From Candidatus Altimarinota bacterium (GTDB taxonomy: Bacteria; Patescibacteriota; Gracilibacteria; CAIRYL01): DNA of 64,000 nt. Both the position numbers and the translations under genes were made by a program. The notes below the pieces were generated by a model. It ran no database searches, was not told the DNA's origin, and saw nothing but the letters and a program-made list of their open reading frames with translations. Below are positions 1 to 64,000 of this stretch, piece after piece. Numbering within the stretch: the stretch's first letter is position 1; every line of letters begins with the position of its first letter. The stretch is taken from contig OZ252287.1 of assembly GCA_965250085.1 (NCBI GenBank), forward strand, positions 512,001-576,000. The letters run 5' to 3'.

Positions 1-639
1 GCCTTCCGCATCAAAATCTTTTTCTTTTCCCTGTGCTCTCGATCGCTTTTGTTCGAAGTTTTTGTAGAGTTCAGCATAATTCGCTGCTCTTTCTTGCGCT
101 AATTGAGTTCTATGCCAAAGAGACTGCAATAATTCAGGATTTTGTGAAACCGCAATTTTGAGATCTTCTTCAGAGAGCTTGAAGCCTTCATATGATTTTT
201 GGTAAAGATCGAGAATTGTATTGGCATACTTTCCCGAAAGCTTGATGTCCTTGCTTTCAATCATTTCCATATATTTTCCAGCATATTGCTGGTAGTACTC
301 CCGTGCATGATCCAGCGCTCCTTGTACTCCCCCTTCATTCGCCGCATTTTGCGTATCTCGGCGCATCTCCTCTTGAGTTGGCAGTTGTTCTGCCGTAGTC
401 TCCTCACTTTCTTTTGGATCTCCATGTTTTTCTGGTTTTGATTCTGTTTCATGAGTAGCTCGCTCCCTTTCAGCAAGCTTCCTTTGTACTTCTTCATCTT
501 TATTAAGACGATCTGCCAACTGATATTGTTTTTGAGAAGAGTCAGCAAGTGTCATCTTTTTTTCATTTTGTATTTGTTCTACCAATGCGTCATGAGCTGC
601 ATCATTTACTATTACCGGTGATTCTGGAGTTTCTGCCAT
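1..639 (-). CDS. Hypothetical charged/helical protein, 3'-truncated by the window edge
   Basis: ATG at 639 (MAETPESPVIVNDAAHDALVEQ...) stays open to position 1. It is missing from the ORF track because it has no stop in the window. Confidence 0.7.
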   Translation of the reverse strand, partial: MAETPESPVIVNDAAHDALVEQIQNEKKMTLADSSQKQYQLADRLNKDEEVQRKLAERERATHETESKPEKHGDPKESEETTAEQLPTQEEMRRDTQNAANEGGVQGALDHAREYYQQYAGKYMEMIESKDIKLSGKYANTILDLYQKSYEGFKLSEEDLKIAVSQNPELLQSLWHRTQLAQERAANYAELYKNFEQKRSRAQGKEKDFDAEG

Positions 640-671
640 ATTTTGTATTTATTTTTTTGAAATAAAAAAAT

Positions 672-1196
672 CTAGAGTCTGAGTTTCCTGATCAGCCAGT
701 CAAAAAATCCTTCATCCTTCCCCACGAGCTCTGGCACAAAACGAGCCAGTGTCTCGCGAATTTCAGCAGGGTCTTGATCTCCCATAAGCACCGAAACCTC
801 TTTCACCACATTTTTCATCAGTCTCAGATTCAGCGTTTCTACCTCACCAGGTTTAAAAATAATCCAAAAATTACGGATATTGGAATACGGATAAAAATAA
901 TGATCCACCTCTACTCCCATATCTGTAATGTGAATTTCTATCTTTTTTGGTGGCTTGTGTACGAGTCCGTATACTCCTGCAAAGAGTGCTATCACAATAG
1001 CAAAAGGGTATGAATCAGAAAGAATACCGTACACAATCATCCCCATAATCACGACAATAGCGCAAAATTTCCAGAACGTGTTTTTTTCATGGTATACATA
1101 TTCTGGAACACTCCAGGACAAGAGTTTTCTCCCCTTTGACTGACGTAGTCCAGAAGTCGATATTTGAGGAGCTTTTTTCATATACAGTACAAACAA
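672..1196 (-). CDS. Membrane protein with two TM helices and a PH-like C-terminus, common in CPR
   Basis: Pattern W...PEY...K...W, two hydrophobic segments, then I.I...GV.V....YPY..I..FWI. Confidence 0.6.
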   Translation of the reverse strand: MFVLYMKKAPQISTSGLRQSKGRKLLSWSVPEYVYHEKNTFWKFCAIVVIMGMIVYGILSDSYPFAIVIALFAGVYGLVHKPPKKIEIHITDMGVEVDHYFYPYSNIRNFWIIFKPGEVETLNLRLMKNVVKEVSVLMGDQDPAEIRETLARFVPELVGKDEGFFDWLIRKLRL

Positions 1197-1360
1197 AAAA
1201 TTATCTTATCAGTATACCAAAAAAAGAGCTCAAGAGAAAGAGAAAAAGCGGGAAAATTGCTTCCTATTTACTGACAACTGACTACTGACAACTTCATTCC
1301 TGAATCCTTGATACCTCTCCACAGAAAGCGTATCATCATCCCACTCTTATCCCCTGAAAG

Positions 1361-1987
1361 ATGACCTATACATGGCAATTCAATGCTCGTCCATACTCTG
1401 GTGATGAAGCAAAAACGCTTTTGGCAGATGTGATGAGTGCCGAAACATCAGATTGGCATTACAATACACATCACAAAGGATATATAGGAGCCCTCAATAC
1501 CATTGAAAAATCACTTGAGAAGTGCTCTCATGAGGGAATCAACGGAAATTATTCCGAATTTGGAGAACTCAAACGCCGACTTCCCTGGAACCATGCAGGC
1601 ACTGTCCTCCATGATGTGTACTGGTCAGCACTCGGAGGAAATGGAGACAATTCTGCTGCTCCAGAATTGATGAAAGCTCTCAAAGAGCATTTTGGATCGT
1701 ATGAGGCTTGGGAATCAGATTTCGTAAGGAGTGCTATGGGCACAAAACTCAGCGGTTGGGCAGTACTCACCCATGATCAACTCTATTCTGATAGGCTACT
1801 GAATGGAGTCGTAGACGAACACCAAAACGGAGCCATATGGGGAGGAGTCCCACTTCTCAGCATTGATATGTTTGAACACGCGTATTATCACAAAGACGGA
1901 CCCGCCAGAATGGCATATATCAAAAACTTCCTCTCAAATCTTCATTGGGGAAGAATTGAAGAGCGATATTTAAAGTACAAGAGATAG
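1361..1987 (+). CDS. sod: Fe/Mn superoxide dismutase
   Basis: Motifs HYNTHHKGY, NHAG..LH..YW, SGWA.L and DMFEHAYY (D-x-x-E-H-A-Y signature). Confidence 0.93.
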   Translation: MTYTWQFNARPYSGDEAKTLLADVMSAETSDWHYNTHHKGYIGALNTIEKSLEKCSHEGINGNYSEFGELKRRLPWNHAGTVLHDVYWSALGGNGDNSAAPELMKALKEHFGSYEAWESDFVRSAMGTKLSGWAVLTHDQLYSDRLLNGVVDEHQNGAIWGGVPLLSIDMFEHAYYHKDGPARMAYIKNFLSNLHWGRIEERYLKYKR

Positions 1988-2105
1988 GCAATACCTGCTC
2001 CCCTGAGAAGGAGAGATGTCGAGCTTGCGAGACAGAGGGGTTTTAAAATCCTTATCTCCATAGTGTGGCGAAGCCCTGTGGAGCTTTTTTGAGCAAATAC
2101 CCCCT

Positions 2106-2726
2106 CTAAGCTCCCTCTAAAAGGGGGAAAAATGGGAGATTTATCTCAAAAAACGCCTTCATGCGGGCAAAAAATTCACGGAATTCAAAGAAATCAATCT
2201 TTGCATATCCCTGTCGATCCGAAGCATATCCCCAAGATTCAATCCCTGCTTTTTCACACAGGTATATTGCTCTCGGAAGATGAAATTCCTGTGTGACGAG
2301 GATCGCTTTTTCTATCCCAAAGACTTTCCCAGCTCGAGTGCATGAGTCGAACGTACTAAGCCCCTCTGGATCAAGAAGAATATTGCCCTCAGCAACATCA
2401 AATGCCATCGCTTCGGCTTTCATCACATTGACCTCACTATAATCATCAGCAATACCATCTCCTGTCATGAGAAGCTTGTCGACCTTTTGAGCCAGATAAA
2501 GCTCGGCTGCAGATGCTACACGATCTGCCAATACGGCACTTGGATATGTGTTTTTTACGACTGATGCTCCAAATACAATAGCCACGGGAGCTTCCGGAAT
2601 TTTCTGAATTTCTAATATTTTATTCCGAGCATTCCATAAAATAGTGACCTGAGGAAGAAAAAATACTAAGAATCCTCCTGCAACTACAAAAAGAAACAAA
2701 CGAAAGAGAAAAGTTTTGAACTTCAT
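2106..2726 (-). CDS. SanA/YdcF/ElyC (DUF218) family protein
   Basis: AIVFGA, LADRV..AAELY, LLMTGD, G.STFDSC.RA and VTQEFHLPRA motifs. Probable start MKFKTF at 2726. Confidence 0.88.
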   Translation of the reverse strand: MKFKTFLFRLFLFVVAGGFLVFFLPQVTILWNARNKILEIQKIPEAPVAIVFGASVVKNTYPSAVLADRVASAAELYLAQKVDKLLMTGDGIADDYSEVNVMKAEAMAFDVAEGNILLDPEGLSTFDSCTRAGKVFGIEKAILVTQEFHLPRAIYLCEKAGIESWGYASDRQGYAKIDFFEFREFFARMKAFFEINLPFFPLLEGA

Positions 2727-2813
2727 GTGGACGTATTGTGGCAAAAAATAAAAAATTCGGAAAGCATTGTTTTTTTATAACTTTTTTGAGAAAATCCCGC
2801 TGCAATAGAGCGT

Positions 2814-3050
2814 ATGAAGGCTTCTTTTTCTATACTTTGCTTGGCGTTACTTTTCTCTGGATGTATTGCAGAAAAGGAAGCGAATCCTGATGAAGATTTT
2901 GAATCTTTTTATCAGGGGTCTCCACAGGATTTTGTAGAAGAACTCACTCCTCCCAAAAATGATGTAATTGAAAAAACCACTTCCGAATCCTTTGAGTTTT
3001 CTGGAGGCAATAGTGATTGGCAGTGTAGTGTCACTTGCTCTCCCCGTTAG
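2814..3050 (+). CDS. Small putative lipoprotein
   Basis: Signal peptide ending in lipobox LFSGC; C-terminal CxxxC. Confidence 0.5.
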   Translation: MKASFSILCLALLFSGCIAEKEANPDEDFESFYQGSPQDFVEELTPPKNDVIEKTTSESFEFSGGNSDWQCSVTCSPR

Positions 3051-3072
3051 CATATTCTTTTACTTTCTTTCT

Positions 3073-3672
3073 ATGAAAAAATTTCTTTTACTTCCCCTTA
3101 TGATTCTTGCACTTACCGCTTGTTCCCACGTGAAAAATGATACAGGCGAGACGAATGAGCCTCCCTCTTTTGATCAAGCAGCCTCTCCTGAAAGAGGAGA
3201 AGACGTGGCCGTTATTAGTACTCGACTCGGTGATATCACACTTCGACTCTTTCCCAAACAAACTCCCAAAACAGTAGAAAATTTTGTAACACATGCCAAA
3301 AATGGATATTACAACGGCATTATCTTTCATCGAGTGATTCCAGATTTTATGATCCAGGGCGGTGATCCCGATGGCACCGGCCGAGGTGGAGAGAGTATCT
3401 GGGAAGCTGATTTTGAAGATGAATTTGATACAAATTTGAACAATATTCGTGGATCGCTCTCTATGGCAAATCGTGGCCCTGGTACCAACGGTTCTCAGTT
3501 TTTTATCAATCAAAAAGACAATCTCTTTTTGGACAACAAGCACACTGTCTTTGGGCAAGTAATTGAAGGTATGGACGTAGTAGATCAGATTGTTGCACTC
3601 GAAAAAGACGCGAACGATAAGCCGGTAGAAGATATTGAGATGACAATTACAATAGTGAAGCACAAGAATTAA
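3073..3672 (+). CDS. Cyclophilin-type peptidyl-prolyl isomerase, lipoprotein
   Basis: PKTVENF, FHRVIPDFMIQGGDP.G.G.GG, SMANRGP.TNGSQFFI and HTVFGQV motifs. Lipobox LTAC follows start MKKFLL at 3073. Confidence 0.95.
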   Translation: MKKFLLLPLMILALTACSHVKNDTGETNEPPSFDQAASPERGEDVAVISTRLGDITLRLFPKQTPKTVENFVTHAKNGYYNGIIFHRVIPDFMIQGGDPDGTGRGGESIWEADFEDEFDTNLNNIRGSLSMANRGPGTNGSQFFINQKDNLFLDNKHTVFGQVIEGMDVVDQIVALEKDANDKPVEDIEMTITIVKHKN

Positions 3673-3680
3673 ACTGGAAG

Positions 3681-3802
3681 AATTACTAATGACAAATTAC
3701 TAATACCTAATCAAATCCTAATGTCTAATGACAAAATACGTTTTGAAGTATTCAGTCATTGGCCATTGATTCGTCATTAGAGCAATTAGGTATTAGGCAT
3801 TT
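3681..3802. repeat. Inverted arrays of degenerate heptamers (TAATGAC-like facing GTCATTA-like)
   Basis: taatgac/aaattac/taatacc/taatgtc/taatgac followed by gtcattg/gtcatta/ggtatta/ggcattt. Confidence 0.7.
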
Positions 3803-3860
3803 TTTCGCTTATTATAAGCGAACATACGTTCCTCAATAATCTTCAATTTATAATTCACAC

Positions 3861-5303
3861 ATGGTAATCGTCAGGTACCCACCTTCTCCGACAGGACTTT
3901 TGCATGTTGGCACAGTCCGTACCATGCTCTATAACTACCTGTTTGCGAAACAAAATGGTGGAAAGATTGTGATGCGACTGGAAGATACAGATGCACAGCG
4001 TTCTACGAAGGAGTTTGAGGAAGATATTTTGAATGGAATTCAAAAACTTGGGCTCAATTGGGATGATGATGTCATTCACCAAAGTGAAAGAACCGATATC
4101 TATTCTGAGCATCTCAAAAAACTGCTCAATGAAGATAAGGCATACTATTGCTTTTGCACAAAAGAAGAACTCGCAGAAGAACGAGGAAAGCGCGAAGCCC
4201 AGAAGCTTCCTCCGAGATATTCTGAAAAATGCTCTCATCTTCCTCCCTCTGAGCAAAATGAAAGAATTCAAAGAGGAGAAAGCGTAGTGATTCGATTTCG
4301 TACTCCAAAGGAGCAAGAGGTTGTGTTTCAAGATTTAGTGCGAGGTGAAGTGAAATTTCATACAAAAGATTTAGATGATTTTGTTATCGCAAGAAGCGCG
4401 AATGATCCTCTGTATAACTTTACCGTCGTAATTGATGATCACCTTATGAATATTTCACATGTGATTCGTGGAGAAGATCACATTTCTAATACCCCAAAAC
4501 AAATCTTGATCTATCAGGCGTTCGGGTGGGATGCACCAGCATTTGCTCATATTCCCCTTATCCTCAATCAGGACAAAAGTAAGCTCTCCAAGCGGAAAAA
4601 TAAGGTAGCAGTCGATGATTATTTGGAAGACGGCATTTTGCCGGAAGCACTTCTCAATTTTCTTGCACTTTTGGGATGGAATACCTCTGATGAAAACGAA
4701 ATTTTTAGCATTACAGATCTTATTCGTGAGTTTTCACTCGATCGAGTACACAAAGGGGGAGCCATTTTTGATCTCGAAAAACTCATGTGGCTCAGTGGTA
4801 TGTGGATCAGACAAAAATCTCTTGAAGAATTTACTTGCCTCGCTGAACCATTTTTACAAGAAAATATTTTTACAGAAGGAAGGAAAGAGTATGGAGAAAA
4901 GTTCTATGAAAAAGCTCTCAGTTTGGTTCAAGAACGATGTAAAAAACTTTCAGAACTTCCCGATTTTCTGCGTTTTTTCTTTATCGAAAGACTTGAGTAT
5001 TCTGCAGAACTTTTTCATCACAAAAAAATGAAAGTAGACAGGGATATTGCATTTCAGGCTCTCAATGAAGGAGTAGCTCTGCTCGAAAAAATCTCAGAAT
5101 CTGATTGGAGAGAAGGACATTTAAAAGAACTACTCCTTAAAAAGGCAGAAGAACTTGGATGGAAAAATGGACAACTGCTCTGGCCACTGAGAGTAGCTCT
5201 CTCAGGAGAAGAATTTTCCCCGGGAACTTTCGAGCTACTCGAAATCTTTGGAAAAGAGCGAAGTTTGCAAAGAATTGAGCGTGGAATAAAACTGTTACAA
5301 TAA
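3861..5303 (+). CDS. gltX: Glutamate--tRNA ligase
   Basis: RYPPSPTGLLHVG (HIGH), RLEDTD..RS, HVIRGEDHISNT and KLSKR (KMSKS) motifs. Confidence 0.97.
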   Translation: MVIVRYPPSPTGLLHVGTVRTMLYNYLFAKQNGGKIVMRLEDTDAQRSTKEFEEDILNGIQKLGLNWDDDVIHQSERTDIYSEHLKKLLNEDKAYYCFCTKEELAEERGKREAQKLPPRYSEKCSHLPPSEQNERIQRGESVVIRFRTPKEQEVVFQDLVRGEVKFHTKDLDDFVIARSANDPLYNFTVVIDDHLMNISHVIRGEDHISNTPKQILIYQAFGWDAPAFAHIPLILNQDKSKLSKRKNKVAVDDYLEDGILPEALLNFLALLGWNTSDENEIFSITDLIREFSLDRVHKGGAIFDLEKLMWLSGMWIRQKSLEEFTCLAEPFLQENIFTEGRKEYGEKFYEKALSLVQERCKKLSELPDFLRFFFIERLEYSAELFHHKKMKVDRDIAFQALNEGVALLEKISESDWREGHLKELLLKKAEELGWKNGQLLWPLRVALSGEEFSPGTFELLEIFGKERSLQRIERGIKLLQ

Positions 5304-5316
5304 TAATTTTTTGAAT

Positions 5317-6006
5317 TTATAGTTGAGTCGCTCTGTTTGCCGCATCACGAATTCCTCTAGATTTCAGTTTACTAATTACTGCAAATACCGCCTTTTTGTT
5401 TTCATCAGATGGATGAAGTCCAAGATATTTTTTTCGCTCCTGAAATCCTTGTTGTTCTAAAAAATCTATTGCTCTCTGAGAATGTGGTCCTACCCAATCG
5501 ACGCAATTAAAATCTTGTACAAATATCACATTATCTACACTATCAAGGTTGTAATTCCCACCAAGTTCGGAAAGATATTCCCATTCACATCCATTTATAA
5601 GTCTGAAATTGAAATTCTTTAATTGAGTCGATATTGTTTCATTTAAACCACTTCTTTCTTGTTCCCAGTTATCTGGCATCTCAACTGGACTCCACGAATC
5701 GTCATGCCTAATTCCATTGGCTTCCAAAAGTTCTTTTTTCTCTGGAGTGTTAAAACCCATCCAATACAATCCCTCTTGTGGATCAACGAAGGCAAGTATT
5801 CCATCTCGAACAGAATATGTTCCTTTATGCCCCCCCCTATATATAAACCCAGACCCCTCTCTCTTATTTTGTCCCCTCAAAACAACCTTTCCTTTCATAT
5901 TTTTTGATCCTGTTGCATTTACAAAACCATGTTCGCTCAGGTTGTGGGGGAGAAAAAATGCATTGAATTTCTCACCCAGACTTTCATTAGCGTGATTTAA
6001 AGGCAT
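5317..6006 (-). CDS. Hypothetical protein with an internal duplication
   Basis: 229-aa ORF with two similar segments of the form G.Y...D....D...W.G......L...G. Confidence 0.6.
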   Translation of the reverse strand: MPLNHANESLGEKFNAFFLPHNLSEHGFVNATGSKNMKGKVVLRGQNKREGSGFIYRGGHKGTYSVRDGILAFVDPQEGLYWMGFNTPEKKELLEANGIRHDDSWSPVEMPDNWEQERSGLNETISTQLKNFNFRLINGCEWEYLSELGGNYNLDSVDNVIFVQDFNCVDWVGPHSQRAIDFLEQQGFQERKKYLGLHPSDENKKAVFAVISKLKSRGIRDAANRATQL

Positions 6007-6062
6007 CTTAACAATTGCTATATAATATATTGTAACCTATAAATATATATTTGTAAATTAAT

Positions 6063-7268
6063 TTAAGACACTTTTATTTCTTGAAAACTCCTTTTATTGC
6101 ACCGAAACATCAACACTGAAAAAAGCGTTGTTACAAGCGTCATAATCACCAGTGCAGAAAATATCTCCTGAGAAATAATTCCTGCCTGAAATCCAATATT
6201 AGCAAGGATAAGCTCCACTGCTCCCCTTCCATTCATCGCAATTCCCACTCCGAATGATTCTTTCATCGTCATCCCGGAAAGTTTGGCCGGAATACCAGCT
6301 CCAAAAAGTTTTCCGAGTATAGCAACTACGCTGAGCAAAAATGGGAGAAGGAAATTCCCAGTAAGAACCTCCCAGTCGAGAGAAAACGCAAGGGAAGCAA
6401 AAAAGAGGGGGCCAAAAAAGCTGTAGGCAAATGCTTCAGTGCGATCTTCAACTTTTTCAAATACTGAACCGTCAATCATGTCTTCTCTCAAAAAAAGTCC
6501 AGCGAGAAAGGCTCCAACAATCAAGTGAAGTCCTATTGCCTCTGCAATGAGTCCAAAAGTAAGTGCGAGAATAATCAGAAACATAAATCCACTGTCTCCA
6601 TGAGACATGATACGACGAAAATATCGAAAAAGAGTGTCTCCTAAAAAAATAATTACTCCAAAAAAGAGAATGGTCTTCCCCAGAAGCACAAAAATTTCAG
6701 CAGAATGAATGCTTCCTCCTTCTGCGATACTCAAGACCACTGAAAAAAGAATGAGGGCCAAAACATCATCAATGAGTCCCGCTCCTAAAGACACGCGAGC
6801 AACGCGACTATTTTCTATCTTGCAGTCAGAAAACATGCGAGCTGAAACAGCAATAGCGGTAATAGAGAGTCCCATTGCCATGTACAGCGACGCCGTAAAA
6901 GAAAATCCAAATATTTGTCCTACAGCATATCCTCCAATAAAGGGAAGTACCATTCCTCCAATCGCTACGGGGAAAAATTTTCTAGAAGCTTTTAAAAATT
7001 CATCTGGATTTGTTTTGAGTCCGGTATAAAGCATGAGGAAAAAAATACCCATTTCACCAAACAGTTCAATGACATTAAGCTCCGCACTTTTGACAAAAAG
7101 TGGAGCAACCAAAACTCCTGCCAGCATTTCTCCAAACAGAGAAGGAAGTTTGAGCTTTTCAAAAATCTTTCCAAACATCCAGATAGCTCCCAGCAAAATT
7201 GTAAGCAGGAGAGGGAAGGAAAACTCTGAGGGATGTGGCACGAGAGAAGCGAGATCGGCAGAAATCAT
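6063..7268 (-). CDS. Cation:proton antiporter (CPA2/NapA-like)
   Basis: About 12 TM helices; SITAIAVS, GLIDDV, GAFLAGL and MNGRGAVELI motifs. Confidence 0.92.
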   Translation of the reverse strand: MISADLASLVPHPSEFSFPLLLTILLGAIWMFGKIFEKLKLPSLFGEMLAGVLVAPLFVKSAELNVIELFGEMGIFFLMLYTGLKTNPDEFLKASRKFFPVAIGGMVLPFIGGYAVGQIFGFSFTASLYMAMGLSITAIAVSARMFSDCKIENSRVARVSLGAGLIDDVLALILFSVVLSIAEGGSIHSAEIFVLLGKTILFFGVIIFLGDTLFRYFRRIMSHGDSGFMFLIILALTFGLIAEAIGLHLIVGAFLAGLFLREDMIDGSVFEKVEDRTEAFAYSFFGPLFFASLAFSLDWEVLTGNFLLPFLLSVVAILGKLFGAGIPAKLSGMTMKESFGVGIAMNGRGAVELILANIGFQAGIISQEIFSALVIMTLVTTLFSVLMFRCNKRSFQEIKVS

Positions 7269-7304
7269 ATGAGAGGGACTACAACAACATAATGTTTCAC
7301 GAAA

Positions 7305-8483
7305 TTAAGTCACTTTTTTCTTTTTTCGAAGGATCTTAGCAACAGGTTTGAATGTTACTATCGAAAATAATGTGGTAACAAATGCCATAATGACAAGTGC
7401 GGAAAAGAGATCTTCACTTAAAATACCCGCTTCGAGTCCGACAGTTGCAATGATAAGCTCTACCGCTCCCCGACTGTTCATCGCCAGTCCCACTGCAAGT
7501 GATTCTATTTTAGTCATGTTGAGAAAGTATGCTGGTATGCCGGCCCCAATGACCTTCCCCAAAATTGCTATTGCAAGCAGTACAATGAGAAAGAGCGCGT
7601 TTGTTTTTAAAATAGAAAAGTCCAAATGAAACGCAAGGGAAGCAAAAAATATAGGACCTAAAAAGCTATAACTGAGTCCAAAAATACGATCTTCTATTTT
7701 TTTAAAGAGATGCTCATCAAGGATTTCTTCACGAATAAAGAGCCCTGCTAAAAATGCGCCAACAATTGTGTGGAGTCCTATAGAGTGTGCTACGTATCCA
7801 AAGGCAAATGCGAGAACAAGTGTGAATGTAAATCCTTTGTTCCCTCTGTAAAGTATTTTCCCCAAATGATGAAAATATTTGCTTCCTACATAGAGAGATA
7901 CTCCAAAGAATACGACTATTTTTCCGACCAGGAAGAGTATTTGCTCAAAATCTATTGCTCCCTCTTTTCCAATGGAAAGTGCTATAGAAAAAAGTATAAG
8001 CGCAAAAACATCATCAATAAGTGCTGCTCCCAGGGAAACGCGAGCAACAGAAGTTTTACTCACACGGCAATCTTTAAAAAGCCTTACTGAGACTGCTATT
8101 GCTGTAATAGAGAGTCCCATCCCAATATAAAATGACTCTGATGGCGCAAAACCAAACCATCTCCCAACTCCATATCCACCAAGAAGTGGTAAGATCATTC
8201 CTCCGATAGCAATGGGGAAGAATTTTTTGGAAGCATTAAAAAAAGACTTGGGGTCAGTTTCGAGCCCTGAGTGAAGCATAATGAAAAATATTCCCAGTTC
8301 TGCCAGCGCGAGAATATGCTCCGAATCTGGTGGCACAAAACCAAAAACCAAAGGTCCTACCAAAACTCCTGCGAGAACATCACCAAAAATTCCTGGGAGG
8401 CGCATTTTGCGAAAGAGAGCTCCCAGTACCCAAACAGCGACCAGTAGGATAAACAACTGCTGAATAAGATCACCTGAGATCAT
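7305..8483 (-). CDS. Cation:proton antiporter (CPA2), tandem paralogue
   Basis: Same motifs as the neighbour: SITAIAVS, ALIDDV, GAFLAGL, MNSRGAVELI. Confidence 0.92.
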   Translation of the reverse strand: MISGDLIQQLFILLVAVWVLGALFRKMRLPGIFGDVLAGVLVGPLVFGFVPPDSEHILALAELGIFFIMLHSGLETDPKSFFNASKKFFPIAIGGMILPLLGGYGVGRWFGFAPSESFYIGMGLSITAIAVSVRLFKDCRVSKTSVARVSLGAALIDDVFALILFSIALSIGKEGAIDFEQILFLVGKIVVFFGVSLYVGSKYFHHLGKILYRGNKGFTFTLVLAFAFGYVAHSIGLHTIVGAFLAGLFIREEILDEHLFKKIEDRIFGLSYSFLGPIFFASLAFHLDFSILKTNALFLIVLLAIAILGKVIGAGIPAYFLNMTKIESLAVGLAMNSRGAVELIIATVGLEAGILSEDLFSALVIMAFVTTLFSIVTFKPVAKILRKKKKVT

Positions 8484-8653
8484 AGGCTTTGTCCTTTAAA
8501 ATAACGTTTTTATCCTATCACATTTCATAATACTGAAAATATTATTTGCAGGAAAAAATAATTTTTTCTTTATAAAGGCACAACATCCATGCGTATTAAC
8601 TTTTTTAATAGCAAAGAGAATATTGATTTTTATAGGTATCTATAAAAAGTATA

Positions 8654-9363
8654 GGCTCTTGAGTAGAATAATTACTTCAATTATTCTCTTAACATGCTTA
8701 AACACAGTAAAATATCGAATTATAAGATCAAAAAAATATTGAAGTGTTTTTGTGAAGATCTCAATGCATCAAAAACAGCAAATATTCTAGATCTCAATCG
8801 GAGAACGGTTGATCGATATTTTAATATTTTTAGAGAAAAGATTGCAAAGTTCTCTTTAGCACAGTCAAAGAGTTTTGGAGAATTTGAACTTGATGAAAGT
8901 TACTTTGGAGCAAAGAGAGTGAGAGGAAAGAGAGGAAGAGGAGCCGCAGGAAAGACTCCTGTCTTTGGAATCCTTCAAAGAGAAGGAAGGGTATTTGTTT
9001 CTATTGTAAAAGATTGCTCCAGAAAAGAGCTCCTACCTATTATTCAAGGAAAAATACTAGAAGGATCAACTATTCATACTGATGGATGGAGAGCTTATGA
9101 TGGACTCATTCTCAATGGATATGATCACTATCGTATTCATCACTCAGAAAATGAATTTGCACGAGGAAAATGTCATGTAAATGGTATTGAATCCTTTTGG
9201 TCTTTTGCGAAAAGAAGACTCTCTAAGTTTAACGGAATTGCTTCTCACAAGTTTAACTTTCACCTCAAAGAATGTGAGTGGCGATGGAACTATAAAGATC
9301 AAGATATTTTTGTTATAATGTCCAAAATTATCAGAGATTTTTAAAATCTCCTACTCTAGAGCC
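8654..9363 (+). mobile_element. IS1595-family insertion sequence, copy 1 (710 bp)
   Basis: Terminal inverted repeats GGCTCTTGAGTAG / CTACTCTAGAGCC; 8-bp target duplication AAAGTATA; identical by eye to 62806-63515. Confidence 0.95.
8694..9344 (+). CDS. IS1595-family (ISXO2-like DDE) transposase
   Basis: ELDESYFG, GKRGRGA.GK.PVFG, IHTDGW.AY and HVNGIESFWS motifs. Confidence 0.95.
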   Translation: MLKHSKISNYKIKKILKCFCEDLNASKTANILDLNRRTVDRYFNIFREKIAKFSLAQSKSFGEFELDESYFGAKRVRGKRGRGAAGKTPVFGILQREGRVFVSIVKDCSRKELLPIIQGKILEGSTIHTDGWRAYDGLILNGYDHYRIHHSENEFARGKCHVNGIESFWSFAKRRLSKFNGIASHKFNFHLKECEWRWNYKDQDIFVIMSKIIRDF

Positions 9364-9371
9364 AAAGTATA

Positions 9372-10031
9372 TTAGTTTCGGGAAAGTGAAAGCATAAAGA
9401 TCAGCATGTCCTTAAACAGAAGTATCATATCCAGAAATAGACTCAGTGCCGCATAAATGGGATTGGGATATCGTCCTTTTTTTATGTTTTGAATATCATA
9501 GGCGGCAAATGCAGAAAACAGAATAACTCCAATGGCGGATGAAACCAATTGTACTGTTCCTGAAAACCAAAATATTTGTAAAATCCCTACGATAATAAGC
9601 CCAATGAGTGCCATCAGGAGAAACCCTCCCCATCCAGAAAGATCTTTTTTTGTCGTAAATCCCCACAATGCAGATGCAGCAAACATACAGCCAGAGGCCA
9701 CAAGTGCCTTGAGCACCAACCCTGCTTGTCCAGTCCCTACGGCATACGCCACTACGGGAAACGTGCTAATTCCCATGAGAAGAGCAAAGAGTCCAAACAT
9801 GGGAATTGCCCACCTGCGACTTTCGCTCCATTTGCCTGCGGTAAAAATAATGACAAGAGTAACCGCAAATAAAACCCATAAAAACCACATACCAGTGAAT
9901 TGAAGAATATAACCCGCCACAAAGACTCCAAGGGCACTGATCCCTATTGCGAGTGCAAAATATGCCCAGGTGGCAGAAAGAAAGCTCGGCGTGACCTGAG
10001 TCTGGGAAGGGTATGAAAGAGGATTGTTCAT
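9372..10031 (-). CDS. Bax inhibitor-1/YccA family membrane protein
   Basis: Seven TM helices; TKKDLSGWG, AYDIQNI and AALSLFLD motifs. Probable start MNNPL at 10031. Confidence 0.88.
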   Translation of the reverse strand: MNNPLSYPSQTQVTPSFLSATWAYFALAIGISALGVFVAGYILQFTGMWFLWVLFAVTLVIIFTAGKWSESRRWAIPMFGLFALLMGISTFPVVAYAVGTGQAGLVLKALVASGCMFAASALWGFTTKKDLSGWGGFLLMALIGLIIVGILQIFWFSGTVQLVSSAIGVILFSAFAAYDIQNIKKGRYPNPIYAALSLFLDMILLFKDMLIFMLSLSRN

Positions 10032-10107
10032 AAGAATTGTAATAGAGATATAAGAATTGTAATTTCTTTCAAGAAGAAAATCAAAAATATCATCTCCCAT
10101 AAATTCT

Positions 10108-11484
10108 TTATCCGTTTCGGTTCACAAATCCTTCTGGATCTTTCGGATTGTGTACTGCTGCATGTTTCAGGATCCATGCATTTACTTCAGGATATTTCTC
10201 TTTCAGTTCCTCCACTTGCTCCAGCATCTTCTCCACAAATCCTTCTGGATCTTTCGGATTGTTTACTGCTGCATGTTTCAGGATCCATGCATCTACTTCA
10301 GGATATTTCTCTTTCAGTTCCTCCACTTGCTCCAGCATCTTCTCCACAAATCCTTCTGGATCTTTCGGATTGTGTACTGCTGCATGTTTCAGGATCCCCG
10401 CATCTACTTCAGGATATTTCTCTTTCAGTTCCTCCACTTGCTCCAGCATCTTCTCCACAAATCCTTCTGGATCTTTCGGATTGTGTACTGCTGCATATTT
10501 CAGGATCCATGCATTTACTTCAGGATATTTCTCTTTCAGTTCCTCCACTTGCTCCAGCATCTTCTCCACAAATCCTTCTGGATCTTTCGGATTGTTTACT
10601 GCTGCATGTTTCAGGATCCATGCATCTACTTCAGGATATTTCTCTTTCAGTTCCTCCACTTGCTCCAGCATCTTCTCCACAAATCCTTCTGGATCTTTCG
10701 GATTGTGTACTGCTGCATGTTTCAGGATCCCCGCATCTACTTCAGGATATTTCTCTTTCAGTTCCTCCACTTGCTCCAGCATCTTCTCCACAAATCCTTC
10801 TGGATCTTTCGGATTGTGTACTGCTGCATATTTCAGGATCCATGCATTTACTTCAGGATATTTCTCTTTCAGTTCCTCCACTTGCTCCAGCATCTTCTCC
10901 ACAAATCCTTCTGGATCTTTCGGATTGTTTACTGCTGCATGTTTCAGGATCCATGCATTTACTTCAGGATATTTCTCTTTCAGTTGTTTCATCTTTCCTA
11001 TTGTGAAGGACCGAACATATTTGCCCTGAGGACCGTATCTTTGTGTATGAAGAGCTCCTGTTTGCAAAACTGCCTGTTTGGTTACTTCTGTAACAACAGA
11101 TTCCCAATTGCTTCGTATCTCATGTGCCTCTTCCTCATCTATGTATCCTTTGTTGCTTGCGCGTAAAAAAGCTTTTACCAGAGATCGCAGGGCACTCTGA
11201 ATATGAGCAATTTTTTCCTCTCCGCCAGCCAAACGCAACAAAACATCACGACTATTCAGAAGTTGGTGAACCACTTCTTCTGCTGCATTAATATATTGTT
11301 GATCTAATGAAGAAAATACTCCTTTCGTAAAAACATCCGGCTGACGAAAGTATGCCTGAAACTTTTGGAGCAATACAAAAGAATCTTGTAGACGTATATT
11401 GATGTCATCTTGAGCCTCTTCTTGAGGCTCACATACAGCTGGTGCAGGAAAGGCAAGTGACAATTTTTTTTTAGAATACAACAA
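10108..11484 (-). CDS. Hypothetical protein with about 8 tandem 37-aa repeats
   Basis: Unique ~165-aa N-terminus, then LKEKYPEV[N/D]A[W/G]ILK[H/Y]AAV[N/H]NPKDPEGFVEKMLEQVEE repeats. Confidence 0.8.
   Translation of the reverse strand: MLYSKKKLSLAFPAPAVCEPQEEAQDDINIRLQDSFVLLQKFQAYFRQPDVFTKGVFSSLDQQYINAAEEVVHQLLNSRDVLLRLAGGEEKIAHIQSALRSLVKAFLRASNKGYIDEEEAHEIRSNWESVVTEVTKQAVLQTGALHTQRYGPQGKYVRSFTIGKMKQLKEKYPEVNAWILKHAAVNNPKDPEGFVEKMLEQVEELKEKYPEVNAWILKYAAVHNPKDPEGFVEKMLEQVEELKEKYPEVDAGILKHAAVHNPKDPEGFVEKMLEQVEELKEKYPEVDAWILKHAAVNNPKDPEGFVEKMLEQVEELKEKYPEVNAWILKYAAVHNPKDPEGFVEKMLEQVEELKEKYPEVDAGILKHAAVHNPKDPEGFVEKMLEQVEELKEKYPEVDAWILKHAAVNNPKDPEGFVEKMLEQVEELKEKYPEVNAWILKHAAVHNPKDPEGFVNRNG
10123..10983. 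repeat. Coding tandem repeat, 111-bp unit, about 7.8 copies
   Basis: cacaaatccttctggatc occurs at 10123 and 10234 and continues with the same period; units are nearly identical. Confidence 0.95.
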
Positions 11485-11602
11485 AGAGGTGCTATTTAAT
11501 ACAAAATTCTAGAGAATGTCAAGCAAAATCCCGACATATCTCTATTTTTTGATTTCTACCACATGAAGCCCCTTCATATAAAGAACAATTAAAGAACAAT
11601 GT

Positions 11603-11881
11603 CTATGCCGTAACCACATGCACAAAAATATCTTTATGCCTCTGCCCATTAAATTTCTGTATCCGCTTTTCGGTAAACTTGACCACTCCGTCGGTCAGAG
11701 CAAAGAGAGTATAGTCTTTTCCACATCCGACGTTCTCACCAGAAAAATACTTGCTTCCCCGTTGTCTCAGGATAATATTTCCCGCTCTGACATTCTGTCC
11801 ACCAAACTTTTTGACTCCAAGTCGTTTGGCATTTGAATCTCGACCATTTGCCGTTGAACCTCCCGCTTTCTTGTGCGCCAT
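11603..11881 (-). CDS. rpmA: 50S ribosomal protein L27
   Basis: [29 protein letters not shown]. Confidence 0.98.
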
Positions 11882-11942
11882 GATTATGAGAAAAAAGCTG
11901 ACGAATTGTATGGATCTGGAGAAAAGAAGTCAAGAAAATATA

Positions 11943-12875
11943 CTAGTCTTCCAGGGCAATGTTGAGAAATATGTTTTCTCCATATACTTCAAATGTAACA
12001 TTGAGAAGAGATTTTTTTTTGCCGCTCCGTGCCGTTCTCAAAAATTCTAGAATCTCAAAAATTTGATCTGAACCCGGTGTTTGAGGAGCAAATATTGTTC
12101 GAAGTATTTCTGATTGGAGAAATATCGGAAAAGCGAAAAATTCTTCCCGAGAAAATTCCTGAGGAATACCATCAGAAGAATGATCCTTCCCAAAGCTTTG
12201 GAGTATTCTTTCTATAACTTCAGAAAGAAATTGGTCAAATGAAGCAAAAAGTTCTGCATTACGAAGAAGAGATTTTTTGAAATGCGGGAATCTTTCTTTG
12301 AGAAGTGGCGAGACCTTGAGTCTCAAAAAATTGCGGTCAAATACTTTGTCATCGGCATTCGTACTGTCTTCATGAAATGATATATTTTGTTTGTGAAGGA
12401 ACTGGAGTACTTCTTTTTTTGAAATGCTCAGAAGTGGCCGAAATATTTTTCGCTCTTCATCCCATTTCTTCATACCTCTGAGCCCTTTTACCCCCGTCCC
12501 TCTCAAAAATTGAAACAAGATTGTTTCCATTTGATCATCGGTATGATGTGCCAGCAAAATTGCTTTGGCATCATGTTTTTTTCGAATAGATTCTAAAAAT
12601 TCATATCGTGCTGTTCGTGCCTTTTCTTCACTTTTTTCAGGATGTTTCCAGGATGCCGTTTCAAATACATATCGCCACTCCTCTGCTTTTTTGCGACAGA
12701 ATCTCTGATCTCTGAGCGACTCTTCCCCGCGAAGCTCATGATTAAAGTGAGCAATTACGATTTTTTTAAATTTTTTCTGAAAAAGTGTTTCTCCCAAAAA
12801 TACTGAATCTGCTCCTCCAGAAAGAGCAAGAATCAAAATATCATTTGGCTCAAATGGTGAAAAATCTACATTCAT
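11943..12875 (-). CDS. tilS: tRNA(Ile)-lysidine synthetase
   Basis: PP-loop LSGGADS plus HFNH.LRG, AR.ARY.F, AHH.DDQ.ET and RN.LR motifs. Probable start 12875. Confidence 0.95.
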   Translation of the reverse strand: MNVDFSPFEPNDILILALSGGADSVFLGETLFQKKFKKIVIAHFNHELRGEESLRDQRFCRKKAEEWRYVFETASWKHPEKSEEKARTARYEFLESIRKKHDAKAILLAHHTDDQMETILFQFLRGTGVKGLRGMKKWDEERKIFRPLLSISKKEVLQFLHKQNISFHEDSTNADDKVFDRNFLRLKVSPLLKERFPHFKKSLLRNAELFASFDQFLSEVIERILQSFGKDHSSDGIPQEFSREEFFAFPIFLQSEILRTIFAPQTPGSDQIFEILEFLRTARSGKKKSLLNVTFEVYGENIFLNIALED

Positions 12876-12885
12876 GCACCCCATT

Positions 12886-12960
12886 AAACCCCCTTTAGTC
12901 CCCCTTTTCAAGGGGGAAAGAAAATAACTCCTCCCTTGGAAAGGGAGATTGGATGGGTTT
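12886..12960. repeat. Paired palindromic CCCCCTT-N-AAGGGGG REP-like element
   Basis: tcccccttttcaaggggga and ctcccttggaaagggag; relatives at about 1998, 2112, 18090, 18145 and 61735. Confidence 0.65.
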
Positions 12961-13064
12961 TTGTTTTCACAACTTGTGATTTAAAATTTTCCTGCCCTGT
13001 CTTCGACTCCGAGGTCGCTCAGACTCGAGGAGAGCTTGTCGAATGGGTAATTCATAATTCTCTT

Positions 13065-14015
13065 CTACACGTATCTCTTTTGTTTGACTTCCTGTTCATG
13101 TATCTCTACAAGCCCTGTATGCCTGAGCCCCCAGAAAAAGAGGGAGACCAAAAGCCCTATCAAAAGCGCAAAAAGTCCAATAAAAGGAAGCAGTGCCAGA
13201 AGAAAGATTACTGCCAAAACAGTATTGAGATCTACTTTTTCATATAGTGTGCTCGCTACGTTTTGGAGCACTCCTTTGACCTGTTTTTCCACTTGTTCAG
13301 AAGTAAGTTTTGGAATAGGAGTGTTTGACGATTGATCTGTTTGCAGATTGAGTTCTTCTTGTATTCGCTGAGTTGTCTCTTGTATACACTCTGTGCTTTC
13401 TCCACAAATATCAGCAACTTTATCTTGTATTTGTTCTTCAGAAAATTCAATTTGAGTGTCATCAAGAGAGATTTTTATAGCTGAGTTTGCAAATGAAGCT
13501 ACTGTGTCTATTCCCGGCAAAGAAGCATCTTCAAGTGCATTGAGCTGCTCTGTAATTTTTTCCTGAACTTTCTCCGTTGGAAGTCCCATATAAATACCAA
13601 ATGCAAGTCCGAGTATCATAAAAAGATAGAATAATTTTATCCCCGGAATTGTTGCTGGAAAAAATGACGTTCGTACCTGATTATCTGCCTTTGCTCGTAC
13701 TGAAAGAAAGAGCACTGAGAATGCAAATCCAAATAAAAGATATGTTGGGAGGAGTATGTCATTATGTCTCAAGAGACCAATAAGTAAAAACAGGAGTGGC
13801 CACACAAAAGCAAAATATCTTTGGCTTGGAATCATCCCCAGAGTAATTGTGAACACCAGTGCAAGCAGAAAAAATACCGGTGCAAATGGTTCCATTCCTT
13901 CCGCCCAAAAAATTGAAACCGCACCTAGTATAATACTCAAAACAGAAAGCGACAAAAGTGCTGCATGCCGCATGGAAAATGGAGATACTTTTTGTGACTC
14001 TTTCTCTTTTGACAT
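13065..14015 (-). CDS. Hypothetical multi-pass membrane protein
   Basis: About 5 N-terminal TM helices, a soluble loop with a Cys pair, and a C-terminal TM segment. Confidence 0.7.
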   Translation of the reverse strand: MSKEKESQKVSPFSMRHAALLSLSVLSIILGAVSIFWAEGMEPFAPVFFLLALVFTITLGMIPSQRYFAFVWPLLFLLIGLLRHNDILLPTYLLFGFAFSVLFLSVRAKADNQVRTSFFPATIPGIKLFYLFMILGLAFGIYMGLPTEKVQEKITEQLNALEDASLPGIDTVASFANSAIKISLDDTQIEFSEEQIQDKVADICGESTECIQETTQRIQEELNLQTDQSSNTPIPKLTSEQVEKQVKGVLQNVASTLYEKVDLNTVLAVIFLLALLPFIGLFALLIGLLVSLFFWGLRHTGLVEIHEQEVKQKRYV

Positions 14016-14147
14016 AATAATTCTGGGAAAAAACCAGCACGTATTGTGCCCATTTCAAATAAGAAAGTAAACTTATTGACAATATGTAAAAAAAGTATAC
14101 TATATTTAATGTATTGTTAATGTATTTTAGTTCTCTTAATATTTTTT

Positions 14148-14546
14148 ATGAACAACTTGTCTGAAGGAGTAGCCAAAAATCCAGCGAATGCCAGTGGCAT
14201 GCCGCCCAATTCCGTCAAAATAGTCTGTGTGCAGGGATTCCAAGAGGACGTAAGAGGTGCTCTCGACAGAAATTCCGCATTTGGGGTAACTCTGAATGGA
14301 AACACAATCTTCTTAAAAAATTCTTTGTGTGCAGAAACAAATGATAATGGGGAGGGGAGTATCCAAGTGTCCCAGAAAAAACTGCCTCTAGGCTCTCACA
14401 AAACTCGCACTCGTCTTGCCGTCACGCTCGTTGTTGGTGCAGATACTATTAGACCATTGGGATACGTGCCCTTCGGTGCAATTGAAGAAATTGTGGAAAC
14501 GAATGATCAAGGTTCTGAAAGAATGTGGAATATCCCGGGCTCTTAA
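14148..14546 (+). CDS. Hypothetical protein
   Basis: 132-aa ORF with an AT-rich upstream region containing TTGACA at 14076. Confidence 0.5.
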   Translation: MNNLSEGVAKNPANASGMPPNSVKIVCVQGFQEDVRGALDRNSAFGVTLNGNTIFLKNSLCAETNDNGEGSIQVSQKKLPLGSHKTRTRLAVTLVVGADTIRPLGYVPFGAIEEIVETNDQGSERMWNIPGS

Positions 14547-14570
14547 GGGTCTTAAGAGGTTGTATGGCAT

Positions 14571-16349
14571 TTATCTCCCATGCTCTCGCTCCATTTGATC
14601 ATATGAAATGTACATCCATACTGGCCTGCCATGGGCACAGGCTTGGCTGGTTTCACATGCTCGAAGATCTACCAGCAATTGTTCCATTTCTGGTAACGTG
14701 AGCTTGTCGCCAAACTTGACAGCACCACGACACGCTGCAAATGTGGCGATCCTCTCCGCAGGAGAAAGTACGGCTTTTGGGTCACTCGAATCATATCCTT
14801 CCAAATCATGAAGCAGATTTTTGAGGTTTTCAGTAAAATCTGTCTTTTCGGTACCGCTGGGTACTGCGAAGAGACTCATTTCATGATTGCTAAATTCTTC
14901 GATTTCAAATCCAAAGCTTTTCAATATCTCTCGATACTCTTCTAAAACTTGTTTTTCTGCCGGAGAAACTTCTATTATTTGAGGGAGTAAAAGTCTTTGT
15001 GATTGAGGTGTTTTTTCTTTTAAATTTTTCATAAGTATTTCATATCGCACTCGCTCATGTGCTGCATGCTGATCAATGATCATAAGCCCCTCTTCTTGCT
15101 CCACAAGGAGAAATGAGTTTCGAATTTGTCCAATGACACGACCATCCTCTATCACATCATTTTTACCTTTTGAAAAAGACGAAGGTTGCACAGAAGCTGG
15201 AGCCGAAGGAGCGCTTCCTAAAGAATTTGGTATTGATTTTGAGAATGAAAATTTTTCTTGTGGAGGGATCTGTTGCAAAGAAGTTTTCAGGAAAGATTTT
15301 TCTGAAGATCGTAGCGTCCACTTCTGTTCTTCATTTCTTTGTGTAACATCTGTTTCTTCTTTGAAGGCACTCTGAATCGCCCCTTTTACCGCTCTAAAAA
15401 CTTCTCGTTCCTGCAAGAACTTCACCTCGCTTTTGCGCGGATGCACGTTGACATCCACGAGATCTGGAGCGATATCGAGAAAAAGAAATACATCTGGATA
15501 AAATCCTTTGGGTACCAAGCTTTCATACGCTTGGCTTATTGCCGCAAAAATCATACGATCAGAAACGGGTCTTTTGTTGACAAATATTTTTTGGTTTTTA
15601 CGATTTCTTCTGTGAATATGCGGGTGAGAAGCATATCCAGAAATACTGAGATCTTTTCCTAAAAATTGAATCGGCGATACATTCTCTACTCCTGTATTGC
15701 CAAAAATATCCTGTATACGTTGAAGAAGTGCTGTATCGCCTTTTCGCACTGGTGTGTCCAGTACCATACGATCATCCAATGTTAATCGAAATCCGATTGA
15801 GGGATGAGCGAGGGCAAGGTCTTGCACGATGTTCGTCACATGTGCACTTTCTGTTTTCTCTGTTTTGAGAAATTTTTTTCGTGCTGGAACGTTATAAAAC
15901 AAGTCCTGAACTATGACTTCAGTTCCATCAGGAGCACCTATATTTGAAACTTCTGCATTGTGAGCAGTGATTTGTATTGCAGAATCCCCTTCTTTTTGCT
16001 TCGTCGTCAGGAGAAGCTTTGAAATTGATGCAATAGATGCCAGTGCTTCTCCTCGAAACCCAAAAGAATGGAGATCAAATAAATCATCCGCTGTAAATAT
16101 TTTGCTCGTGGCATACCGTTTGAGTGCCATGAGCGCATCTTCCTCTGTCATGCCACTCCCATTATCTCTCACACGTATTGACTGCGTGCCTCCTGCAAAA
16201 ATAGCAATGTCAATTTGTGTTGCTTTCGCATCAATTGCATTTTCTATGAGTTCCTTGATCACACTTGCTGGACGTTCTACTACCTCTCCTGCGGCAATTT
16301 GATTTCTGAGTGATTCCGATAAAACACGAATAGACCCCATTTTGGACAT
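14571..16349 (-). CDS. mutL: DNA mismatch repair endonuclease MutL
   Basis: NQIAAGEVVERPASVIKELIENAIDA, GFRGEALASI, DVNVHP.K.EV, DQHAAHER, ACR and CAHGRP motifs. Confidence 0.97.
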   Translation of the reverse strand: MSKMGSIRVLSESLRNQIAAGEVVERPASVIKELIENAIDAKATQIDIAIFAGGTQSIRVRDNGSGMTEEDALMALKRYATSKIFTADDLFDLHSFGFRGEALASIASISKLLLTTKQKEGDSAIQITAHNAEVSNIGAPDGTEVIVQDLFYNVPARKKFLKTEKTESAHVTNIVQDLALAHPSIGFRLTLDDRMVLDTPVRKGDTALLQRIQDIFGNTGVENVSPIQFLGKDLSISGYASHPHIHRRNRKNQKIFVNKRPVSDRMIFAAISQAYESLVPKGFYPDVFLFLDIAPDLVDVNVHPRKSEVKFLQEREVFRAVKGAIQSAFKEETDVTQRNEEQKWTLRSSEKSFLKTSLQQIPPQEKFSFSKSIPNSLGSAPSAPASVQPSSFSKGKNDVIEDGRVIGQIRNSFLLVEQEEGLMIIDQHAAHERVRYEILMKNLKEKTPQSQRLLLPQIIEVSPAEKQVLEEYREILKSFGFEIEEFSNHEMSLFAVPSGTEKTDFTENLKNLLHDLEGYDSSDPKAVLSPAERIATFAACRGAVKFGDKLTLPEMEQLLVDLRACETSQACAHGRPVWMYISYDQMEREHGR

Positions 16350-16469
16350 GAGTAAAGTAAAGAGATTTTGACAGAAGAAAAGAAAAAATAAAAGACAAGA
16401 AATTGCTGAAAAATTGAAAAATCCTGAAAACAGGACTAGACTTCGTCGTGAATATTTCTCAAAAAAAAC

Positions 16470-16988
16470 ATGCAATCGTCACTCCGTCTGCAATATATTT
16501 TTACATTCCTCATAATGCCACTTGTGATTATGGGATGTGTTCATAAAAAAACAGATCTCGCATCTGATGGTGCTCCTCCAGATACACAAATATTAGCAGA
16601 TGATCCTGCTGTAGAGGACATTAAGGAAGGTCAACAAAATCAAAAATATGTGCAAGAAGCTACCAAAATAAGGATGCCTGATCTTTGCAATCAAATCACT
16701 GATGAAGGACTCAAGCAAGACTGTATCAACTCTATAATAGTGGCAGAAGCTGCCAAAAATAATGATCCGGAACTTTGCGACAATATACCTACCAAAGATG
16801 AGGTACAGCGCTGCGTGGATAATATTCTCTTTAACGAAGCAGGAGTGGCCTTGGACGAAAGCGTTTGTGATCAAATCAGCGATAGTGAACAAGGAGAGAT
16901 GTGCAAACAGAATGTTACTGCTATGAAAGAGATGCTCGCAGAAGAAGAAAGAGTTGAAGAAGTGGGAGAAGAAGAAAGTGAATTATAA
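16470..16988 (+). CDS. Putative lipoprotein with three Cys-pair repeats
   Basis: Lipobox-like IMGC; repeats LCNQI...C, LCDNI...C and VCDQI...C. Confidence 0.65.
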   Translation: MQSSLRLQYIFTFLIMPLVIMGCVHKKTDLASDGAPPDTQILADDPAVEDIKEGQQNQKYVQEATKIRMPDLCNQITDEGLKQDCINSIIVAEAAKNNDPELCDNIPTKDEVQRCVDNILFNEAGVALDESVCDQISDSEQGEMCKQNVTAMKEMLAEEERVEEVGEEESEL

Positions 16989-17009
16989 TTTTCTGAAAAT
17001 TTTTTTTAG

Positions 17010-17546
17010 ATGCACCAAGAAGTAGAAGCCAAAGCATGGATATACACCTCTGAAGAAGAGATACGCATTCTGGATTTTTTGAAAAAAAGTGGAAAATACA
17101 AAGGAAGAGTTATTAAAAATGATACTTACTTTGCAAGGCCGGGTTCAGAGGTTTTTGAGTTTCGTCTCCGTGAAAAAAATGGAATATTTTTTGTAAATCA
17201 AAAAAATCACAAGCTCGTGGGCAAGTTGGAGCAAAATGAAGAGCTTGAATTTGAAATATCAGATGGCAAAGCCTTTGAAGAACTCACTCAAAAGCTGGGA
17301 TATGTGGTGTTTCTCAAAAAAGAAAAACGAAATGAAGTGTATGAATTGGGAAAAAACTTTATTGCTGAGCTCGTGGAAGTACCAACTTTAGGAAAATTCC
17401 TCGAGATAGAAATCATCTGTGAATTCAAAGAAGAAATTCCTGAAGCGCGAAAAAAAATTGAAGGCATTTTTGAGAAACTTGATCTTACAAAAAACATTGA
17501 AAAGAAGCAGTATTCGGTACTACTGAAGACTATTAATAAGTCCTAA
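17010..17546 (+). CDS. CYTH-domain protein (class IV adenylate cyclase-like)
   Basis: N-terminal EVEAK, D.YF, FRLR, E.E, K.K.R and G.FLEIE motifs. Confidence 0.85.
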   Translation: MHQEVEAKAWIYTSEEEIRILDFLKKSGKYKGRVIKNDTYFARPGSEVFEFRLREKNGIFFVNQKNHKLVGKLEQNEELEFEISDGKAFEELTQKLGYVVFLKKEKRNEVYELGKNFIAELVEVPTLGKFLEIEIICEFKEEIPEARKKIEGIFEKLDLTKNIEKKQYSVLLKTINKS

Positions 17547-17867
17547 AAGCATCTTTGAAACTTCTTCACATTTACTATAGAAGTATTGGAATTTTTTCTG
17601 AGAGATATGTTTTTCATCTGTAATTATTTCAAATAGGGAAACACACTCATATACTGAACCTCTGGATATGAAATAAAAGTTCCTTTTATCTGGTTTGGAA
17701 AATTTTCCACTCCCTTCAGCAATATTTATAACAATACTAATAGAAGCTCTTTTGAGTTGATCTCTGACGTATGAATCAATGCTTTTATTATCTCTCAAAA
17801 ATCTGAGGATTTCTTTGTTCAGTTCTTTTGCTTTTTTGTATACCTCAAGGTTTTCAAAATCAAACAT
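17520..17867 (-). CDS. Four-helix-bundle protein (23S rRNA IVS/S23-like family)
   Basis: FENLEVYKKA, DQLKRASISI..NIAEG.G, F..ISRGS..E and EVSKMLLGLI motifs. Confidence 0.92.
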   Translation of the reverse strand: MFDFENLEVYKKAKELNKEILRFLRDNKSIDSYVRDQLKRASISIVINIAEGSGKFSKPDKRNFYFISRGSVYECVSLFEIITDEKHISQKKFQYFYSKCEEVSKMLLGLINSLQ

Positions 17868-17980
17868 GGGGAAGTAGTTAGTGTGAGTCGTTTGTAGTTA
17901 GGGAGAAATTTGTGTCTCTTTTATTTTCTACATACTAACCACTAATTACAAACTACTGAAATTTTTATGACAAAAATTTC

Positions 17981-18056
17981 TGGAGCCACCGAGCGGATTC
18001 GAACCGCTGACCTACGCGTTACGAGTGCGTTGCTCTACCAACTGAGCTACGGTGGC
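17981..18056 (-). tRNA. tRNA-Thr(CGT)
   Basis: GCCACCGTAGCTCAGTTGGTAGAGC...CT-CGT-AA...GGTTCGAATCC...GGTGGCTCCA. Confidence 0.96.
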
Positions 18057-18089
18057 GAAACAAGTGAAAAGTAAAAAGTTTTTTTCTGC

Positions 18090-18163
18090 TCCCCCTTGAA
18101 AAGGGGGATACAGGGGGTTTCTTTGTGATTGTAAACCCACCTAGCCTCCCTTTTCAAGGGAGG
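18090..18163. repeat. Paired palindromic CCCCCTT-N-AAGGGGG REP-like element
   Basis: tcccccttgaaaaggggga ... cctcccttttcaagggagg. Confidence 0.65.
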
Positions 18164-18234
18164 AACACGCATTTCTTCTTTGAATTTAATGTTCATATCT
18201 ATAAAATGCACGAACGTACATTTCTTCGTATCTC

Positions 18235-20256
18235 TTGAGCACAAACCAAACCAAACCATTCAAACTCGTTTCAGAATTCGAGCCAACAGGGGATCAGCCC
18301 AAAGCAATTGAAGCCTTGATGAAGGGTTTTAAGAGTGGAAAAAGATATCAGACACTCCTGGGTGCCACCGGAACAGGGAAAACATTTGCCATGGCAAATG
18401 TGGTAGCTCAGTTGAACAGGCCCACAATAGTGCTCTCTCACAACAAAACTTTGGCCGCACAGCTGTGTAATGAATTCAGAAATTTCTTCCCAGAAAATGC
18501 AGTTTCATATTTTGTCTCCTACTATGACTACTATCAACCGGAGGCATATATGCCCAGAACTGATACCTATATCGAGAAAGAATCCACTATCAATGAGGAG
18601 ATTAATAAGTTTCGCCATGCGGCAACACACAATTTGCTGACCAGACGAGACGTGCTCATTGTTGCATCAGTTAGTTGTATCTATGGACTTGGTGATGTAG
18701 AAAGCTATGAGTCACTCGCAATAACACTCGCGGTAGGAGAACAGGTGAAGAGGGATAAGCTTTTGAGGAGGCTTACAGATATTCAATATACCAGGTCTAT
18801 GACGGACTTTAAACAAGGCATGTTTCACGTAATGGGAGACACAGTAGAGATTTTTCCTCCTTCCGCTGATACCGCATTTCGCATTGAGCTCTTTGGTGAT
18901 GAGATTGAACAGATCACCGAAGTGGATTCTTTTACAGGAGAGGTGATGAATACCTTGGAAGAAGTAACTCTTTTTCCGGCAAAGCACAATGTCACGACGA
19001 GAGAAAAAATTGAGCGTGCCGTAAAAGGAATTGCAAAAGATCTCACGATACGAACCAAGGAGCTGAACGATACCGGTCGCCATGTAGAAGCTCAGAGACT
19101 CCAAACCAGAACGGAATATGACATTGAGATGCTGCTCGAAACTGGGTACTGCAATGGTATTGAGAACTATACGAGATATTTTTCTGGTCGTAAAATAGGT
19201 GAGCCACCGGCAACACTTCTCGAGTATTTTCCAGATGATTTCCTTGTGTTTCTGGATGAGTCGCATATCACTGTCCCCCAACTTGGAGCCATGTATGAGG
19301 GGAATCTCTCACGTAAAAAAACGCTTATCGAGCACGGATTTCGACTTCCATCGGCACTGGACAACAGACCTCTCAAATTTGAAGAATTTGAACACTTTGT
19401 ACAACAAGCGGCATTTATATCGGCCACTCCAGGAAAATATGAAAAAAAGCACTGCGAAGGAAAAATGATCGAACAGATCATTCGTCCCACGGGGCTTCTG
19501 GATCCAGAGATTTTTGTCTACCCTTCCAGACCAGAATTTTGGGATCCCAAAATTCATAGTGGCAAAAAGGAGAATGCAATCAATCAGATTGACCTGCTTA
19601 TGGATGCGATGAAAGGACGCATTGAGAATAATCAGCGAGTACTCGTGACAACGGTGACCAAAAAATCTGCTGAAGATCTTTCTAAATATTTTGTGGAAAC
19701 TGGTATTAATGCCAAATATTTACACTCAGACATCGATACTATGGAAAGAATCGAAATCCTCAAAGAGCTTCGCGAAGGAGAGATAGATGTACTGGTAGGG
19801 ATCAATCTCCTCAGAGAAGGACTGGATCTGCCAGAGGTTTCACTTATTGGAGTGCTCGATGCTGACAAGCAAGGATTCCTCCGTTCACGCGATGCTCTTA
19901 TACAAGTCATGGGACGTGCAGCGCGTAATGCAGAAGGAGAGGTCTATCTCTTTGCAGATAGGATGACCCCTGCTATGGAAGAAGCCATTGGAGAAACCGA
20001 GAGAAGAAGAAAAATCCAATCAGCCTACAACACAAAACACGGCATCACCCCTACAACAATCCTCAAAGAGATCAGTAGTATTGGTATGGGCGATACCGGA
20101 GTGAAACACTATGACTCCAAGAAGATTAAAGAATCTGAGCTTCCGCGACTTATTGCGGAATTGGAAATGCAAATGGACATTGCCGTACAAAATCTGGAAT
20201 TTGAAAAAGCCGCAGAACTGCGGGATGAGATTGAGGCGTTGAAGGGATCTTTATAA
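18235..20256 (+). CDS. uvrB: Excinuclease ABC subunit B
   Basis: PTGDQP.AI, LLGATGTGKT, FVSYYDYYQPEAY, DESH and GINLLREGLDLPEV motifs; C-terminal UVR domain. Confidence 0.98.
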   Translation: MSTNQTKPFKLVSEFEPTGDQPKAIEALMKGFKSGKRYQTLLGATGTGKTFAMANVVAQLNRPTIVLSHNKTLAAQLCNEFRNFFPENAVSYFVSYYDYYQPEAYMPRTDTYIEKESTINEEINKFRHAATHNLLTRRDVLIVASVSCIYGLGDVESYESLAITLAVGEQVKRDKLLRRLTDIQYTRSMTDFKQGMFHVMGDTVEIFPPSADTAFRIELFGDEIEQITEVDSFTGEVMNTLEEVTLFPAKHNVTTREKIERAVKGIAKDLTIRTKELNDTGRHVEAQRLQTRTEYDIEMLLETGYCNGIENYTRYFSGRKIGEPPATLLEYFPDDFLVFLDESHITVPQLGAMYEGNLSRKKTLIEHGFRLPSALDNRPLKFEEFEHFVQQAAFISATPGKYEKKHCEGKMIEQIIRPTGLLDPEIFVYPSRPEFWDPKIHSGKKENAINQIDLLMDAMKGRIENNQRVLVTTVTKKSAEDLSKYFVETGINAKYLHSDIDTMERIEILKELREGEIDVLVGINLLREGLDLPEVSLIGVLDADKQGFLRSRDALIQVMGRAARNAEGEVYLFADRMTPAMEEAIGETERRRKIQSAYNTKHGITPTTILKEISSIGMGDTGVKHYDSKKIKESELPRLIAELEMQMDIAVQNLEFEKAAELRDEIEALKGSL

Positions 20257-20564
20257 TATGAATTGATCGTTGGTAGTCCTTACATTTTTGAAGAACACAA
20301 ATTACTTTGTAGGAATTTGATTGATCAAATTCTTTATGAACACGATAAATCGTGTTCCTACGAGATTAGTATTATCTGAAAAAGACTTAGAGTTCGGGGA
20401 TAAGCCTGAATCAAAGGATTTTTAGTGGATAACTTGAATCAAATGCTTCAAGAATACCTACTTGTACCCTATTAAAGCAGGCAGAATAACCTATTTATCT
20501 TCTGTATTATTTTCTAAGTATTATATATTCGGAAAAACACCTTCATATAATTTGACTAAAAATC

Positions 20565-21221
20565 ATGAGATCACAGCTAAAAAGAATTATTTCTCGTTTT
20601 TTTATTCCACAATATGATGAGATTACTCTTTTTGCGACAAGTCTTGCATTTGTTTTTATTTGCTTCGTAAGTCTAGATGTGGTCGTAATTTTGTTGGAAA
20701 GCTTCTTTAAAGATGTGAAAATTTATTCTCAATACATAGGCATTTTATATGCAGTTGTTTATTTCTTGTTACATGCATTTATTCTTATTGGGGGGATCTT
20801 ATATCCAGTTACTCTTTCCATTTATCATGTTTTTACAGAGAGAAGAAAAACATATTACGAAAAGTCTATTATCTTAGGTTTTGTTATTACTGTAAATAGT
20901 TTCAGTGGTCTCTTTGGCTTGTGGTATATACTCAATCAAGGTCATAAAGGGCTATTATTATTCTTTCCCATATGGAATGCTCTTAATGGGATGATTTTAT
21001 CTTACTTACTCAAATCCGGAGTTATAACAGTAAAAAGTATTAGTGATGAAAATGTAACGTTTCTTGAGGTTATCATAAGCGCTAGTATTACAATGCTAAC
21101 ATTTATTGTATGCCACTTTTATTTACAAATATTCCCTGCGATAACCTTCTCCATTTGCGTAGCATATGCATCAAATGTAAACAGAAATATTCTTGATTTA
21201 TTTTTGCGAAAAAGGAAGTAA
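20565..21221 (+). CDS. Hypothetical multi-pass membrane protein
   Basis: 218 aa, about 6 hydrophobic segments, very AT-rich. Confidence 0.65.
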   Translation: MRSQLKRIISRFFIPQYDEITLFATSLAFVFICFVSLDVVVILLESFFKDVKIYSQYIGILYAVVYFLLHAFILIGGILYPVTLSIYHVFTERRKTYYEKSIILGFVITVNSFSGLFGLWYILNQGHKGLLLFFPIWNALNGMILSYLLKSGVITVKSISDENVTFLEVIISASITMLTFIVCHFYLQIFPAITFSICVAYASNVNRNILDLFLRKRK

Positions 21222-21512
21222 TTTGGAAAAAAATATAAGCTGGAGCAACTCTCCAGAGTTGCTTCGCTTGTTTTGAAGTTAGAAAAGGAATACAACACTG
21301 CTCAGGTTTTATTTTTATATCGCGCTGTCATTACTGACTCTTGCGACTGGCTATAGTGGAAAAAATTGGAGAATTTTGAAACATTATGATTCAACTCAAG
21401 AGAGTTGAACCAGCATAGGGAGCTGTAAGGTAAAGCTGATGTCTGTCAATTGACAAAAACAAGGAAACGGGTATCATAAACTTGTTTTAAAGTTCCCCGC
21501 ATTTATAATCAT

Positions 21513-21800
21513 ATGTCTACAAACACTCCTTCAGCAATTCCTCATGATGAATCTCGTCAGGTTCAAGACCCTGAAGTCCATACTTATTGGGGTCAAACAG
21601 GAATTAATGCAACCCCAGGCAATACCGCTACATTGCCAGCTGGGACAATAGTTAGTATAGCTAGCAAACAGGTTACAATTGATTCTGATATAGAAGTTTT
21701 TGTCCATTCACTTGATCCTATGGAAGGACAATTACTTTGCATTTTTTATGGTGAAAATAGAACTGGTTGGGTAAAAAAAAGAAGCACCTCCGAATCTTAA
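21513..21800 (+). CDS. Hypothetical small protein (possibly SH3-like)
   Basis: 95-aa ORF preceded by TTGACA-N16-TATCAT at about 21450; LPAGT.V and RTGWV patterns. Confidence 0.5.
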   Translation: MSTNTPSAIPHDESRQVQDPEVHTYWGQTGINATPGNTATLPAGTIVSIASKQVTIDSDIEVFVHSLDPMEGQLLCIFYGENRTGWVKKRSTSES

Positions 21801-21994
21801 AATACTCTGCTGGAGCACCCTTGTCTCAAAGGGACCTTGTTAGTTCGAGTGTTTTGCACTCGAACTCTTTGTTGGTTCAGATTTGCAATCTGAATCTTTT
21901 ATATTTCAATACAATTGGTTTTTTATTCATGAAAAAAGGACCACCCTTAGGCGGACCTTTTGCTTTTAACTACTACTTACTACTTACTACCTAC

Positions 21995-22777
21995 TTATTT
22001 CTTTTTCTTGTCGTCTGGCTTCTTGTTTCTTCCATCATTTTTTTTCTCGTCTTTTTTTGCCTCCTCTTCAAGTCCAAGACTCGCTCTGAGTTTTTCAGCC
22101 TGATCATCTTCTTGTTCTTGCTGAGCTGGCTGCTGCATTTCTACCTCCATGTCTTCCCACTCCTGCTTGTGCTTGTCTTCTAGTGAACGGAGTTGCTCTT
22201 TATGTTTTACATCGAGTTCAGAAAATTTGCGTTGTTCTTCTTCCAGGATTTTGATGAGCTCATCTATTTGATATTGACTGAGTCTTGGCACCGCTTCAAT
22301 GATACGTCTCTTTTCATCCTTGGTAAGAGAGATAGAGCCAGCGAGAAGCCGAAGAAAAAGATTTTCATCAAATGTAAGGCTATGTTCTGGAATTTTGACA
22401 CTGGTCTTAAATTTCTTATCATCACGACCAAATGAACCAATAGGAGTTACCGGTCCTTGATCCACTGGGGGTGGTGGATACGCTCCTTGAGGGGGATATC
22501 CATATCCTGGAGGGGGTGGTGGATATCCTCCTTGAGGAGGAGGGTATCCATATCCTGGAGGGGGCGCATATCCCTGTCCTGCTGGTGGTTGCCCGTACCC
22601 TGGGGGGGGGGCATACCCTCCTTGCGCTCCTGCTCCTGCAGGATCCTGTCCGCCTGGTGGAGGAGGTGGAGGTGGTGGTGGAGGTGGAGGAGGAGGTGGT
22701 GGTGGTGGTGGAGGTGGTGGTGGATTCCCTCCCGCCGGAGGATTTGGCGGTGTCGGCGGTGTTTTTTGATCAGCCAT
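21995..22777 (-). CDS. Proline-rich protein with a helical C-terminal domain
   Basis: Poly-Pro tract, GY(A/G)(Y)PPP repeats, then LLAGSISLTKDEKRRIIEAVPRLSQYQIDELIKIL. Probable start MADQKT. Confidence 0.8.
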   Translation of the reverse strand: MADQKTPPTPPNPPAGGNPPPPPPPPPPPPPPPPPPPPPPPGGQDPAGAGAQGGYAPPPGYGQPPAGQGYAPPPGYGYPPPQGGYPPPPPGYGYPPQGAYPPPPVDQGPVTPIGSFGRDDKKFKTSVKIPEHSLTFDENLFLRLLAGSISLTKDEKRRIIEAVPRLSQYQIDELIKILEEEQRKFSELDVKHKEQLRSLEDKHKQEWEDMEVEMQQPAQQEQEDDQAEKLRASLGLEEEAKKDEKKNDGRNKKPDDKKKK

Positions 22778-22914
22778 ATATATTTTTATAAAAACTTCTT
22801 TACATTGTAGCAATTTTTCCCCAAAAATTCAAGAACAAAATTGCTTTTTAAGCCCAAAAACCATACTCTGAGGAGTGGCTTTGGTAAAGCAAAAATATTT
22901 TTTCCTTCTTTCCG

Positions 22915-23182
22915 ATGATTCCCGATCTTACTGAGCTGAGAAAGCAAATAGACGAAACAGATGAAAAAGTGTTGCGCCTTATAAAAAAGCGCTTTGATAT
23001 AGCTCTTCAAATGGCTCAAATAAAGAAATCTGAAGGAATTAGACTCTATCAACCAGAGAGAGACAGCGTTAGTTTTAGAGAGAAAAAGAGTTGCCATAGA
23101 ACTTGGTGTTTCTGAAGAATTTGTGGAAAAGGTTTTTGATATTTTGCTCTCAGAATCACTTCGTCTGCAGCAGGAAGAATAG
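22915..23182 (+). pseudogene. Chorismate mutase (AroQ type), frameshifted in a GA run
   Basis: LTELRKQIDETDEKVLRLIKKRF...IK...YQPER continues in another frame as ALVLERKRVAIELGVSEEFVEKVFDILLSESLRLQQEE*. Restoring one AG unit near 23060 joins the two parts. Confidence 0.8.
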
Positions 23183-23192
23183 AGAAATAGTT

Positions 23193-23352
23193 TTGACTTT
23201 TTCCTCAAAAGACATACAATCCAGACACTATGAAGTTACAAAGTACTTTTTACGGGGCATTTTATTTCTTCGGGCAAAAAGCCTAGGAAGTGTCTTGTTA
23301 TCGTTTGAACAATAAGCATGTGCACTTTCTACAAATGAGAAGTGTTTTTTTT
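23193..23352 (+). promoter_or_regulatory. Promoter plus putative Phe/Tyr transcription attenuator upstream of aroF
   Basis: TTGACT-N16-TACAAT at 23193-23220; leader ORF at 23230-23286; hairpin at 23322-23345 followed by a T run; competing GAAGTG/CACTTT pairing. Confidence 0.7.
23230..23286 (+). CDS. Putative attenuator leader peptide MKLQSTFYGAFYFFGQKA
   Basis: 18 aa, with 6 Phe/Tyr codons clustered within 8 positions, directly upstream of DAHP synthase. Confidence 0.7.
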   Translation: MKLQSTFYGAFYFFGQKA

Positions 23353-23368
23353 ATTTTATTCATACATC

Positions 23369-24406
23369 ATGATCATTGTTGTAATGCGGACAACCGCTAG
23401 TAAAAAAGATATCGAACATGTAAAGGAAGAAGGGAAAAAATTTGGACTAGATCCAATTGAAATGCCGGGTGAAGTGCGCATGGTCATTATTTTCAAAGGT
23501 GACGAACGTGTCTTGCCTATTGGAAAATTTCAGAGTTTGAGTGGAGTTTCAAATGCTATCCCAACACTTGAAAAATATAAAATTGCTTCTCGCGCAACGA
23601 AATACGAGGATACAATTATCGATCTTGGAGATGGAATCAAAATTGGTGGGACCAATCAAATTATTATGGCCGGTCCATGTGCTATAGAGAGTGAGGAACA
23701 AATGAAAAAAAGCGCTGAAGCTGTGCATTCTCAGGGGGTTCGAATACTCCGTGGGGGGGCGTATAAGCCTCGGACTTCTCCGTATTCTTTTCAAGGACTT
23801 GGGGAAGAAGGGCTCAAGATATTGAAGTCCACAGCTGATGAAATGGGTATGAAGGTCATCACGGAGGTTATGGATATTCGGAAAGTAGAAACCGTGTGCA
23901 AATATACAGATATTATTCAACTGGGTGCTCGAAACATGCAGAGCTACGATTTGCTGAAAGAAGTAGGACAGTGTGGAAAGCCAGTAATGATTAAAAATAG
24001 CCTGAGCGCTACGATTGAAGAGTTTTTACTCGCTGCAGAGTATGTCCTCAGCGAAGGGAATACCAACGTCATTCTTTGTGATCGAGGTATTCGAACTTTT
24101 GAAAATGAGGTTCGTTTTACCATTAATCTTGGAGCTATTCCTATTCTCAAAGATTTGACGCATCTCCCAATTATAGTAGATCCCAGTCATGCCATGGGGA
24201 GACGAAAATATGTATCGAATATGGCTCTTGCGGCTCTTGCGGCAGGACCTCATGGAATCATAGTTGAAGTGCATCACAATCCTGAGGAAGCACTGTGTGA
24301 TGGAGCTCAGGCACTCACTCCAGAAATGTTTGAGGATCTCGTTGAAAGAGCGGAAAAAGTCTCTGATGCGATAGATATGCCCTTGCAGTTAGGAGTTAGG
24401 AGTTAG
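23369..24406 (+). CDS. aroF: DAHP synthase (class I-beta, N-terminal regulatory domain)
   Basis: AGPCAIES, LRGGAYKPRTSPYSFQGLG, GARNMQ, RGIRTFE, DPSHA.G and EVH..P..ALCDG motifs. Confidence 0.95.
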   Translation: MIIVVMRTTASKKDIEHVKEEGKKFGLDPIEMPGEVRMVIIFKGDERVLPIGKFQSLSGVSNAIPTLEKYKIASRATKYEDTIIDLGDGIKIGGTNQIIMAGPCAIESEEQMKKSAEAVHSQGVRILRGGAYKPRTSPYSFQGLGEEGLKILKSTADEMGMKVITEVMDIRKVETVCKYTDIIQLGARNMQSYDLLKEVGQCGKPVMIKNSLSATIEEFLLAAEYVLSEGNTNVILCDRGIRTFENEVRFTINLGAIPILKDLTHLPIIVDPSHAMGRRKYVSNMALAALAAGPHGIIVEVHHNPEEALCDGAQALTPEMFEDLVERAEKVSDAIDMPLQLGVRS

Positions 24407-24453
24407 GAGCTGGGAGTATTATGTTATATTTTGATTATCGTTATTTTTTATAA

Positions 24454-24585
24454 ATGCAATCAGCATATCAAAAACTGAAAGTGTGGCGGAAATCAGAGGA
24501 TTTTCAGAAGTGCACAAGTGGTATACTTGAAGTAAGAAAAATGCTTTCGGGACTCATCTCCAAACTCCATACTCCCAACTCCTAA
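24454..24585 (+). pseudogene. Internally deleted four-helix-bundle ORF (43 aa)
   Basis: MQSAYQKLKVWRKS joined in frame to EVRKMLSGLISKL, matching the N- and C-terminal motifs of the family; flanked by inverted heptamer repeats. Confidence 0.65.
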
Positions 24586-24589
24586 TTTT

Positions 24590-25624
24590 ATGGATCCCAT
24601 AAAAGTCTCCTCTGGCTCATACCCTATTGTTTTTACAAATAATGGATTTGAAGCGATCAAAAAACATATTTCTGAAGATACAAAAGTTGTAGTGGTCACG
24701 GATGACAATATTTTGAAAATTTTTCAAAAACAAATAGAAGTACTGACAGAGTATGTCTTCTCTTTTTCTCCGGGAGAGGGAGCAAAAAATATGCAAACAG
24801 TTAAAAATATTACTCACTTTTTGCAGGAAAAAAATTTGGGGAGAAACAATACACTGCTTATTGCTCTGGGAGGTGGAGTGGTGGGAGATATTACTGGGTT
24901 TGTGGCCAGTATGTATATGAGAGGTGTCCCTTATCTTCAGGTGCCAACCACTATCCTGTCCATGGTGGACAGCAGTATTGGCGGAAAAACAGGAGTAAAT
25001 ACTGATTATGGGAAGAATCTTCTGGGATCTTTTTATCATCCTCAATCAGTAATTATTGCTTCTAAATTTTTAGAAACCCTCCCAGAAATAGAAATCAAAA
25101 ATGGCCTCGCTGAGATGATAAAACATGCCGTGATTGATTCTGAAGATCACTTGAAAGAACTCTCAGAGAATATTCCTCAAATAATACAGAAAAATCTGAG
25201 AGTGTGCACAGAGTGCATCCAAAAAAGCATTGCGATAAAAGCGCATATTGTGGAACAAGATGAAAAAGAGACGAAAGGAATTCGATCATATCTCAACTTT
25301 GGACACACCATAGGGCATGCCCTTGAAAAAGCCTCTGATTATCAACTTTCGCACGGATATGCTGTTTCTATTGGCATGGTGCTAGAAAGCAAAATAGCAG
25401 AAAAAGAACTTGGCTTTTCCGGGCAAGAACTTCTTGTTCAAATATTACAAAAAGCCGGTCTTCCCACAGCACTTCCAAAAGGTATGGCAATGGAAGATTT
25501 GGAAGAACACATGAAACATGATAAAAAAAACGAAGGAGATGCCATCACTTTCGCTCTTCCGAAGAATTTTGGAGAAATACAAGTAACCCAATTGGGTAGT
25601 ATGGTCATTGTGCCAAAGGACTGA
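24590..25624 (+). CDS. aroB: 3-dehydroquinate synthase
   Basis: ALGGGVVGD, QVPTT.L..VDSSIGGKTGVN, KNLLG.F and LNFGHT.GHA.E motifs. Confidence 0.96.
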   Translation: MDPIKVSSGSYPIVFTNNGFEAIKKHISEDTKVVVVTDDNILKIFQKQIEVLTEYVFSFSPGEGAKNMQTVKNITHFLQEKNLGRNNTLLIALGGGVVGDITGFVASMYMRGVPYLQVPTTILSMVDSSIGGKTGVNTDYGKNLLGSFYHPQSVIIASKFLETLPEIEIKNGLAEMIKHAVIDSEDHLKELSENIPQIIQKNLRVCTECIQKSIAIKAHIVEQDEKETKGIRSYLNFGHTIGHALEKASDYQLSHGYAVSIGMVLESKIAEKELGFSGQELLVQILQKAGLPTALPKGMAMEDLEEHMKHDKKNEGDAITFALPKNFGEIQVTQLGSMVIVPKD

Positions 25625-26249
25625 AGAGTTCGCTCTCTAACAAAATTTTTCTCAGTCTATTTTTTGCCCTCAAAGTAATGGTCTTTACGGTTCCCGATGG
25701 CTTCCCTAGATCTGTAGCAATTTGATCATAGGTTCTTCCATCCAGTCTTAATTCTATTATCGTAGCTTCCTTTTGTGGAAGTTGAGCAACGCATTCCCTC
25801 ACGACCCTTGTCCTTGCTTGAGAAGTCACCATTGCCTCTGCTTCTAGTAGTTCAAGAAGTGGATCAAGCACGAGAGTTGGGATCTGAGCATCAAGAACAT
25901 TTGGATCCTCCGCTTGCTCTTTTTTGACATGTAACTTCCTAAAGTGATCAATGCACTTATTTCTCGCCATTCTACTCAACCAAGTATATAGCTTGTATTG
26001 ACTATTATATTTGCCAGCAACTTGGTACATCTTAAAAAGAGTTTCTTGTGCAAGATCTTCGGCTAAATCGGAGTCTCCTAGGATATGTGAGCATTGCAAG
26101 CATAGTTTTGGAAAATATTTATTAAAAATAACATTAAATGCTTCTTGATCTCCCGATTGAATCAAGAGCATCAAATCTTCATCTGGTAACTCTTGAAGTC
26201 TCTTCAAGTCCTTTCCACAGATGCTATACGAAGGTTGATTGGCGAGCAT
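25605..26249 (-). CDS. ECF-type RNA polymerase sigma factor
   Basis: AEDLAQETLFK and TWL.RMARNKCIDHFRK (region 2); QLP...TYDQIA..LG...GTVK...RA (region 4). Confidence 0.88.
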   Translation of the reverse strand: MLANQPSYSICGKDLKRLQELPDEDLMLLIQSGDQEAFNVIFNKYFPKLCLQCSHILGDSDLAEDLAQETLFKMYQVAGKYNSQYKLYTWLSRMARNKCIDHFRKLHVKKEQAEDPNVLDAQIPTLVLDPLLELLEAEAMVTSQARTRVVRECVAQLPQKEATIIELRLDGRTYDQIATDLGKPSGTVKTITLRAKNRLRKILLESELFSPLAQ

Positions 26250-26358
26250 TGTATTATGTTCAGCGTTACTAAAGAGTATTTTTAAATATAAATAATAAAA
26301 AGTCAAGAACAATCGTTGAAATGTTTTAGATGTCCGAGAATCTCAGTATTTTACTTTC

Positions 26359-26985
26359 TCAAAACTTCCTCTTTCCTAGTCTTTTTCGATGCGGATATCC
26401 ATTCTCTACGATGTGATTGCGTACAACATCTGCAAGGATTTCCTGAATGGTGGCTGAGTCTGTCATTTTGAGTGACTGGAGGAATTTGTCTTTATATCGT
26501 TTGACCATGAGTTCCGTGTTACGAGGATTCGCAGCGCGTTCGAGATCCACACTTCCTCCAGAATTGAGATGAATATGAATAATCCCATAATTTAGAAGAG
26601 TCGCCAGAACACCCTCTATCTCATAAGTGATTTCCTTGAGATCCACATAGTCTACTCGTGATGATTCTCGATGAAAGAGTCCGTGCCACTCTACATCTAT
26701 CACTGATTGACTCGTGATAAGCCATGCATCTAAATACCAGTCCATGGTGTTATAGACAAAGTAGCAGAGAAATACGAAGTGACAGACAAAATTGAGCCAA
26801 ATATCAAACCCTAGAAACAACCATAAAAACCACGGCAAAAAGAAACCGGCAAAAAAGAGGATCAATATCGCATCGATAATTTCAACCCAATGCTTATGTG
26901 CCGCAAAAAAGAGTTTTTCCCCTTCTTCCAAATGGCCTTTAAAGAGAAATCTTTGAAACTTCATATGGAGGAAAACGGTAATCAC
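26359..26985 (-). CDS. Membrane protein with a bacterial PH-like domain
   Basis: HKHW, two TM helices, W.LD.W.IT...VID...GLF.R and LLNYG.I motifs. Confidence 0.7.
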   Translation of the reverse strand: MITVFLHMKFQRFLFKGHLEEGEKLFFAAHKHWVEIIDAILILFFAGFFLPWFLWLFLGFDIWLNFVCHFVFLCYFVYNTMDWYLDAWLITSQSVIDVEWHGLFHRESSRVDYVDLKEITYEIEGVLATLLNYGIIHIHLNSGGSVDLERAANPRNTELMVKRYKDKFLQSLKMTDSATIQEILADVVRNHIVENGYPHRKRLGKRKF

Positions 26986-27081
26986 TTTCTATTTTCCCAA
27001 GAAGATCTTTTTTTATCCAGCAAAAGTAATCCTTCTCAAAAATGAAAAATATCCTTTCTTCTCCAAAAAGACTTGTAAAGC

Positions 27082-27831
27082 CTAAGCCCATGAAACCCTT
27101 AGCGAGCCACGCCACGCCCTAACGCCACTGTGAAAACTGGCATTACCCCGATTCACGCGAACAAGATCACCAGGACGAGAACCATTGAGGGCGTAACCAG
27201 TTTTTCTTGTATCTAAGTTTGTTTTGAGCCAACTCCAAGTTCTTTTGTCAAACCCCCCCTTCTCCTGAAGCACGTCTCTACATTGTTTTGGGGTCATAAG
27301 GTCTATACCCATTGCTTCAGCCATCTCAACAGCATTTCCATTAAACCTTTCATCTGGATGTTTTTCTTTTAACCACGCTGCTGCCTCTTTATCATAGACA
27401 CAGTTCCTTGCACTTTCTGGAGTCTCTTGAGAACATGTACCAATATCAAAACCACTCTCATCAAAGTCATATACATCCGGGGCATGACCTGCTACCTCCA
27501 TCTCATGCACGCTCCACAGTGCCTCAGGATTTGCCTCAAGTGCAGTTTCGACTCTGCTCCATTCGAGATCTTTATGGAGGTGGACATTGTCAGTAAATCT
27601 TGTTCTAAGGGAATCTAAAGTCTTTTTCGCATCCTCAGGCGAGAGTTTGCGCTGAGTTCTGCCTCCTGCTGCTAGCTCCTCCAGTTGTAGTTGTAACATA
27701 GCAATTGCTTCACGGATTCCTGCTTGAACTTCATCGAGATCGTTAATATCGAGCAGGGATTCAAGCTTTTCTGTCGCTGTCTTAATTCCTTGTTCTGGAG
27801 ATCCTGCCATTTGTTCTGGAGAGTCTGTCAT
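27082..27831 (-). CDS. DUF4256-like protein, remote copy of the DGR target
   Basis: Translation identical to 57045-57794. Confidence 0.9.
   Translation of the reverse strand: MTDSPEQMAGSPEQGIKTATEKLESLLDINDLDEVQAGIREAIAMLQLQLEELAAGGRTQRKLSPEDAKKTLDSLRTRFTDNVHLHKDLEWSRVETALEANPEALWSVHEMEVAGHAPDVYDFDESGFDIGTCSQETPESARNCVYDKEAAAWLKEKHPDERFNGNAVEMAEAMGIDLMTPKQCRDVLQEKGGFDKRTWSWLKTNLDTRKTGYALNGSRPGDLVRVNRGNASFHSGVRAWRGSLRVSWA
27093..27200 (-). repeat. DGR variable repeat (remote copy, VR2)
   Basis: 108 bp, identical to VR1, with the same 18 adenine-only differences from TR. Confidence 0.92.
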
Positions 27832-27864
27832 TTGTAAGAGGGGTCAAGTTTTAAAAAGGAGATG

Positions 27865-27893
27865 ATAATATATTGCTATAAATTTTTTGTCAA
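27865..27893 (-). promoter_or_regulatory. Sigma70 promoter of the remote target copy
   Basis: TTGACA-N17-TATTAT on the minus strand. Confidence 0.75.
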
Positions 27894-27992
27894 GACCATA
27901 GAAATATATATGGTCTCCCGCAGTCTCTAGACTTTCTCATGAGTGCCATATACAATGCGCGCAAGGTTTTTTGGCACTTCTTTCAGGTTTAT

Positions 27993-28751
27993 ATGGTCTA
28001 TCGTTCATCTGAAAATCTCATAATAAAAAAGAATTCTTCAAGCGAATCTAGAGGAAAAAATGGCTCTTTTTGGAAAGATACTTTTTCTTTCTTTTTTGAG
28101 CTCTTGGTGATCTTACTCATCGTACTGGGGATCCGTACATTTATCGCAACTCCATTCCAAATAGAAGGGAGTTCCATGAACGACACACTCTTGGACCAAG
28201 AAAAAATATTTGTAAACAAAATTCCTACATATTTTGATAATATCCAAAGAGGAGACATTGTTGTGTTTATTCCCCCTTATTATCGCATGATTCCTAAAAA
28301 GGGACCTCTTTGCTTCATAAAACAGAAGTTTTCAAAAGAAACAGATCTCACTGAGCTCTGCGGTGAAGAGCCTCAACACTATGTCAAACGAGTTGTCGGC
28401 ATTGAGGGTGACATTGTTCGTATCGAAGGCGGAAAGGTATTTATCACTCCTGAAAACGAAGAAGAGTATGAGCTCAAAGAGATGTATCTCAATGACCGAA
28501 ATCAAGACAGAACGTGCTTTAGTCGCAATTGCGTTTCATCAGAAGATACAAATGGTAGAAAATTTGTGGTCCCGGAAGATAAATTTTTTGTATTAGGAGA
28601 CAATCGGCTATCAAGCTCAGATTCTCGCTCTGCAATACACTCTGGAAGTGCTTTTAACAATGGTACTGCAAATCCATTTGTACCACTAGAAAACATAACT
28701 GGAGCTGCTCAGATGATCATCTGGCCATTTGATCGTTGGGAGTGGCTATAG
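27993..28751 (+). CDS. lepB: Signal peptidase I
   Basis: TM helix then G.SM..TL, RGDIVVF, YVKRVVG..GD and FVLGDNR..SSDSR motifs. Confidence 0.93.
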   Translation: MVYRSSENLIIKKNSSSESRGKNGSFWKDTFSFFFELLVILLIVLGIRTFIATPFQIEGSSMNDTLLDQEKIFVNKIPTYFDNIQRGDIVVFIPPYYRMIPKKGPLCFIKQKFSKETDLTELCGEEPQHYVKRVVGIEGDIVRIEGGKVFITPENEEEYELKEMYLNDRNQDRTCFSRNCVSSEDTNGRKFVVPEDKFFVLGDNRLSSSDSRSAIHSGSAFNNGTANPFVPLENITGAAQMIIWPFDRWEWL

Positions 28752-28895
28752 AAATCGCTTATCATCCCAGTCCATAGAAGATTCCGTGTGAGAAATTCCC
28801 TCAAGAGAACCTTCCATGACATTCTGAATATTTTTTGCTGATATTCGTCTTTCCTTAAAGTTGATTATTTTCATACACGATACCCATACGGATAG

Positions 28896-28971
28896 TGGCA
28901 GGTGGGACAGGACTTGAACCTGCGACACTCGGTTTTGGAGACCGATGCTCTACCAACTGAGCTACCCACCT
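28896..28971 (-). tRNA. tRNA-Trp(CCA)
   Basis: AGGTGGGTAGCTCAGTTGGTAGAGC...TCGGT-CT-CCA-AA-ACCGA...CCCACCTGCCA. Confidence 0.96.
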
Positions 28972-29179
28972 ATACAGACGACAAGATAGCTAATACTCTC
29001 TCTTTGTCCCTCGGCACGGGCTAGAATAGGACTGCTCTTTGCATAGCTTCTTGCTTTTTGGCTTGCCATGAGTGAATCCCGACTTGTCAGGATGGATCGA
29101 ATGGTCGGGGAGATCTGCCCGAGGCGGACAACATCACTTTGTCCTCAACAGTGCACTCTTCCTTCTCTTTTAAGGATCA

Positions 29180-29256
29180 TGGTCGGGGAGACAGGACTTG
29201 AACCTGCGACATCACGGTCCCAAACCGTGCACTCTAGCCAACTGAGTTACTCCCCG
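29180..29256 (-). tRNA. tRNA-Pro(TGG)
   Basis: CGGGGAGTAACTCAGTTGGCTAGAG...CACGG-TT-TGG-GA-CCGTG...CTCCCCGACCA. Confidence 0.96.
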
Positions 29257-29501
29257 ATAATTTGTGTTTTAAGGAACTCTCTTCCCTTTCCAGATTTGAA
29301 AAACTTCTCTCTTTTGACTGCCTCAGATCTTGAAGCACACTCCTCACAGTATACCAGCTCCCAATGTCCTTTGCCACGCGTCCATGTGCTTTTCCCCTCA
29401 TTATGATTTTTAACTCTTTGTTTCACATTCGAAGTGCTTCCTTTATACAGCATTCCCTCTGTGTTTTTGATCACATATGCATAATATTGAGTCTGTTTCA
29501 T
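29247..29501 (-). CDS. Small GIY-YIG nuclease family protein
   Basis: YAYVI...LYKGST...R..NHN.G...T.....ELVY.E.....A.KREK.FKSG.GR; the stop codon lies inside the tRNA-Pro 5' end. Confidence 0.88.
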   Translation of the reverse strand: MKQTQYYAYVIKNTEGMLYKGSTSNVKQRVKNHNEGKSTWTRGKGHWELVYCEECASRSEAVKREKFFKSGKGREFLKTQIIGE

Positions 29502-29535
29502 ATAATTAATATGAAAGTGAAGAGATGAAGGCATC

Positions 29536-29580
29536 ATCCGCCTAAGGCGGATGCACTCTGGCCAACTGAGTTACTCTCCG
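29536..29580 (-). repeat. Partial copy of the tRNA-Pro 5' half fused to a palindrome
   Basis: Minus strand CGGAGAGTAACTCAGTTGGCCAGAGTGCA followed by TCCGCCTTAGGCGGA. Confidence 0.8.
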
Positions 29581-29731
29581 TAGCAAAGCCAAAAAAGTCT
29601 AGTTTTTTTTGCTCTTCAGTTCAAGTGGATTTCTCTAAGAAGAAAAATAGAAAAAGTGGCTTTCTTCCATTGTATTTTTATGGAATTTTTGATATACTTA
29701 TCTGAATGTTTCGGTGCTTCATCATTATTGA

Positions 29732-32062
29732 ATGCAAAATATACAAAAACAGAAAAAAATATACACTCTCTTTGCACTTCTTCTCTTTTTAGGTGGAGTT
29801 GCTTTCTCTGGCTCTATTTTTGGTGCAGAAGTACGCAAAAAGCCCCTTCTGGTCACAATCACAAGTCCCGCTCCATCAGATAGAATTGGAGGAAGCGTTG
29901 AGAGAGATTCAGTGCTACTACCAGAAGAAACATTTCCAATAAAAGGTATTGCCGCAGCAAATAAATCAGTAAGTCTCTACGGTTGGACCATTATCCCTGG
30001 AACTGATGGGAATACAAATCCAGAAGAAGTGATTTCCAATTTTTCTGGAGAAACTACTGGAACTGATGCTATTCGCCTTTCATGGACTGTGCGCAATCGC
30101 TTCCATCAAGAATATGCTGATGGAGTGTTTTCTGAAACCGATCGTACATGCCAATCCCTCAAATCCCACTGCCTTCCGAGCGATGGTGAACTCCTAGGAG
30201 AAGAATCATTGCAATGTGAGGAGGGAAATGTTCCGGTAGATCTTGACTGCAATATACCCAAAAAATATACGGTCTATCACGATATTGTGCATCCCATAGA
30301 AGCGCAATTAGGAAAAGATAGGGGGCGTATGGATATTCTTTTTCAGAATCCCCTGTCAGAGGAAGCTCTGACAGAAACAAAAAATAACACTCAACATTTT
30401 GCTCCTGAATGTGCACAGCGGAGCGGCTGCCAGTTTGATTATTATCCCGTAGGATGGCGATACGCACATGGTCCTTTTGCACTCCCTAGTGAAAATACAA
30501 CCAGCCCCCTGCTTTCTACAGACTTGAGCGCCATGAGTTTTCATGAACTCCGAGTCGATGAAGCCAACGGATATATTCCCAGTATTGATGGAGAAGGAAA
30601 AACTTGGGAAGAAGATATTGTAATCTCTGCACAGTATGCACCTAATATTTCTGCCGATTCATATTCAGGTGCATACGTCTTTTCTTATTGGAACTATGTC
30701 AGAGCATACAATCTTCTAGAAGATTTTTCTGAATATACAGCATTTACTTTCTTTCCTATAAAAGACCAGACCATACTTGTAGATGGATTTGATCAATATG
30801 AAATTTATGCAATCCCAGAGTCCGAATACATTTCTGCAGAAGGAGTAACACGAGAAAATGGAGCCTTGGTCTCAGTGGTTCGTGACCCTTCGCTCTCCGA
30901 AGTTGTCATTAATTTTTCAGAAAATAATCTTGATCCCTCTCAGGGATATTATTTTGCTATTTTTGAAGTACGAGACAATGCTACGGTGAAACTTCCGAGC
31001 TTCATAACCTCTGAAGTAAGCACAAAGTTTGTCTCTGGATTGTCTTGCCTCGGTGACCCAGAAGATCCTGTTTCATGTCCAGCACTTATAGGACATGTGC
31101 TGTCTACAAATACTGAGATCTTAGTAAATCTTGGATCTGGAGATATTTCTTCTGTTCCTTCTCCCCCCAAGGTACAGAAAGAGGTTTTTGAACAAAGTGG
31201 TTCATACCTTTTTGATCCCATTGTGAGTGATAGAAATGGAGAGCTCAGGTGCGGTATTAACGGGTACGATCATTGCGTTCTCCCCACTTCACGTATAAAT
31301 CAATTTGCACCACAACATTTTCTTGCTGGTACATATATCAGTGATGACAGTTCTTTGAGATCTGATACCGACAAGACGTTCACCGTGCAAGCCAATAGAT
31401 CTCCTGGCATATTCTTTGACCCCTATATTGTTTCAGAAAAAGTAGCGACTGTACGAAAGAGTCAGAGCTTGTATGGAGTTGTTTTTGATTCATGGACTCA
31501 TGAAATCCTAAAAAATGTACTTGTCGAAGTCCAAGGAAATGAGAAAAGCACTGGAGAAGAGCGTACATTTTCTCAGAAAACATCTGAGGATGGACTTTTT
31601 TCCTTCAACACTTCTGATGGGAGTTATGAACTCTCTGTAAATGCACTCCAGGAAAGAGATGATCTTTTTCTCTTTCCAAGCCTCAAATACACTCTTTCGG
31701 GAGATACATGTGGATCAGAGATTCCTTTTACAGATCTTTATTGCCAGAAAAACCTGAAAGTTATGATTGAAAACAAAACAATACATCGAGATATTCCTCT
31801 CGATCCGACGGTAGAAGGTATCGTGAGCAACATATCAGATCCTGTCCGTATTGTGCTGACCAAAAATGGCATTCGCGTTGCCGTCGCTACCACTGTTCCA
31901 AATGGACGATTTAGTTTTTTCGTTCCTCCAGGAACCTATGAGGTTGTCAGCATAGAAGCTCTTGATGGAAAGGTTCTCGGTGAAGTTCAGAAATCTATTA
32001 CCATCTCTGCCACACCAAATGGCTCCGTAGCTGCTCCTGTGAGTGTGGCTTTATCCTTGTAA
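29732..32062 (+). CDS. Large secreted/surface protein with carboxypeptidase-regulatory-like beta domains
   Basis: N-terminal signal or TM segment; G.V.D....L.NV.V...T..DG.F.F....G.Y.L and NGRFSF.VPPG.Y patterns. Confidence 0.7.
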   Translation: MQNIQKQKKIYTLFALLLFLGGVAFSGSIFGAEVRKKPLLVTITSPAPSDRIGGSVERDSVLLPEETFPIKGIAAANKSVSLYGWTIIPGTDGNTNPEEVISNFSGETTGTDAIRLSWTVRNRFHQEYADGVFSETDRTCQSLKSHCLPSDGELLGEESLQCEEGNVPVDLDCNIPKKYTVYHDIVHPIEAQLGKDRGRMDILFQNPLSEEALTETKNNTQHFAPECAQRSGCQFDYYPVGWRYAHGPFALPSENTTSPLLSTDLSAMSFHELRVDEANGYIPSIDGEGKTWEEDIVISAQYAPNISADSYSGAYVFSYWNYVRAYNLLEDFSEYTAFTFFPIKDQTILVDGFDQYEIYAIPESEYISAEGVTRENGALVSVVRDPSLSEVVINFSENNLDPSQGYYFAIFEVRDNATVKLPSFITSEVSTKFVSGLSCLGDPEDPVSCPALIGHVLSTNTEILVNLGSGDISSVPSPPKVQKEVFEQSGSYLFDPIVSDRNGELRCGINGYDHCVLPTSRINQFAPQHFLAGTYISDDSSLRSDTDKTFTVQANRSPGIFFDPYIVSEKVATVRKSQSLYGVVFDSWTHEILKNVLVEVQGNEKSTGEERTFSQKTSEDGLFSFNTSDGSYELSVNALQERDDLFLFPSLKYTLSGDTCGSEIPFTDLYCQKNLKVMIENKTIHRDIPLDPTVEGIVSNISDPVRIVLTKNGIRVAVATTVPNGRFSFFVPPGTYEVVSIEALDGKVLGEVQKSITISATPNGSVAAPVSVALSL

Positions 32063-32068
32063 ATATTT

Positions 32069-32806
32069 TTGAAATATATGACTTCTTTTTCTTTCTCATT
32101 CCGTATTATTTTTTCATTCCTTATCCTCTTTGGAGCACTTTCCACATCTGGATATGCTGAGACGCAAAGGCAGTTTCTTTTGCAATGGCAATCGGAGCAT
32201 GTGCGTGGATCTGGGTATCATGCGCCATACGCAAATTTTACGGTTCGTGATACAACAAAAAATATTGTGGTAGAAGGGCAAACAGATGCAAGCGGATACT
32301 TTGAATTCCTTCTTCCTCCAGGAAAAGTAGACCTGGGAATCTCTCATACGTTTTTCTTCACTGCAACAAATCATTTAGGGAGAAGTATTTACAAAAGTGA
32401 TGGTAGTGAGGACTCCATGAGTGCTTTTCTTCCAGGAGGGCTTGTTGCAGAGGGGCAAACAGCACCTGATTCGCAAGTACTTCTTAAAGACTCCTTCGGG
32501 AACGTGATCAAAAGAGTACGGGCAGATGGCGATGGGTATTATGTCCTCACAAATGCTGAGCGCGATGCCAGTGTTGTATTTGAAGATGGGTCAGAAGTTC
32601 CTTTCACTCCAGGAGAAATCCTGACAACATCAGATTTTGAAGGTGATCCCGAGCACACAAGTGCTCCAGAAATTCGAGACTCTCCTCTCAATCAAGATGG
32701 AGAAAAGAATTTTCTCTTCCGATTTCTTTTGGGCAGTGTGGGGGTTCTTTTCCTCTTTCTCTTGTTTTTCTTTTTATACAAAAGACATCAACGTCACATG
32801 TGGTAA
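32069..32806 (+). CDS. Secreted protein with a C-terminal membrane anchor
   Basis: Signal peptide, TDASGYF and ADGDGYY turns, C-terminal TM helix with basic tail. Confidence 0.7.
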   Translation: MKYMTSFSFSFRIIFSFLILFGALSTSGYAETQRQFLLQWQSEHVRGSGYHAPYANFTVRDTTKNIVVEGQTDASGYFEFLLPPGKVDLGISHTFFFTATNHLGRSIYKSDGSEDSMSAFLPGGLVAEGQTAPDSQVLLKDSFGNVIKRVRADGDGYYVLTNAERDASVVFEDGSEVPFTPGEILTTSDFEGDPEHTSAPEIRDSPLNQDGEKNFLFRFLLGSVGVLFLFLLFFFLYKRHQRHMW

Positions 32807-32818
32807 TCATATAAAAAT

Positions 32819-35638
32819 ATGAAATATTTTTTCCGACTTCTCCTCGGCTTCCTTTTTCTCTCCATTATTTTCGTGGGGGTAAATTTTGCTGCTGCGGAAG
32901 GAGAAGTGTTGGAAGTTCGTATTCATAAAAATTCATTACAGGGAGATGAATACAATAGTCCTTCTGATCCTATTGCCGTGAATATTATAGATGATCTGGG
33001 CATCGGACTTGGTATTGGTGTGCGGGGAGGAGAGTATCCTGCTGGAAGCGGACAGTTTTTGCTTGATCCTACAAAAGGTCCTTTAGAGATTGTTGAAGAG
33101 AAAAATTGCATCTTTTCTTGGGCTGATAACTCTGGAAATCCTATTACTAAAGTAGCATCTATTCGTGAATACGCTCAGGGATCAAGCGGTGTCTTCGCTT
33201 CTCCTCCATTGCGCATACAGGAGGAGCGTATCAGTACCGACAAAGCACAAATTCAAAATTGTAAAGGAGGGGAAATTGAGTATGAAGCGCTTAAAAATGA
33301 GATAGAAAATCTCCCTGATAATCCATTTCGTATCTATCGAGAATATGTTTCTCTCCCCATCGATCCAGACCTTTTGGGAAAAGAGATTTCGATTTCTATT
33401 CTTGCCAACCCTGATGAAAACACTATTCAATCCATGGGAGAAAATCCTATCAATGGATTTCTATGTGCACTGAGCACAACAGATGAAAACACTGAAGAAA
33501 AAAGAGGGCTTTGTACACAAAAGATTATTCTTGATCCTTCAAGAGCAGAAAACGGAGTATTTCGAGTCGATCTGGTAATTCTTGCAGATAGCTCTGCTTC
33601 CATTGTGAGAAATAATATCGAAGAGACTCTTATTCAGGGCATTAATTCAGAGTTTAGTAATAGCGTTACTTTTGTTGGGAATTTTTTGATCAGATCTATC
33701 AGTCTTCTCGATTGGACACTCGCTATAGACGATACAGGATTTCGAAATGAAAAAATCACATCGGTGTATAAGAAATCACTCAATATAGTGAACGGATTTT
33801 TTATTCTTGCACTTCTTTCTATTGCCTTCTTATGGAATTTTTCTGTACTTGTTTCCCGTGATCGCCTTAAAAAAATAATGATCCTCTTTATTGTAGGTAT
33901 CATGAGTGTAAACTTTATGCTCCCTGTCACGAGATTACTCGTTGACGGGACTAATATTTTACAAAGATCGCTGCTGACAAAAGAAAATACTGATTTGTCC
34001 TCTCAGCGACAAATTTCTTCCTCGGATTTACTCTCTGTACAAGATCTGGATATTGGTGGTTTCATTGGACTCCAAAAATCATCATATATCGACAAAAACT
34101 ATCCTGAGGAAATTGGAGAGCAAGTCGACACAGACAAGCTCTCACAAAAATCAGATCTCTATATTGACCGATTTCAGGAAAACACTTGGTTTACCCTGGG
34201 GCTTGTATTTTTAGGAGCTTTGGGCCAATTTTTGATAACTCTGGTGCTTCTTTTCCGATATGTAATTTTGTGGTTTTTGCTTATTTTTTCTCCCTTCCTT
34301 CTCGTCCTTGCTCTTTTTAGCACCACTCGATTTTTATTTCGATACTGGATTTGGCTCTATGCACGTTGGCTTCTTATTGGACCCATACTCGCGTTGACAT
34401 TATTTGTGGTTGTAAATATCTGGTCACTCACTGGAGTCCCTCTTGAGAGTTCATATGCTGCTCCTAGTAGTCTGATATTTCCCAATACCACAAATCTCTA
34501 CGTAGCTGCGCCGGGCATTACCTCTGGATATCTCAATACACCACGAGAAATTACCAAGTATATTGGAGCTCTCATGATGCTTTATATGGCTATTATTCTT
34601 CCTTTTTGGCTCACGCGATATATTCCTGGCACAGCAGAATCTAAATTGAAGTCAAAGCTCTTTGGAAAACGTTCTGAGAAACGATCTTCTGAACTGTTGA
34701 GTGACCAAAAGAACAAAAAAAGTGAAGGTGCTTTTTCTGGAAATTCAGTCTTAGGGCTTCCTGGAAACATCACTTCTCTCTTGTCAGAACAAACCTCTCA
34801 ACCGTCATCTGAAAGTTCGCAAGTACAATCTTCTTCTCACAAGCAATCTTCAACAAAGACTGGAAATAAAGGTCCTCAAAGTGTGGATACGAAGGACCTT
34901 CTCAATACTCTTACTATTTTGAATGCTTCCAATGGTTTACAAAATACTTCAGCAGCCGAGAAATCCCGTTCAGAAGATCAAAAGGGAGCGCTCCTCAAAG
35001 AAATTGGAGTTCGGGCCAAAAGCGGAGATACTACTGCTCTTAATGCACTCAAAAAAATAGAAGCTGAATCAATTCAGCAAAATGCAACAGGAGATATTCG
35101 TATTTCCGATGACAAGAAAAAAACTCCTCAACACAAGAGCACTGTGGAACAAGCAAAATCTTCTGAGCATATTTCTATCGAAGAACAACGGAAAAAAGAT
35201 GATCGCAACCCCACTCAGCGAGCATTTGGAGATATGGACAAAGAAAAACTTCTGAAGGCTGAACAAGAAAAACAAAACACCCAAGAAAATATCAGAAAAA
35301 AACGTCACGAAAAAGCCAAAGACAAGCTTCTCCAAAAAAGCACCATAGCTCATGAAGCAGAAGAGTTTATCAAAAATAAAACATTGAATGATATACAAGA
35401 GGAGCATATCGTTCGCATTCATGAGGAAAACCAGAATCTCAAAACCATGAATACGAAAGAAATTGAGGAGAATATTTCATCTCATATAGAAAATAACGTA
35501 ACGCGTAACACCACAGAAAATACTATTGAGACAGATATTGACACAGATGTTCAGACACATTCTTCATCTCCAACGAACATTCCTCCTTCCACTCCTGAAC
35601 CTCTAGAGACCGATGATGATGAAGGAAAAGGAAAATAA
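32819..35638 (+). CDS. Large membrane protein, TrbL/VirB6-like central region, low-complexity C-terminal tail
   Basis: N.FFILALL.IAF, VNF..P.TR..VD..N and R...LW.L.I.SP patterns; Ser/Glu/Lys-rich tail. Confidence 0.6.
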   Translation: MKYFFRLLLGFLFLSIIFVGVNFAAAEGEVLEVRIHKNSLQGDEYNSPSDPIAVNIIDDLGIGLGIGVRGGEYPAGSGQFLLDPTKGPLEIVEEKNCIFSWADNSGNPITKVASIREYAQGSSGVFASPPLRIQEERISTDKAQIQNCKGGEIEYEALKNEIENLPDNPFRIYREYVSLPIDPDLLGKEISISILANPDENTIQSMGENPINGFLCALSTTDENTEEKRGLCTQKIILDPSRAENGVFRVDLVILADSSASIVRNNIEETLIQGINSEFSNSVTFVGNFLIRSISLLDWTLAIDDTGFRNEKITSVYKKSLNIVNGFFILALLSIAFLWNFSVLVSRDRLKKIMILFIVGIMSVNFMLPVTRLLVDGTNILQRSLLTKENTDLSSQRQISSSDLLSVQDLDIGGFIGLQKSSYIDKNYPEEIGEQVDTDKLSQKSDLYIDRFQENTWFTLGLVFLGALGQFLITLVLLFRYVILWFLLIFSPFLLVLALFSTTRFLFRYWIWLYARWLLIGPILALTLFVVVNIWSLTGVPLESSYAAPSSLIFPNTTNLYVAAPGITSGYLNTPREITKYIGALMMLYMAIILPFWLTRYIPGTAESKLKSKLFGKRSEKRSSELLSDQKNKKSEGAFSGNSVLGLPGNITSLLSEQTSQPSSESSQVQSSSHKQSSTKTGNKGPQSVDTKDLLNTLTILNASNGLQNTSAAEKSRSEDQKGALLKEIGVRAKSGDTTALNALKKIEAESIQQNATGDIRISDDKKKTPQHKSTVEQAKSSEHISIEEQRKKDDRNPTQRAFGDMDKEKLLKAEQEKQNTQENIRKKRHEKAKDKLLQKSTIAHEAEEFIKNKTLNDIQEEHIVRIHEENQNLKTMNTKEIEENISSHIENNVTRNTTENTIETDIDTDVQTHSSSPTNIPPSTPEPLETDDDEGKGK

Positions 35639-35709
35639 AAAAGAATATTCAAAAACCTCTCTAGTTTTCGTACTCCTGATTACGTATTCATCGAATACTG
35701 ATCATTCTC

Positions 35710-36099
35710 CTACTTGAGGATCCAATGCGTAAGAGTATTCGCGACTGAAAGAAGCAGTGTTGCAATGATATACGCCACAATCCCATTTCCGACCATAAAG
35801 GTAATTCCAAATGCATCGGAAAGCAGATTATTAAAGAGGTACTGAGTAATAAATAAAATCACTGCATTAATAACAATCAGAAAAAGTCCCATGGAAAGAA
35901 ACGTGAGTGGCATGCTCACCAATTTAAGAAGCGGCCTGACAAAAGTATTCAAAAGTCCGAGTACAAGCCCTACAAGGGCAAATCCTAAAACACCATTGCT
36001 GATAGAAAATCCTTCATTCTGAAGAAAATATTGTACTACGTACAATGCTAAAGCATTTGCCGCTACAGATAAGACAATCCATTTGAGAAGTTTTCGCAT
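35710..36099 (-). CDS. Phage-holin-like 4-TM family membrane protein (DUF360-like)
   Basis: NALAL, LGLLN.FVRPLLK..S.P...L..GLF..VINA motifs. Probable start MRKLL. Confidence 0.82.
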   Translation of the reverse strand: MRKLLKWIVLSVAANALALYVVQYFLQNEGFSISNGVLGFALVGLVLGLLNTFVRPLLKLVSMPLTFLSMGLFLIVINAVILFITQYLFNNLLSDAFGITFMVGNGIVAYIIATLLLSVANTLTHWILK

Positions 36100-36265
36100 A
36101 ACATGTGAGAAAAAGCTACACACAGTATGCTCGGAAGCAGTTTTATGATCAAGTGAAGAAAAATAGATAGCAAATATTATGTCTTTTCTTGGAGTTTTCA
36201 GAAGAAGAGCTCCTTGAATTTCACGTGAAAAAAAGGAACAATCTGTTCTGTTATTAAAAAACGAA

Positions 36266-37699
36266 ATGCACCACAACTACGAAGCCGTCATGGGACTTGA
36301 AATTCACGCAAGACTCAAGACAAAAACCAAAATGTTTTGCACTTGTTCTAATGATACTTGGAAAGCGAAGCCAAATACGCACATTTGTGATGTATGTGCA
36401 GGTTTCCCTGGAACGCTTCCCGTGATTAACGCTGAAGCAGTACATCTGGGAATCCTTACTGGCGTTGCGCTGGGGTGCACTATTCCCGAGTTTGCAAAGT
36501 TTGATCGTAAGAGCTATTTTTATCCAGATCTGCCTTCTGGATACCAAATCTCTCAGTATGATTTTCCTATTGCTCTAGACGGGAAAATACAGGTCTTCGT
36601 TGATGGAGAGAAAAAAAGCTTTGGTCTCACGAGACTGCATCTGGAAAACGATGCTGGAAAACTTACCCATGGTGGTCATAAGAGTTTCGTAGACCTCAAT
36701 CGTGCCGGTTCTCCTCTTATGGAAATGGTTACTGAGCCAGATTTCAGATCTCCTGAAGAGGCATCTGCTTTTTTGAAAGAAATACAAAGAATTTTGAGAA
36801 CCCTTGGCTCGTCAGATGCCGATATGGAGAAGGGAATGATGAGATGTGATGTGAATGTATCCGTGCGAAAAAAAGGGACAAAAGAATTTGGAACCAAGGT
36901 GGAGGTCAAAAATATGAATTCTTTTCGCAATATTGAAAAAGCTCTTTATTATGAAATAAACCGGCAAATACATGCCTCTGAAAATGGTGAGAAAATCATC
37001 CAAGAAACCAGAGGATGGCATGACGAAAAACAAGTAACACTCTCCCAGCGAGGAAAAGAAGAAGCCATGGATTATCGTTATTTTCCGGAACCAGATTTGC
37101 CTCCACTGACCTTTGATGCTCAGCAAATAAAAGAGTTGAAAGCTGAACTCCCAGAGCTTCCAAGTGAAAAAATGGAACGGTTTGAAACTGCATACGGGAT
37201 TTCATTGAATGATGCTGAAATTCTGGTAGCTGATCCGAGTGTCTGTACATTTTTTGAAGCAGTAGCACACAAATCAAAAAATCCAAAAAAGTCTGCCAAT
37301 TGGATGATCTCTGAAGTATTGGCAGTACTCAATGAAACTGGAAAAAATATTGATGAACTCCCCTTCTCTTCTGAAGATCTTGCCGATCTTATTCTCATGA
37401 TTGAGAGTGGGGAAATATCTGGAAAAATAGCAAAAGAAGTATTTGTCGAAATGAAAGAAAGAGGGGGTAATCCAGAAAAAATCGTCAAACAGAAAGGTCT
37501 TGCTCAAGTAAGCGATGCGAATGAAATAGAAGCAATATGCGCAGAAGTACTGAGTGAAAATAGCGCTCTTGTAGAGCAATATAAAGCAGGAAAAGACAAA
37601 CTCTTTGGTTCGTTTGTGGGGCAGGTGATGAAAAAAACAGGTGGCAAGGCCAATCCTCAAATAGTGAATGATATTCTTCAAAAACTTTTGAAATCCTGA
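36266..37699 (+). CDS. gatB: Asp/Glu-tRNA amidotransferase subunit B
   Basis: GLEIH..L.T.TKMFC, FDRK.YFYPDLP.GYQISQ, DLNRAG.PL.E and YRYFPEPDLP motifs. Confidence 0.98.
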   Translation: MHHNYEAVMGLEIHARLKTKTKMFCTCSNDTWKAKPNTHICDVCAGFPGTLPVINAEAVHLGILTGVALGCTIPEFAKFDRKSYFYPDLPSGYQISQYDFPIALDGKIQVFVDGEKKSFGLTRLHLENDAGKLTHGGHKSFVDLNRAGSPLMEMVTEPDFRSPEEASAFLKEIQRILRTLGSSDADMEKGMMRCDVNVSVRKKGTKEFGTKVEVKNMNSFRNIEKALYYEINRQIHASENGEKIIQETRGWHDEKQVTLSQRGKEEAMDYRYFPEPDLPPLTFDAQQIKELKAELPELPSEKMERFETAYGISLNDAEILVADPSVCTFFEAVAHKSKNPKKSANWMISEVLAVLNETGKNIDELPFSSEDLADLILMIESGEISGKIAKEVFVEMKERGGNPEKIVKQKGLAQVSDANEIEAICAEVLSENSALVEQYKAGKDKLFGSFVGQVMKKTGGKANPQIVNDILQKLLKS

Positions 37700-37806
37700 C
37701 CTTTGTCGTAATAAATTTTTTCAAGAATAAGAAAATATTAAATCTCTTCTTTTAATATTGCCTTTTTCCGTATTTCATGGTAAAAATTACTACCTAATTT
37801 TTTGGT

Positions 37807-40311
37807 ATGGTCTCTCCATCAGAATCCCCAAAAGAATTGCCTCTTTGCGCCCCCAGTCTCTTCACACGGATAGAAGGTGACAAAAATGGAGAATTTACGG
37901 ATTTTTTCCCTTTCTCAAGAGAAATAGCAGGGCTTTTAGATGCAATCTACTATGGAGAAACGGGGTATGCTCCTGAAGAAATTGATGATGCTATCAAAGA
38001 TCCTGAAATAGAACGTATTTACTCTGCTTTGAAGGAAGTGCCGGATACCCTCCTACAGGATCTTATGAAAACATTCTGCGAATTTATGGAAGAATCTGAC
38101 AATGAGCAAGATCCAGAGAAAAAATACATGCCTGATAAATACGCATATCTTCTCAGTCAGCACCCTGAGAGTACCATCGATCAAAAAGCTCAAATACTGG
38201 CACAGGATTTCAAAGCAACGTGCGCTTCGCCAGAACATCAGAATACATCCCATATTCTCTGGGCGGCAACTCAGGAAGTGCGAGAAAAAATAAATTTTAA
38301 GTTTGCAAAAGAGGAGTTTTTGGAAAGTGATGGAATTATAAAAAAAACAATCTTTATTATGGTGCAAGCGATAGCCGCTTGGGGTTTTCGTGAAATAAAT
38401 CGTGGATCAGGGCAGGATTATCAAACTCACAATATTGGTCTTGCTATCAACACTCTCTGCTCTTGTTTTTATGGTCAAACAATGCACGCAGCCGACATGG
38501 GACATGACATTCCCGAAGACCTTCATGCGAAGGGTCTCATGTTGTTGTTTTTACCAGTTCTTTTAAGTATATGGAAAGCCATGGACCTTTCTGGTGAAGA
38601 ACAAAGGCAGGGGAAAAACTATCTATTGACCTTGTATAGGAAGGTCAAAAATCTGGTCGATGGTCTCACAAAAGTTCGAAGAGAGACACGACAGGCGAGC
38701 TCAGCAGCAACATTTACAAAAATTATTCAATCTCATGCAGAGCCGATAAAAATACTTGGCGATAGATCTCATAATATGGACACCTTGCAAGGATTAAGTG
38801 TGGAAGCGCAAAAGAAAAACGCGACCGAAACATGGGAAGTATATGCTCCTATTGCTATAGCGAGGAAGTGGAAGAGCCCTGCTGAAAGACTGATCAGAAG
38901 ATCTCTTGAAATTCTAAATTCTGATTTTCTTGAAGAGGCATTGGCTCTTATTGAAGACAATCAAAAGCAATATATGCAACATCTTCATCAGATACATAAA
39001 AAGATACAAACAGAGCAGAGGGCGTCAGAAGAGATCATATCTGTTCGGTATATTCCAAAAGGAATTCTGGATCTTGTTGATGCTCGAATAATGCATCAAA
39101 AAACACCTGACAAATTGGTTGCTGCTGACATATCTGAAGAAAAGCTCAAAATACCTGTAGAAATTGTTCTGCTCACTCAAAATGAAGATAATTTTTCTGA
39201 AGTGAAAAACTGGATAACCAACACATTCTCTGGGAAAAAGAGTCCTGAAGAAGTGCAAGTATTATCTCATGGGCAGGGGATCAAGATCTATGTGCGTAAT
39301 AAAAAATATGGGGGAGATATGATCTTTCGCGTCAATACCATCGAGTCTGAGGCGCGATCACTCAGGGGAGCGTTGGCAAATAGTAATGGTATCCCTCGAG
39401 GAGTGCAGCTTGCAGAAAAATCATTTTTACAACGCGTACAATCTGGAGAAGATCCATTTAAAGTAGCACAAGAAGAGCTCAGTCGACCGTCTATAGTGGT
39501 ATATACGAGAGATGGGGATGCTTTGGAAGTTCCATTTGGCGCGTCCGTTCTCGATGTGGCATGCGAAATACATTCAGATCTCATGATAGGCTGTGAAGCC
39601 GCTAGAGTGCAACAGCATTGGGAAGGTGCTTCTTATCATATTCATCCACTTAATGAAGTCTCCAAAGGATCTCGAATTGAGATATTGCTTGCTTGTGAGA
39701 AACCAAGAAGCACACCGGAACTTTCTCAATGCAAACCCTCATGGATACCATTTCTCAGAACTGCAAAGGGAAGAGCGCATCTCAAAAAATTCTTTAAAAA
39801 ACAAATGACTGACATCCAGAAAAAAGAATTTGGGGAGGCGTATATAAAGGCTATCATGTCTGCTTTGCCTGATATTTTTTCAGAAGAAAACCCTTTATTG
39901 CAGTGTGTCAGAGGGAGTTTGAGAGCAGAAAAACATTATGGAAGACGAGATGCTACTGATGAAGAACTGATCAGATTAATAGGAAGTGGAGAAATAGATG
40001 TATTGCGGGTTGTTTCTTATCTCCAAGAATTTCAAGAAGATGGTAATTGGAAATTGCACATCCAAATACCAGATGCTCCCGGTACAGGTTTATGGATACG
40101 TAATGAGCTCGAAGCAGCTGATATTAATATTACAGGCGCCGTTGAAAAGTCTGGACATGACCCTAAAGGAGAAGGGGTATCGGTGCAAAACTATACCCTG
40201 AGTGTCCCTCAAGAGCTCTCTTCATATGAATTTCTTAAAATGATTCTTCGAATGCATGAGAAAGGGTACAATCCGGAGCTCCGAAAGGACAAACGCAAGA
40301 GCTTGCATTAG
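37807..40311 (+). CDS. Divergent long RelA/SpoT homologue (HD hydrolase, TGS, ACT-like; degenerate synthetase)
   Basis: GHDIPED, VDGLTKV, IK..GDR.HNM.TL and ETWEVYAPIA motifs; TGS-like VYTRDGD..EVP.GASVLD.A..IHS. Confidence 0.75.
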   Translation: MVSPSESPKELPLCAPSLFTRIEGDKNGEFTDFFPFSREIAGLLDAIYYGETGYAPEEIDDAIKDPEIERIYSALKEVPDTLLQDLMKTFCEFMEESDNEQDPEKKYMPDKYAYLLSQHPESTIDQKAQILAQDFKATCASPEHQNTSHILWAATQEVREKINFKFAKEEFLESDGIIKKTIFIMVQAIAAWGFREINRGSGQDYQTHNIGLAINTLCSCFYGQTMHAADMGHDIPEDLHAKGLMLLFLPVLLSIWKAMDLSGEEQRQGKNYLLTLYRKVKNLVDGLTKVRRETRQASSAATFTKIIQSHAEPIKILGDRSHNMDTLQGLSVEAQKKNATETWEVYAPIAIARKWKSPAERLIRRSLEILNSDFLEEALALIEDNQKQYMQHLHQIHKKIQTEQRASEEIISVRYIPKGILDLVDARIMHQKTPDKLVAADISEEKLKIPVEIVLLTQNEDNFSEVKNWITNTFSGKKSPEEVQVLSHGQGIKIYVRNKKYGGDMIFRVNTIESEARSLRGALANSNGIPRGVQLAEKSFLQRVQSGEDPFKVAQEELSRPSIVVYTRDGDALEVPFGASVLDVACEIHSDLMIGCEAARVQQHWEGASYHIHPLNEVSKGSRIEILLACEKPRSTPELSQCKPSWIPFLRTAKGRAHLKKFFKKQMTDIQKKEFGEAYIKAIMSALPDIFSEENPLLQCVRGSLRAEKHYGRRDATDEELIRLIGSGEIDVLRVVSYLQEFQEDGNWKLHIQIPDAPGTGLWIRNELEAADINITGAVEKSGHDPKGEGVSVQNYTLSVPQELSSYEFLKMILRMHEKGYNPELRKDKRKSLH

Positions 40312-40649
40312 TGAGTCATTTTTTCTGAGTTCCCGTCAGAATCTTCAGGTAATATTTGCAATCTCTGAAATGCAGATTGTATAATCTCAAATTCCTTCGC
40401 ATTTCTTTGTCGAATCCCAGCACACTTATCATTATGAAGTGCATATAGCACAAGATCTGTTCTCGCTTCTATAGCTTCACAATTCGGCTGTCCTGGTAAG
40501 AGCTTTGCTCCTGTAATCTCTGGATCTGTAAATACTTCTTCACTCAAATCATTAAGGGCACTGAGCTCAGTTATACTCAGACTTTCTAGTCTTAACTGGA
40601 TATCGTCATCGTAGGAATCAGCTAATGAAGGTACTGCATTTGGGAGCAT
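40308..40649 (-). CDS. Hypothetical protein
   Basis: 113-aa acidic ORF with an AT-rich upstream region. Confidence 0.55.
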   Translation of the reverse strand: MLPNAVPSLADSYDDDIQLRLESLSITELSALNDLSEEVFTDPEITGAKLLPGQPNCEAIEARTDLVLYALHNDKCAGIRQRNAKEFEIIQSAFQRLQILPEDSDGNSEKMTH

Positions 40650-40826
40650 GTTGATAGCGTTTAAATATCAGACTTCATTGTATCAAATAATACACTTTTA
40701 CGAAAGGAATCTTTATACTTTTTTTATAAATATTGTTTTTCGAGAATTATGAATATGAATAGGAGGACTTACCTCTTTTCTTCACTTAATATATTTTTTA
40801 TGTTAAAATATTATTCACGAACGTAT

Positions 40827-41870
40827 CCCGCATTCTGTGGTGAAGTGCACCACTTGGGATAAAAAGATATTAGAGATTGTTATAGAAGTCAAAGACATGG
40901 GTGGGAGTTCTAAAGCCGAGAACTTTCATGGGAGTGTTGTTAAGAGTATCAACAAAGGATTGTAACTGGTTTTGAGAGAAATTCTTGAGGTCAGCTTTCT
41001 TAGGGACAAATTTTCTAAGTTTTCCAATGGCGTTTTCTACAGAGCCTTTTTGCCAAGAAGAGTAGGGGTCACAAAAATAAATAGGGATTCTTAAGTCTTT
41101 ATATCTTGTGTTTTCTACACCGTTGTCCAAGGTAAGTGAGTATGCAGGGAGTTGGTGCAGAATGTCTCCAAATCCCTGCATGGATTCTCTGAGCCGAGAC
41201 ACCTTCTTCACGAATATTTTACGAGAGAGTCGTTCTCTAACGATGACAAGAGTTTGTGGGGAAGCTTTCTTGGGTCTGCCCATGGTATCTCCTTCGTAGT
41301 GTCCAAATCTTTTCTTCTGGTTGATATGCTGAGGTCTTTGGGCAATAAACACTCTATCTTTGATGATTTCATGCTTTGATTTCTTCTTTCTCCGTTTACG
41401 CTTCCTATATCTCTTGCGATAAAGAAGAGGACATAGGTCTTGTCCGTGTGCACTGTAGAGATATGTATAGATGGCATCTTTCCCAATACGAACTCTCTTC
41501 TCCAAGTACAGTACTCCTGCAATCTTCTCTGGTGACCATTTTAACAACATCTTTTCTCGCATATACTTCTCTATCTCTCATCATCCTCACGTACCTTCAT
41601 TCCTTGGTATTTACTAAATCTTCTTTTGTTCTGTGCTTTTTGATGAGCCTTACACGCATCGTATCCTCCTCTCTTCATCTTCCGCTTGAGCTCTCTGATG
41701 ATTGTAGAGTGACTCCTGTTCATCGCTTTGGCTATCGATCTCATCGAATACCCTTTGGAGTGGAGTATTAAGAGTTCTTGTCTCTCGCTCTTACTGAAGT
41801 GTTCATAGTTGTTCATGCACCTAGAGTATTAAATTCTTCCGAGGTGGTGCACTTCAAACTCGAATTGAGG
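40827..41870 (-). mobile_element. IS30-family insertion sequence
   Basis: Inverted repeat core TGAAGTGCACCAC (40841) / GTGGTGCACTTCA (41844); likely 3-bp TAT duplication at the outer ends. Confidence 0.82.
40870..41816 (-). pseudogene. IS30 transposase split by a frameshift near 41575
   Basis: HTH segment S.R.IA..MNRS.STI.REL, then WSPEKIA, GHYEGDT, T.DNG.E and PYSSWQKG..EN in another frame; the break is at a GAGAGA run. Confidence 0.85.
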
Positions 41871-41881
41871 TATTTAAAAAA

Positions 41882-43279
41882 ATGTCAAACAAAGAAATTC
41901 AACAGAAAGCGGTATCTCTCCAAGAAAAAATTCGACCTCTCCCGTGGAATAAAATCTGCCCATTGCCAGATTTTCCTCAGGATATTTCTCATTCCACAAG
42001 AGAACAATTCGGTGCCGCTCTTAAAGGAAGAATTTCAACAAAGAGTGATACAGGTCTCACTGCTATGGATTTCTTTTCCATTCCTCGTGATTTATCCGAT
42101 GCAGACCTTTTGAACTTAGCAAGAGAATATCTTGAGGTAGAAGATCTAAAAGAAGCATTGATACAAATAAAATTGTGCCTTAAAGAGGCTCAAGATTTTC
42201 TCAAAAATTATTTACACATTAATATCCCAAAGGACGTTACGGCAACCGTTAAGGAATTCCTCTTAAATACTAAAAGCACGAAAGACATTCTTGCTTTTCT
42301 GCGGAGATCAAGTTCCTTGCGATCAGAAAACAGCTCAGTCGGCTTTGGTCCTGTGTACTGTGCCCTCAATTCTATAGCAATGGCCTCTTGGGAGAATAGA
42401 AAATCTGAACTTCGAAATCTTCAAAAAGAATGTGAAGAGTTTTACAGTAGTATTTTTGAAGTGGATAAAAATGGAGAGTCTAATTTTGTGCGTATCCGAT
42501 CTGTAGGAGGATCTTGGGATGAAGCGATAATCATTACTGGCGCAAAGGAACATTTAAAATCCCGAATTGGATATCGCGGAAAAAGTCCCGAAAGATGTCT
42601 GTGTAAAATGATAAAAAAACCAGAGAGAGATTCTCATGAAGTAATTAAAGATGGCTTTGGACTCCGGTTCGAAGTAGAAAATGAGAAAGATGGAACAGAA
42701 CTCATGTTTTTTCTCACTCGCTGGCTGCAAGACAACCAAAAAGTATCACCTCAATTGCAAATAAAAGAATCCAACTTCTTTCCTCCAGCACAGAGAGAAA
42801 AAATTATTTCAGATATTCATGATATCCCATGTAGTTTTATTGAAAGTTTTAATGCTTCCTCGCACAAAGATTTTTCATCCCTCAGAATAAAAACAGATAT
42901 CGATATAGGAAGTGGGGAGAAAGAGGCTCCTCGATCTTTAGAAATACAAATTGCAGTAGTGGGAGGCAACAATGAACGTAAATTTTCACGTCATGAGATC
43001 TATGAAGGAATCCAAAAACTTTCTGTCGTTTCGAGACTCTTTGGGTCTTTCTCCGAAAAATATTTGGATAAGATACTTGAAGAGATGGCAATTTTGACAG
43101 GAATAAGTGCAGAAAAAATAAGACAGTATCTTGTTCGCGAAGGGTTCATCCAAAGAATAGAGGGAAAGAGAAAAAGTAAAGCCGTACGATATATCTCTCA
43201 GGAACACGCAGAAAGATGGTCGGAACTTAATGCACTCCCTCCAAAAGTCACGATCCGGGCGATCGAAAAGGCGGCCTAA
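41882..43279 (+). CDS. Protein with a RelA/SpoT synthetase-like nucleotidyltransferase domain
   Basis: RGKSPERCLCK, IKDGFGLRF, DFSSL, LEIQI and RHEIY appear in the order of the RSH synthetase motifs. Confidence 0.6.
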   Translation: MSNKEIQQKAVSLQEKIRPLPWNKICPLPDFPQDISHSTREQFGAALKGRISTKSDTGLTAMDFFSIPRDLSDADLLNLAREYLEVEDLKEALIQIKLCLKEAQDFLKNYLHINIPKDVTATVKEFLLNTKSTKDILAFLRRSSSLRSENSSVGFGPVYCALNSIAMASWENRKSELRNLQKECEEFYSSIFEVDKNGESNFVRIRSVGGSWDEAIIITGAKEHLKSRIGYRGKSPERCLCKMIKKPERDSHEVIKDGFGLRFEVENEKDGTELMFFLTRWLQDNQKVSPQLQIKESNFFPPAQREKIISDIHDIPCSFIESFNASSHKDFSSLRIKTDIDIGSGEKEAPRSLEIQIAVVGGNNERKFSRHEIYEGIQKLSVVSRLFGSFSEKYLDKILEEMAILTGISAEKIRQYLVREGFIQRIEGKRKSKAVRYISQEHAERWSELNALPPKVTIRAIEKAA

Positions 43280-43289
43280 TGTTTAGGCT

Positions 43290-44507
43290 CTACAAAAGCG
43301 ATTTTTGTACTTCCTTGAGGTCTTTTTCACTAATAGGTGTTTTTGGCGCAATTAACGCATCTATATCCTTTTCTTGTTCTTCCAAATTCTGAGCAAGACG
43401 CTTGAGATCAGATTCATTAAGCCTTGGAGGGCGCATATTCTTTTTTTTCACTTCTACTTCTTCTCGTACATCTTCGTTAATTCCTCCTTTCTGATTCATC
43501 ACATTCACTCCTTCTTGAGCCAATAAAATATTGGCGGCATTTTGAAATGAAATATGTCGATCATAGCGAGCAATAAGATCTATAATTCTCTCTCTATCTT
43601 GGGGGTCAAATTCAGAAATCTGTTCATATTCGGTAATACGTTTATATGCTGAAAGGATTGATTCTATGCTTTCTTTTCCAATAATAAAGAAAGAAAATCC
43701 TTCTTCATAAAAGAATGTTTTTTTGAGATTTGTAAGTTCTCCAGAAGGTACCACAAAAAAAGCGACAGGATAAATTTTTGATTTATTTTTGCTTTTCTGG
43801 ATCTTCATTGCCGTTTTTTTGACTTGATCATTTATGTAATTCCCAAGGTCTTTTGATTTTTTCGCATCAAAAATCATGTATTGACCCAAAAAATTAACTA
43901 AAAAATCTGGCTTGAGCTTGCCATCAAAATCACTTGGCAGTTTTGTGTTTTCATAATATGAGAATCCTATAGCTGAGTTTTGACAAGTGTCTCTCAGCAC
44001 ATGGAGCACCATATTCTCATGTTCATTCCAGAGCCTGTCCCATTCTCCCTTTTCTTCTGCAAGCTTTTCTTCATCTTCACGTTGTACGCGCTCTTGTTCC
44101 GCTTCAAGTTTTTTCCGTGCATTTTCAAGTTGATCACTTTTACGTTCAAAGTCTTTTTCTCTTTGATTTTTCTCACTTTCAAATGTTGCTATTTTTTCTT
44201 TGAGTTCATCACGATCAACCCGTAAATTTTTATTTTCTTCTTTGTATCCAGTAATTTCTGCAAAAAGCTGTTTTCCCTTTCCTTCCAGTTCTTTCTTATC
44301 TCCTTTTTCAGAATCCAGTTCTGCTTGAGTTTTTATAAGTTCTTTTTCTGTTTGTTCAAGATTACTCTCAATCTTTGTTTTTTCTTGTATTAGATTTTTG
44401 ACCTCCGAGTCTTGAGGAGATCTGTTTTGTTGGCGTAAAAACCAAGAAAGAAGCAAAAATCCTCCCGAAAGGATCACCAGCACAAGAATCTGAAAACCAT
44501 CCATCAT
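43290..44507 (-). CDS. RmuC-like membrane-anchored coiled-coil protein with a PD-(D/E)xK-like domain
   Basis: N-terminal TM helix, long coiled coil, KPDFLV...IFDAK and FFVVP motifs. Confidence 0.65.
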   Translation of the reverse strand: MMDGFQILVLVILSGGFLLLSWFLRQQNRSPQDSEVKNLIQEKTKIESNLEQTEKELIKTQAELDSEKGDKKELEGKGKQLFAEITGYKEENKNLRVDRDELKEKIATFESEKNQREKDFERKSDQLENARKKLEAEQERVQREDEEKLAEEKGEWDRLWNEHENMVLHVLRDTCQNSAIGFSYYENTKLPSDFDGKLKPDFLVNFLGQYMIFDAKKSKDLGNYINDQVKKTAMKIQKSKNKSKIYPVAFFVVPSGELTNLKKTFFYEEGFSFFIIGKESIESILSAYKRITEYEQISEFDPQDRERIIDLIARYDRHISFQNAANILLAQEGVNVMNQKGGINEDVREEVEVKKKNMRPPRLNESDLKRLAQNLEEQEKDIDALIAPKTPISEKDLKEVQKSLL

Positions 44508-44662
44508 TTTTTTCTGAAAACGCCCTAATATTTTCTCAAGAAACTCAAGAAAAAGAAAGAACTATTTGACGCTGAGTAGGTTTTCTGAAACCATACACGT
44601 TGCATTTTTGAAGGAAAGAAAGATCTTCCGACAAAAACATTTTATTCTTTTATTTCTATCTC

Positions 44663-44998
44663 ATGGGAGACGATCCATTTGCAGATTTTGACACAGAAGA
44701 GACTGCCTCTTCAGAATCTGAAAAATCCACATCGGAGACCGGCGATGCTGCAGCGTCAACATCAAGTGCAGGTACTTCACCATCAACAGGTGGGAGGCGA
44801 TTTGCCGACGAACTGTATTCTGAAAAAATAAGTGCAAAATTTCGCACTTTTTTTATCGACCTGAAAGAAAGTTCAAACGGAAAGTTTGTAAAAATTTCTG
44901 AAAAATCTCGCGGCGGACAAAAGAGCACCATTATGTTTGATGCCGAGGATATTGACTCAATGATCGAGGCTCTGCAGAAAGTCAAAGAGCATATTTAA
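44663..44998 (+). CDS. PurA-like ssDNA/RNA-binding protein (DUF3276-like)
   Basis: ELYSEKI....RTFFIDLKE..NG.FVKISE.....KSTI motif. Confidence 0.75.
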   Translation: MGDDPFADFDTEETASSESEKSTSETGDAAASTSSAGTSPSTGGRRFADELYSEKISAKFRTFFIDLKESSNGKFVKISEKSRGGQKSTIMFDAEDIDSMIEALQKVKEHI

Positions 44999-45023
44999 GC
45001 ACTATCGAAGATCTTGGTTCTAT

Positions 45024-45056
45024 AAAAAAAGGAATGGAGAAATGCATTCCTTTTTT
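45024..45056. terminator. Bidirectional intrinsic terminator
   Basis: AAAAAAGGAATG-N8-CATTCCTTTTTT between convergent genes. Confidence 0.75.
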
Positions 45057-45076
45057 GTGTTTTATAAGCATCATAA

Positions 45077-45525
45077 AAAGGTCTGATAAGCCGGGTTCTG
45101 TTCTCCCGCTCTGGCGAGAGAGATGATCATCTATCTTGAGAAAAAATTGCTCTTTTCTTCACGCAGCGGGAAAATATACAAATCATAACAGACAGCTCCT
45201 CTTTGAATATTTTCCATCCCGCCTTGCTGGGAGCTGGGGTTTACCAAGGTCTCATCGTTACCGATGAGCTCCCCGCCCGTAAGGCAGGGCTTTTCACATT
45301 CCCCCCGCCCGCAAAGGTCGGGGTTATAGTCTCTGTGGCACTTTCCGTTCCCGCACTTTTTTATACTCTTCTCTGTAATTTATTAATAACAAAGTATAAA
45401 AAAGTGCGGGACACTCCTGTTAGGAGTCAGCCTTCTGTTCCCAGCCCGGACTTTCCTTCCCGCACCTTTTGCGATCAATGTTTGTGAGTAATCACAAAAG
45501 GTGCGGGACGATCATCTAGACCTTT
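45077..45525 (-). ncRNA. rnpB: RNase P RNA
   Basis: Minus strand has GGAAAGTCCGGGC, GAAAGTGCCACAG, GGTAAACCCC and ACAGAACCCGGCTTA; terminal AAAGGTCT/AGACCTTT pairing. Confidence 0.93.
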
Positions 45526-45613
45526 CTATGAAGGAGCTCAATGATACTACAAAATCTTTGACCCGAGAAGTATTTTTTCTGTACAATCCTGCCGCTCTTT
45601 GTCACTTCAGGGT

Positions 45614-45688
45614 GCCGGCATAGCTCAGTGGTAGAGCAACTGTCTTGTAAACAGTAGGTCCTCGGTTCAAATCCGAGTGCCGGCTCCA
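45614..45688 (+). tRNA. tRNA-Thr(TGT)
   Basis: GCCGGCATAGCTCAGTGGTAGAGC ACTGT-CT-TGT-AA-ACAGT ...GCCGGCTCCA. Confidence 0.96.
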
Positions 45689-45802
45689 CAGTTGAATTTG
45701 CGATCATCTCGACGTAAGAGTCGAGAAAGTTCGGAAAGATACTGTGTCCCGCACACAAACGCAGTGAGTGGTGCGGGGCTATGAGATTTCCTTTAAAATT
45801 TT

Positions 45803-45887
45803 GGGCGGTTAGCCAAGCGGTCAACGGCGACAGACTGTAAATCTGTTCTCTCTGAGTTCGGGGGTTCGAATCCCTCACCGCCCACCA
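45803..45887 (+). tRNA. tRNA-Tyr(GTA)
   Basis: GGGCGGTTAGCCAAGCGG...ACAGA-CT-GTA-AA-TCTGT, long variable arm, ends CCGCCCACCA. Confidence 0.96.
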
Positions 45888-47538
45888 TTAACAAGGGAAA
45901 CACTCTGCTGAGATGTTTCTTTTGGCTTATCTAAGCTATTTTCAAGTTCGAACAATTCCAAGTCTCTGGATCTATAAGGTGGTTCGAATTTAAAAAACAC
46001 TTTTACACCAACAACATCATCATTTTTCACCACTTCAACTCTGTCTATAAGAATATCAGCAAGGGTTATTTTTTGGTCATAAGTAAGGTTCTCAATTTTC
46101 CCCTCAAAGTTTTTAGAAAAATCTTCAATAGCATCTTTAGAAATTTGAGCCTCAACAATTTGATCTATTTCTTTTTCAGTCTTATCTAGCTCTATTTTGA
46201 GATTGCCCATATTCTTCTCACACTTGTTTTCTATCCTTTTTCTTGTTTCTTCATCTATACCTCCACTAAAGTTATCAATAACAGCGTTATCAATGATTTC
46301 TTGTTGTTTCTGGATACTATCCAAGTAAAAATCTCTTTTCCTTTCTAGTGTTTCCAATCTTTTTCCTAACTTTGTTTGTTTTTTATAGAGCTTAAAGAAT
46401 TTTTTTGGTTTTTGAATAGCAAGCTTTATATGTTCCCAAACAAATGATTCCAAAGCCACTCCTGATACTTCTATATTTCCAAACACTTCTCCAGTTTTTT
46501 TATCAGTAAACTTTTGTCTCTTATAACTAATTCCACCAGCCTGAGTTTTATATGACTTAAATGTAGTTTCTGTTAGGGGATCAATCACTTTTCTGCTCAA
46601 GAGAAATCTTCTATGTGAAGCAGTTCTTTTGTCTTTATTCCTACTCACTTCCTCTATACGTCTTTGAGCTTGGTCAAATAAGGAGTTTGATATGATTCTT
46701 GGAACACTGGTGTGTATAAGCTCATCCTCACCATCATCATCATTCTTGAACTTATAAATACGGACACCAACATAAGAGCTATTTTTTAGAATATTGGAAA
46801 TTCTATATCCTCTCCAAGTTTTTTTACCTAATTTCCCTGTGAGTCAGCATTATGAACCCCTAACTTATTTAAGTGTCTGGCTATTTGCTCATAATTCATC
46901 TGTTCATACACAAACCAACTAAAAATCTGTTGTACCGTTTTCTTCCTTTGACTTACCACTACAAGCTTACTTCCTTTTTCATCAATATGTTTTTTGGGCT
47001 TATAGCCATAAGGAACACCATTACCAATATAATAACCTCTTCTAGCAGCAGCTTTCTTTCCTTCAATTGTTCTCATTTTAATTGTTTCTCTCTCGAATTC
47101 AGCAAGTGCTCCAAAAATTTGGAATGTAAGCCTTCCTATAGCACCTGTAACATCAAAATTTTCTTTATATGAGAAGAATCCAACACCATACTCTTTTAAC
47201 TGTTCAAAAATCCTCAGAAGTTCACTCAGGGATCTAGAAAGACGATCAATTTTCCACACAGCTATCATATCAAACATGCCTTTCTTAGCATCTTCCATCA
47301 TTCTTTTGTACTCTGGTCTTTCTGAAGAGCTTCCACTTTCTCCTGCATCAACATACATCCATTCTGGTTTATGAACCCAATTATCTTTTTTTGATCGATA
47401 TTTAACCTCCCCTGAGAGATCATCCTCCTGATATTCAAGACCATAACCACCAGATACCTGCTCATAAGTAGACACCCTAATGTATATAGCTACTCTTACT
47501 ACATCTTTTTTCTTATGTCTTTGATCTGTTTCCTTCAT
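45875..47538 (-). pseudogene. Large serine recombinase, frameshifted near 46840
   Basis: AIYIRVST.EQ, D.G.SG...RP and KIDRLSR motifs. The shifted frame continues TWRGYRISNILKNSSYVG...PRIISNSLFDQAQ into ORF 45875-46648. Confidence 0.85.
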
Positions 47539-47685
47539 GTCACATTGAAAAAATATATTCGGATTCTCTTCCAGTACATTTCAGAAATCAAATTATTAGC
47601 AACTTTTTCAAAAAACTATAGCCATATTTTTAACCTATATTCATTTCAAATCGAATCCCTCATTGCTTTAGTATCATCCAATTCA

Positions 47686-48132
47686 TTAACCGTTAAAAAA
47701 ACCAAAAGAAGCAAGTGCATCTGCTACTAGGACATCACATTCTTTTCCAGAATCTTCTTCAAACACAGCCTCTATTTTGGTGGTGATCTGATTTCCTTTA
47801 TATGGTTCTATTGTCATTTCAACTCCCAATTCATCAATGGTTTTTGGACTGACTTGATTATCAAAATCTTTTCTTTCCTTTTTAAGCCTCTTTAGTAATT
47901 CTAATTCTTCTTTTAATGGTAATACAGACCACCAAATGTCATGATCTGGATCGAAGTATGCATTTGCCTCATCCTGTATCCACTTTTTTACTGCCTCATT
48001 TGTCTCAAGTTCAGGATATCTCTTTTTTGATTCTTGTTTGATATAACTATTGTGTTTTTTTCTCCAAGCTTGATGTTTAGCAATCAGATTTTTTATATCA
48101 ACCTTGGGATTTTTAGCTTTTTCCTTTTTCAT
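47686..48132 (-). CDS. Hypothetical protein
   Basis: 148-aa charged ORF in the island. Confidence 0.6.
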   Translation of the reverse strand: MKKEKAKNPKVDIKNLIAKHQAWRKKHNSYIKQESKKRYPELETNEAVKKWIQDEANAYFDPDHDIWWSVLPLKEELELLKRLKKERKDFDNQVSPKTIDELGVEMTIEPYKGNQITTKIEAVFEEDSGKECDVLVADALASFGFFNG

Positions 48133-48348
48133 AATGCCTCAAATAAATCTTTGAAATGACATCTTCATCATAGCATTTTTATCAAATATCCTCTTTCTAT
48201 TTTTGTCACAATCAGCTTAAATTATAACTGGTCTCTCAAAGTTAGTTCTTTTAATGCTACAGCGTTTCTAACGCTACACAATGACAAGCTGGGGCAACTC
48301 AGTGGACACATTGTGTAGTGAAAGCTAACTTTGTGAGACCACCCTGAG

Positions 48349-48696
48349 TTGTCCCTTTTGGTGTTCCCTATGAAAGTACTTGTAATATTGTTTCTCATAG
48401 CCCTTACAATTGTTATTTTCCGTAAAGCAAAAGAATGGAAACACTACCAAAAAGTAGCAGAAGAAAAAATGACACAATATTCTAAATCATCTGGCAGTAT
48501 TTCAGATCAGGTCATAAAGAACTGCCCTCATTGTCACCACAAGGGAAGTATCAGAGATTTTGGTACATGGGAGAAGGATGGCAAAAGAGGGCTTCTTGGA
48601 AAAACACCAGAAGGGCATATCATATTCTTATGTCCAGAATGCAATGAAGAGATAAAGTTTGATCCTCTTTTAGATCAGTTTCTTAAGAATAAGTAA
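48349..48696 (+). CDS. Membrane-anchored zinc-ribbon protein
   Basis: N-terminal TM helix, CPHC and CPEC pairs. Confidence 0.6.
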   Translation: MSLLVFPMKVLVILFLIALTIVIFRKAKEWKHYQKVAEEKMTQYSKSSGSISDQVIKNCPHCHHKGSIRDFGTWEKDGKRGLLGKTPEGHIIFLCPECNEEIKFDPLLDQFLKNK

Positions 48697-49065
48697 GAAG
48701 ATGTCAAAATATTCAGGGTGAAGTTTTTCAGGATGAAATGAGAAATAAAAAATTCTAAAAAAAATTGATACAGAATTTTTCCAATTAGCAATGGCAAGTT
48801 AATGCCTCATTTGTGTCAGTAAGTACCAAGGTTCTTTTTTTAGATGTCATAGGAATCCTGATCCAAAGGTATAGGGGGGGGGTAGGGATAAGCCAAGCTT
48901 TTCATATTTTCTTTCCATGACAAGCAGGGTTTTTACCAAAAAACATTAGAATTACCAAAGAAATGGCATAAATTTTTATCATATGGCTGAATTTGCCCCC
49001 TTCAAGTCTTAGTATAAAGATGCTATCTTTACTAGTAGTTTATATCTATATTAACGTATTACAAT

Positions 49066-49962
49066 ATGGGTAAAAAAAGCAGATTAAAAAAAGAAAGGAA
49101 GGCAAAGGTGTCAAAGGCAAAGTCCTTTAATATTTTAAGAAAGGCACACCAGCCAGATAAGCATGATTTCTATCCAAGATTGCTTTTTAGCATTGGTAAA
49201 ATTAGGAAAAATGTTTTCGATGAAGGGAAATTGAGAAACAAATTTGATAATTACCAATCAGCTGTTGTTCAAAATGTTCTGGAAGCAGAGTATGCAAAAC
49301 GGAAAATTGCAGAGCTAATGCTGGATCATTCAAAAAAAATTAAGAAAGGCAGGGCTACTATCATCAATGGAAATACTATTCAAATTGATATAATTGATTT
49401 TGAGTTAAATGTCTTCTTTAAGGATTTTGTAATCAGATCAATTATGGCATTAGACAATCTACAGGATTTATGTAGATTCTTAGATTTTGAATTTCTTTTA
49501 TGGGCAAAGGAAGAGAAATTTCTAAGTCAATTAGAAATGCTGGAAAAGAGGTATAAAAAAGCTACAAGAGGTGGGGATGTAGGTTTACTTTTTACTATTA
49601 TCAAAAGCCATAAAGAAGTTTGGATTGAAACATTTAAAAAGTTAAGAAATAAAATTGAACATGAAGGTTTTCAATTGCCTGAAGTCCAATATAAAATTTC
49701 TAGAAATGGTCAAATAACACCCTGTTTTCCATGCTTGGCTGCTACTGAAAAATTAGAAGCTTCTTTAGAAGCCTTATGGGGGAACCTTTTTACATTCTGT
49801 GAGGAAATGATGGCTTTAGTTTTAGCACTAAAAATTAAATCACCTTTTTGTGTTGTACATTTACCAGAGGAGAACAGAGATTCAACATTCCCTATAAGAT
49901 TTAAAATTAGTTTGTCTCCAAAGGATTTACAGCAAATAGCTCGTTTAAATTCTGAAAACTAG
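49066..49962 (+). CDS. Putative HEPN-domain protein
   Basis: Helical protein with F......ALD and an R-x4-H motif (RNKIEH). Confidence 0.5.
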   Translation: MGKKSRLKKERKAKVSKAKSFNILRKAHQPDKHDFYPRLLFSIGKIRKNVFDEGKLRNKFDNYQSAVVQNVLEAEYAKRKIAELMLDHSKKIKKGRATIINGNTIQIDIIDFELNVFFKDFVIRSIMALDNLQDLCRFLDFEFLLWAKEEKFLSQLEMLEKRYKKATRGGDVGLLFTIIKSHKEVWIETFKKLRNKIEHEGFQLPEVQYKISRNGQITPCFPCLAATEKLEASLEALWGNLFTFCEEMMALVLALKIKSPFCVVHLPEENRDSTFPIRFKISLSPKDLQQIARLNSEN

Positions 49963-50341
49963 CATCTCTACTTTTCCTCTTAGGATACTCATACCACCCC
50001 AAAATCCTACCCATCAGTGACACAGCCCTCAATTGAGTATTGTAGTCAGGTCTCACAGCCACAACCCTCCCATGCTTATAAATACGGACAGTAGCATTCA
50101 GGCATTTTTTAAGAGTTTTAGCAGCATCTACTTCAGTAACATCAGCATCTTCCTCTAACCTCTTCCTAATCACTCTATTCACATGAGGCTTTCTAGCAAT
50201 TCTCCCAGGTGATTTTGGAGAATATCCAGAATCACGGGCAGCTTGGGTCAGTTTTCCTGTTTTAAATAAAGCATTCACAAAGAGCTTCTCTCTAAAACTA
50301 AGAGGTCTGTATTCATCATTTCTTGGTATAGATTTCTTCAT
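49907..50341 (-). CDS. Phage terminase small-subunit-like protein
   Basis: LS.REKLFV.......TQAA..SGYS.KS helix-turn-helix pattern and C-terminal A..L.GR.LG.Y. Confidence 0.65.
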   Translation of the reverse strand: MKKSIPRNDEYRPLSFREKLFVNALFKTGKLTQAARDSGYSPKSPGRIARKPHVNRVIRKRLEEDADVTEVDAAKTLKKCLNATVRIYKHGRVVAVRPDYNTQLRAVSLMGRILGWYEYPKRKSRDASFQNLNELFAVNPLETN

Positions 50342-50385
50342 AGTAGAGAGATTAGGAATATTCCCCTGTACAACTTCACCCTGAA

Positions 50386-50676
50386 TTATTTGGCATTAGC
50401 TTTCACATCTTTCAAACTTGTCACAAATGCCTCAATAAAGCCATGAAGCTCTTTTCCTTCTGGCTTTATCATACTCATGAGCAGATTCATACAGCTTTCA
50501 TTCACATCCTCACTAATGTTGTAAGCATCATGAAGAACAAGAAAGCAATTTCTCAACTGGTCCACTTGTTTTTTGGAAAGCCTTAATAAGACACTGTCAG
50601 CATTTTCTGAAGTATCACTTTCAGGAATAAGGTCAAAGAGTGTCATAGTAAGATCAGTAAAATATTTCATAATCAA
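50386..50676 (-). CDS. Hypothetical protein
   Basis: 96-aa ORF co-oriented upstream of the TerS-like gene. Confidence 0.5.
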   Translation of the reverse strand: MIMKYFTDLTMTLFDLIPESDTSENADSVLLRLSKKQVDQLRNCFLVLHDAYNISEDVNESCMNLLMSMIKPEGKELHGFIEAFVTSLKDVKANAK

Positions 50677-50792
50677 TCTTGCTAGAAATTATTCTCCATT
50701 CCTCTAAAGAAGTCGAGCCAAATATTATCCAAAAACTTATAATATCGGATTTGGTTGACAAAACTTATAGAAATTATTAAAATGTAAAACTT

Positions 50793-51428
50793 TTGTCAAT
50801 TATATCGTATATGCCAAGAACAATAACCCGTCTTGAGGAACCAGCAGTCATATATAGACCTTTAGAGACTGAGGATCCAATAACAACTCCAAATGTAACT
50901 TTTGGATGGATGCAAGGTCTTGGAAGCCTAGGGCTGACTGATTGGGAAATAAGAAATAAACTAATTCTAGATGTGGGATGTGGAAGCAATGGATCAGTAC
51001 TTACAGAAGGTCCAAATGTATATGGAGCAGACCCAAATTTAGGGAGAATGCCTAATGGCAATGGAGGGTATTTTGATTGCCATGTAGCCGTTCCTGAGCG
51101 TGCTTTTAGAGATAGAGCAGAGCAATTATTATTTGAAGATGGAGTTTTTGATTATGTGGTTTCTACTAAAGCAGTTGGATGGTATCCTAGGCAAATTGAT
51201 ACAGAAATGGCTACAAAAGAAATGCTAAGGGTTCTGAGAAGGGATATAGGGGTAGCAATCTTTAATGTAGGGCAAGAAATGAGACCAAGAATGATTAATC
51301 CTGTCTTAATTGCATTAGGTGAGGAGGGATGTCAAGTGGCAGTTTCAGATGATAGCATCTGGGTTCACCTAAGACATTCAGAATTTGATGAGCAAAAGTG
51401 GGAATTATCTCAGAGTCAAGAGGTTTAA
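50793..51428 (+). CDS. Class I SAM-dependent methyltransferase
   Basis: ILDVGCG, AEQL.FEDG.FD.V and EM.RVL motifs. Confidence 0.78.
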   Translation: MSIISYMPRTITRLEEPAVIYRPLETEDPITTPNVTFGWMQGLGSLGLTDWEIRNKLILDVGCGSNGSVLTEGPNVYGADPNLGRMPNGNGGYFDCHVAVPERAFRDRAEQLLFEDGVFDYVVSTKAVGWYPRQIDTEMATKEMLRVLRRDIGVAIFNVGQEMRPRMINPVLIALGEEGCQVAVSDDSIWVHLRHSEFDEQKWELSQSQEV

Positions 51429-51509
51429 AGTGGAAGTACTAAATGTAAATAGCAGCTGAATCTTTTTATTATGCAGGATAAATCAACCCTTAAAAGGTTT
51501 TATTGTTGT

Positions 51510-51977
51510 TTACTCCTTCCACAAATCCATTAAACGCATGTTTTGCTGTAGCAGCTCCATACTTCTGATACCAACCCAAAAACGTTTTTCTCTCTTCTCT
51601 TTACCCCATCCTTGTTCCACAGAATATTGAAACTCTTTCAGAATTGGGGTTTCATGTATTTCACCATATTCATCTTTCCACTTGTAAATAATTTCTTTTA
51701 CCTCACTAAGCATATAATCTGGCAATTTTAAAATTGATTCAATTGCAAAATAAAGAGCAGAAGTATCGAAATGATGAACCACCGTTCTCTTTTTACCATA
51801 GAGATACACATGCCCTGCCCTATCTCTTTTTGCTTTCCACATAGAGTATGTAATAAAGGTCAAGGATAACTTAATGGATTTTTGAGTCACATACAATTCT
51901 TCCCTTATTATGTTTCCATTCAGGGTGAATTTCTTTACTCCATCTCTTTTTTCCAATAGATTTATAGAGACAGCCAA
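51510..51977 (-). CDS. Hypothetical protein
   Basis: Open frame in the island; start codon uncertain. Confidence 0.45.
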   Translation of the reverse strand: MAVSINLLEKRDGVKKFTLNGNIIREELYVTQKSIKLSLTFITYSMWKAKRDRAGHVYLYGKKRTVVHHFDTSALYFAIESILKLPDYMLSEVKEIIYKWKDEYGEIHETPILKEFQYSVEQGWGKEKREKRFWVGIRSMELLQQNMRLMDLWKE

Positions 51978-52041
51978 TAATGGGAATTAAAATCGAACTC
52001 TTCCCTTGTGGGTGACCATTATATTTATTTTCAAAAATTGT

Positions 52042-52941
52042 ATGAATATTTTTATTTACTTCCTTGCAAGTATATTGGTCTTTTCTGGTTGTGCTTTAGG
52101 AAAAGATGATCAGGATAACTCAAAGTTACACTATTTGAAATATGATCAAGGTGCTGGTCAAATTGAAGTCAAATACTTTTTTTCTGATATAAAGTCATCT
52201 TTTTTAGAATATGAAAGTCAATTGGTGGATCTTCCATATGGAGAATTACTGAGATTTTATGGTGGCGCGGGTGAAATGGATCTTGCAATGATCAATGAGG
52301 AAGAAACTCAGATTTATAAAGACTATGTGGATATGAAAGATGATTTTGTGGAGAAGACAAAAATATTTCCCGAGCAAGTACGAGGAATGTTCTATCATAA
52401 AGAAAATCCTGAAATTCTTTTTGCAAAGATAATAAATTTGCCGACACATTTGACTGATGGTTATGGTGAAGACCATAATTTTTGGTCTCAATACCAATAT
52501 TTTGGATTTGAAGATAGTGGCAGAGAGCTTCTCCAACAACTCACCACAGGAGGACTGTATAAATCTGAGAACACAGGAAGGTCCTGGGAAAGAATCTGGG
52601 CAGGAGGCAGTATTATTTCCGGAGGAGTATGTCCGAAAGATAAAGATATTATGTACGTACTAAATACTGAATTTCATGGAGGTGGGTCTGGGGAAGCCTA
52701 TGTGGCTCTTTATACTAGTGACGATGGTGGCAAAAACTGGAAAGCTTCAGAACTTACACATAATCATAATTATGATAAAGAAAATTACTTCTATATGACT
52801 TGGGTAGGATTTCACAATGTCTTATATGTGGATGAATCTAGTTGCGATAGTTTATTGATACGGGGAATTGATGAATTTCAAAATGCGTACTATGTTGATC
52901 TCGAGCGAAAGAGAGTTGATCTGGTGGATTTATCTAGATAA
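52042..52941 (+). CDS. Lipoprotein with Asp-box/BNR motifs
   Basis: Lipobox FSGC; YKSENTGRSW and YTSDDGGKNW motifs. Confidence 0.75.
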   Translation: MNIFIYFLASILVFSGCALGKDDQDNSKLHYLKYDQGAGQIEVKYFFSDIKSSFLEYESQLVDLPYGELLRFYGGAGEMDLAMINEEETQIYKDYVDMKDDFVEKTKIFPEQVRGMFYHKENPEILFAKIINLPTHLTDGYGEDHNFWSQYQYFGFEDSGRELLQQLTTGGLYKSENTGRSWERIWAGGSIISGGVCPKDKDIMYVLNTEFHGGGSGEAYVALYTSDDGGKNWKASELTHNHNYDKENYFYMTWVGFHNVLYVDESSCDSLLIRGIDEFQNAYYVDLERKRVDLVDLSR

Positions 52942-53043
52942 ACCAAGGAGGAACAGATGCCCATCGGCATAAATCCATGACTCTCAACAACTCTCTGATA
53001 AAAATATGATAGAGCTTTTATTGCATACAATGAAGCAAGCTTC

Positions 53044-53736
53044 ATGGTCTTGTGTTCAGCTTGTACTCCAATTGAAAAAACAATCATCTTCCCCTGCTCT
53101 CTTTTTTGGGGCAAAATTTCATTTGTGAAAGAAGTTTTTCTCTTAGAAATTCGCAGGCAGGTCTTCCATCTCTGTTTTGGAACGGGAATTGCACTTTTTC
53201 TATACTTGGATCTTATAAACTCATACTCACTTGCTCTTCTGACCATTCTTTTTGGTATTTTGATTCTGCATTGGAAGACGCCTTCTTCGGAGAGATCTTT
53301 GTTGAAAAAAATGCTGTCTTTTTTTGAACGTGATGAACATATTATTCAATTCCCAGGGCGTGGAGTGTTCTTTTTCCTTCTGGGAGCAACACTAGTAAGC
53401 TTTCTCTTCTCGCAGCCTATCGCACTTGCCAGCATTTTGATCCTAGCAGTAGCAGATGCCGTATGTCACCTTTATGGTCGGTTTTTAGGGTATGTCAAAA
53501 TTCCAAAGTTCCCCAAAAAGAATCTAGAGGGTCATGTTATCGGATGGATCTTAGGAGCATTAGTGGCCCTTATTTTTGTTCCACTTGTCCCTGCCCTTAT
53601 TGCAAGTTTTATCGCTATGATTTTTGAAATTCCAGAATGGAAAGTAGGGATCATCCCTCTTGATGACAACCTGCTAATCCCTATAGCTGCAGCGGGGTCA
53701 CTTGCAATGTGGAATGTCTTTTTCCCATTTTTGTAA
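53044..53736 (+). CDS. Dolichol/phytol kinase-like (CTP-dependent polyprenol kinase family) membrane protein
   Basis: E..RQ.FH, L...ADA...L.G...G, KK..EG and DDNL.IP motifs. The true start is probably downstream of 53044. Confidence 0.8.
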   Translation: MVLCSACTPIEKTIIFPCSLFWGKISFVKEVFLLEIRRQVFHLCFGTGIALFLYLDLINSYSLALLTILFGILILHWKTPSSERSLLKKMLSFFERDEHIIQFPGRGVFFFLLGATLVSFLFSQPIALASILILAVADAVCHLYGRFLGYVKIPKFPKKNLEGHVIGWILGALVALIFVPLVPALIASFIAMIFEIPEWKVGIIPLDDNLLIPIAAAGSLAMWNVFFPFL

Positions 53737-54101
53737 TGCCTACAAAACTTCGAAAATTTGGAGACTTAGGAGAAGATATCGCTGCAAATTTTTTGCGACA
53801 AAAAGGATATATTATCGTGGAACGAAATTTCCTCGTTCGTGAAGGAGAAATCGATCTTGTGGCAGAAAATGAAAATGAAGATTTGATTTTCATAGAGGTT
53901 AAAGCTAGAAGAAATACATCATTTGGAGAAATTGCTGAATCTGTTACTTCTGAAAAACAAGAAAAATTATGCCGCACTGCATACAAATATCTTCAGGTAA
54001 AAGATATTGATTCAGAAACTCACTGGCGTATAGACGTCGTCACTGTAGATTTTTCCAAAAATCCACCGTATATAGAACACTTCGAAAATGCCTTTGAATA
54101 A
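53736..54101 (+). CDS. YraN family (UPF0102) putative endonuclease
   Basis: G..GE..A..FL...GY.I.ERN....GEIDLVA, FIEVKAR and RIDVV motifs. Confidence 0.9.
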   Translation: MPTKLRKFGDLGEDIAANFLRQKGYIIVERNFLVREGEIDLVAENENEDLIFIEVKARRNTSFGEIAESVTSEKQEKLCRTAYKYLQVKDIDSETHWRIDVVTVDFSKNPPYIEHFENAFE

Positions 54102-54150
54102 AACGATGTGCTGAGTTATTTTTTCTTTCCCAAAATTTATAAATTTTACT

Positions 54151-55071
54151 GTGCACCTTTCTCAAAAACCAATCCTCTTGCTTCTTTTAACTCTCCTTCT
54201 TCTCGGAGGAATACTGATATGGAGAACATGGATTTACCGAGGAGAGCTTACCATCATTTCGCCGGCACCATTTACTCTGCAAATAAAAACGGGAAAACAG
54301 CTTCGAGGAGAAATATTATCTTGTAATGAATTGGAATGTACATACAAATTACCTGCTAGAACCTATCGATTAACTATTCAACCGGAGAATTATGAAGTTT
54401 TTACCCAAGAAGTAAAAATTTTGTGGAACCAAAACCATACTCTAGAGTTTGAACCACAAAAAGTACCACAACTTATTGCGATTGAGAAAAGTGTGTCAAA
54501 TCATGAAGAAAGCGCTTTGCAAAAGAATTATTTTTTTGAAGAAACAGGTCAATTGTTTCTCAAAAAAGATAATGGGAATGTGTTTCTCGCAGATTTTTCA
54601 TTTCTTGATACCACTGCTGCTCAAATTATTCCTGATCCCTATGTGGAACGCGCCTTCGTGCTTCTTGAAAGTTTTCTGTTTGAAGTAGACGTGCAGAAGA
54701 AACAAAAGTTTGAAATTCTTTCGTTTCCCGAAGCTCCTGGACGCATAACTCTCCATCCTCTACAAAAAAATATGCTTCTGCTGGGAAAAGATGATGAAAT
54801 TTCCCTCTTTTTTCTGGAAAATAGGACCTCATTTACACTCTCTGAAGTAAAAAATCCAAACTTAGTGTGTCAAAATCCAGAGAATTCTGAAGAAATATTT
54901 TTTGCAATACAAGATGCAAATTGGCATATTAAAAGAACTTCTCTCCCATTTGAAACTTCAGAGGGAGTAGCCAGTTATCCTTTTGATTCTGCAATAGAAA
55001 ATATCGAATGTGAAAAAGAGTCCTCCCTTATGCTACACACAAAAGAAGAATCGTTTCGCTTGGAATTTTAA
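54151..55071 (+). CDS. Membrane-anchored hypothetical protein (PEGA-like N-terminal domain)
   Basis: N-terminal TM helix; G.L.I.S.P...LPA..Y.L.I...Y pattern. Confidence 0.6.
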   Translation: MHLSQKPILLLLLTLLLLGGILIWRTWIYRGELTIISPAPFTLQIKTGKQLRGEILSCNELECTYKLPARTYRLTIQPENYEVFTQEVKILWNQNHTLEFEPQKVPQLIAIEKSVSNHEESALQKNYFFEETGQLFLKKDNGNVFLADFSFLDTTAAQIIPDPYVERAFVLLESFLFEVDVQKKQKFEILSFPEAPGRITLHPLQKNMLLLGKDDEISLFFLENRTSFTLSEVKNPNLVCQNPENSEEIFFAIQDANWHIKRTSLPFETSEGVASYPFDSAIENIECEKESSLMLHTKEESFRLEF

Positions 55072-55081
55072 GGAGGAGGAC

Positions 55082-55264
55082 TTAAGAATGCTTTTCTGTT
55101 TTTACTTTCGGAACAACGTACTTTCTGTTCTTTGAATCGTACATTTTTCTGAAAGCTTCATCCTTTTTTACATTGGCTTTGTTGCAGTGGTATCCATGCC
55201 CAATAATATGCCCCCCTTCGGGCGAATAAAATACAACTGCTTGTTTCTTTTTTCCTCGTGGCAT
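55082..55264 (-). CDS. rpmG: Probable divergent 50S ribosomal protein L33
   Basis: 60 aa and basic; RKMYDSKNRKYV resembles the L33 KKYDP..RKHV motif. Confidence 0.55.
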   Translation of the reverse strand: MPRGKKKQAVVFYSPEGGHIIGHGYHCNKANVKKDEAFRKMYDSKNRKYVVPKVKTEKHS

Positions 55265-55327
55265 GACCTTGTCTAAAAAGAGCCAATAGATTCTAGGGAT
55301 CCGTATAAAAAAGTCAAAGGAAAACTC

Positions 55328-56296
55328 TTAAGAGATCAGTTTACACATTTTCCAATGAAACCACTTCAACATTTTCCTGCCACCGTGTTTGGAGATGACC
55401 CCAGAGTAACTGGCAACATTTCTCAAGCTCAATCTGCTGGCAATTCTGGTTTTATTGCGTTTGGTAAGTCTTCTTCCGGAAGACCAGAGTTCAGTACCAA
55501 GAAACTTGAGTCCGTGTTTTGCTTTGAAAATCAGGTCATTTTTCGGATGCAGCGGTAATTTTAGATGTTCTGATACAAAAGCAATTATTTCCGTCCGCAT
55601 ATTTTCTAACTTTTCTTTTTCCATCTCGAACAAGACAAAATCATCGCCATACCGCAGATATGCTTTGGGTTTCTGTATATGCTTCACAAAGCGATCCAGT
55701 TCATTCATGTAAATGTTCGAGAAAATCTGGCTGGTGAGATTGCCGATAGGCATACCGACTTCTTCCTTATGAGTACAGTAGCTCTTGAGTACTTCACGGA
55801 TAATGAGCAGAGCTTTTACATCAGGAACCCTCCTTTTTAGCAATTCAAAGAGTACATTTTGATCGATATTATCAAAAAACTTCCGAATATCCGCTCTCCA
55901 AATGTAGGCACGAGGATACGATTGCAAAAAGCCATGTGTGCGCTCGATTGCTCCCAGCAGTCCTTTCCCTTTCCGGCATGACCAAGCATCATAAATGAAA
56001 GTTTTATCCCAGAGAGGAACGAGGTAGTCATAGAGCAGTCGGTGCACAACGCGGTCGCGAATAGGAGAAACGGAAATTTCCCGTTGTTTGTTATCACAGA
56101 CCGTAAAAGATCTGTACGCACCGTGGCGATATGTTCCTGCATTCAGGTCTTGATACAGCTCAAAAAGACGCTCTTCCAAATGGTACTGAAATTCGTGCAT
56201 CTCTTCTGTTTCCCTTTTTCCTTTCCGAAAGGCAAACCATGCCTTCCAAATATTTTCTAACCCCAAGTTTATGAATTCTTCATTGCCCATTATCAA
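55328..56296 (-). CDS. DGR reverse transcriptase
   Basis: ENIWKAW, K.R.I.....RDRVVH, SCR.GKG, DIRKFF.NI, GMPIGNLTSQ (DGR-type), YLRYGDD and FLG motifs; no maturase or endonuclease domain. Confidence 0.95.
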   Translation of the reverse strand: MIMGNEEFINLGLENIWKAWFAFRKGKRETEEMHEFQYHLEERLFELYQDLNAGTYRHGAYRSFTVCDNKQREISVSPIRDRVVHRLLYDYLVPLWDKTFIYDAWSCRKGKGLLGAIERTHGFLQSYPRAYIWRADIRKFFDNIDQNVLFELLKRRVPDVKALLIIREVLKSYCTHKEEVGMPIGNLTSQIFSNIYMNELDRFVKHIQKPKAYLRYGDDFVLFEMEKEKLENMRTEIIAFVSEHLKLPLHPKNDLIFKAKHGLKFLGTELWSSGRRLTKRNKTRIASRLSLRNVASYSGVISKHGGRKMLKWFHWKMCKLIS

Positions 56297-56618
56297 TAAA
56301 AGTTATGATCTGTATAAGCATTTTACCCAAGTCAATGATCACATGACAAAGAGATGGAGACTGACACTCGGCAAAAGTGCCGAAGACAGCATTCTTACAC
56401 TCCTTGAGCATCTAGTCATGGCAAAAAATGCAGCAAAAACCATGAAAGCTCCATATCTCCTCAAAGCGAGTGGAACTTTGGAAGTTCTTACTTTCAAGCT
56501 CCGCCTTATGTTGGAACTCAAACTGGCAAACGAAACCCGTATCTTCCAACTGCAATCAGAAGCACAAGAGATTGGAAGAATGTTGGGAGGATGGTTGAAA
56601 TCTACACAAAGTATGTAA
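56271..56618 (+). CDS. avd: DGR accessory protein Avd (four-helix bundle)
   Basis: LPI..K.YDL, R.TLG, L..LRL...L and EIGRMLGGW motifs; adjacent to RT and TR. Confidence 0.88.
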   Translation: MNSSLPIINKSYDLYKHFTQVNDHMTKRWRLTLGKSAEDSILTLLEHLVMAKNAAKTMKAPYLLKASGTLEVLTFKLRLMLELKLANETRIFQLQSEAQEIGRMLGGWLKSTQSM

Positions 56619-56724
56619 ACCCTTATCGAGCCACGCCACGCCCTATTGTCATTGTGATTATTGGCATTATTCCGATTCACGTTAACATTATCACCATTAC
56701 GATTACCATTGAGGGCGTAACCAG
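56617..56724 (-). repeat. DGR template repeat (TR), 108 bp
   Basis: Reads GYALNGNRNGDNVNVNRNNANNHNDNRAWRGSIRV with 12 AAY codons; aligns without gaps to both VRs. Confidence 0.95.
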
Positions 56725-56979
56725 CTTGTTGATGAAGTTTATCCGGTACAGACCCACAGTCACAACCATAGTCTGCTTGTAACTTTATCATTTTTCACCC
56801 TGCTTCTCAGGGAAAACTTCACTCAAACCTAAGGGTTTACTACTCTTGAATGTACTTTTTAGGCTTCTTCTTTCATGCAAAGCCCCATTTGTAAAAGAAC
56901 ATTGTACGGTAGCCCCTGCCTAAGCGAGGTTCCTATTCACCGTCAGGAAAAAAGTATATCTGTAAAAATCGTATAAAGA

Positions 56980-57001
56980 AAGACCGCCTCATGGCGGTCT
57001 T
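56980..57001 (-). terminator. Hairpin downstream of the DGR target (terminator and/or retrohoming cruciform)
   Basis: AAGACCGCC-TCAT-GGCGGTCTT, 9-bp stem and 4-nt loop, with a T-rich tail on the minus strand. Confidence 0.65.
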
Positions 57002-57044
57002 CAAGGATAAAGTTAAAGTTTAAGAAAAATTTAAGATTCAAAGC

Positions 57045-57794
57045 CTAAGCCCATGAAACCCTTAGCGAGCCACGCCACGCCCTAACGCCACTGTGAAAAC
57101 TGGCATTACCCCGATTCACGCGAACAAGATCACCAGGACGAGAACCATTGAGGGCGTAACCAGTTTTTCTTGTATCTAAGTTTGTTTTGAGCCAACTCCA
57201 AGTTCTTTTGTCAAACCCCCCCTTCTCCTGAAGCACGTCTCTACATTGTTTTGGGGTCATAAGGTCTATACCCATTGCTTCAGCCATCTCAACAGCATTT
57301 CCATTAAACCTTTCATCTGGATGTTTTTCTTTTAACCACGCTGCTGCCTCTTTATCATAGACACAGTTCCTTGCACTTTCTGGAGTCTCTTGAGAACATG
57401 TACCAATATCAAAACCACTCTCATCAAAGTCATATACATCCGGGGCATGACCTGCTACCTCCATCTCATGCACGCTCCACAGTGCCTCAGGATTTGCCTC
57501 AAGTGCAGTTTCGACTCTGCTCCATTCGAGATCTTTATGGAGGTGGACATTGTCAGTAAATCTTGTTCTAAGGGAATCTAAAGTCTTTTTCGCATCCTCA
57601 GGCGAGAGTTTGCGCTGAGTTCTGCCTCCTGCTGCTAGCTCCTCCAGTTGTAGTTGTAACATAGCAATTGCTTCACGGATTCCTGCTTGAACTTCATCGA
57701 GATCGTTAATATCGAGCAGGGATTCAAGCTTTTCTGTCGCTGTCTTAATTCCTTGTTCTGGAGATCCTGCCATTTGTTCTGGAGAGTCTGTCAT
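57045..57794 (-). CDS. DGR target protein, DUF4256-like with an N-terminal helical extension
   Basis: LSPE....L..L..RF..N...H..LEW..V...LEANPE.LWS..EME..G..PDV, AVEMA..MGI.L and C-terminal RG.LRV motifs. Confidence 0.9.
   Translation of the reverse strand: MTDSPEQMAGSPEQGIKTATEKLESLLDINDLDEVQAGIREAIAMLQLQLEELAAGGRTQRKLSPEDAKKTLDSLRTRFTDNVHLHKDLEWSRVETALEANPEALWSVHEMEVAGHAPDVYDFDESGFDIGTCSQETPESARNCVYDKEAAAWLKEKHPDERFNGNAVEMAEAMGIDLMTPKQCRDVLQEKGGFDKRTWSWLKTNLDTRKTGYALNGSRPGDLVRVNRGNASFHSGVRAWRGSLRVSWA
57056..57163 (-). repeat. DGR variable repeat (VR1)
   Basis: 18 mismatches to TR in 108 bp, every one at a TR adenine. Confidence 0.95.
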
Positions 57795-57827
57795 TTGTAA
57801 GAGGGGTCAAGTTTTAAAAAGGAGATG

Positions 57828-57856
57828 ATAATATATTGCTATAAATTTTTTGTCAA
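57828..57856 (-). promoter_or_regulatory. Sigma70 promoter of the DGR target
   Basis: TTGACA-N17-TATTAT on the minus strand. Confidence 0.75.
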
Positions 57857-57902
57857 GGAAAACTGACCCGAATCACGAAATGGTGTAGTTCTGTAATGAG
57901 GG

Positions 57903-59030
57903 TTATTTAAAATTTTTCTGCATCGCTTTCCATGCCAAATATTTTTTTACAAAAGGCTCCAAATTACCATCAAGAACATCATCTGGATTGGTGCTCTCAT
58001 ATTCTGTTCGAAGATCTTTGACGAGTTTATACGGATGAAGGACATAATTTCGTATTTGGCTCCCCCACTCTGCAGAAATATGTTCTCCTTTGAGCTCTGC
58101 TTGTTTTCTTGCTTCTTCAAGATGTCTTTCTTCTGTGAGACGAGATTTGAGAATTTGGAGAGCCTTGTCTTTATTTTGATGCTGAGATCTACTGCTCTGG
58201 CAACTGACTACAATACTAGTGGGGACATGGGTAATACGAATGGCAGAATCCGTTTTATTCACATGCTGTCCTCCAGCTCCTTGAGCTCGAAAAGTATCAA
58301 TTCTGAGATCTTTTTCTTCAAGAACAATATCTTTGGTGTCTCTCTCTTCCAATAATGGCGAGACGGCAATACCGGCGAACGATGTGTGTCTCAAGTTTTT
58401 AGCATTAAACGGTGAGAGTCTTACGAGCCGATGAGTCCCTTTTTCTCCCTGGAGATACCCAAACGCATTTTCTCCAGTAATTTCAAGGGTTGCACTCTTG
58501 ATGCCCGCTTCTGAGTTCTCTGATTTTTCCAGTATTTCTGCTTTCCATCCCATACGCTCTGCAAATCTCAGTTCCATCCTGAGGAGCATCTCTGCAAAAT
58601 CCTGTGCTTCTGCTCCTCCCGCTCCAGAGGCAATTTCCACAATTGCCCCACGATCATCATATTCACCAGAAAGATATAAATCAGTTTCTGCAGAGGTAAA
58701 CTTTTGTTGCAGTATCTCATATTCTTTTTCAAGGTCGACAATTTCTGTATCCTCTTCATTTGTCATTTGAATAAGCTCCAAAAGCTCTGTGCTCTCAGAA
58801 ATAAGTGTTTTCCAGAGTTCTTGTTTTTTTTGAAGTGAAGCGAGTCTTTGAGTTACTTTGCGAGCATTGTCAGCATCATTCCATAAATGAGGGTTATTTG
58901 CTTCTTTTTGGAGCTCAGAAATTTCTGATGTAATTTGGTTTGGGTTCAGGCATTGCCAGCCATCAGAAATTTTATTCTGAAGATTTTCTGCCACTGAAAG
59001 AAGTTCTGCAAGAGTCATAAGGTGTTCCAA
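57903..59030 (-). CDS. prfB: Peptide chain release factor 2
   Basis: HRLVRLSPF (SPF motif), RHTSFA, GAGGQHVN and WGSQIRNYV motifs. Confidence 0.97.
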   Translation of the reverse strand: MEHLMTLAELLSVAENLQNKISDGWQCLNPNQITSEISELQKEANNPHLWNDADNARKVTQRLASLQKKQELWKTLISESTELLELIQMTNEEDTEIVDLEKEYEILQQKFTSAETDLYLSGEYDDRGAIVEIASGAGGAEAQDFAEMLLRMELRFAERMGWKAEILEKSENSEAGIKSATLEITGENAFGYLQGEKGTHRLVRLSPFNAKNLRHTSFAGIAVSPLLEERDTKDIVLEEKDLRIDTFRAQGAGGQHVNKTDSAIRITHVPTSIVVSCQSSRSQHQNKDKALQILKSRLTEERHLEEARKQAELKGEHISAEWGSQIRNYVLHPYKLVKDLRTEYESTNPDDVLDGNLEPFVKKYLAWKAMQKNFK

Positions 59031-59048
59031 TGGTACAGGATCTCAGAT

Positions 59049-59519
59049 TCATGATCCATGATTCGCGATATGCCATAGAGCAAGACTGCCAGCAATAGAC
59101 ACATTGAAACTCTTCTTCTTCCCTTTCATAGGGATCACGATAACTTCATCAGTATGCTTCAGAATATCTGGAGCAATCCCATCTACTTCATTTCCCACCA
59201 CAAGACAAAGTGGATAAGTGGGTGTAAATTCTGAAATATTTTTGGCATTTGGAATGTTCTCTAGGGCAACAATACGAATATTTTTCTTTTTTAGTTTAGA
59301 AATAACTTCTAAAGGATCTATTGTATAACTCCATGAAACCATTTTTTCTGCATCCAAGGAAGTCTTGATAATCTCTTTGTGAGGCGGATATGGAGTGATT
59401 CCTGCAAGAAAAATATGATTCACTCCCACGCCATCTGCTGTACGGAAAAATGATCCAACATTAAACCCGCTTCTGACATCAGGAAGAAAAAGAGAAAGAT
59501 TTTTATCAGTCGATTGCAT
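59049..59519 (-). CDS. TrmH/SpoU family RNA methyltransferase
   Basis: NVGSFFRTAD, VGNEVDGI and IPM.G.K.S.NVS.A motifs. Confidence 0.9.
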   Translation of the reverse strand: MQSTDKNLSLFLPDVRSGFNVGSFFRTADGVGVNHIFLAGITPYPPHKEIIKTSLDAEKMVSWSYTIDPLEVISKLKKKNIRIVALENIPNAKNISEFTPTYPLCLVVGNEVDGIAPDILKHTDEVIVIPMKGKKKSFNVSIAGSLALWHIANHGS

Positions 59520-59579
59520 AGCAGGAAAAGATTGAATTCTGCTATCATTCTAGAGATTTTAGGTTTCTTTAAAAGAGAA

Positions 59580-60725
59580 ATGACTCACATCCCATTTTTA
59601 TTCGAAATTTTTGGCTATAGCATTGCTGCATTTTGTATTGCATTGGCAGGCACTCGATCATTTGTTGGGCTGCTCAGAAAATATAAACTTGGGAAAAATA
59701 TCCGCGAAGAAAGTGTGGATGGGAAAGCTGCAACTCTCTACAGAGCACTTCACATGAAAAAGACAGGTACTCCCACTATGGGAGGTATTCTTATTTGGGG
59801 CACAGTGCTTGTTGTAATCCTTCTTTCTCGGTATTTATCCTTTACCGGAATCATAGAACATTCTCTCTTGCAACGAGGTGAGGTCTATCTTCCTCTTTTT
59901 ACCTTAATCGCGATGGGGATATTAGGGGCCATTGATGATTACTTAAATGTAAAAGGAGTAGGCGCCAAAAAAGGGCTCGAACTCCTTCCAAAAATAACAT
60001 TTCTTCTTATGTTTGCCACTGTTGGAGCATTTTGGTTCGCATTCAAATTGGGATATTCATCTATTCATATTCCTGCTCTGGGAGATTTTTATATCGGACT
60101 TTGGTATATCCCCTTATTTATTTTTATTATTGTTGCCACAGCAAATGCAGTGAATTTTACCGACGGATTAGATGGGCTTGCAGGAGGACTTCTCATCATT
60201 GCTTATGCCGTATTTGTGGCTATTGCATATGCTCAAGGGCTTTCTTTCCTTGCTGGATTTTGCGCGGTAGTTATCGGAGCTCTTTTGGCGTTTCTTTGGC
60301 ATAATGTTCCTCCAGCAAAATTTTTTATGGGAGACACTGGTTCACTCGCGCTCGGCGCAACTCTAGGGGTCATTGCTATGATGATTGATGCGGTTGTGAT
60401 TCTTCCCTTGGTAGGATTTATTTTTGTCATAGAAGCTCTTTCCATTATCATTCAGCTCACTTCCAAAAAACTGAGGAATGGAAAAAAAGTGTTCCTTATT
60501 GCTCCCTTACATCATCACTTTGAACAGAAGGGATGGACAGAATCGCAAGTAGTAATGCGATTTTGGATTATTGGAGCCATATTTTCTGTGATAGGCCTTA
60601 TTATTGGCTTGATTGGGATGGGAGAAGTTATTTCTGAAAAAATAGAATTCGGCGAGAGTATTGAAGTTTCTGAAAGTATTGGAGAGGTCTTGGTCTCCTT
60701 CCTTAAAGGGGCAAAAGGAGCTTAA
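59580..60725 (+). CDS. mraY: Phospho-N-acetylmuramoyl-pentapeptide transferase
   Basis: K.GTPTMGG, DDY, NAVNFTDGLDGL, FMGDTGSLALG and APLHHHFE motifs. Confidence 0.96.
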   Translation: MTHIPFLFEIFGYSIAAFCIALAGTRSFVGLLRKYKLGKNIREESVDGKAATLYRALHMKKTGTPTMGGILIWGTVLVVILLSRYLSFTGIIEHSLLQRGEVYLPLFTLIAMGILGAIDDYLNVKGVGAKKGLELLPKITFLLMFATVGAFWFAFKLGYSSIHIPALGDFYIGLWYIPLFIFIIVATANAVNFTDGLDGLAGGLLIIAYAVFVAIAYAQGLSFLAGFCAVVIGALLAFLWHNVPPAKFFMGDTGSLALGATLGVIAMMIDAVVILPLVGFIFVIEALSIIIQLTSKKLRNGKKVFLIAPLHHHFEQKGWTESQVVMRFWIIGAIFSVIGLIIGLIGMGEVISEKIEFGESIEVSESIGEVLVSFLKGAKGA

Positions 60726-60769
60726 AGATTTTTGTCCTGTATGTAATTTTTCTTAGAAAAAATTCAAGA

Positions 60770-61210
60770 ATGAAAATTATTGCAAAAAATAAGCGTGCTC
60801 GATTTGATTACGAACTTTTGAAAAAATATGAAGTAGGTCTCGAGTTGCGAGGTGCTGAAATCAAAAGTATCCGCGAAGGGAATGTGCATTTGAAAGGAAG
60901 TTTCCTCACCGTTCGCGGTGGAGAAGCATTTTGGAAAAGCGGATTTATCAAACGATGGAGAACGTCTTCAGAAAACATAGATGAAAACAGGGAACGGAAA
61001 CTCTTGCTCCACAAAAAAGAAATTGCATCCCTTGAAAAAGGACTCAATGAAAAAGGGAATACTGTCGTCCCGTTAGAACTGGGTCTTGTGCGCGGAAAAG
61101 CAAAGATGCGTATTGCTCTTGCAAAGGGAAAGAGAAAATACGACAAGAGAGAGTCTATTAAAAAACGAGAGGTCGATCGAAAACTCAGAACTCAGGAGAA
61201 GTATGGGTGA
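60770..61210 (+). CDS. smpB: SsrA-binding protein
   Basis: NKRARFDY, GLEL.G.EIKSIR, RKLLLHKKEI and GKR.YDKRE motifs. Confidence 0.96.
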   Translation: MKIIAKNKRARFDYELLKKYEVGLELRGAEIKSIREGNVHLKGSFLTVRGGEAFWKSGFIKRWRTSSENIDENRERKLLLHKKEIASLEKGLNEKGNTVVPLELGLVRGKAKMRIALAKGKRKYDKRESIKKREVDRKLRTQEKYG

Positions 61211-61463
61211 GAGCCAGGAGCGGAGAGCTTGGCGCTAGGAGCAAAGCCACGGAAGAGTGAATCTTTCTTTTGGATTTTTGGAATTTTTCGTATTCTAGAT
61301 ATATTTCTCACGCGGGAACCGGCGTCTTTGCCGGTTTCTATATTTTTGAGAAACTGTACTTTTGACGATTCAATCTATTTTCATTGTTTCTGAAACAGCA
61401 GGAACTGACTGTCCTCCGAAGGCGGATAAACAAAGTCAGTTCCCGCAAAAGTGCTTCTAAAAT

Positions 61464-61694
61464 TTAGGAAAGATTCTTTCTCATTTTATAAATTCTAAAT
61501 CCAATTATTATCAGAGATAAAATAAAAATACCAATTAGCAATACCATAAAATATATGTCGTAAATGCCGAAACACGGATCACATGGAAGGTATTTGTTAA
61601 TAATTTCACTAATAGAAAAAGGGGAGCTCATTTCAATACAAAAAATAATTGTTGATAACACTGCTGTTACAATTGGAATTCTTATTCTGCTCAT
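61464..61694 (-). CDS. Small hypothetical membrane protein
   Basis: Two hydrophobic segments around CDPC; very AT-rich. Confidence 0.4.
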   Translation of the reverse strand: MSRIRIPIVTAVLSTIIFCIEMSSPFSISEIINKYLPCDPCFGIYDIYFMVLLIGIFILSLIIIGFRIYKMRKNLS

Positions 61695-61764
61695 GGTTGA
61701 AATATTGGTTAAATTTCACACAACCTTCTTCTTATCCCTCCTCAAAAAGGAGGGGAGAAAGTAA

Positions 61765-62121
61765 TTATTCTTTTCTCAAAGTCGCACACGAGGTAGGAGT
61801 TTCCCAGATCTTCACCTCATAGAGCTTGTCTCCAATTTCTTTGTGCTGAGAAAATCTCTCCCACACATACTGACACATATTTTCTGCTGACGGATTTTCT
61901 ACCGTATCATTTATGAGTTGATGATCCCAGAGATCAAAGACCTCTTCTTTCATGATGCGTTTAAGCTTTGCAAAATCAAATGCCATGCCTTCCGTAAGCT
62001 CTTTATTTTTAACGGTAACGCAAATTCTATAGGTGTGACCATGCAGGTTCTCACATTTCCCCTTATACAGCGGTAAATAGTGAGCTGCATCAAAAGTAAA
62101 TTCTTTGCTGATATAAAACAT
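61765..62121 (-). CDS. queD: 6-carboxytetrahydropterin synthase (QueD/PTPS family)
   Basis: FDAAH, KCENLHGHTY, DH..IN, NPSAEN and ETPTS motifs. Confidence 0.9.
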   Translation of the reverse strand: MFYISKEFTFDAAHYLPLYKGKCENLHGHTYRICVTVKNKELTEGMAFDFAKLKRIMKEEVFDLWDHQLINDTVENPSAENMCQYVWERFSQHKEIGDKLYEVKIWETPTSCATLRKE

Positions 62122-62145
62122 GAACCAGATGAAAGAAAACTTCGC

Positions 62146-62721
62146 TTACTCCGTACTTTCTTTTGCTAAAAGTTGGTCGATCTGCTTCACCAAAACCTCA
62201 TATTTCCTGTCTTCTACCTTTTCACCATTGAGAAAAAATGTTGGAGTTGCATTTACTCGGCGTTTTCTTCCTATTGCCATATCTTTTCTCACAAGAGCTG
62301 ACTTCTCTCCAGAGGTGAGACATGCCTGAAATACATCTGTATCCAGACCAAGATTTTGTGCGATTCCTACAAATGTTTCATCATTCAGTGATGACTGATT
62401 TGCGTACGCTGCTTCCACAAAAGCCCAGAATTTTATTTCGTTTGTATTGTCTTGGTCACGCACGCACTCCGCAGCTTCAGCAGCATGAAATGCATTTTCG
62501 TGAATTTGCTCGAGAGGAAAATGTACAAAGCGAATAATCAAGTCATCTCCAAAATTATCCTGTAATTCCTTTACTAAGGGGTGGGCCCCTTTACATGCTG
62601 GGCACTGCAGATCAGAAAATTCTTCGAGGAGTACTTTTCCCTCTGGGATATCAACCGAAATAGTCTGACCACATGCAGAAAACACAAAAAGACTTATTAA
62701 TCCAAAAAGAAATTTTTTCAT
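62146..62721 (-). CDS. DsbA/thioredoxin-like lipoprotein
   Basis: Lipobox FSAC; EFSDLQCPAC, HFPL..IH and V.ATPTFFLNG motifs. Confidence 0.92.
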   Translation of the reverse strand: MKKFLFGLISLFVFSACGQTISVDIPEGKVLLEEFSDLQCPACKGAHPLVKELQDNFGDDLIIRFVHFPLEQIHENAFHAAEAAECVRDQDNTNEIKFWAFVEAAYANQSSLNDETFVGIAQNLGLDTDVFQACLTSGEKSALVRKDMAIGRKRRVNATPTFFLNGEKVEDRKYEVLVKQIDQLLAKESTE

Positions 62722-62805
62722 AAGAAAAACAAAAAATAGTGGGGGCATTGTGCCGGAAAAGCAACAAAAAGTAAAAAGCAAAAACTGAAAACTATAAATA
62801 TTTAA

Positions 62806-63515
62806 GGCTCTTGAGTAGAATAATTACTTCAATTATTCTCTTAACATGCTTAAACACAGTAAAATATCGAATTATAAGATCAAAAAAATATTGAAGTGTT
62901 TTTGTGAAGATCTCAATGCATCAAAAACAGCAAATATTCTAGATCTCAATCGGAGAACGGTTGATCGATATTTTAATATTTTTAGAGAAAAGATTGCAAA
63001 GTTCTCTTTAGCACAGTCAAAGAGTTTTGGAGAATTTGAACTTGATGAAAGTTACTTTGGAGCAAAGAGAGTGAGAGGAAAGAGAGGAAGAGGAGCCGCA
63101 GGAAAGACTCCTGTCTTTGGAATCCTTCAAAGAGAAGGAAGGGTATTTGTTTCTATTGTAAAAGATTGCTCCAGAAAAGAGCTCCTACCTATTATTCAAG
63201 GAAAAATACTAGAAGGATCAACTATTCATACTGATGGATGGAGAGCTTATGATGGACTCATTCTCAATGGATATGATCACTATCGTATTCATCACTCAGA
63301 AAATGAATTTGCACGAGGAAAATGTCATGTAAATGGTATTGAATCCTTTTGGTCTTTTGCGAAAAGAAGACTCTCTAAGTTTAACGGAATTGCTTCTCAC
63401 AAGTTTAACTTTCACCTCAAAGAATGTGAGTGGCGATGGAACTATAAAGATCAAGATATTTTTGTTATAATGTCCAAAATTATCAGAGATTTTTAAAATC
63501 TCCTACTCTAGAGCC
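62806..63515 (+). mobile_element. IS1595-family insertion sequence, copy 2 (710 bp)
   Basis: Same inverted repeats as copy 1; 8-bp target duplication ATATTTAA. Confidence 0.95.
62846..63496 (+). CDS. IS1595-family transposase
   Basis: Translation identical to 8694-9344. Confidence 0.95.
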   Translation: MLKHSKISNYKIKKILKCFCEDLNASKTANILDLNRRTVDRYFNIFREKIAKFSLAQSKSFGEFELDESYFGAKRVRGKRGRGAAGKTPVFGILQREGRVFVSIVKDCSRKELLPIIQGKILEGSTIHTDGWRAYDGLILNGYDHYRIHHSENEFARGKCHVNGIESFWSFAKRRLSKFNGIASHKFNFHLKECEWRWNYKDQDIFVIMSKIIRDF

Positions 63516-63623
63516 ATATTTAATATCTGTACGCACCAAAGCTTCTTTGGTATGCTGTGGCTCCAGGAAGTGACAAAGACAACAGCTTTTTACTTTCAAA
63601 CTTTCAACTTTTGACCAAAAGTT

Positions 63624-64000
63624 ATGTCCTGGTACCGCACTTATCGTCCACAAACATTTTCCGATCTTGTTGGTCAGGATCATGTTCGAAAAATATTGCT
63701 GACTTCACTCCAAAAGGATAATGTCGTGCATGCATATCTCTTTTCAGGTCCACGTGGTACAGGAAAAACATCTACTGCCCGAATCTTTGCCAAAGCCTTA
63801 AATTGCGAAAAGCCTACAAGCCAAGGAGAACCGTGTAATAATTGTGCCAACTGTCAGGAAATTGACGAGCAGCGCTTTGTTGATGTCATTGAGATAGATG
63901 CCGCTTCTAATACTGGAGTAGATCATATCCGTGACCTCAGGGATAAAATTGGGTTTTCCCCTACTTCTGGAAAAGCAAAAATCTATATTATTGATGAGGT
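63624..64000 (+). CDS. dnaX: DNA polymerase III gamma/tau subunit (5' part, truncated by the window edge)
   Basis: MSWYRTYRPQTFSDLVGQ, HAYLFSGPRGTGKTSTARI.AKALNC and EIDAASNTGVD motifs. Confidence 0.95.
   Translation, partial: MSWYRTYRPQTFSDLVGQDHVRKILLTSLQKDNVVHAYLFSGPRGTGKTSTARIFAKALNCEKPTSQGEPCNNCANCQEIDEQRFVDVIEIDAASNTGVDHIRDLRDKIGFSPTSGKAKIYIIDE

What the first reader, a model, noticed from the sequence alone, without database searches (positions are those of the whole stretch)
56271..56724. Inverted DGR architecture: avd is antisense between TR and RT and overlaps both
Seen: target, TR and RT are on the minus strand, while avd is on the plus strand. Its stop codon (56616-56618) overlaps the TR 3' end, and its start overlaps the RT start head-to-head (56271-56296). 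Established: in BPP-1, avd-TR-spacer-brt are co-oriented and the spacer RNA downstream of TR is needed to prime cDNA synthesis. Inference: here the RNA 3' of TR is entirely antisense avd, so the same DNA would encode Avd on one strand and the spacer RNA on the other. The avd promoter would have to lie inside the RT gene, and sense/antisense pairing could throttle mutagenesis. I cannot confirm whether this layout has been described before.
Basis: partly seen in the sequence, partly recalled or inferred. Interest (0 to 1): 0.8.

Follow-up and report, generated by a model that had tools for sequence, protein, structure and literature searches.

The report
Known CPR-type DGR with upstream primer RNA
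This is a real diversity-generating retroelement whose back-to-front avd gene is the layout already catalogued as typical of candidate-phyla-radiation bacteria, and the RNA parts that should prime mutagenic copying appear to lie before the template, not in the antisense of avd.

Summary
The minus strand carries target/VR, TR and RT; avd (56271-56618) is on the plus strand. Its stop overlaps the TR 3' end by 2 nt and its start overlaps the RT start by 20-26 nt.

The layout is not new. Wu et al. 2018 (PMC5758913) define Architecture B3, "TR-(avd)-RT", and say it makes up 90% of their CPR set. Among 80 related loci I fetched, avd sits divergent next to RT in 76.

Instead, a conserved, strongly covarying RNA element lies 5' of TR (56729-56943, minus strand). 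One of its strands pairs with the TR 3' end and, 2-3 nt later, with the segment just 5' of TR. This is the same two-duplex junction seen in the BPP-1 cryo-EM RNP, with the strand order circularly permuted. As reported for BPP-1, this strand matches the VR version better than the TR version. A second, distant B3 subgroup shows the same topology.

All evidence is computational. I found no paper describing this permutation.

The parts
57045..57794 (-). DGR target gene (DUF4256 family, 249 aa) with VR at its C-terminus
   Evidence: ORF; Pfam DUF4256 E 2.8e-36
57056..57166 (-). Variable repeat (VR); ends 3 codons before the stop codon
   Evidence: 83% identical to TR; 18 of 19 mismatches at TR adenines
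57828..57856 (-). Promoter-like site upstream of the target gene (TTGACA-17-TATTAT, 11 of 12); lies inside the 818-bp duplicated segment
   Evidence: consensus match only; duplication limits
56980..57001 (-). 9-bp GC-rich hairpin with a 4-nt loop and a T-rich tail, about 45 nt downstream of the target gene's stop codon. Candidate target-gene terminator and/or VR-downstream stem-loop
   Evidence: Read; folded
56729..56943 (-). Conserved structured non-coding RNA element 5' of TR (helices H1, H3, H4, a small stem-loop and an A-run); proposed equivalent of the BPP-1 spacer (Sp) RNA
   Evidence: Conserved blocks; RNAalifold; pair counts; coordinates
56829..56838 (-). Bridge block (AAACCCUUAG) that pairs with the TR 3' end. 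It contains an A invariant across the 19 sequences, at 56830, proposed as the priming nucleotide by analogy with BPP-1 Sp A56
   Evidence: Helix 2: 10 pairs, 8 with changes on both sides, 83.4% of cells paired; the A:U pair is kept in 18 of 19
56814..56826 (-). 5' arm of helix H3 (4 bp, one bulged nt, 8 bp); pairs with 56729-56740
   Evidence: 12 of 12 pairs have changes on both sides, 92.2% paired
56798..56812 (-). Small stem-loop directly after the H3 5' arm, followed by an A-run (56789-56798)
   Evidence: RNAalifold (3 pairs); same order as the BPP-1 cPRT Stop stem-loop plus adenosines
56754..56771 (-). Hairpin H4, 7 bp, capped by a UGYG tetraloop (UGCG in 16 of 19 sequences; UGUG here)
   Evidence: 7 of 7 pairs have changes on both sides, 91.6% paired
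56729..56740 (-). 3' arm of helix H3; its 3' end lies 2 nt upstream of the 111-nt repeat (56727) and 5 nt upstream of the first base shared with VR. Proposed counterpart of the avd strand of the BPP-1 cPRT Stop duplex
   Evidence: repeat limits; compared
56617..56727 (-). Template repeat (TR). Its last 9-10 nt (56617-56626) pair with the bridge block
56271..56618 (+). avd (115 aa), antisense to the TR/RT strand. Overlaps the TR 3' end by 2 nt and the RT start by 20-26 nt
56320..56349 (-). Promoter-like site inside the avd 5' coding region, 24-30 nt upstream of the RT start codon (TTGTCA-18-TAAAAT, 10 of 12)
   Evidence: consensus match only. The region as a whole has 9 sites against 5.0 +/- 2.2 in shuffles
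55328..56296 (-). DGR reverse transcriptase (322 aa; carries the IGNLTSQ and YGDD motifs)
   Evidence: translation; RVT_1; relatives up to 75% identical
27077..27894 (-). Exact 818-bp second copy of the target gene with its promoter-like site (gene 27082-27831, VR 27093-27203); VR identical to the first copy
   Evidence: 818-bp contig at about 2x depth

Best explanation
This is a bona fide diversity-generating retroelement in a small (1.37 Mb, single-contig) Patescibacteria/CPR-type genome. Its layout is target(VR) - structured leader - TR - (avd, opposite strand) - RT. That is Architecture B3 of Wu et al. 2018, here in an extra-compact form in which avd overlaps TR at one end and RT at the other.

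Shown:
- The parts, their strands and their overlaps.
- That the layout is conserved in relatives.
- That a roughly 215-nt element 5' of TR forms four helices with abundant compensatory changes.
- That one strand of this element pairs with the last 9-10 nt of TR and, after a 2-3 nt linker containing an invariant G, with the 12 nt just 5' of TR. TR is therefore looped out between two adjacent duplexes.

Inferred by analogy with the BPP-1 RNP:
- This strand is the counterpart of BPP-1 Sp 50-70.
- The invariant A (56830), which pairs with a TR uridine (56625), primes cDNA synthesis from its 2'-OH. The first templated base would be TR A56626.
- The flank duplex stops polymerisation at the TR 5' end.
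- The primer strand, still attached to the cDNA, guides integration at the VR 3' end, which it matches better than it matches TR.

If this is right, the strand order of the DGR RNA is circularly permuted relative to BPP-1: bridge-loop-flank-TR instead of flank-TR-loop-bridge. No spacer is then needed 3' of TR, which would explain why avd can abut TR tail to tail. The antisense-avd stretch would be at most RT 5' leader or read-through, not a dual-coding spacer.
For: Parts and overlaps.

Known class: Wu et al. 2018, Fig. 5 legend and text.

Conservation across the 80 genome-contig loci:
- avd is divergent and adjacent to RT in 76 of 80.
- VR-TR lies upstream on the RT strand in 58 of those 76.
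- The gap from the TR end to the avd stop runs from -13 to +54 nt (one locus at 121), median 17.

The 5' element:
- Conserved blocks.
- nhmmer finds it only between VR and TR, and it moves with TR in L036.
- RNAalifold recovers H3 and H4 unaided.
- 19-sequence alignment A6: 90.5% of 644 cells paired, against 69.7 +/- 1.1 in shuffles (0 of 500 reach it) and 29-47% with partners slid. 32 of 35 pairs show changes on both sides.
- The bridge:TR-end helix: 8 of 10 pairs with double changes.

Match to BPP-1:
- Handa et al. preprint, section 7: a template:primer duplex lies next to an 11-bp avd:Sp duplex with one unpaired base, a 2-nt linker and a required G57, followed by a stem-loop and adenosines.
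- Where TR and VR differ in the inner six helix columns, the bridge complements VR in 11 of 14 cells and TR in 1 of 14.
- I found the same bias in the BPP-1 record. Naorem et al. 2017 describe it in their Discussion.

Wider reach:
- A distant B3 subgroup of 19 loci: 94.7% paired against 76.2 +/- 1.4 in shuffles, and 17 of 19 pairs with double changes.
- Crude scan: the best bridge site lies 95-140 nt upstream of TR in 43 of 59 loci, and upstream outscores downstream in 48 of 59 (the 43 is my count from its printed rows).
Against: - There are no expression data, so transcript ends, priming site and activity are untested (one search listed no RNA run).
- The structure strings were written from the window sequence or from L078, and the alignments contain related sequences. 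Both inflate pair counts somewhat.
- The 19 loci of the distant subgroup were picked from 59 by a motif that came out of my own complementarity scan, so that set is not unbiased.
- The covariance model built on this clade did not reach distant loci: 2 matches in 98 sources.
- In the crude scan only 13 of 59 loci beat all but at most 1 of 100 shuffles.
- Helix 2 has mismatches: 83% of cells paired, and the innermost pair is broken in 7 of 19.
- The bridge's better match to VR could mean that it pairs with the VR end of the target transcript rather than with TR.
- The two VR copies are identical and no variant contig was seen, so current activity is not shown.
- Handa et al. report Sp-like stem-loops downstream of TR in DGRs that include CPR members. 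I could not see their supplementary table.
Confidence: 0.7

Rival explanations
1. The RNA 3' of TR, which is antisense avd, is the functional spacer that primes cDNA synthesis. The same DNA would then encode Avd on one strand and Sp on the other, and avd mRNA pairing with it would throttle mutagenesis.
For: - By position it is where Sp lies in BPP-1 (144 nt between TR and brt, nearly all of it required: Handa 2018).
- There is no non-coding DNA between TR and RT here.
- The 344-nt antisense stretch folds somewhat better than shuffled sequence (z -2.19, 4 of 100 shuffles as good).
- In this clade there is no terminator-like hairpin after TR, so read-through into antisense avd is plausible.
Against: - avd third codon positions are near saturation (about 1.9 bits) along the whole gene, including the last 10 codons, in 74 loci.
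- No consensus structure on the antisense or sense strand, in all 74 loci or in the 10 closest.
- For 25 nt before to 100 nt after the TR end, z lies between -1.07 and +1.92 in the 9 closest loci.
- Many of the more distant B3 loci have a hairpin plus U-tract directly after TR, ahead of avd (I did not count them).
- In L036, TR is followed by antisense RT, not antisense avd.
- The bridge function is accounted for by the 5' element.
Confidence: 0.1
2. The 5' element is real but is not the primer. It would be a leader that regulates the module: its bridge block would pair with the VR end of the target read-through transcript, or the element would act only as an Avd/RT binding platform. Priming would occur some other way, for example from a nicked or terminated RNA 3' end.
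For: - The bridge complements VR better than TR in the inner columns (11 of 14 cells against 1 of 14).
- VR lies upstream on the same strand, separated only by a terminator-like hairpin.
- Distant loci end TR with a hairpin plus U-tract, which would give a defined RNA 3' end.
Against: - BPP-1, where the primer role is shown experimentally, has the same VR-over-TR bias.
- In the outer columns, where VR homology has ended, the bridge pairs with TR rather than VR (7 cells against 4; my split of the rows printed).
- The element stays next to TR, not next to the remote VR copy: the 818-bp duplicate lacks it.
- The junction geometry (linker length, bulged base, following stem-loop and A-run) matches the BPP-1 priming junction.
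Confidence: 0.15
3. The inverted avd is an assembly artefact or a local inversion peculiar to this genome.
For: None found. Short inverted segments can be mis-oriented in metagenome assemblies.
Against: - The same orientation occurs in 76 of 80 related loci from independent assemblies, and in 6 loci from the relatives' genomes.
- One contig covers 54500-57069 with no differences or joints in 4 runs of one sample.
- Both overlapping reading frames are intact.
Confidence: 0.01

Closest known systems
DGR cassette Architecture B3, 'TR-(avd)-RT' (Wu, Gingery, Abebe et al., Nucleic Acids Res 2018, PMC5758913)
   Same: Order and strands of TR, avd and RT. A host lineage of the candidate phyla radiation type. 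A single adjacent target upstream. [quoted passage not shown]
   Different: This clade is extra-compact. The avd stop overlaps the TR end, whereas the median gap is 17 nt across 58 loci. The avd and RT starts overlap by at least 14-29 nt in the 10 nearest of the 80 loci in which both starts could be placed (L032 could not); further out they range from overlapping to about 80 nt apart. In the passages I read, the paper does not discuss where the priming RNA lies.
Bordetella phage BPP-1 DGR (mtd-avd-TR-Sp-brt) and its bRT-Avd-RNA particle (Handa 2018 PMC6182149; Handa et al. bioRxiv 10.1101/2023.10.23.563531; Naorem 2017 PMC5703328)
   Same: - RT plus Avd, and adenine-specific TR-to-VR differences.
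- A strand that pairs with the TR 3' end and, 2-3 nt later, with the segment just 5' of TR: 11-12 bp with one unpaired base, followed by a small stem-loop and adenosines.
- An A paired to a TR uridine at the junction.
- A primer strand that matches VR (IMH) better than TR (IMH*).
   Different: - avd is on the other strand and lies after TR, not before it.
- There is no non-coding spacer between TR and RT.
- The bridging strand lies about 100 nt 5' of TR instead of 50-70 nt 3' of it. The junction is therefore closed through the flank duplex rather than through the template:primer duplex, which amounts to a circular permutation.
- No stem-loop directly after TR was seen in this clade.
Avd / bAvd four-helix-bundle family (Pfam PF22296; NCBIfam NF033474)
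   Same: Full-length match to the bAvd profile above Pfam's cut-off. Conserved C-terminal motif (EIGRMLGGW-K) shared with 74 relatives.
   Different: The score is below NCBIfam's equivalog cut-off (58.5 against 80 bits). The gene is antisense to the template strand.

Membership tests
Diversity-generating retroelement (DGR) | Reverse transcriptase of the DGR type near the repeats | tested here: met
   RVT_1, E 3.9e-17. Relatives returned by the RT search are flanked by Avd and TR/VR pairs. The translation carries IGNLTSQ and YGDD. That (I/L)GxxxSQ marks DGR RTs is recalled, not tested here.
Diversity-generating retroelement (DGR) | Template and variable repeats that differ almost only at template adenines | tested here: met
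   111-nt repeat, 83% identity, 18 of 19 mismatches at TR adenines on the minus strand.
Diversity-generating retroelement (DGR) | VR lies at the 3' end of a protein-coding target gene | tested here: met
   VR 57056-57166 lies in ORF 57045..57794; the stop codon follows 3 codons after VR.
Diversity-generating retroelement (DGR) | Ongoing diversification (VR variants within a population) | tested here: inconclusive
   The two VR copies are identical and no variant contig appeared in 4 runs of one sample. Contigs drop rare variants and no raw reads were available.
Diversity-generating retroelement (DGR) | IMH-like GC-rich end of VR with a stem-loop downstream | tested here: inconclusive
   A GC-rich stretch is shared by the TR and VR ends. 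A 9-bp hairpin lies about 45 nt downstream of the stop codon. The remote VR copy lacks it. Function not tested.
Architecture B3, TR-(avd)-RT (Wu et al. 2018) | avd between TR and RT on the reverse strand, with no other accessory gene | tested here: met
   Definition read from the Fig. 5 legend and text.
Architecture B3, TR-(avd)-RT (Wu et al. 2018) | Host in the CPR/Patescibacteria, where B3 dominates | tested here: met
   The nearest RT relatives are titled Candidatus Peregrinibacteria or Gracilibacteria, and most of the 80 are Patescibacteria. The genome is 1.37 Mb. The window's own organism name was not given, so the host assignment is an inference.
BPP-1-type DGR RNA (avd-TR-Sp, spacer 3' of TR) | Non-coding spacer between TR and RT that carries the priming strand | tested here: not met
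   The TR-to-RT interval is entirely avd coding sequence on the other strand. It shows no conserved structure or synonymous constraint.
BPP-1-type DGR RNA (avd-TR-Sp, spacer 3' of TR) | Two adjacent duplexes: primer strand with the TR 3' end, and the same strand with the segment 5' of TR | tested here: met
   Helices 2 and 3 covary, but the shared strand is 5' of TR. The element therefore works like the BPP-1 RNA without having its strand order.
BPP-1-type DGR RNA (avd-TR-Sp, spacer 3' of TR) | cDNA primed from the 2'-OH of an internal adenosine of that strand | not testable with these tools
   An A (56830), invariant across all 19 sequences, pairs with a TR uridine in 18 of 19. The chemistry needs a bench experiment.

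The most novel reading that the evidence does not exclude
DGRs of the B3 class, the dominant kind in CPR bacteria, may use a circularly permuted DGR RNA. In it, the primer/bridge strand and the cPRT-Stop-like elements sit in a leader 5' of TR instead of in a spacer 3' of it. That would free the DNA after TR and explain why avd can be inverted and packed tail to tail against TR. It would also mean that downstream-only searches for Sp-like elements in these DGRs look in the wrong place.
Probability: 0.55. Interest if true: 0.7.

Novelty: new variant of a known kind. Interest (0 to 1): 0.5.

Why it matters
The gene layout itself is ordinary for CPR bacteria and should not be reported as new.

What may matter is the RNA. 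BPP-1 is the only DGR whose priming mechanism has been worked out, and there it depends on a spacer 3' of TR. CPR DGRs are the largest and least studied group. If their primer strand lies 5' of TR, three things follow:
- The BPP-1 junction (template:primer duplex next to a flank duplex) is conserved across very distant DGRs despite a rearranged strand order. That would be strong comparative support for the mechanism.
- The minimal RNA for reconstituting or engineering a CPR-type DGR would be leader plus TR, with no coding overlap to worry about.
- The repeated finding that the primer strand matches VR better than TR supports the proposal of Naorem et al. 2017 that the RNA primer sets the direction of homing.

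All of this can be tested directly with RT-Avd and two RNA constructs.

Tried and rejected
- **RNA evidence.** The look-up of sequencing runs listed no RNA holder, so nothing can be said about expression. Read laying gave contigs only.
- **Rfam.** Nothing at gathering thresholds in the DGR region. In E-value mode the only match was a chance-level lncRNA hit at E 0.13.
- **Promoter and terminator scan.** 9 promoter-like sites against 5.0 +/- 2.2 in shuffles, and none within 400 nt upstream of avd on the plus strand. I use these only as weak hints.
- **Synonymous-site test for dual coding in avd.** No constraint found.
- **RNAalifold in codon register.** Empty structure.
- **Covariance model R1, built on this clade.** It found only L123 (E 0.0016) and a weak L070 match (E 0.79) in 98 sources, so it could not carry the structure to distant loci. 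I used a separate MAFFT alignment of a distant subgroup instead.
- **First bridge scan with RNAduplex.** It timed out. I replaced it with an ungapped scoring scan, which is crude and misplaces the known site in L032, L035, L037, L039 and L041.
- **Literature not reachable.** Paul et al. 2017 (Nat Microbiol) is not held. Supplementary tables of Wu 2018 and of the Handa preprint were closed; they may list per-DGR architectures and predicted RNA elements that bear on the novelty claim.
- **Searches for prior description.** I found no paper on the antisense consequence or on a 5' primer element in searches (titles and abstract openings in the listings) or in the passages of the papers I opened. 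This covers only the held library.
- **Rejected outright.** Misassembly or inversion, and the idea that the plus-strand ORF is not an Avd.
Full report
**What is there.** On the minus strand the window carries a DUF4256-family target gene (57045-57794), a 111-nt variable repeat at its 3' end (57056-57166), a template repeat (56617-56727) and a reverse transcriptase (55328-56296). On the plus strand, between TR and RT, lies a 115-aa ORF (56271-56618). This ORF matches Pfam bAvd above its cut-off (E 3e-11, 44.2 bits against 40). It also matches NCBIfam DivGenRetAVD at E 6.6e-16, below that model's equivalog cut-off. RT matches RVT_1. TR and VR are 83% identical, and 18 of the 19 mismatches are at TR adenines read on the minus strand. 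The avd stop (56616-56618) overlaps the last two bases of TR/VR homology. The avd ATG (56271) and the RT start (TTG 56296 or ATG 56290) overlap head to head by 26 or 20 nt.

**Host and copies.** The window lies in a 1.37 Mb single-contig genome. The closest RT relatives (75% and 74% identity) are titled Candidatus Peregrinibacteria and Gracilibacteria, and most of the 80 best relatives are Patescibacteria. The genome holds one RT of this kind. It has a second, exact 818-bp copy of the target gene with an identical VR, 30 kb away at 27077-27894. In the contigs of four runs from one sample, this segment is a separate 818-bp contig at about twice the depth of its flanks. A single contig covers 54500-57069 without any difference or joint. 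I saw no sign of misassembly, but the sample may be the genome's own source.

**Is the layout new? No.** Wu et al. 2018 (PMC5758913; Fig. 5 legend and the text of 'Architectural variations') define Architecture B3 as TR-(avd)-RT, with parentheses marking the reverse strand. [quoted passage not shown] I checked this independently.
- avd is on the opposite strand and directly divergent from RT in 76 of 80.
- The exceptions are L038, L083, L100 and L107. Only L107 looks like the classical co-oriented avd-TR-RT. In L038, L083 and L100 the TR-(avd) tail-to-tail pair is kept but sits differently relative to RT.
- VR and TR lie upstream on the RT strand in 58 of the 76. The remaining 18 are truncated contigs or loci where no repeat pair of this kind was found.
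- The gap from the TR 3' end to the avd stop runs from -13 to +54 nt (one locus at 121), median 17.
- Overlap of the two start codons is a feature of the nearest relatives (L030-L037, L039, L041). The minimal overlap is 14-29 nt in the ten where both starts could be placed. Further out, the starts range from overlapping to about 80 nt apart.

The window is therefore a compact member of a known, common class.

**Is antisense avd the spacer RNA?** In BPP-1, 144 nt of non-coding spacer between TR and brt are needed, and cDNA is primed from Sp A56 onto TR G117 (Handa 2018, passages). If antisense avd did this job, the avd 3' half should carry extra constraint. It does not.
- In a codon alignment of 74 divergent-type avd genes, third-position entropy is about 1.9 bits along the whole gene, including highly conserved C-terminal glycine and serine codons.
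- RNAalifold on the same codon-register alignment gives an empty structure on both strands, for all 74 loci and for the 10 closest.
- For the stretch from 25 nt before to 100 nt after the TR end, folding z-scores in the nine closest loci lie between -1.07 and +1.92.
- The 344-nt antisense stretch of the window alone folds at z -2.19, which is weak evidence the other way.
- Many of the more distant B3 loci have a strong GC hairpin followed by a U-tract immediately after TR, in the small gap before avd (not counted). This looks like an intrinsic terminator on the TR strand, and it may be the 'stem-loop just downstream of TR' that Handa et al. report for 207 of 278 Avd-containing DGRs.
- In L036, VR and TR lie downstream of RT on the other strand, so the DNA 3' of TR there is antisense RT rather than antisense avd.

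**What I found instead.** The 328 nt between VR and TR are non-coding, and the 273 nt just upstream of TR (56728-57000) fold well (z -2.88, 0 of 200 shuffles as good; this stretch includes the post-gene hairpin). Aligning this interval among the nine closest loci showed conserved blocks. An nhmmer profile of them hit only the VR-TR interval, always on the TR strand. That includes L036, where the module has moved, and 12 further loci from metagenomes and relatives' genomes. RNAalifold recovered, unaided, a long-range helix and a tetraloop-capped hairpin. On a 19-sequence MAFFT alignment of leader plus TR (A6), I counted a four-helix structure:
- 90.5% of 644 cells are standard pairs, against 69.7 +/- 1.1 in 500 shuffles (none reach it) and 29-47% when partners are slid by 1-3 columns.
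- 32 of 35 pairs show changes on both sides.
- H3 (56814-56826 with 56729-56740; 12 bp with one bulged base) has 12 of 12 covarying pairs. Its 3' arm ends 2 nt before the 111-nt TR repeat.
- H2 pairs a conserved block (56829-56838) with the last 9-10 nt of TR (56617-56626). 8 of its 10 pairs have double changes and 83.4% of cells are paired.
- An invariant A (56830) pairs with a TR uridine in 18 of 19 sequences. A 2-3 nt linker with an invariant G follows, and then H3 begins.
- After the H3 5' arm come a small stem-loop (56798-56812) and an A-run.

[quoted passage not shown] In that second duplex, Sp 59-70 pairs with the avd segment just upstream of TR: 11 bp with one unpaired base. Only two nucleotides (Sp 57-58, G57 required) separate the two duplexes. 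A short UNCG stem-loop and adenosines that make A-minor contacts follow, and TR is looped out between the duplexes. The element here has the same strand polarity, linker, bulge, following stem-loop and adenosines. The difference is that the shared strand lies about 100 nt 5' of TR instead of 50-70 nt 3' of it. Writing F for the 5' flank, T3 for the TR 3' end and B for the bridge, BPP-1 reads F-TR-T3-loop-B and this element reads B-loop-F-TR-T3. That is a circular permutation.

A second, independent parallel concerns TR against VR. In the inner six columns of H2, at positions where TR and VR differ, the bridge complements the VR base in 11 of 14 cells and the TR base in 1 of 14. WIN and L036 each have two VR copies and are counted once. 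I split the columns into inner and outer from the printed rows. In the BPP-1 record, Sp 45-56 pairs with 11 of 12 VR positions but only 8 of 12 TR positions. Naorem et al. 2017 note exactly this in their Discussion and propose that the cDNA-linked RNA primer pairs with IMH to direct homing. The window's most 3' A-to-N difference (TR A56626, C in VR) lies immediately 5' of the uridine paired to the invariant A. The two adenines 3' of that uridine are unchanged in VR. This fits initiation at that point, but it is a single observation.

**Generality.** A crude ungapped scan of 59 B3 loci looked for a strand that pairs with the TR 3' end and, within 1-7 nt, with the TR 5' flank.
- The best site fell 95-140 nt upstream of TR in 43 of 59. 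This is my count from the rows the call printed; a window of that width would take roughly 15% by chance.
- The upstream region outscored an equal length downstream in 48 of 59.
- Only 13 of 59 beat all but at most 1 of 100 shuffles, and the scan misplaces the known site in five loci of the close clade.

From its output I picked 19 distant loci (RT 35-41% identical to the window's) that share a junction motif. I aligned them with MAFFT and counted two helices: 94.7% of 357 cells paired against 76.2 +/- 1.4 in shuffles (0 of 500) and 33-56% when slid, with 17 of 19 pairs showing double changes. This set was chosen using the feature that I then counted, so it shows that the topology exists beyond the close clade, not how common it is. 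The covariance model built on the close clade did not reach these loci. The one classical co-oriented relative (L107) has a roughly 185-nt non-coding stretch between TR and RT, with hairpins and, by eye, complementarity to the avd 3' end. That is the expected contrast, but it is a single locus and I did not test it formally.

**How it most likely works.**
- Shown: the parts, the conserved layout, the covarying leader, and its two adjacent duplexes around TR.
- Inferred by analogy: RT-Avd binds this RNA, and the A at 56830 primes cDNA from its 2'-OH opposite TR 56626. Synthesis runs to the H3 duplex and stops. The primer strand, still attached to the cDNA, anneals to the VR 3' end and guides replacement of VR.
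- avd and RT are probably expressed from promoters inside each other's 5' regions. A 10-of-12 promoter-like site lies inside avd, 24-30 nt before the RT start. No convincing site was found for avd.
- In this clade a TR transcript may read through antisense avd into RT. That leaves room for antisense interference with avd mRNA, which is untested.

**Verdict.** The finding as posed, a possibly undescribed inverted architecture, is already known and common in CPR bacteria. The proposed dual-coding spacer is not supported. The follow-up yields a well-supported structured leader and a plausible, testable and, as far as my searches reach, undescribed circular permutation of the DGR RNA (searches; the supplements of Wu 2018 and of the Handa preprint and the Paul 2017 paper could not be seen). 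There are no expression or biochemical data.

Noticed in passing
window 27077-27894 and 57040-57857: Exact 818-bp duplication of the DGR target gene together with its promoter-like site. The VRs are identical, and the segment is at about 2x depth in the contigs of one sample. The remote copy lacks the downstream hairpin and the leader element. Identical VRs suggest a very recent duplication or gene conversion, or little current DGR activity.
   Followed up: partly
L111 (own genome, G000:C1:150758-150828, minus strand): A 71-nt stretch 86% identical to the region just downstream of VR, including the hairpin. It follows a short ORF whose C-terminus resembles the VR end, next to an RHS-repeat protein. 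It could be a relic of a former target. It was not matched by TR at E <= 10.
   Followed up: partly
L036:3596-4099 (Candidatus Peregrinibacteria MAG contig): The VR-leader-TR module lies downstream of RT on the opposite strand, while avd stays divergent from RT. This is a natural rearrangement that separates TR from avd.
   Followed up: partly
many loci among L040-L109, directly after TR (for example L066, L070, L078): A strong GC hairpin followed by a U-tract sits in the 15-54 nt gap between the TR 3' end and the avd stop. It looks like an intrinsic terminator on the TR strand. It is absent in the window's clade.
   Followed up: partly
L083, L100, L038: Loci where RT is placed differently but TR and avd still abut tail to tail. 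The convergent TR-(avd) pair therefore seems more conserved than the divergent avd-RT pair.
   Followed up: no
own genome G000:C1:480610-480927 (outside the window): A second bAvd-like ORF (PF22296, 56.7 bits) scores higher than the DGR's own avd. The RT search of the own genome found only the window's RT, so no second DGR RT accompanies this ORF.
   Followed up: no
window 8640-9364 and 62792-63516: Two 725-bp copies, 99.4% identical, each encoding a 216-aa IS1595-family (ISXO2-like) transposase.
   Followed up: partly
window 10012-11088: About nine tandem copies of a 111-nt (37-aa) unit, 97-100% identical, inside a 458-aa ORF on the minus strand (10108-11484). Pfam gives only spurious repeat-driven matches.
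   Followed up: no
window 56339-56791 (minus strand): A 150-aa ORF runs through the A-run of the leader, TR and antisense avd. It has no family match and is best read as an artefact of the TR reading frame, not as a gene.
   Followed up: partly
L200 (BPP-1 record) 2743-3576: Sp 45-56 pairs with 11 of 12 positions of VR but with 8 of 12 of TR. This reproduces the remark in the Discussion of Naorem et al. 2017.
   Followed up: yes
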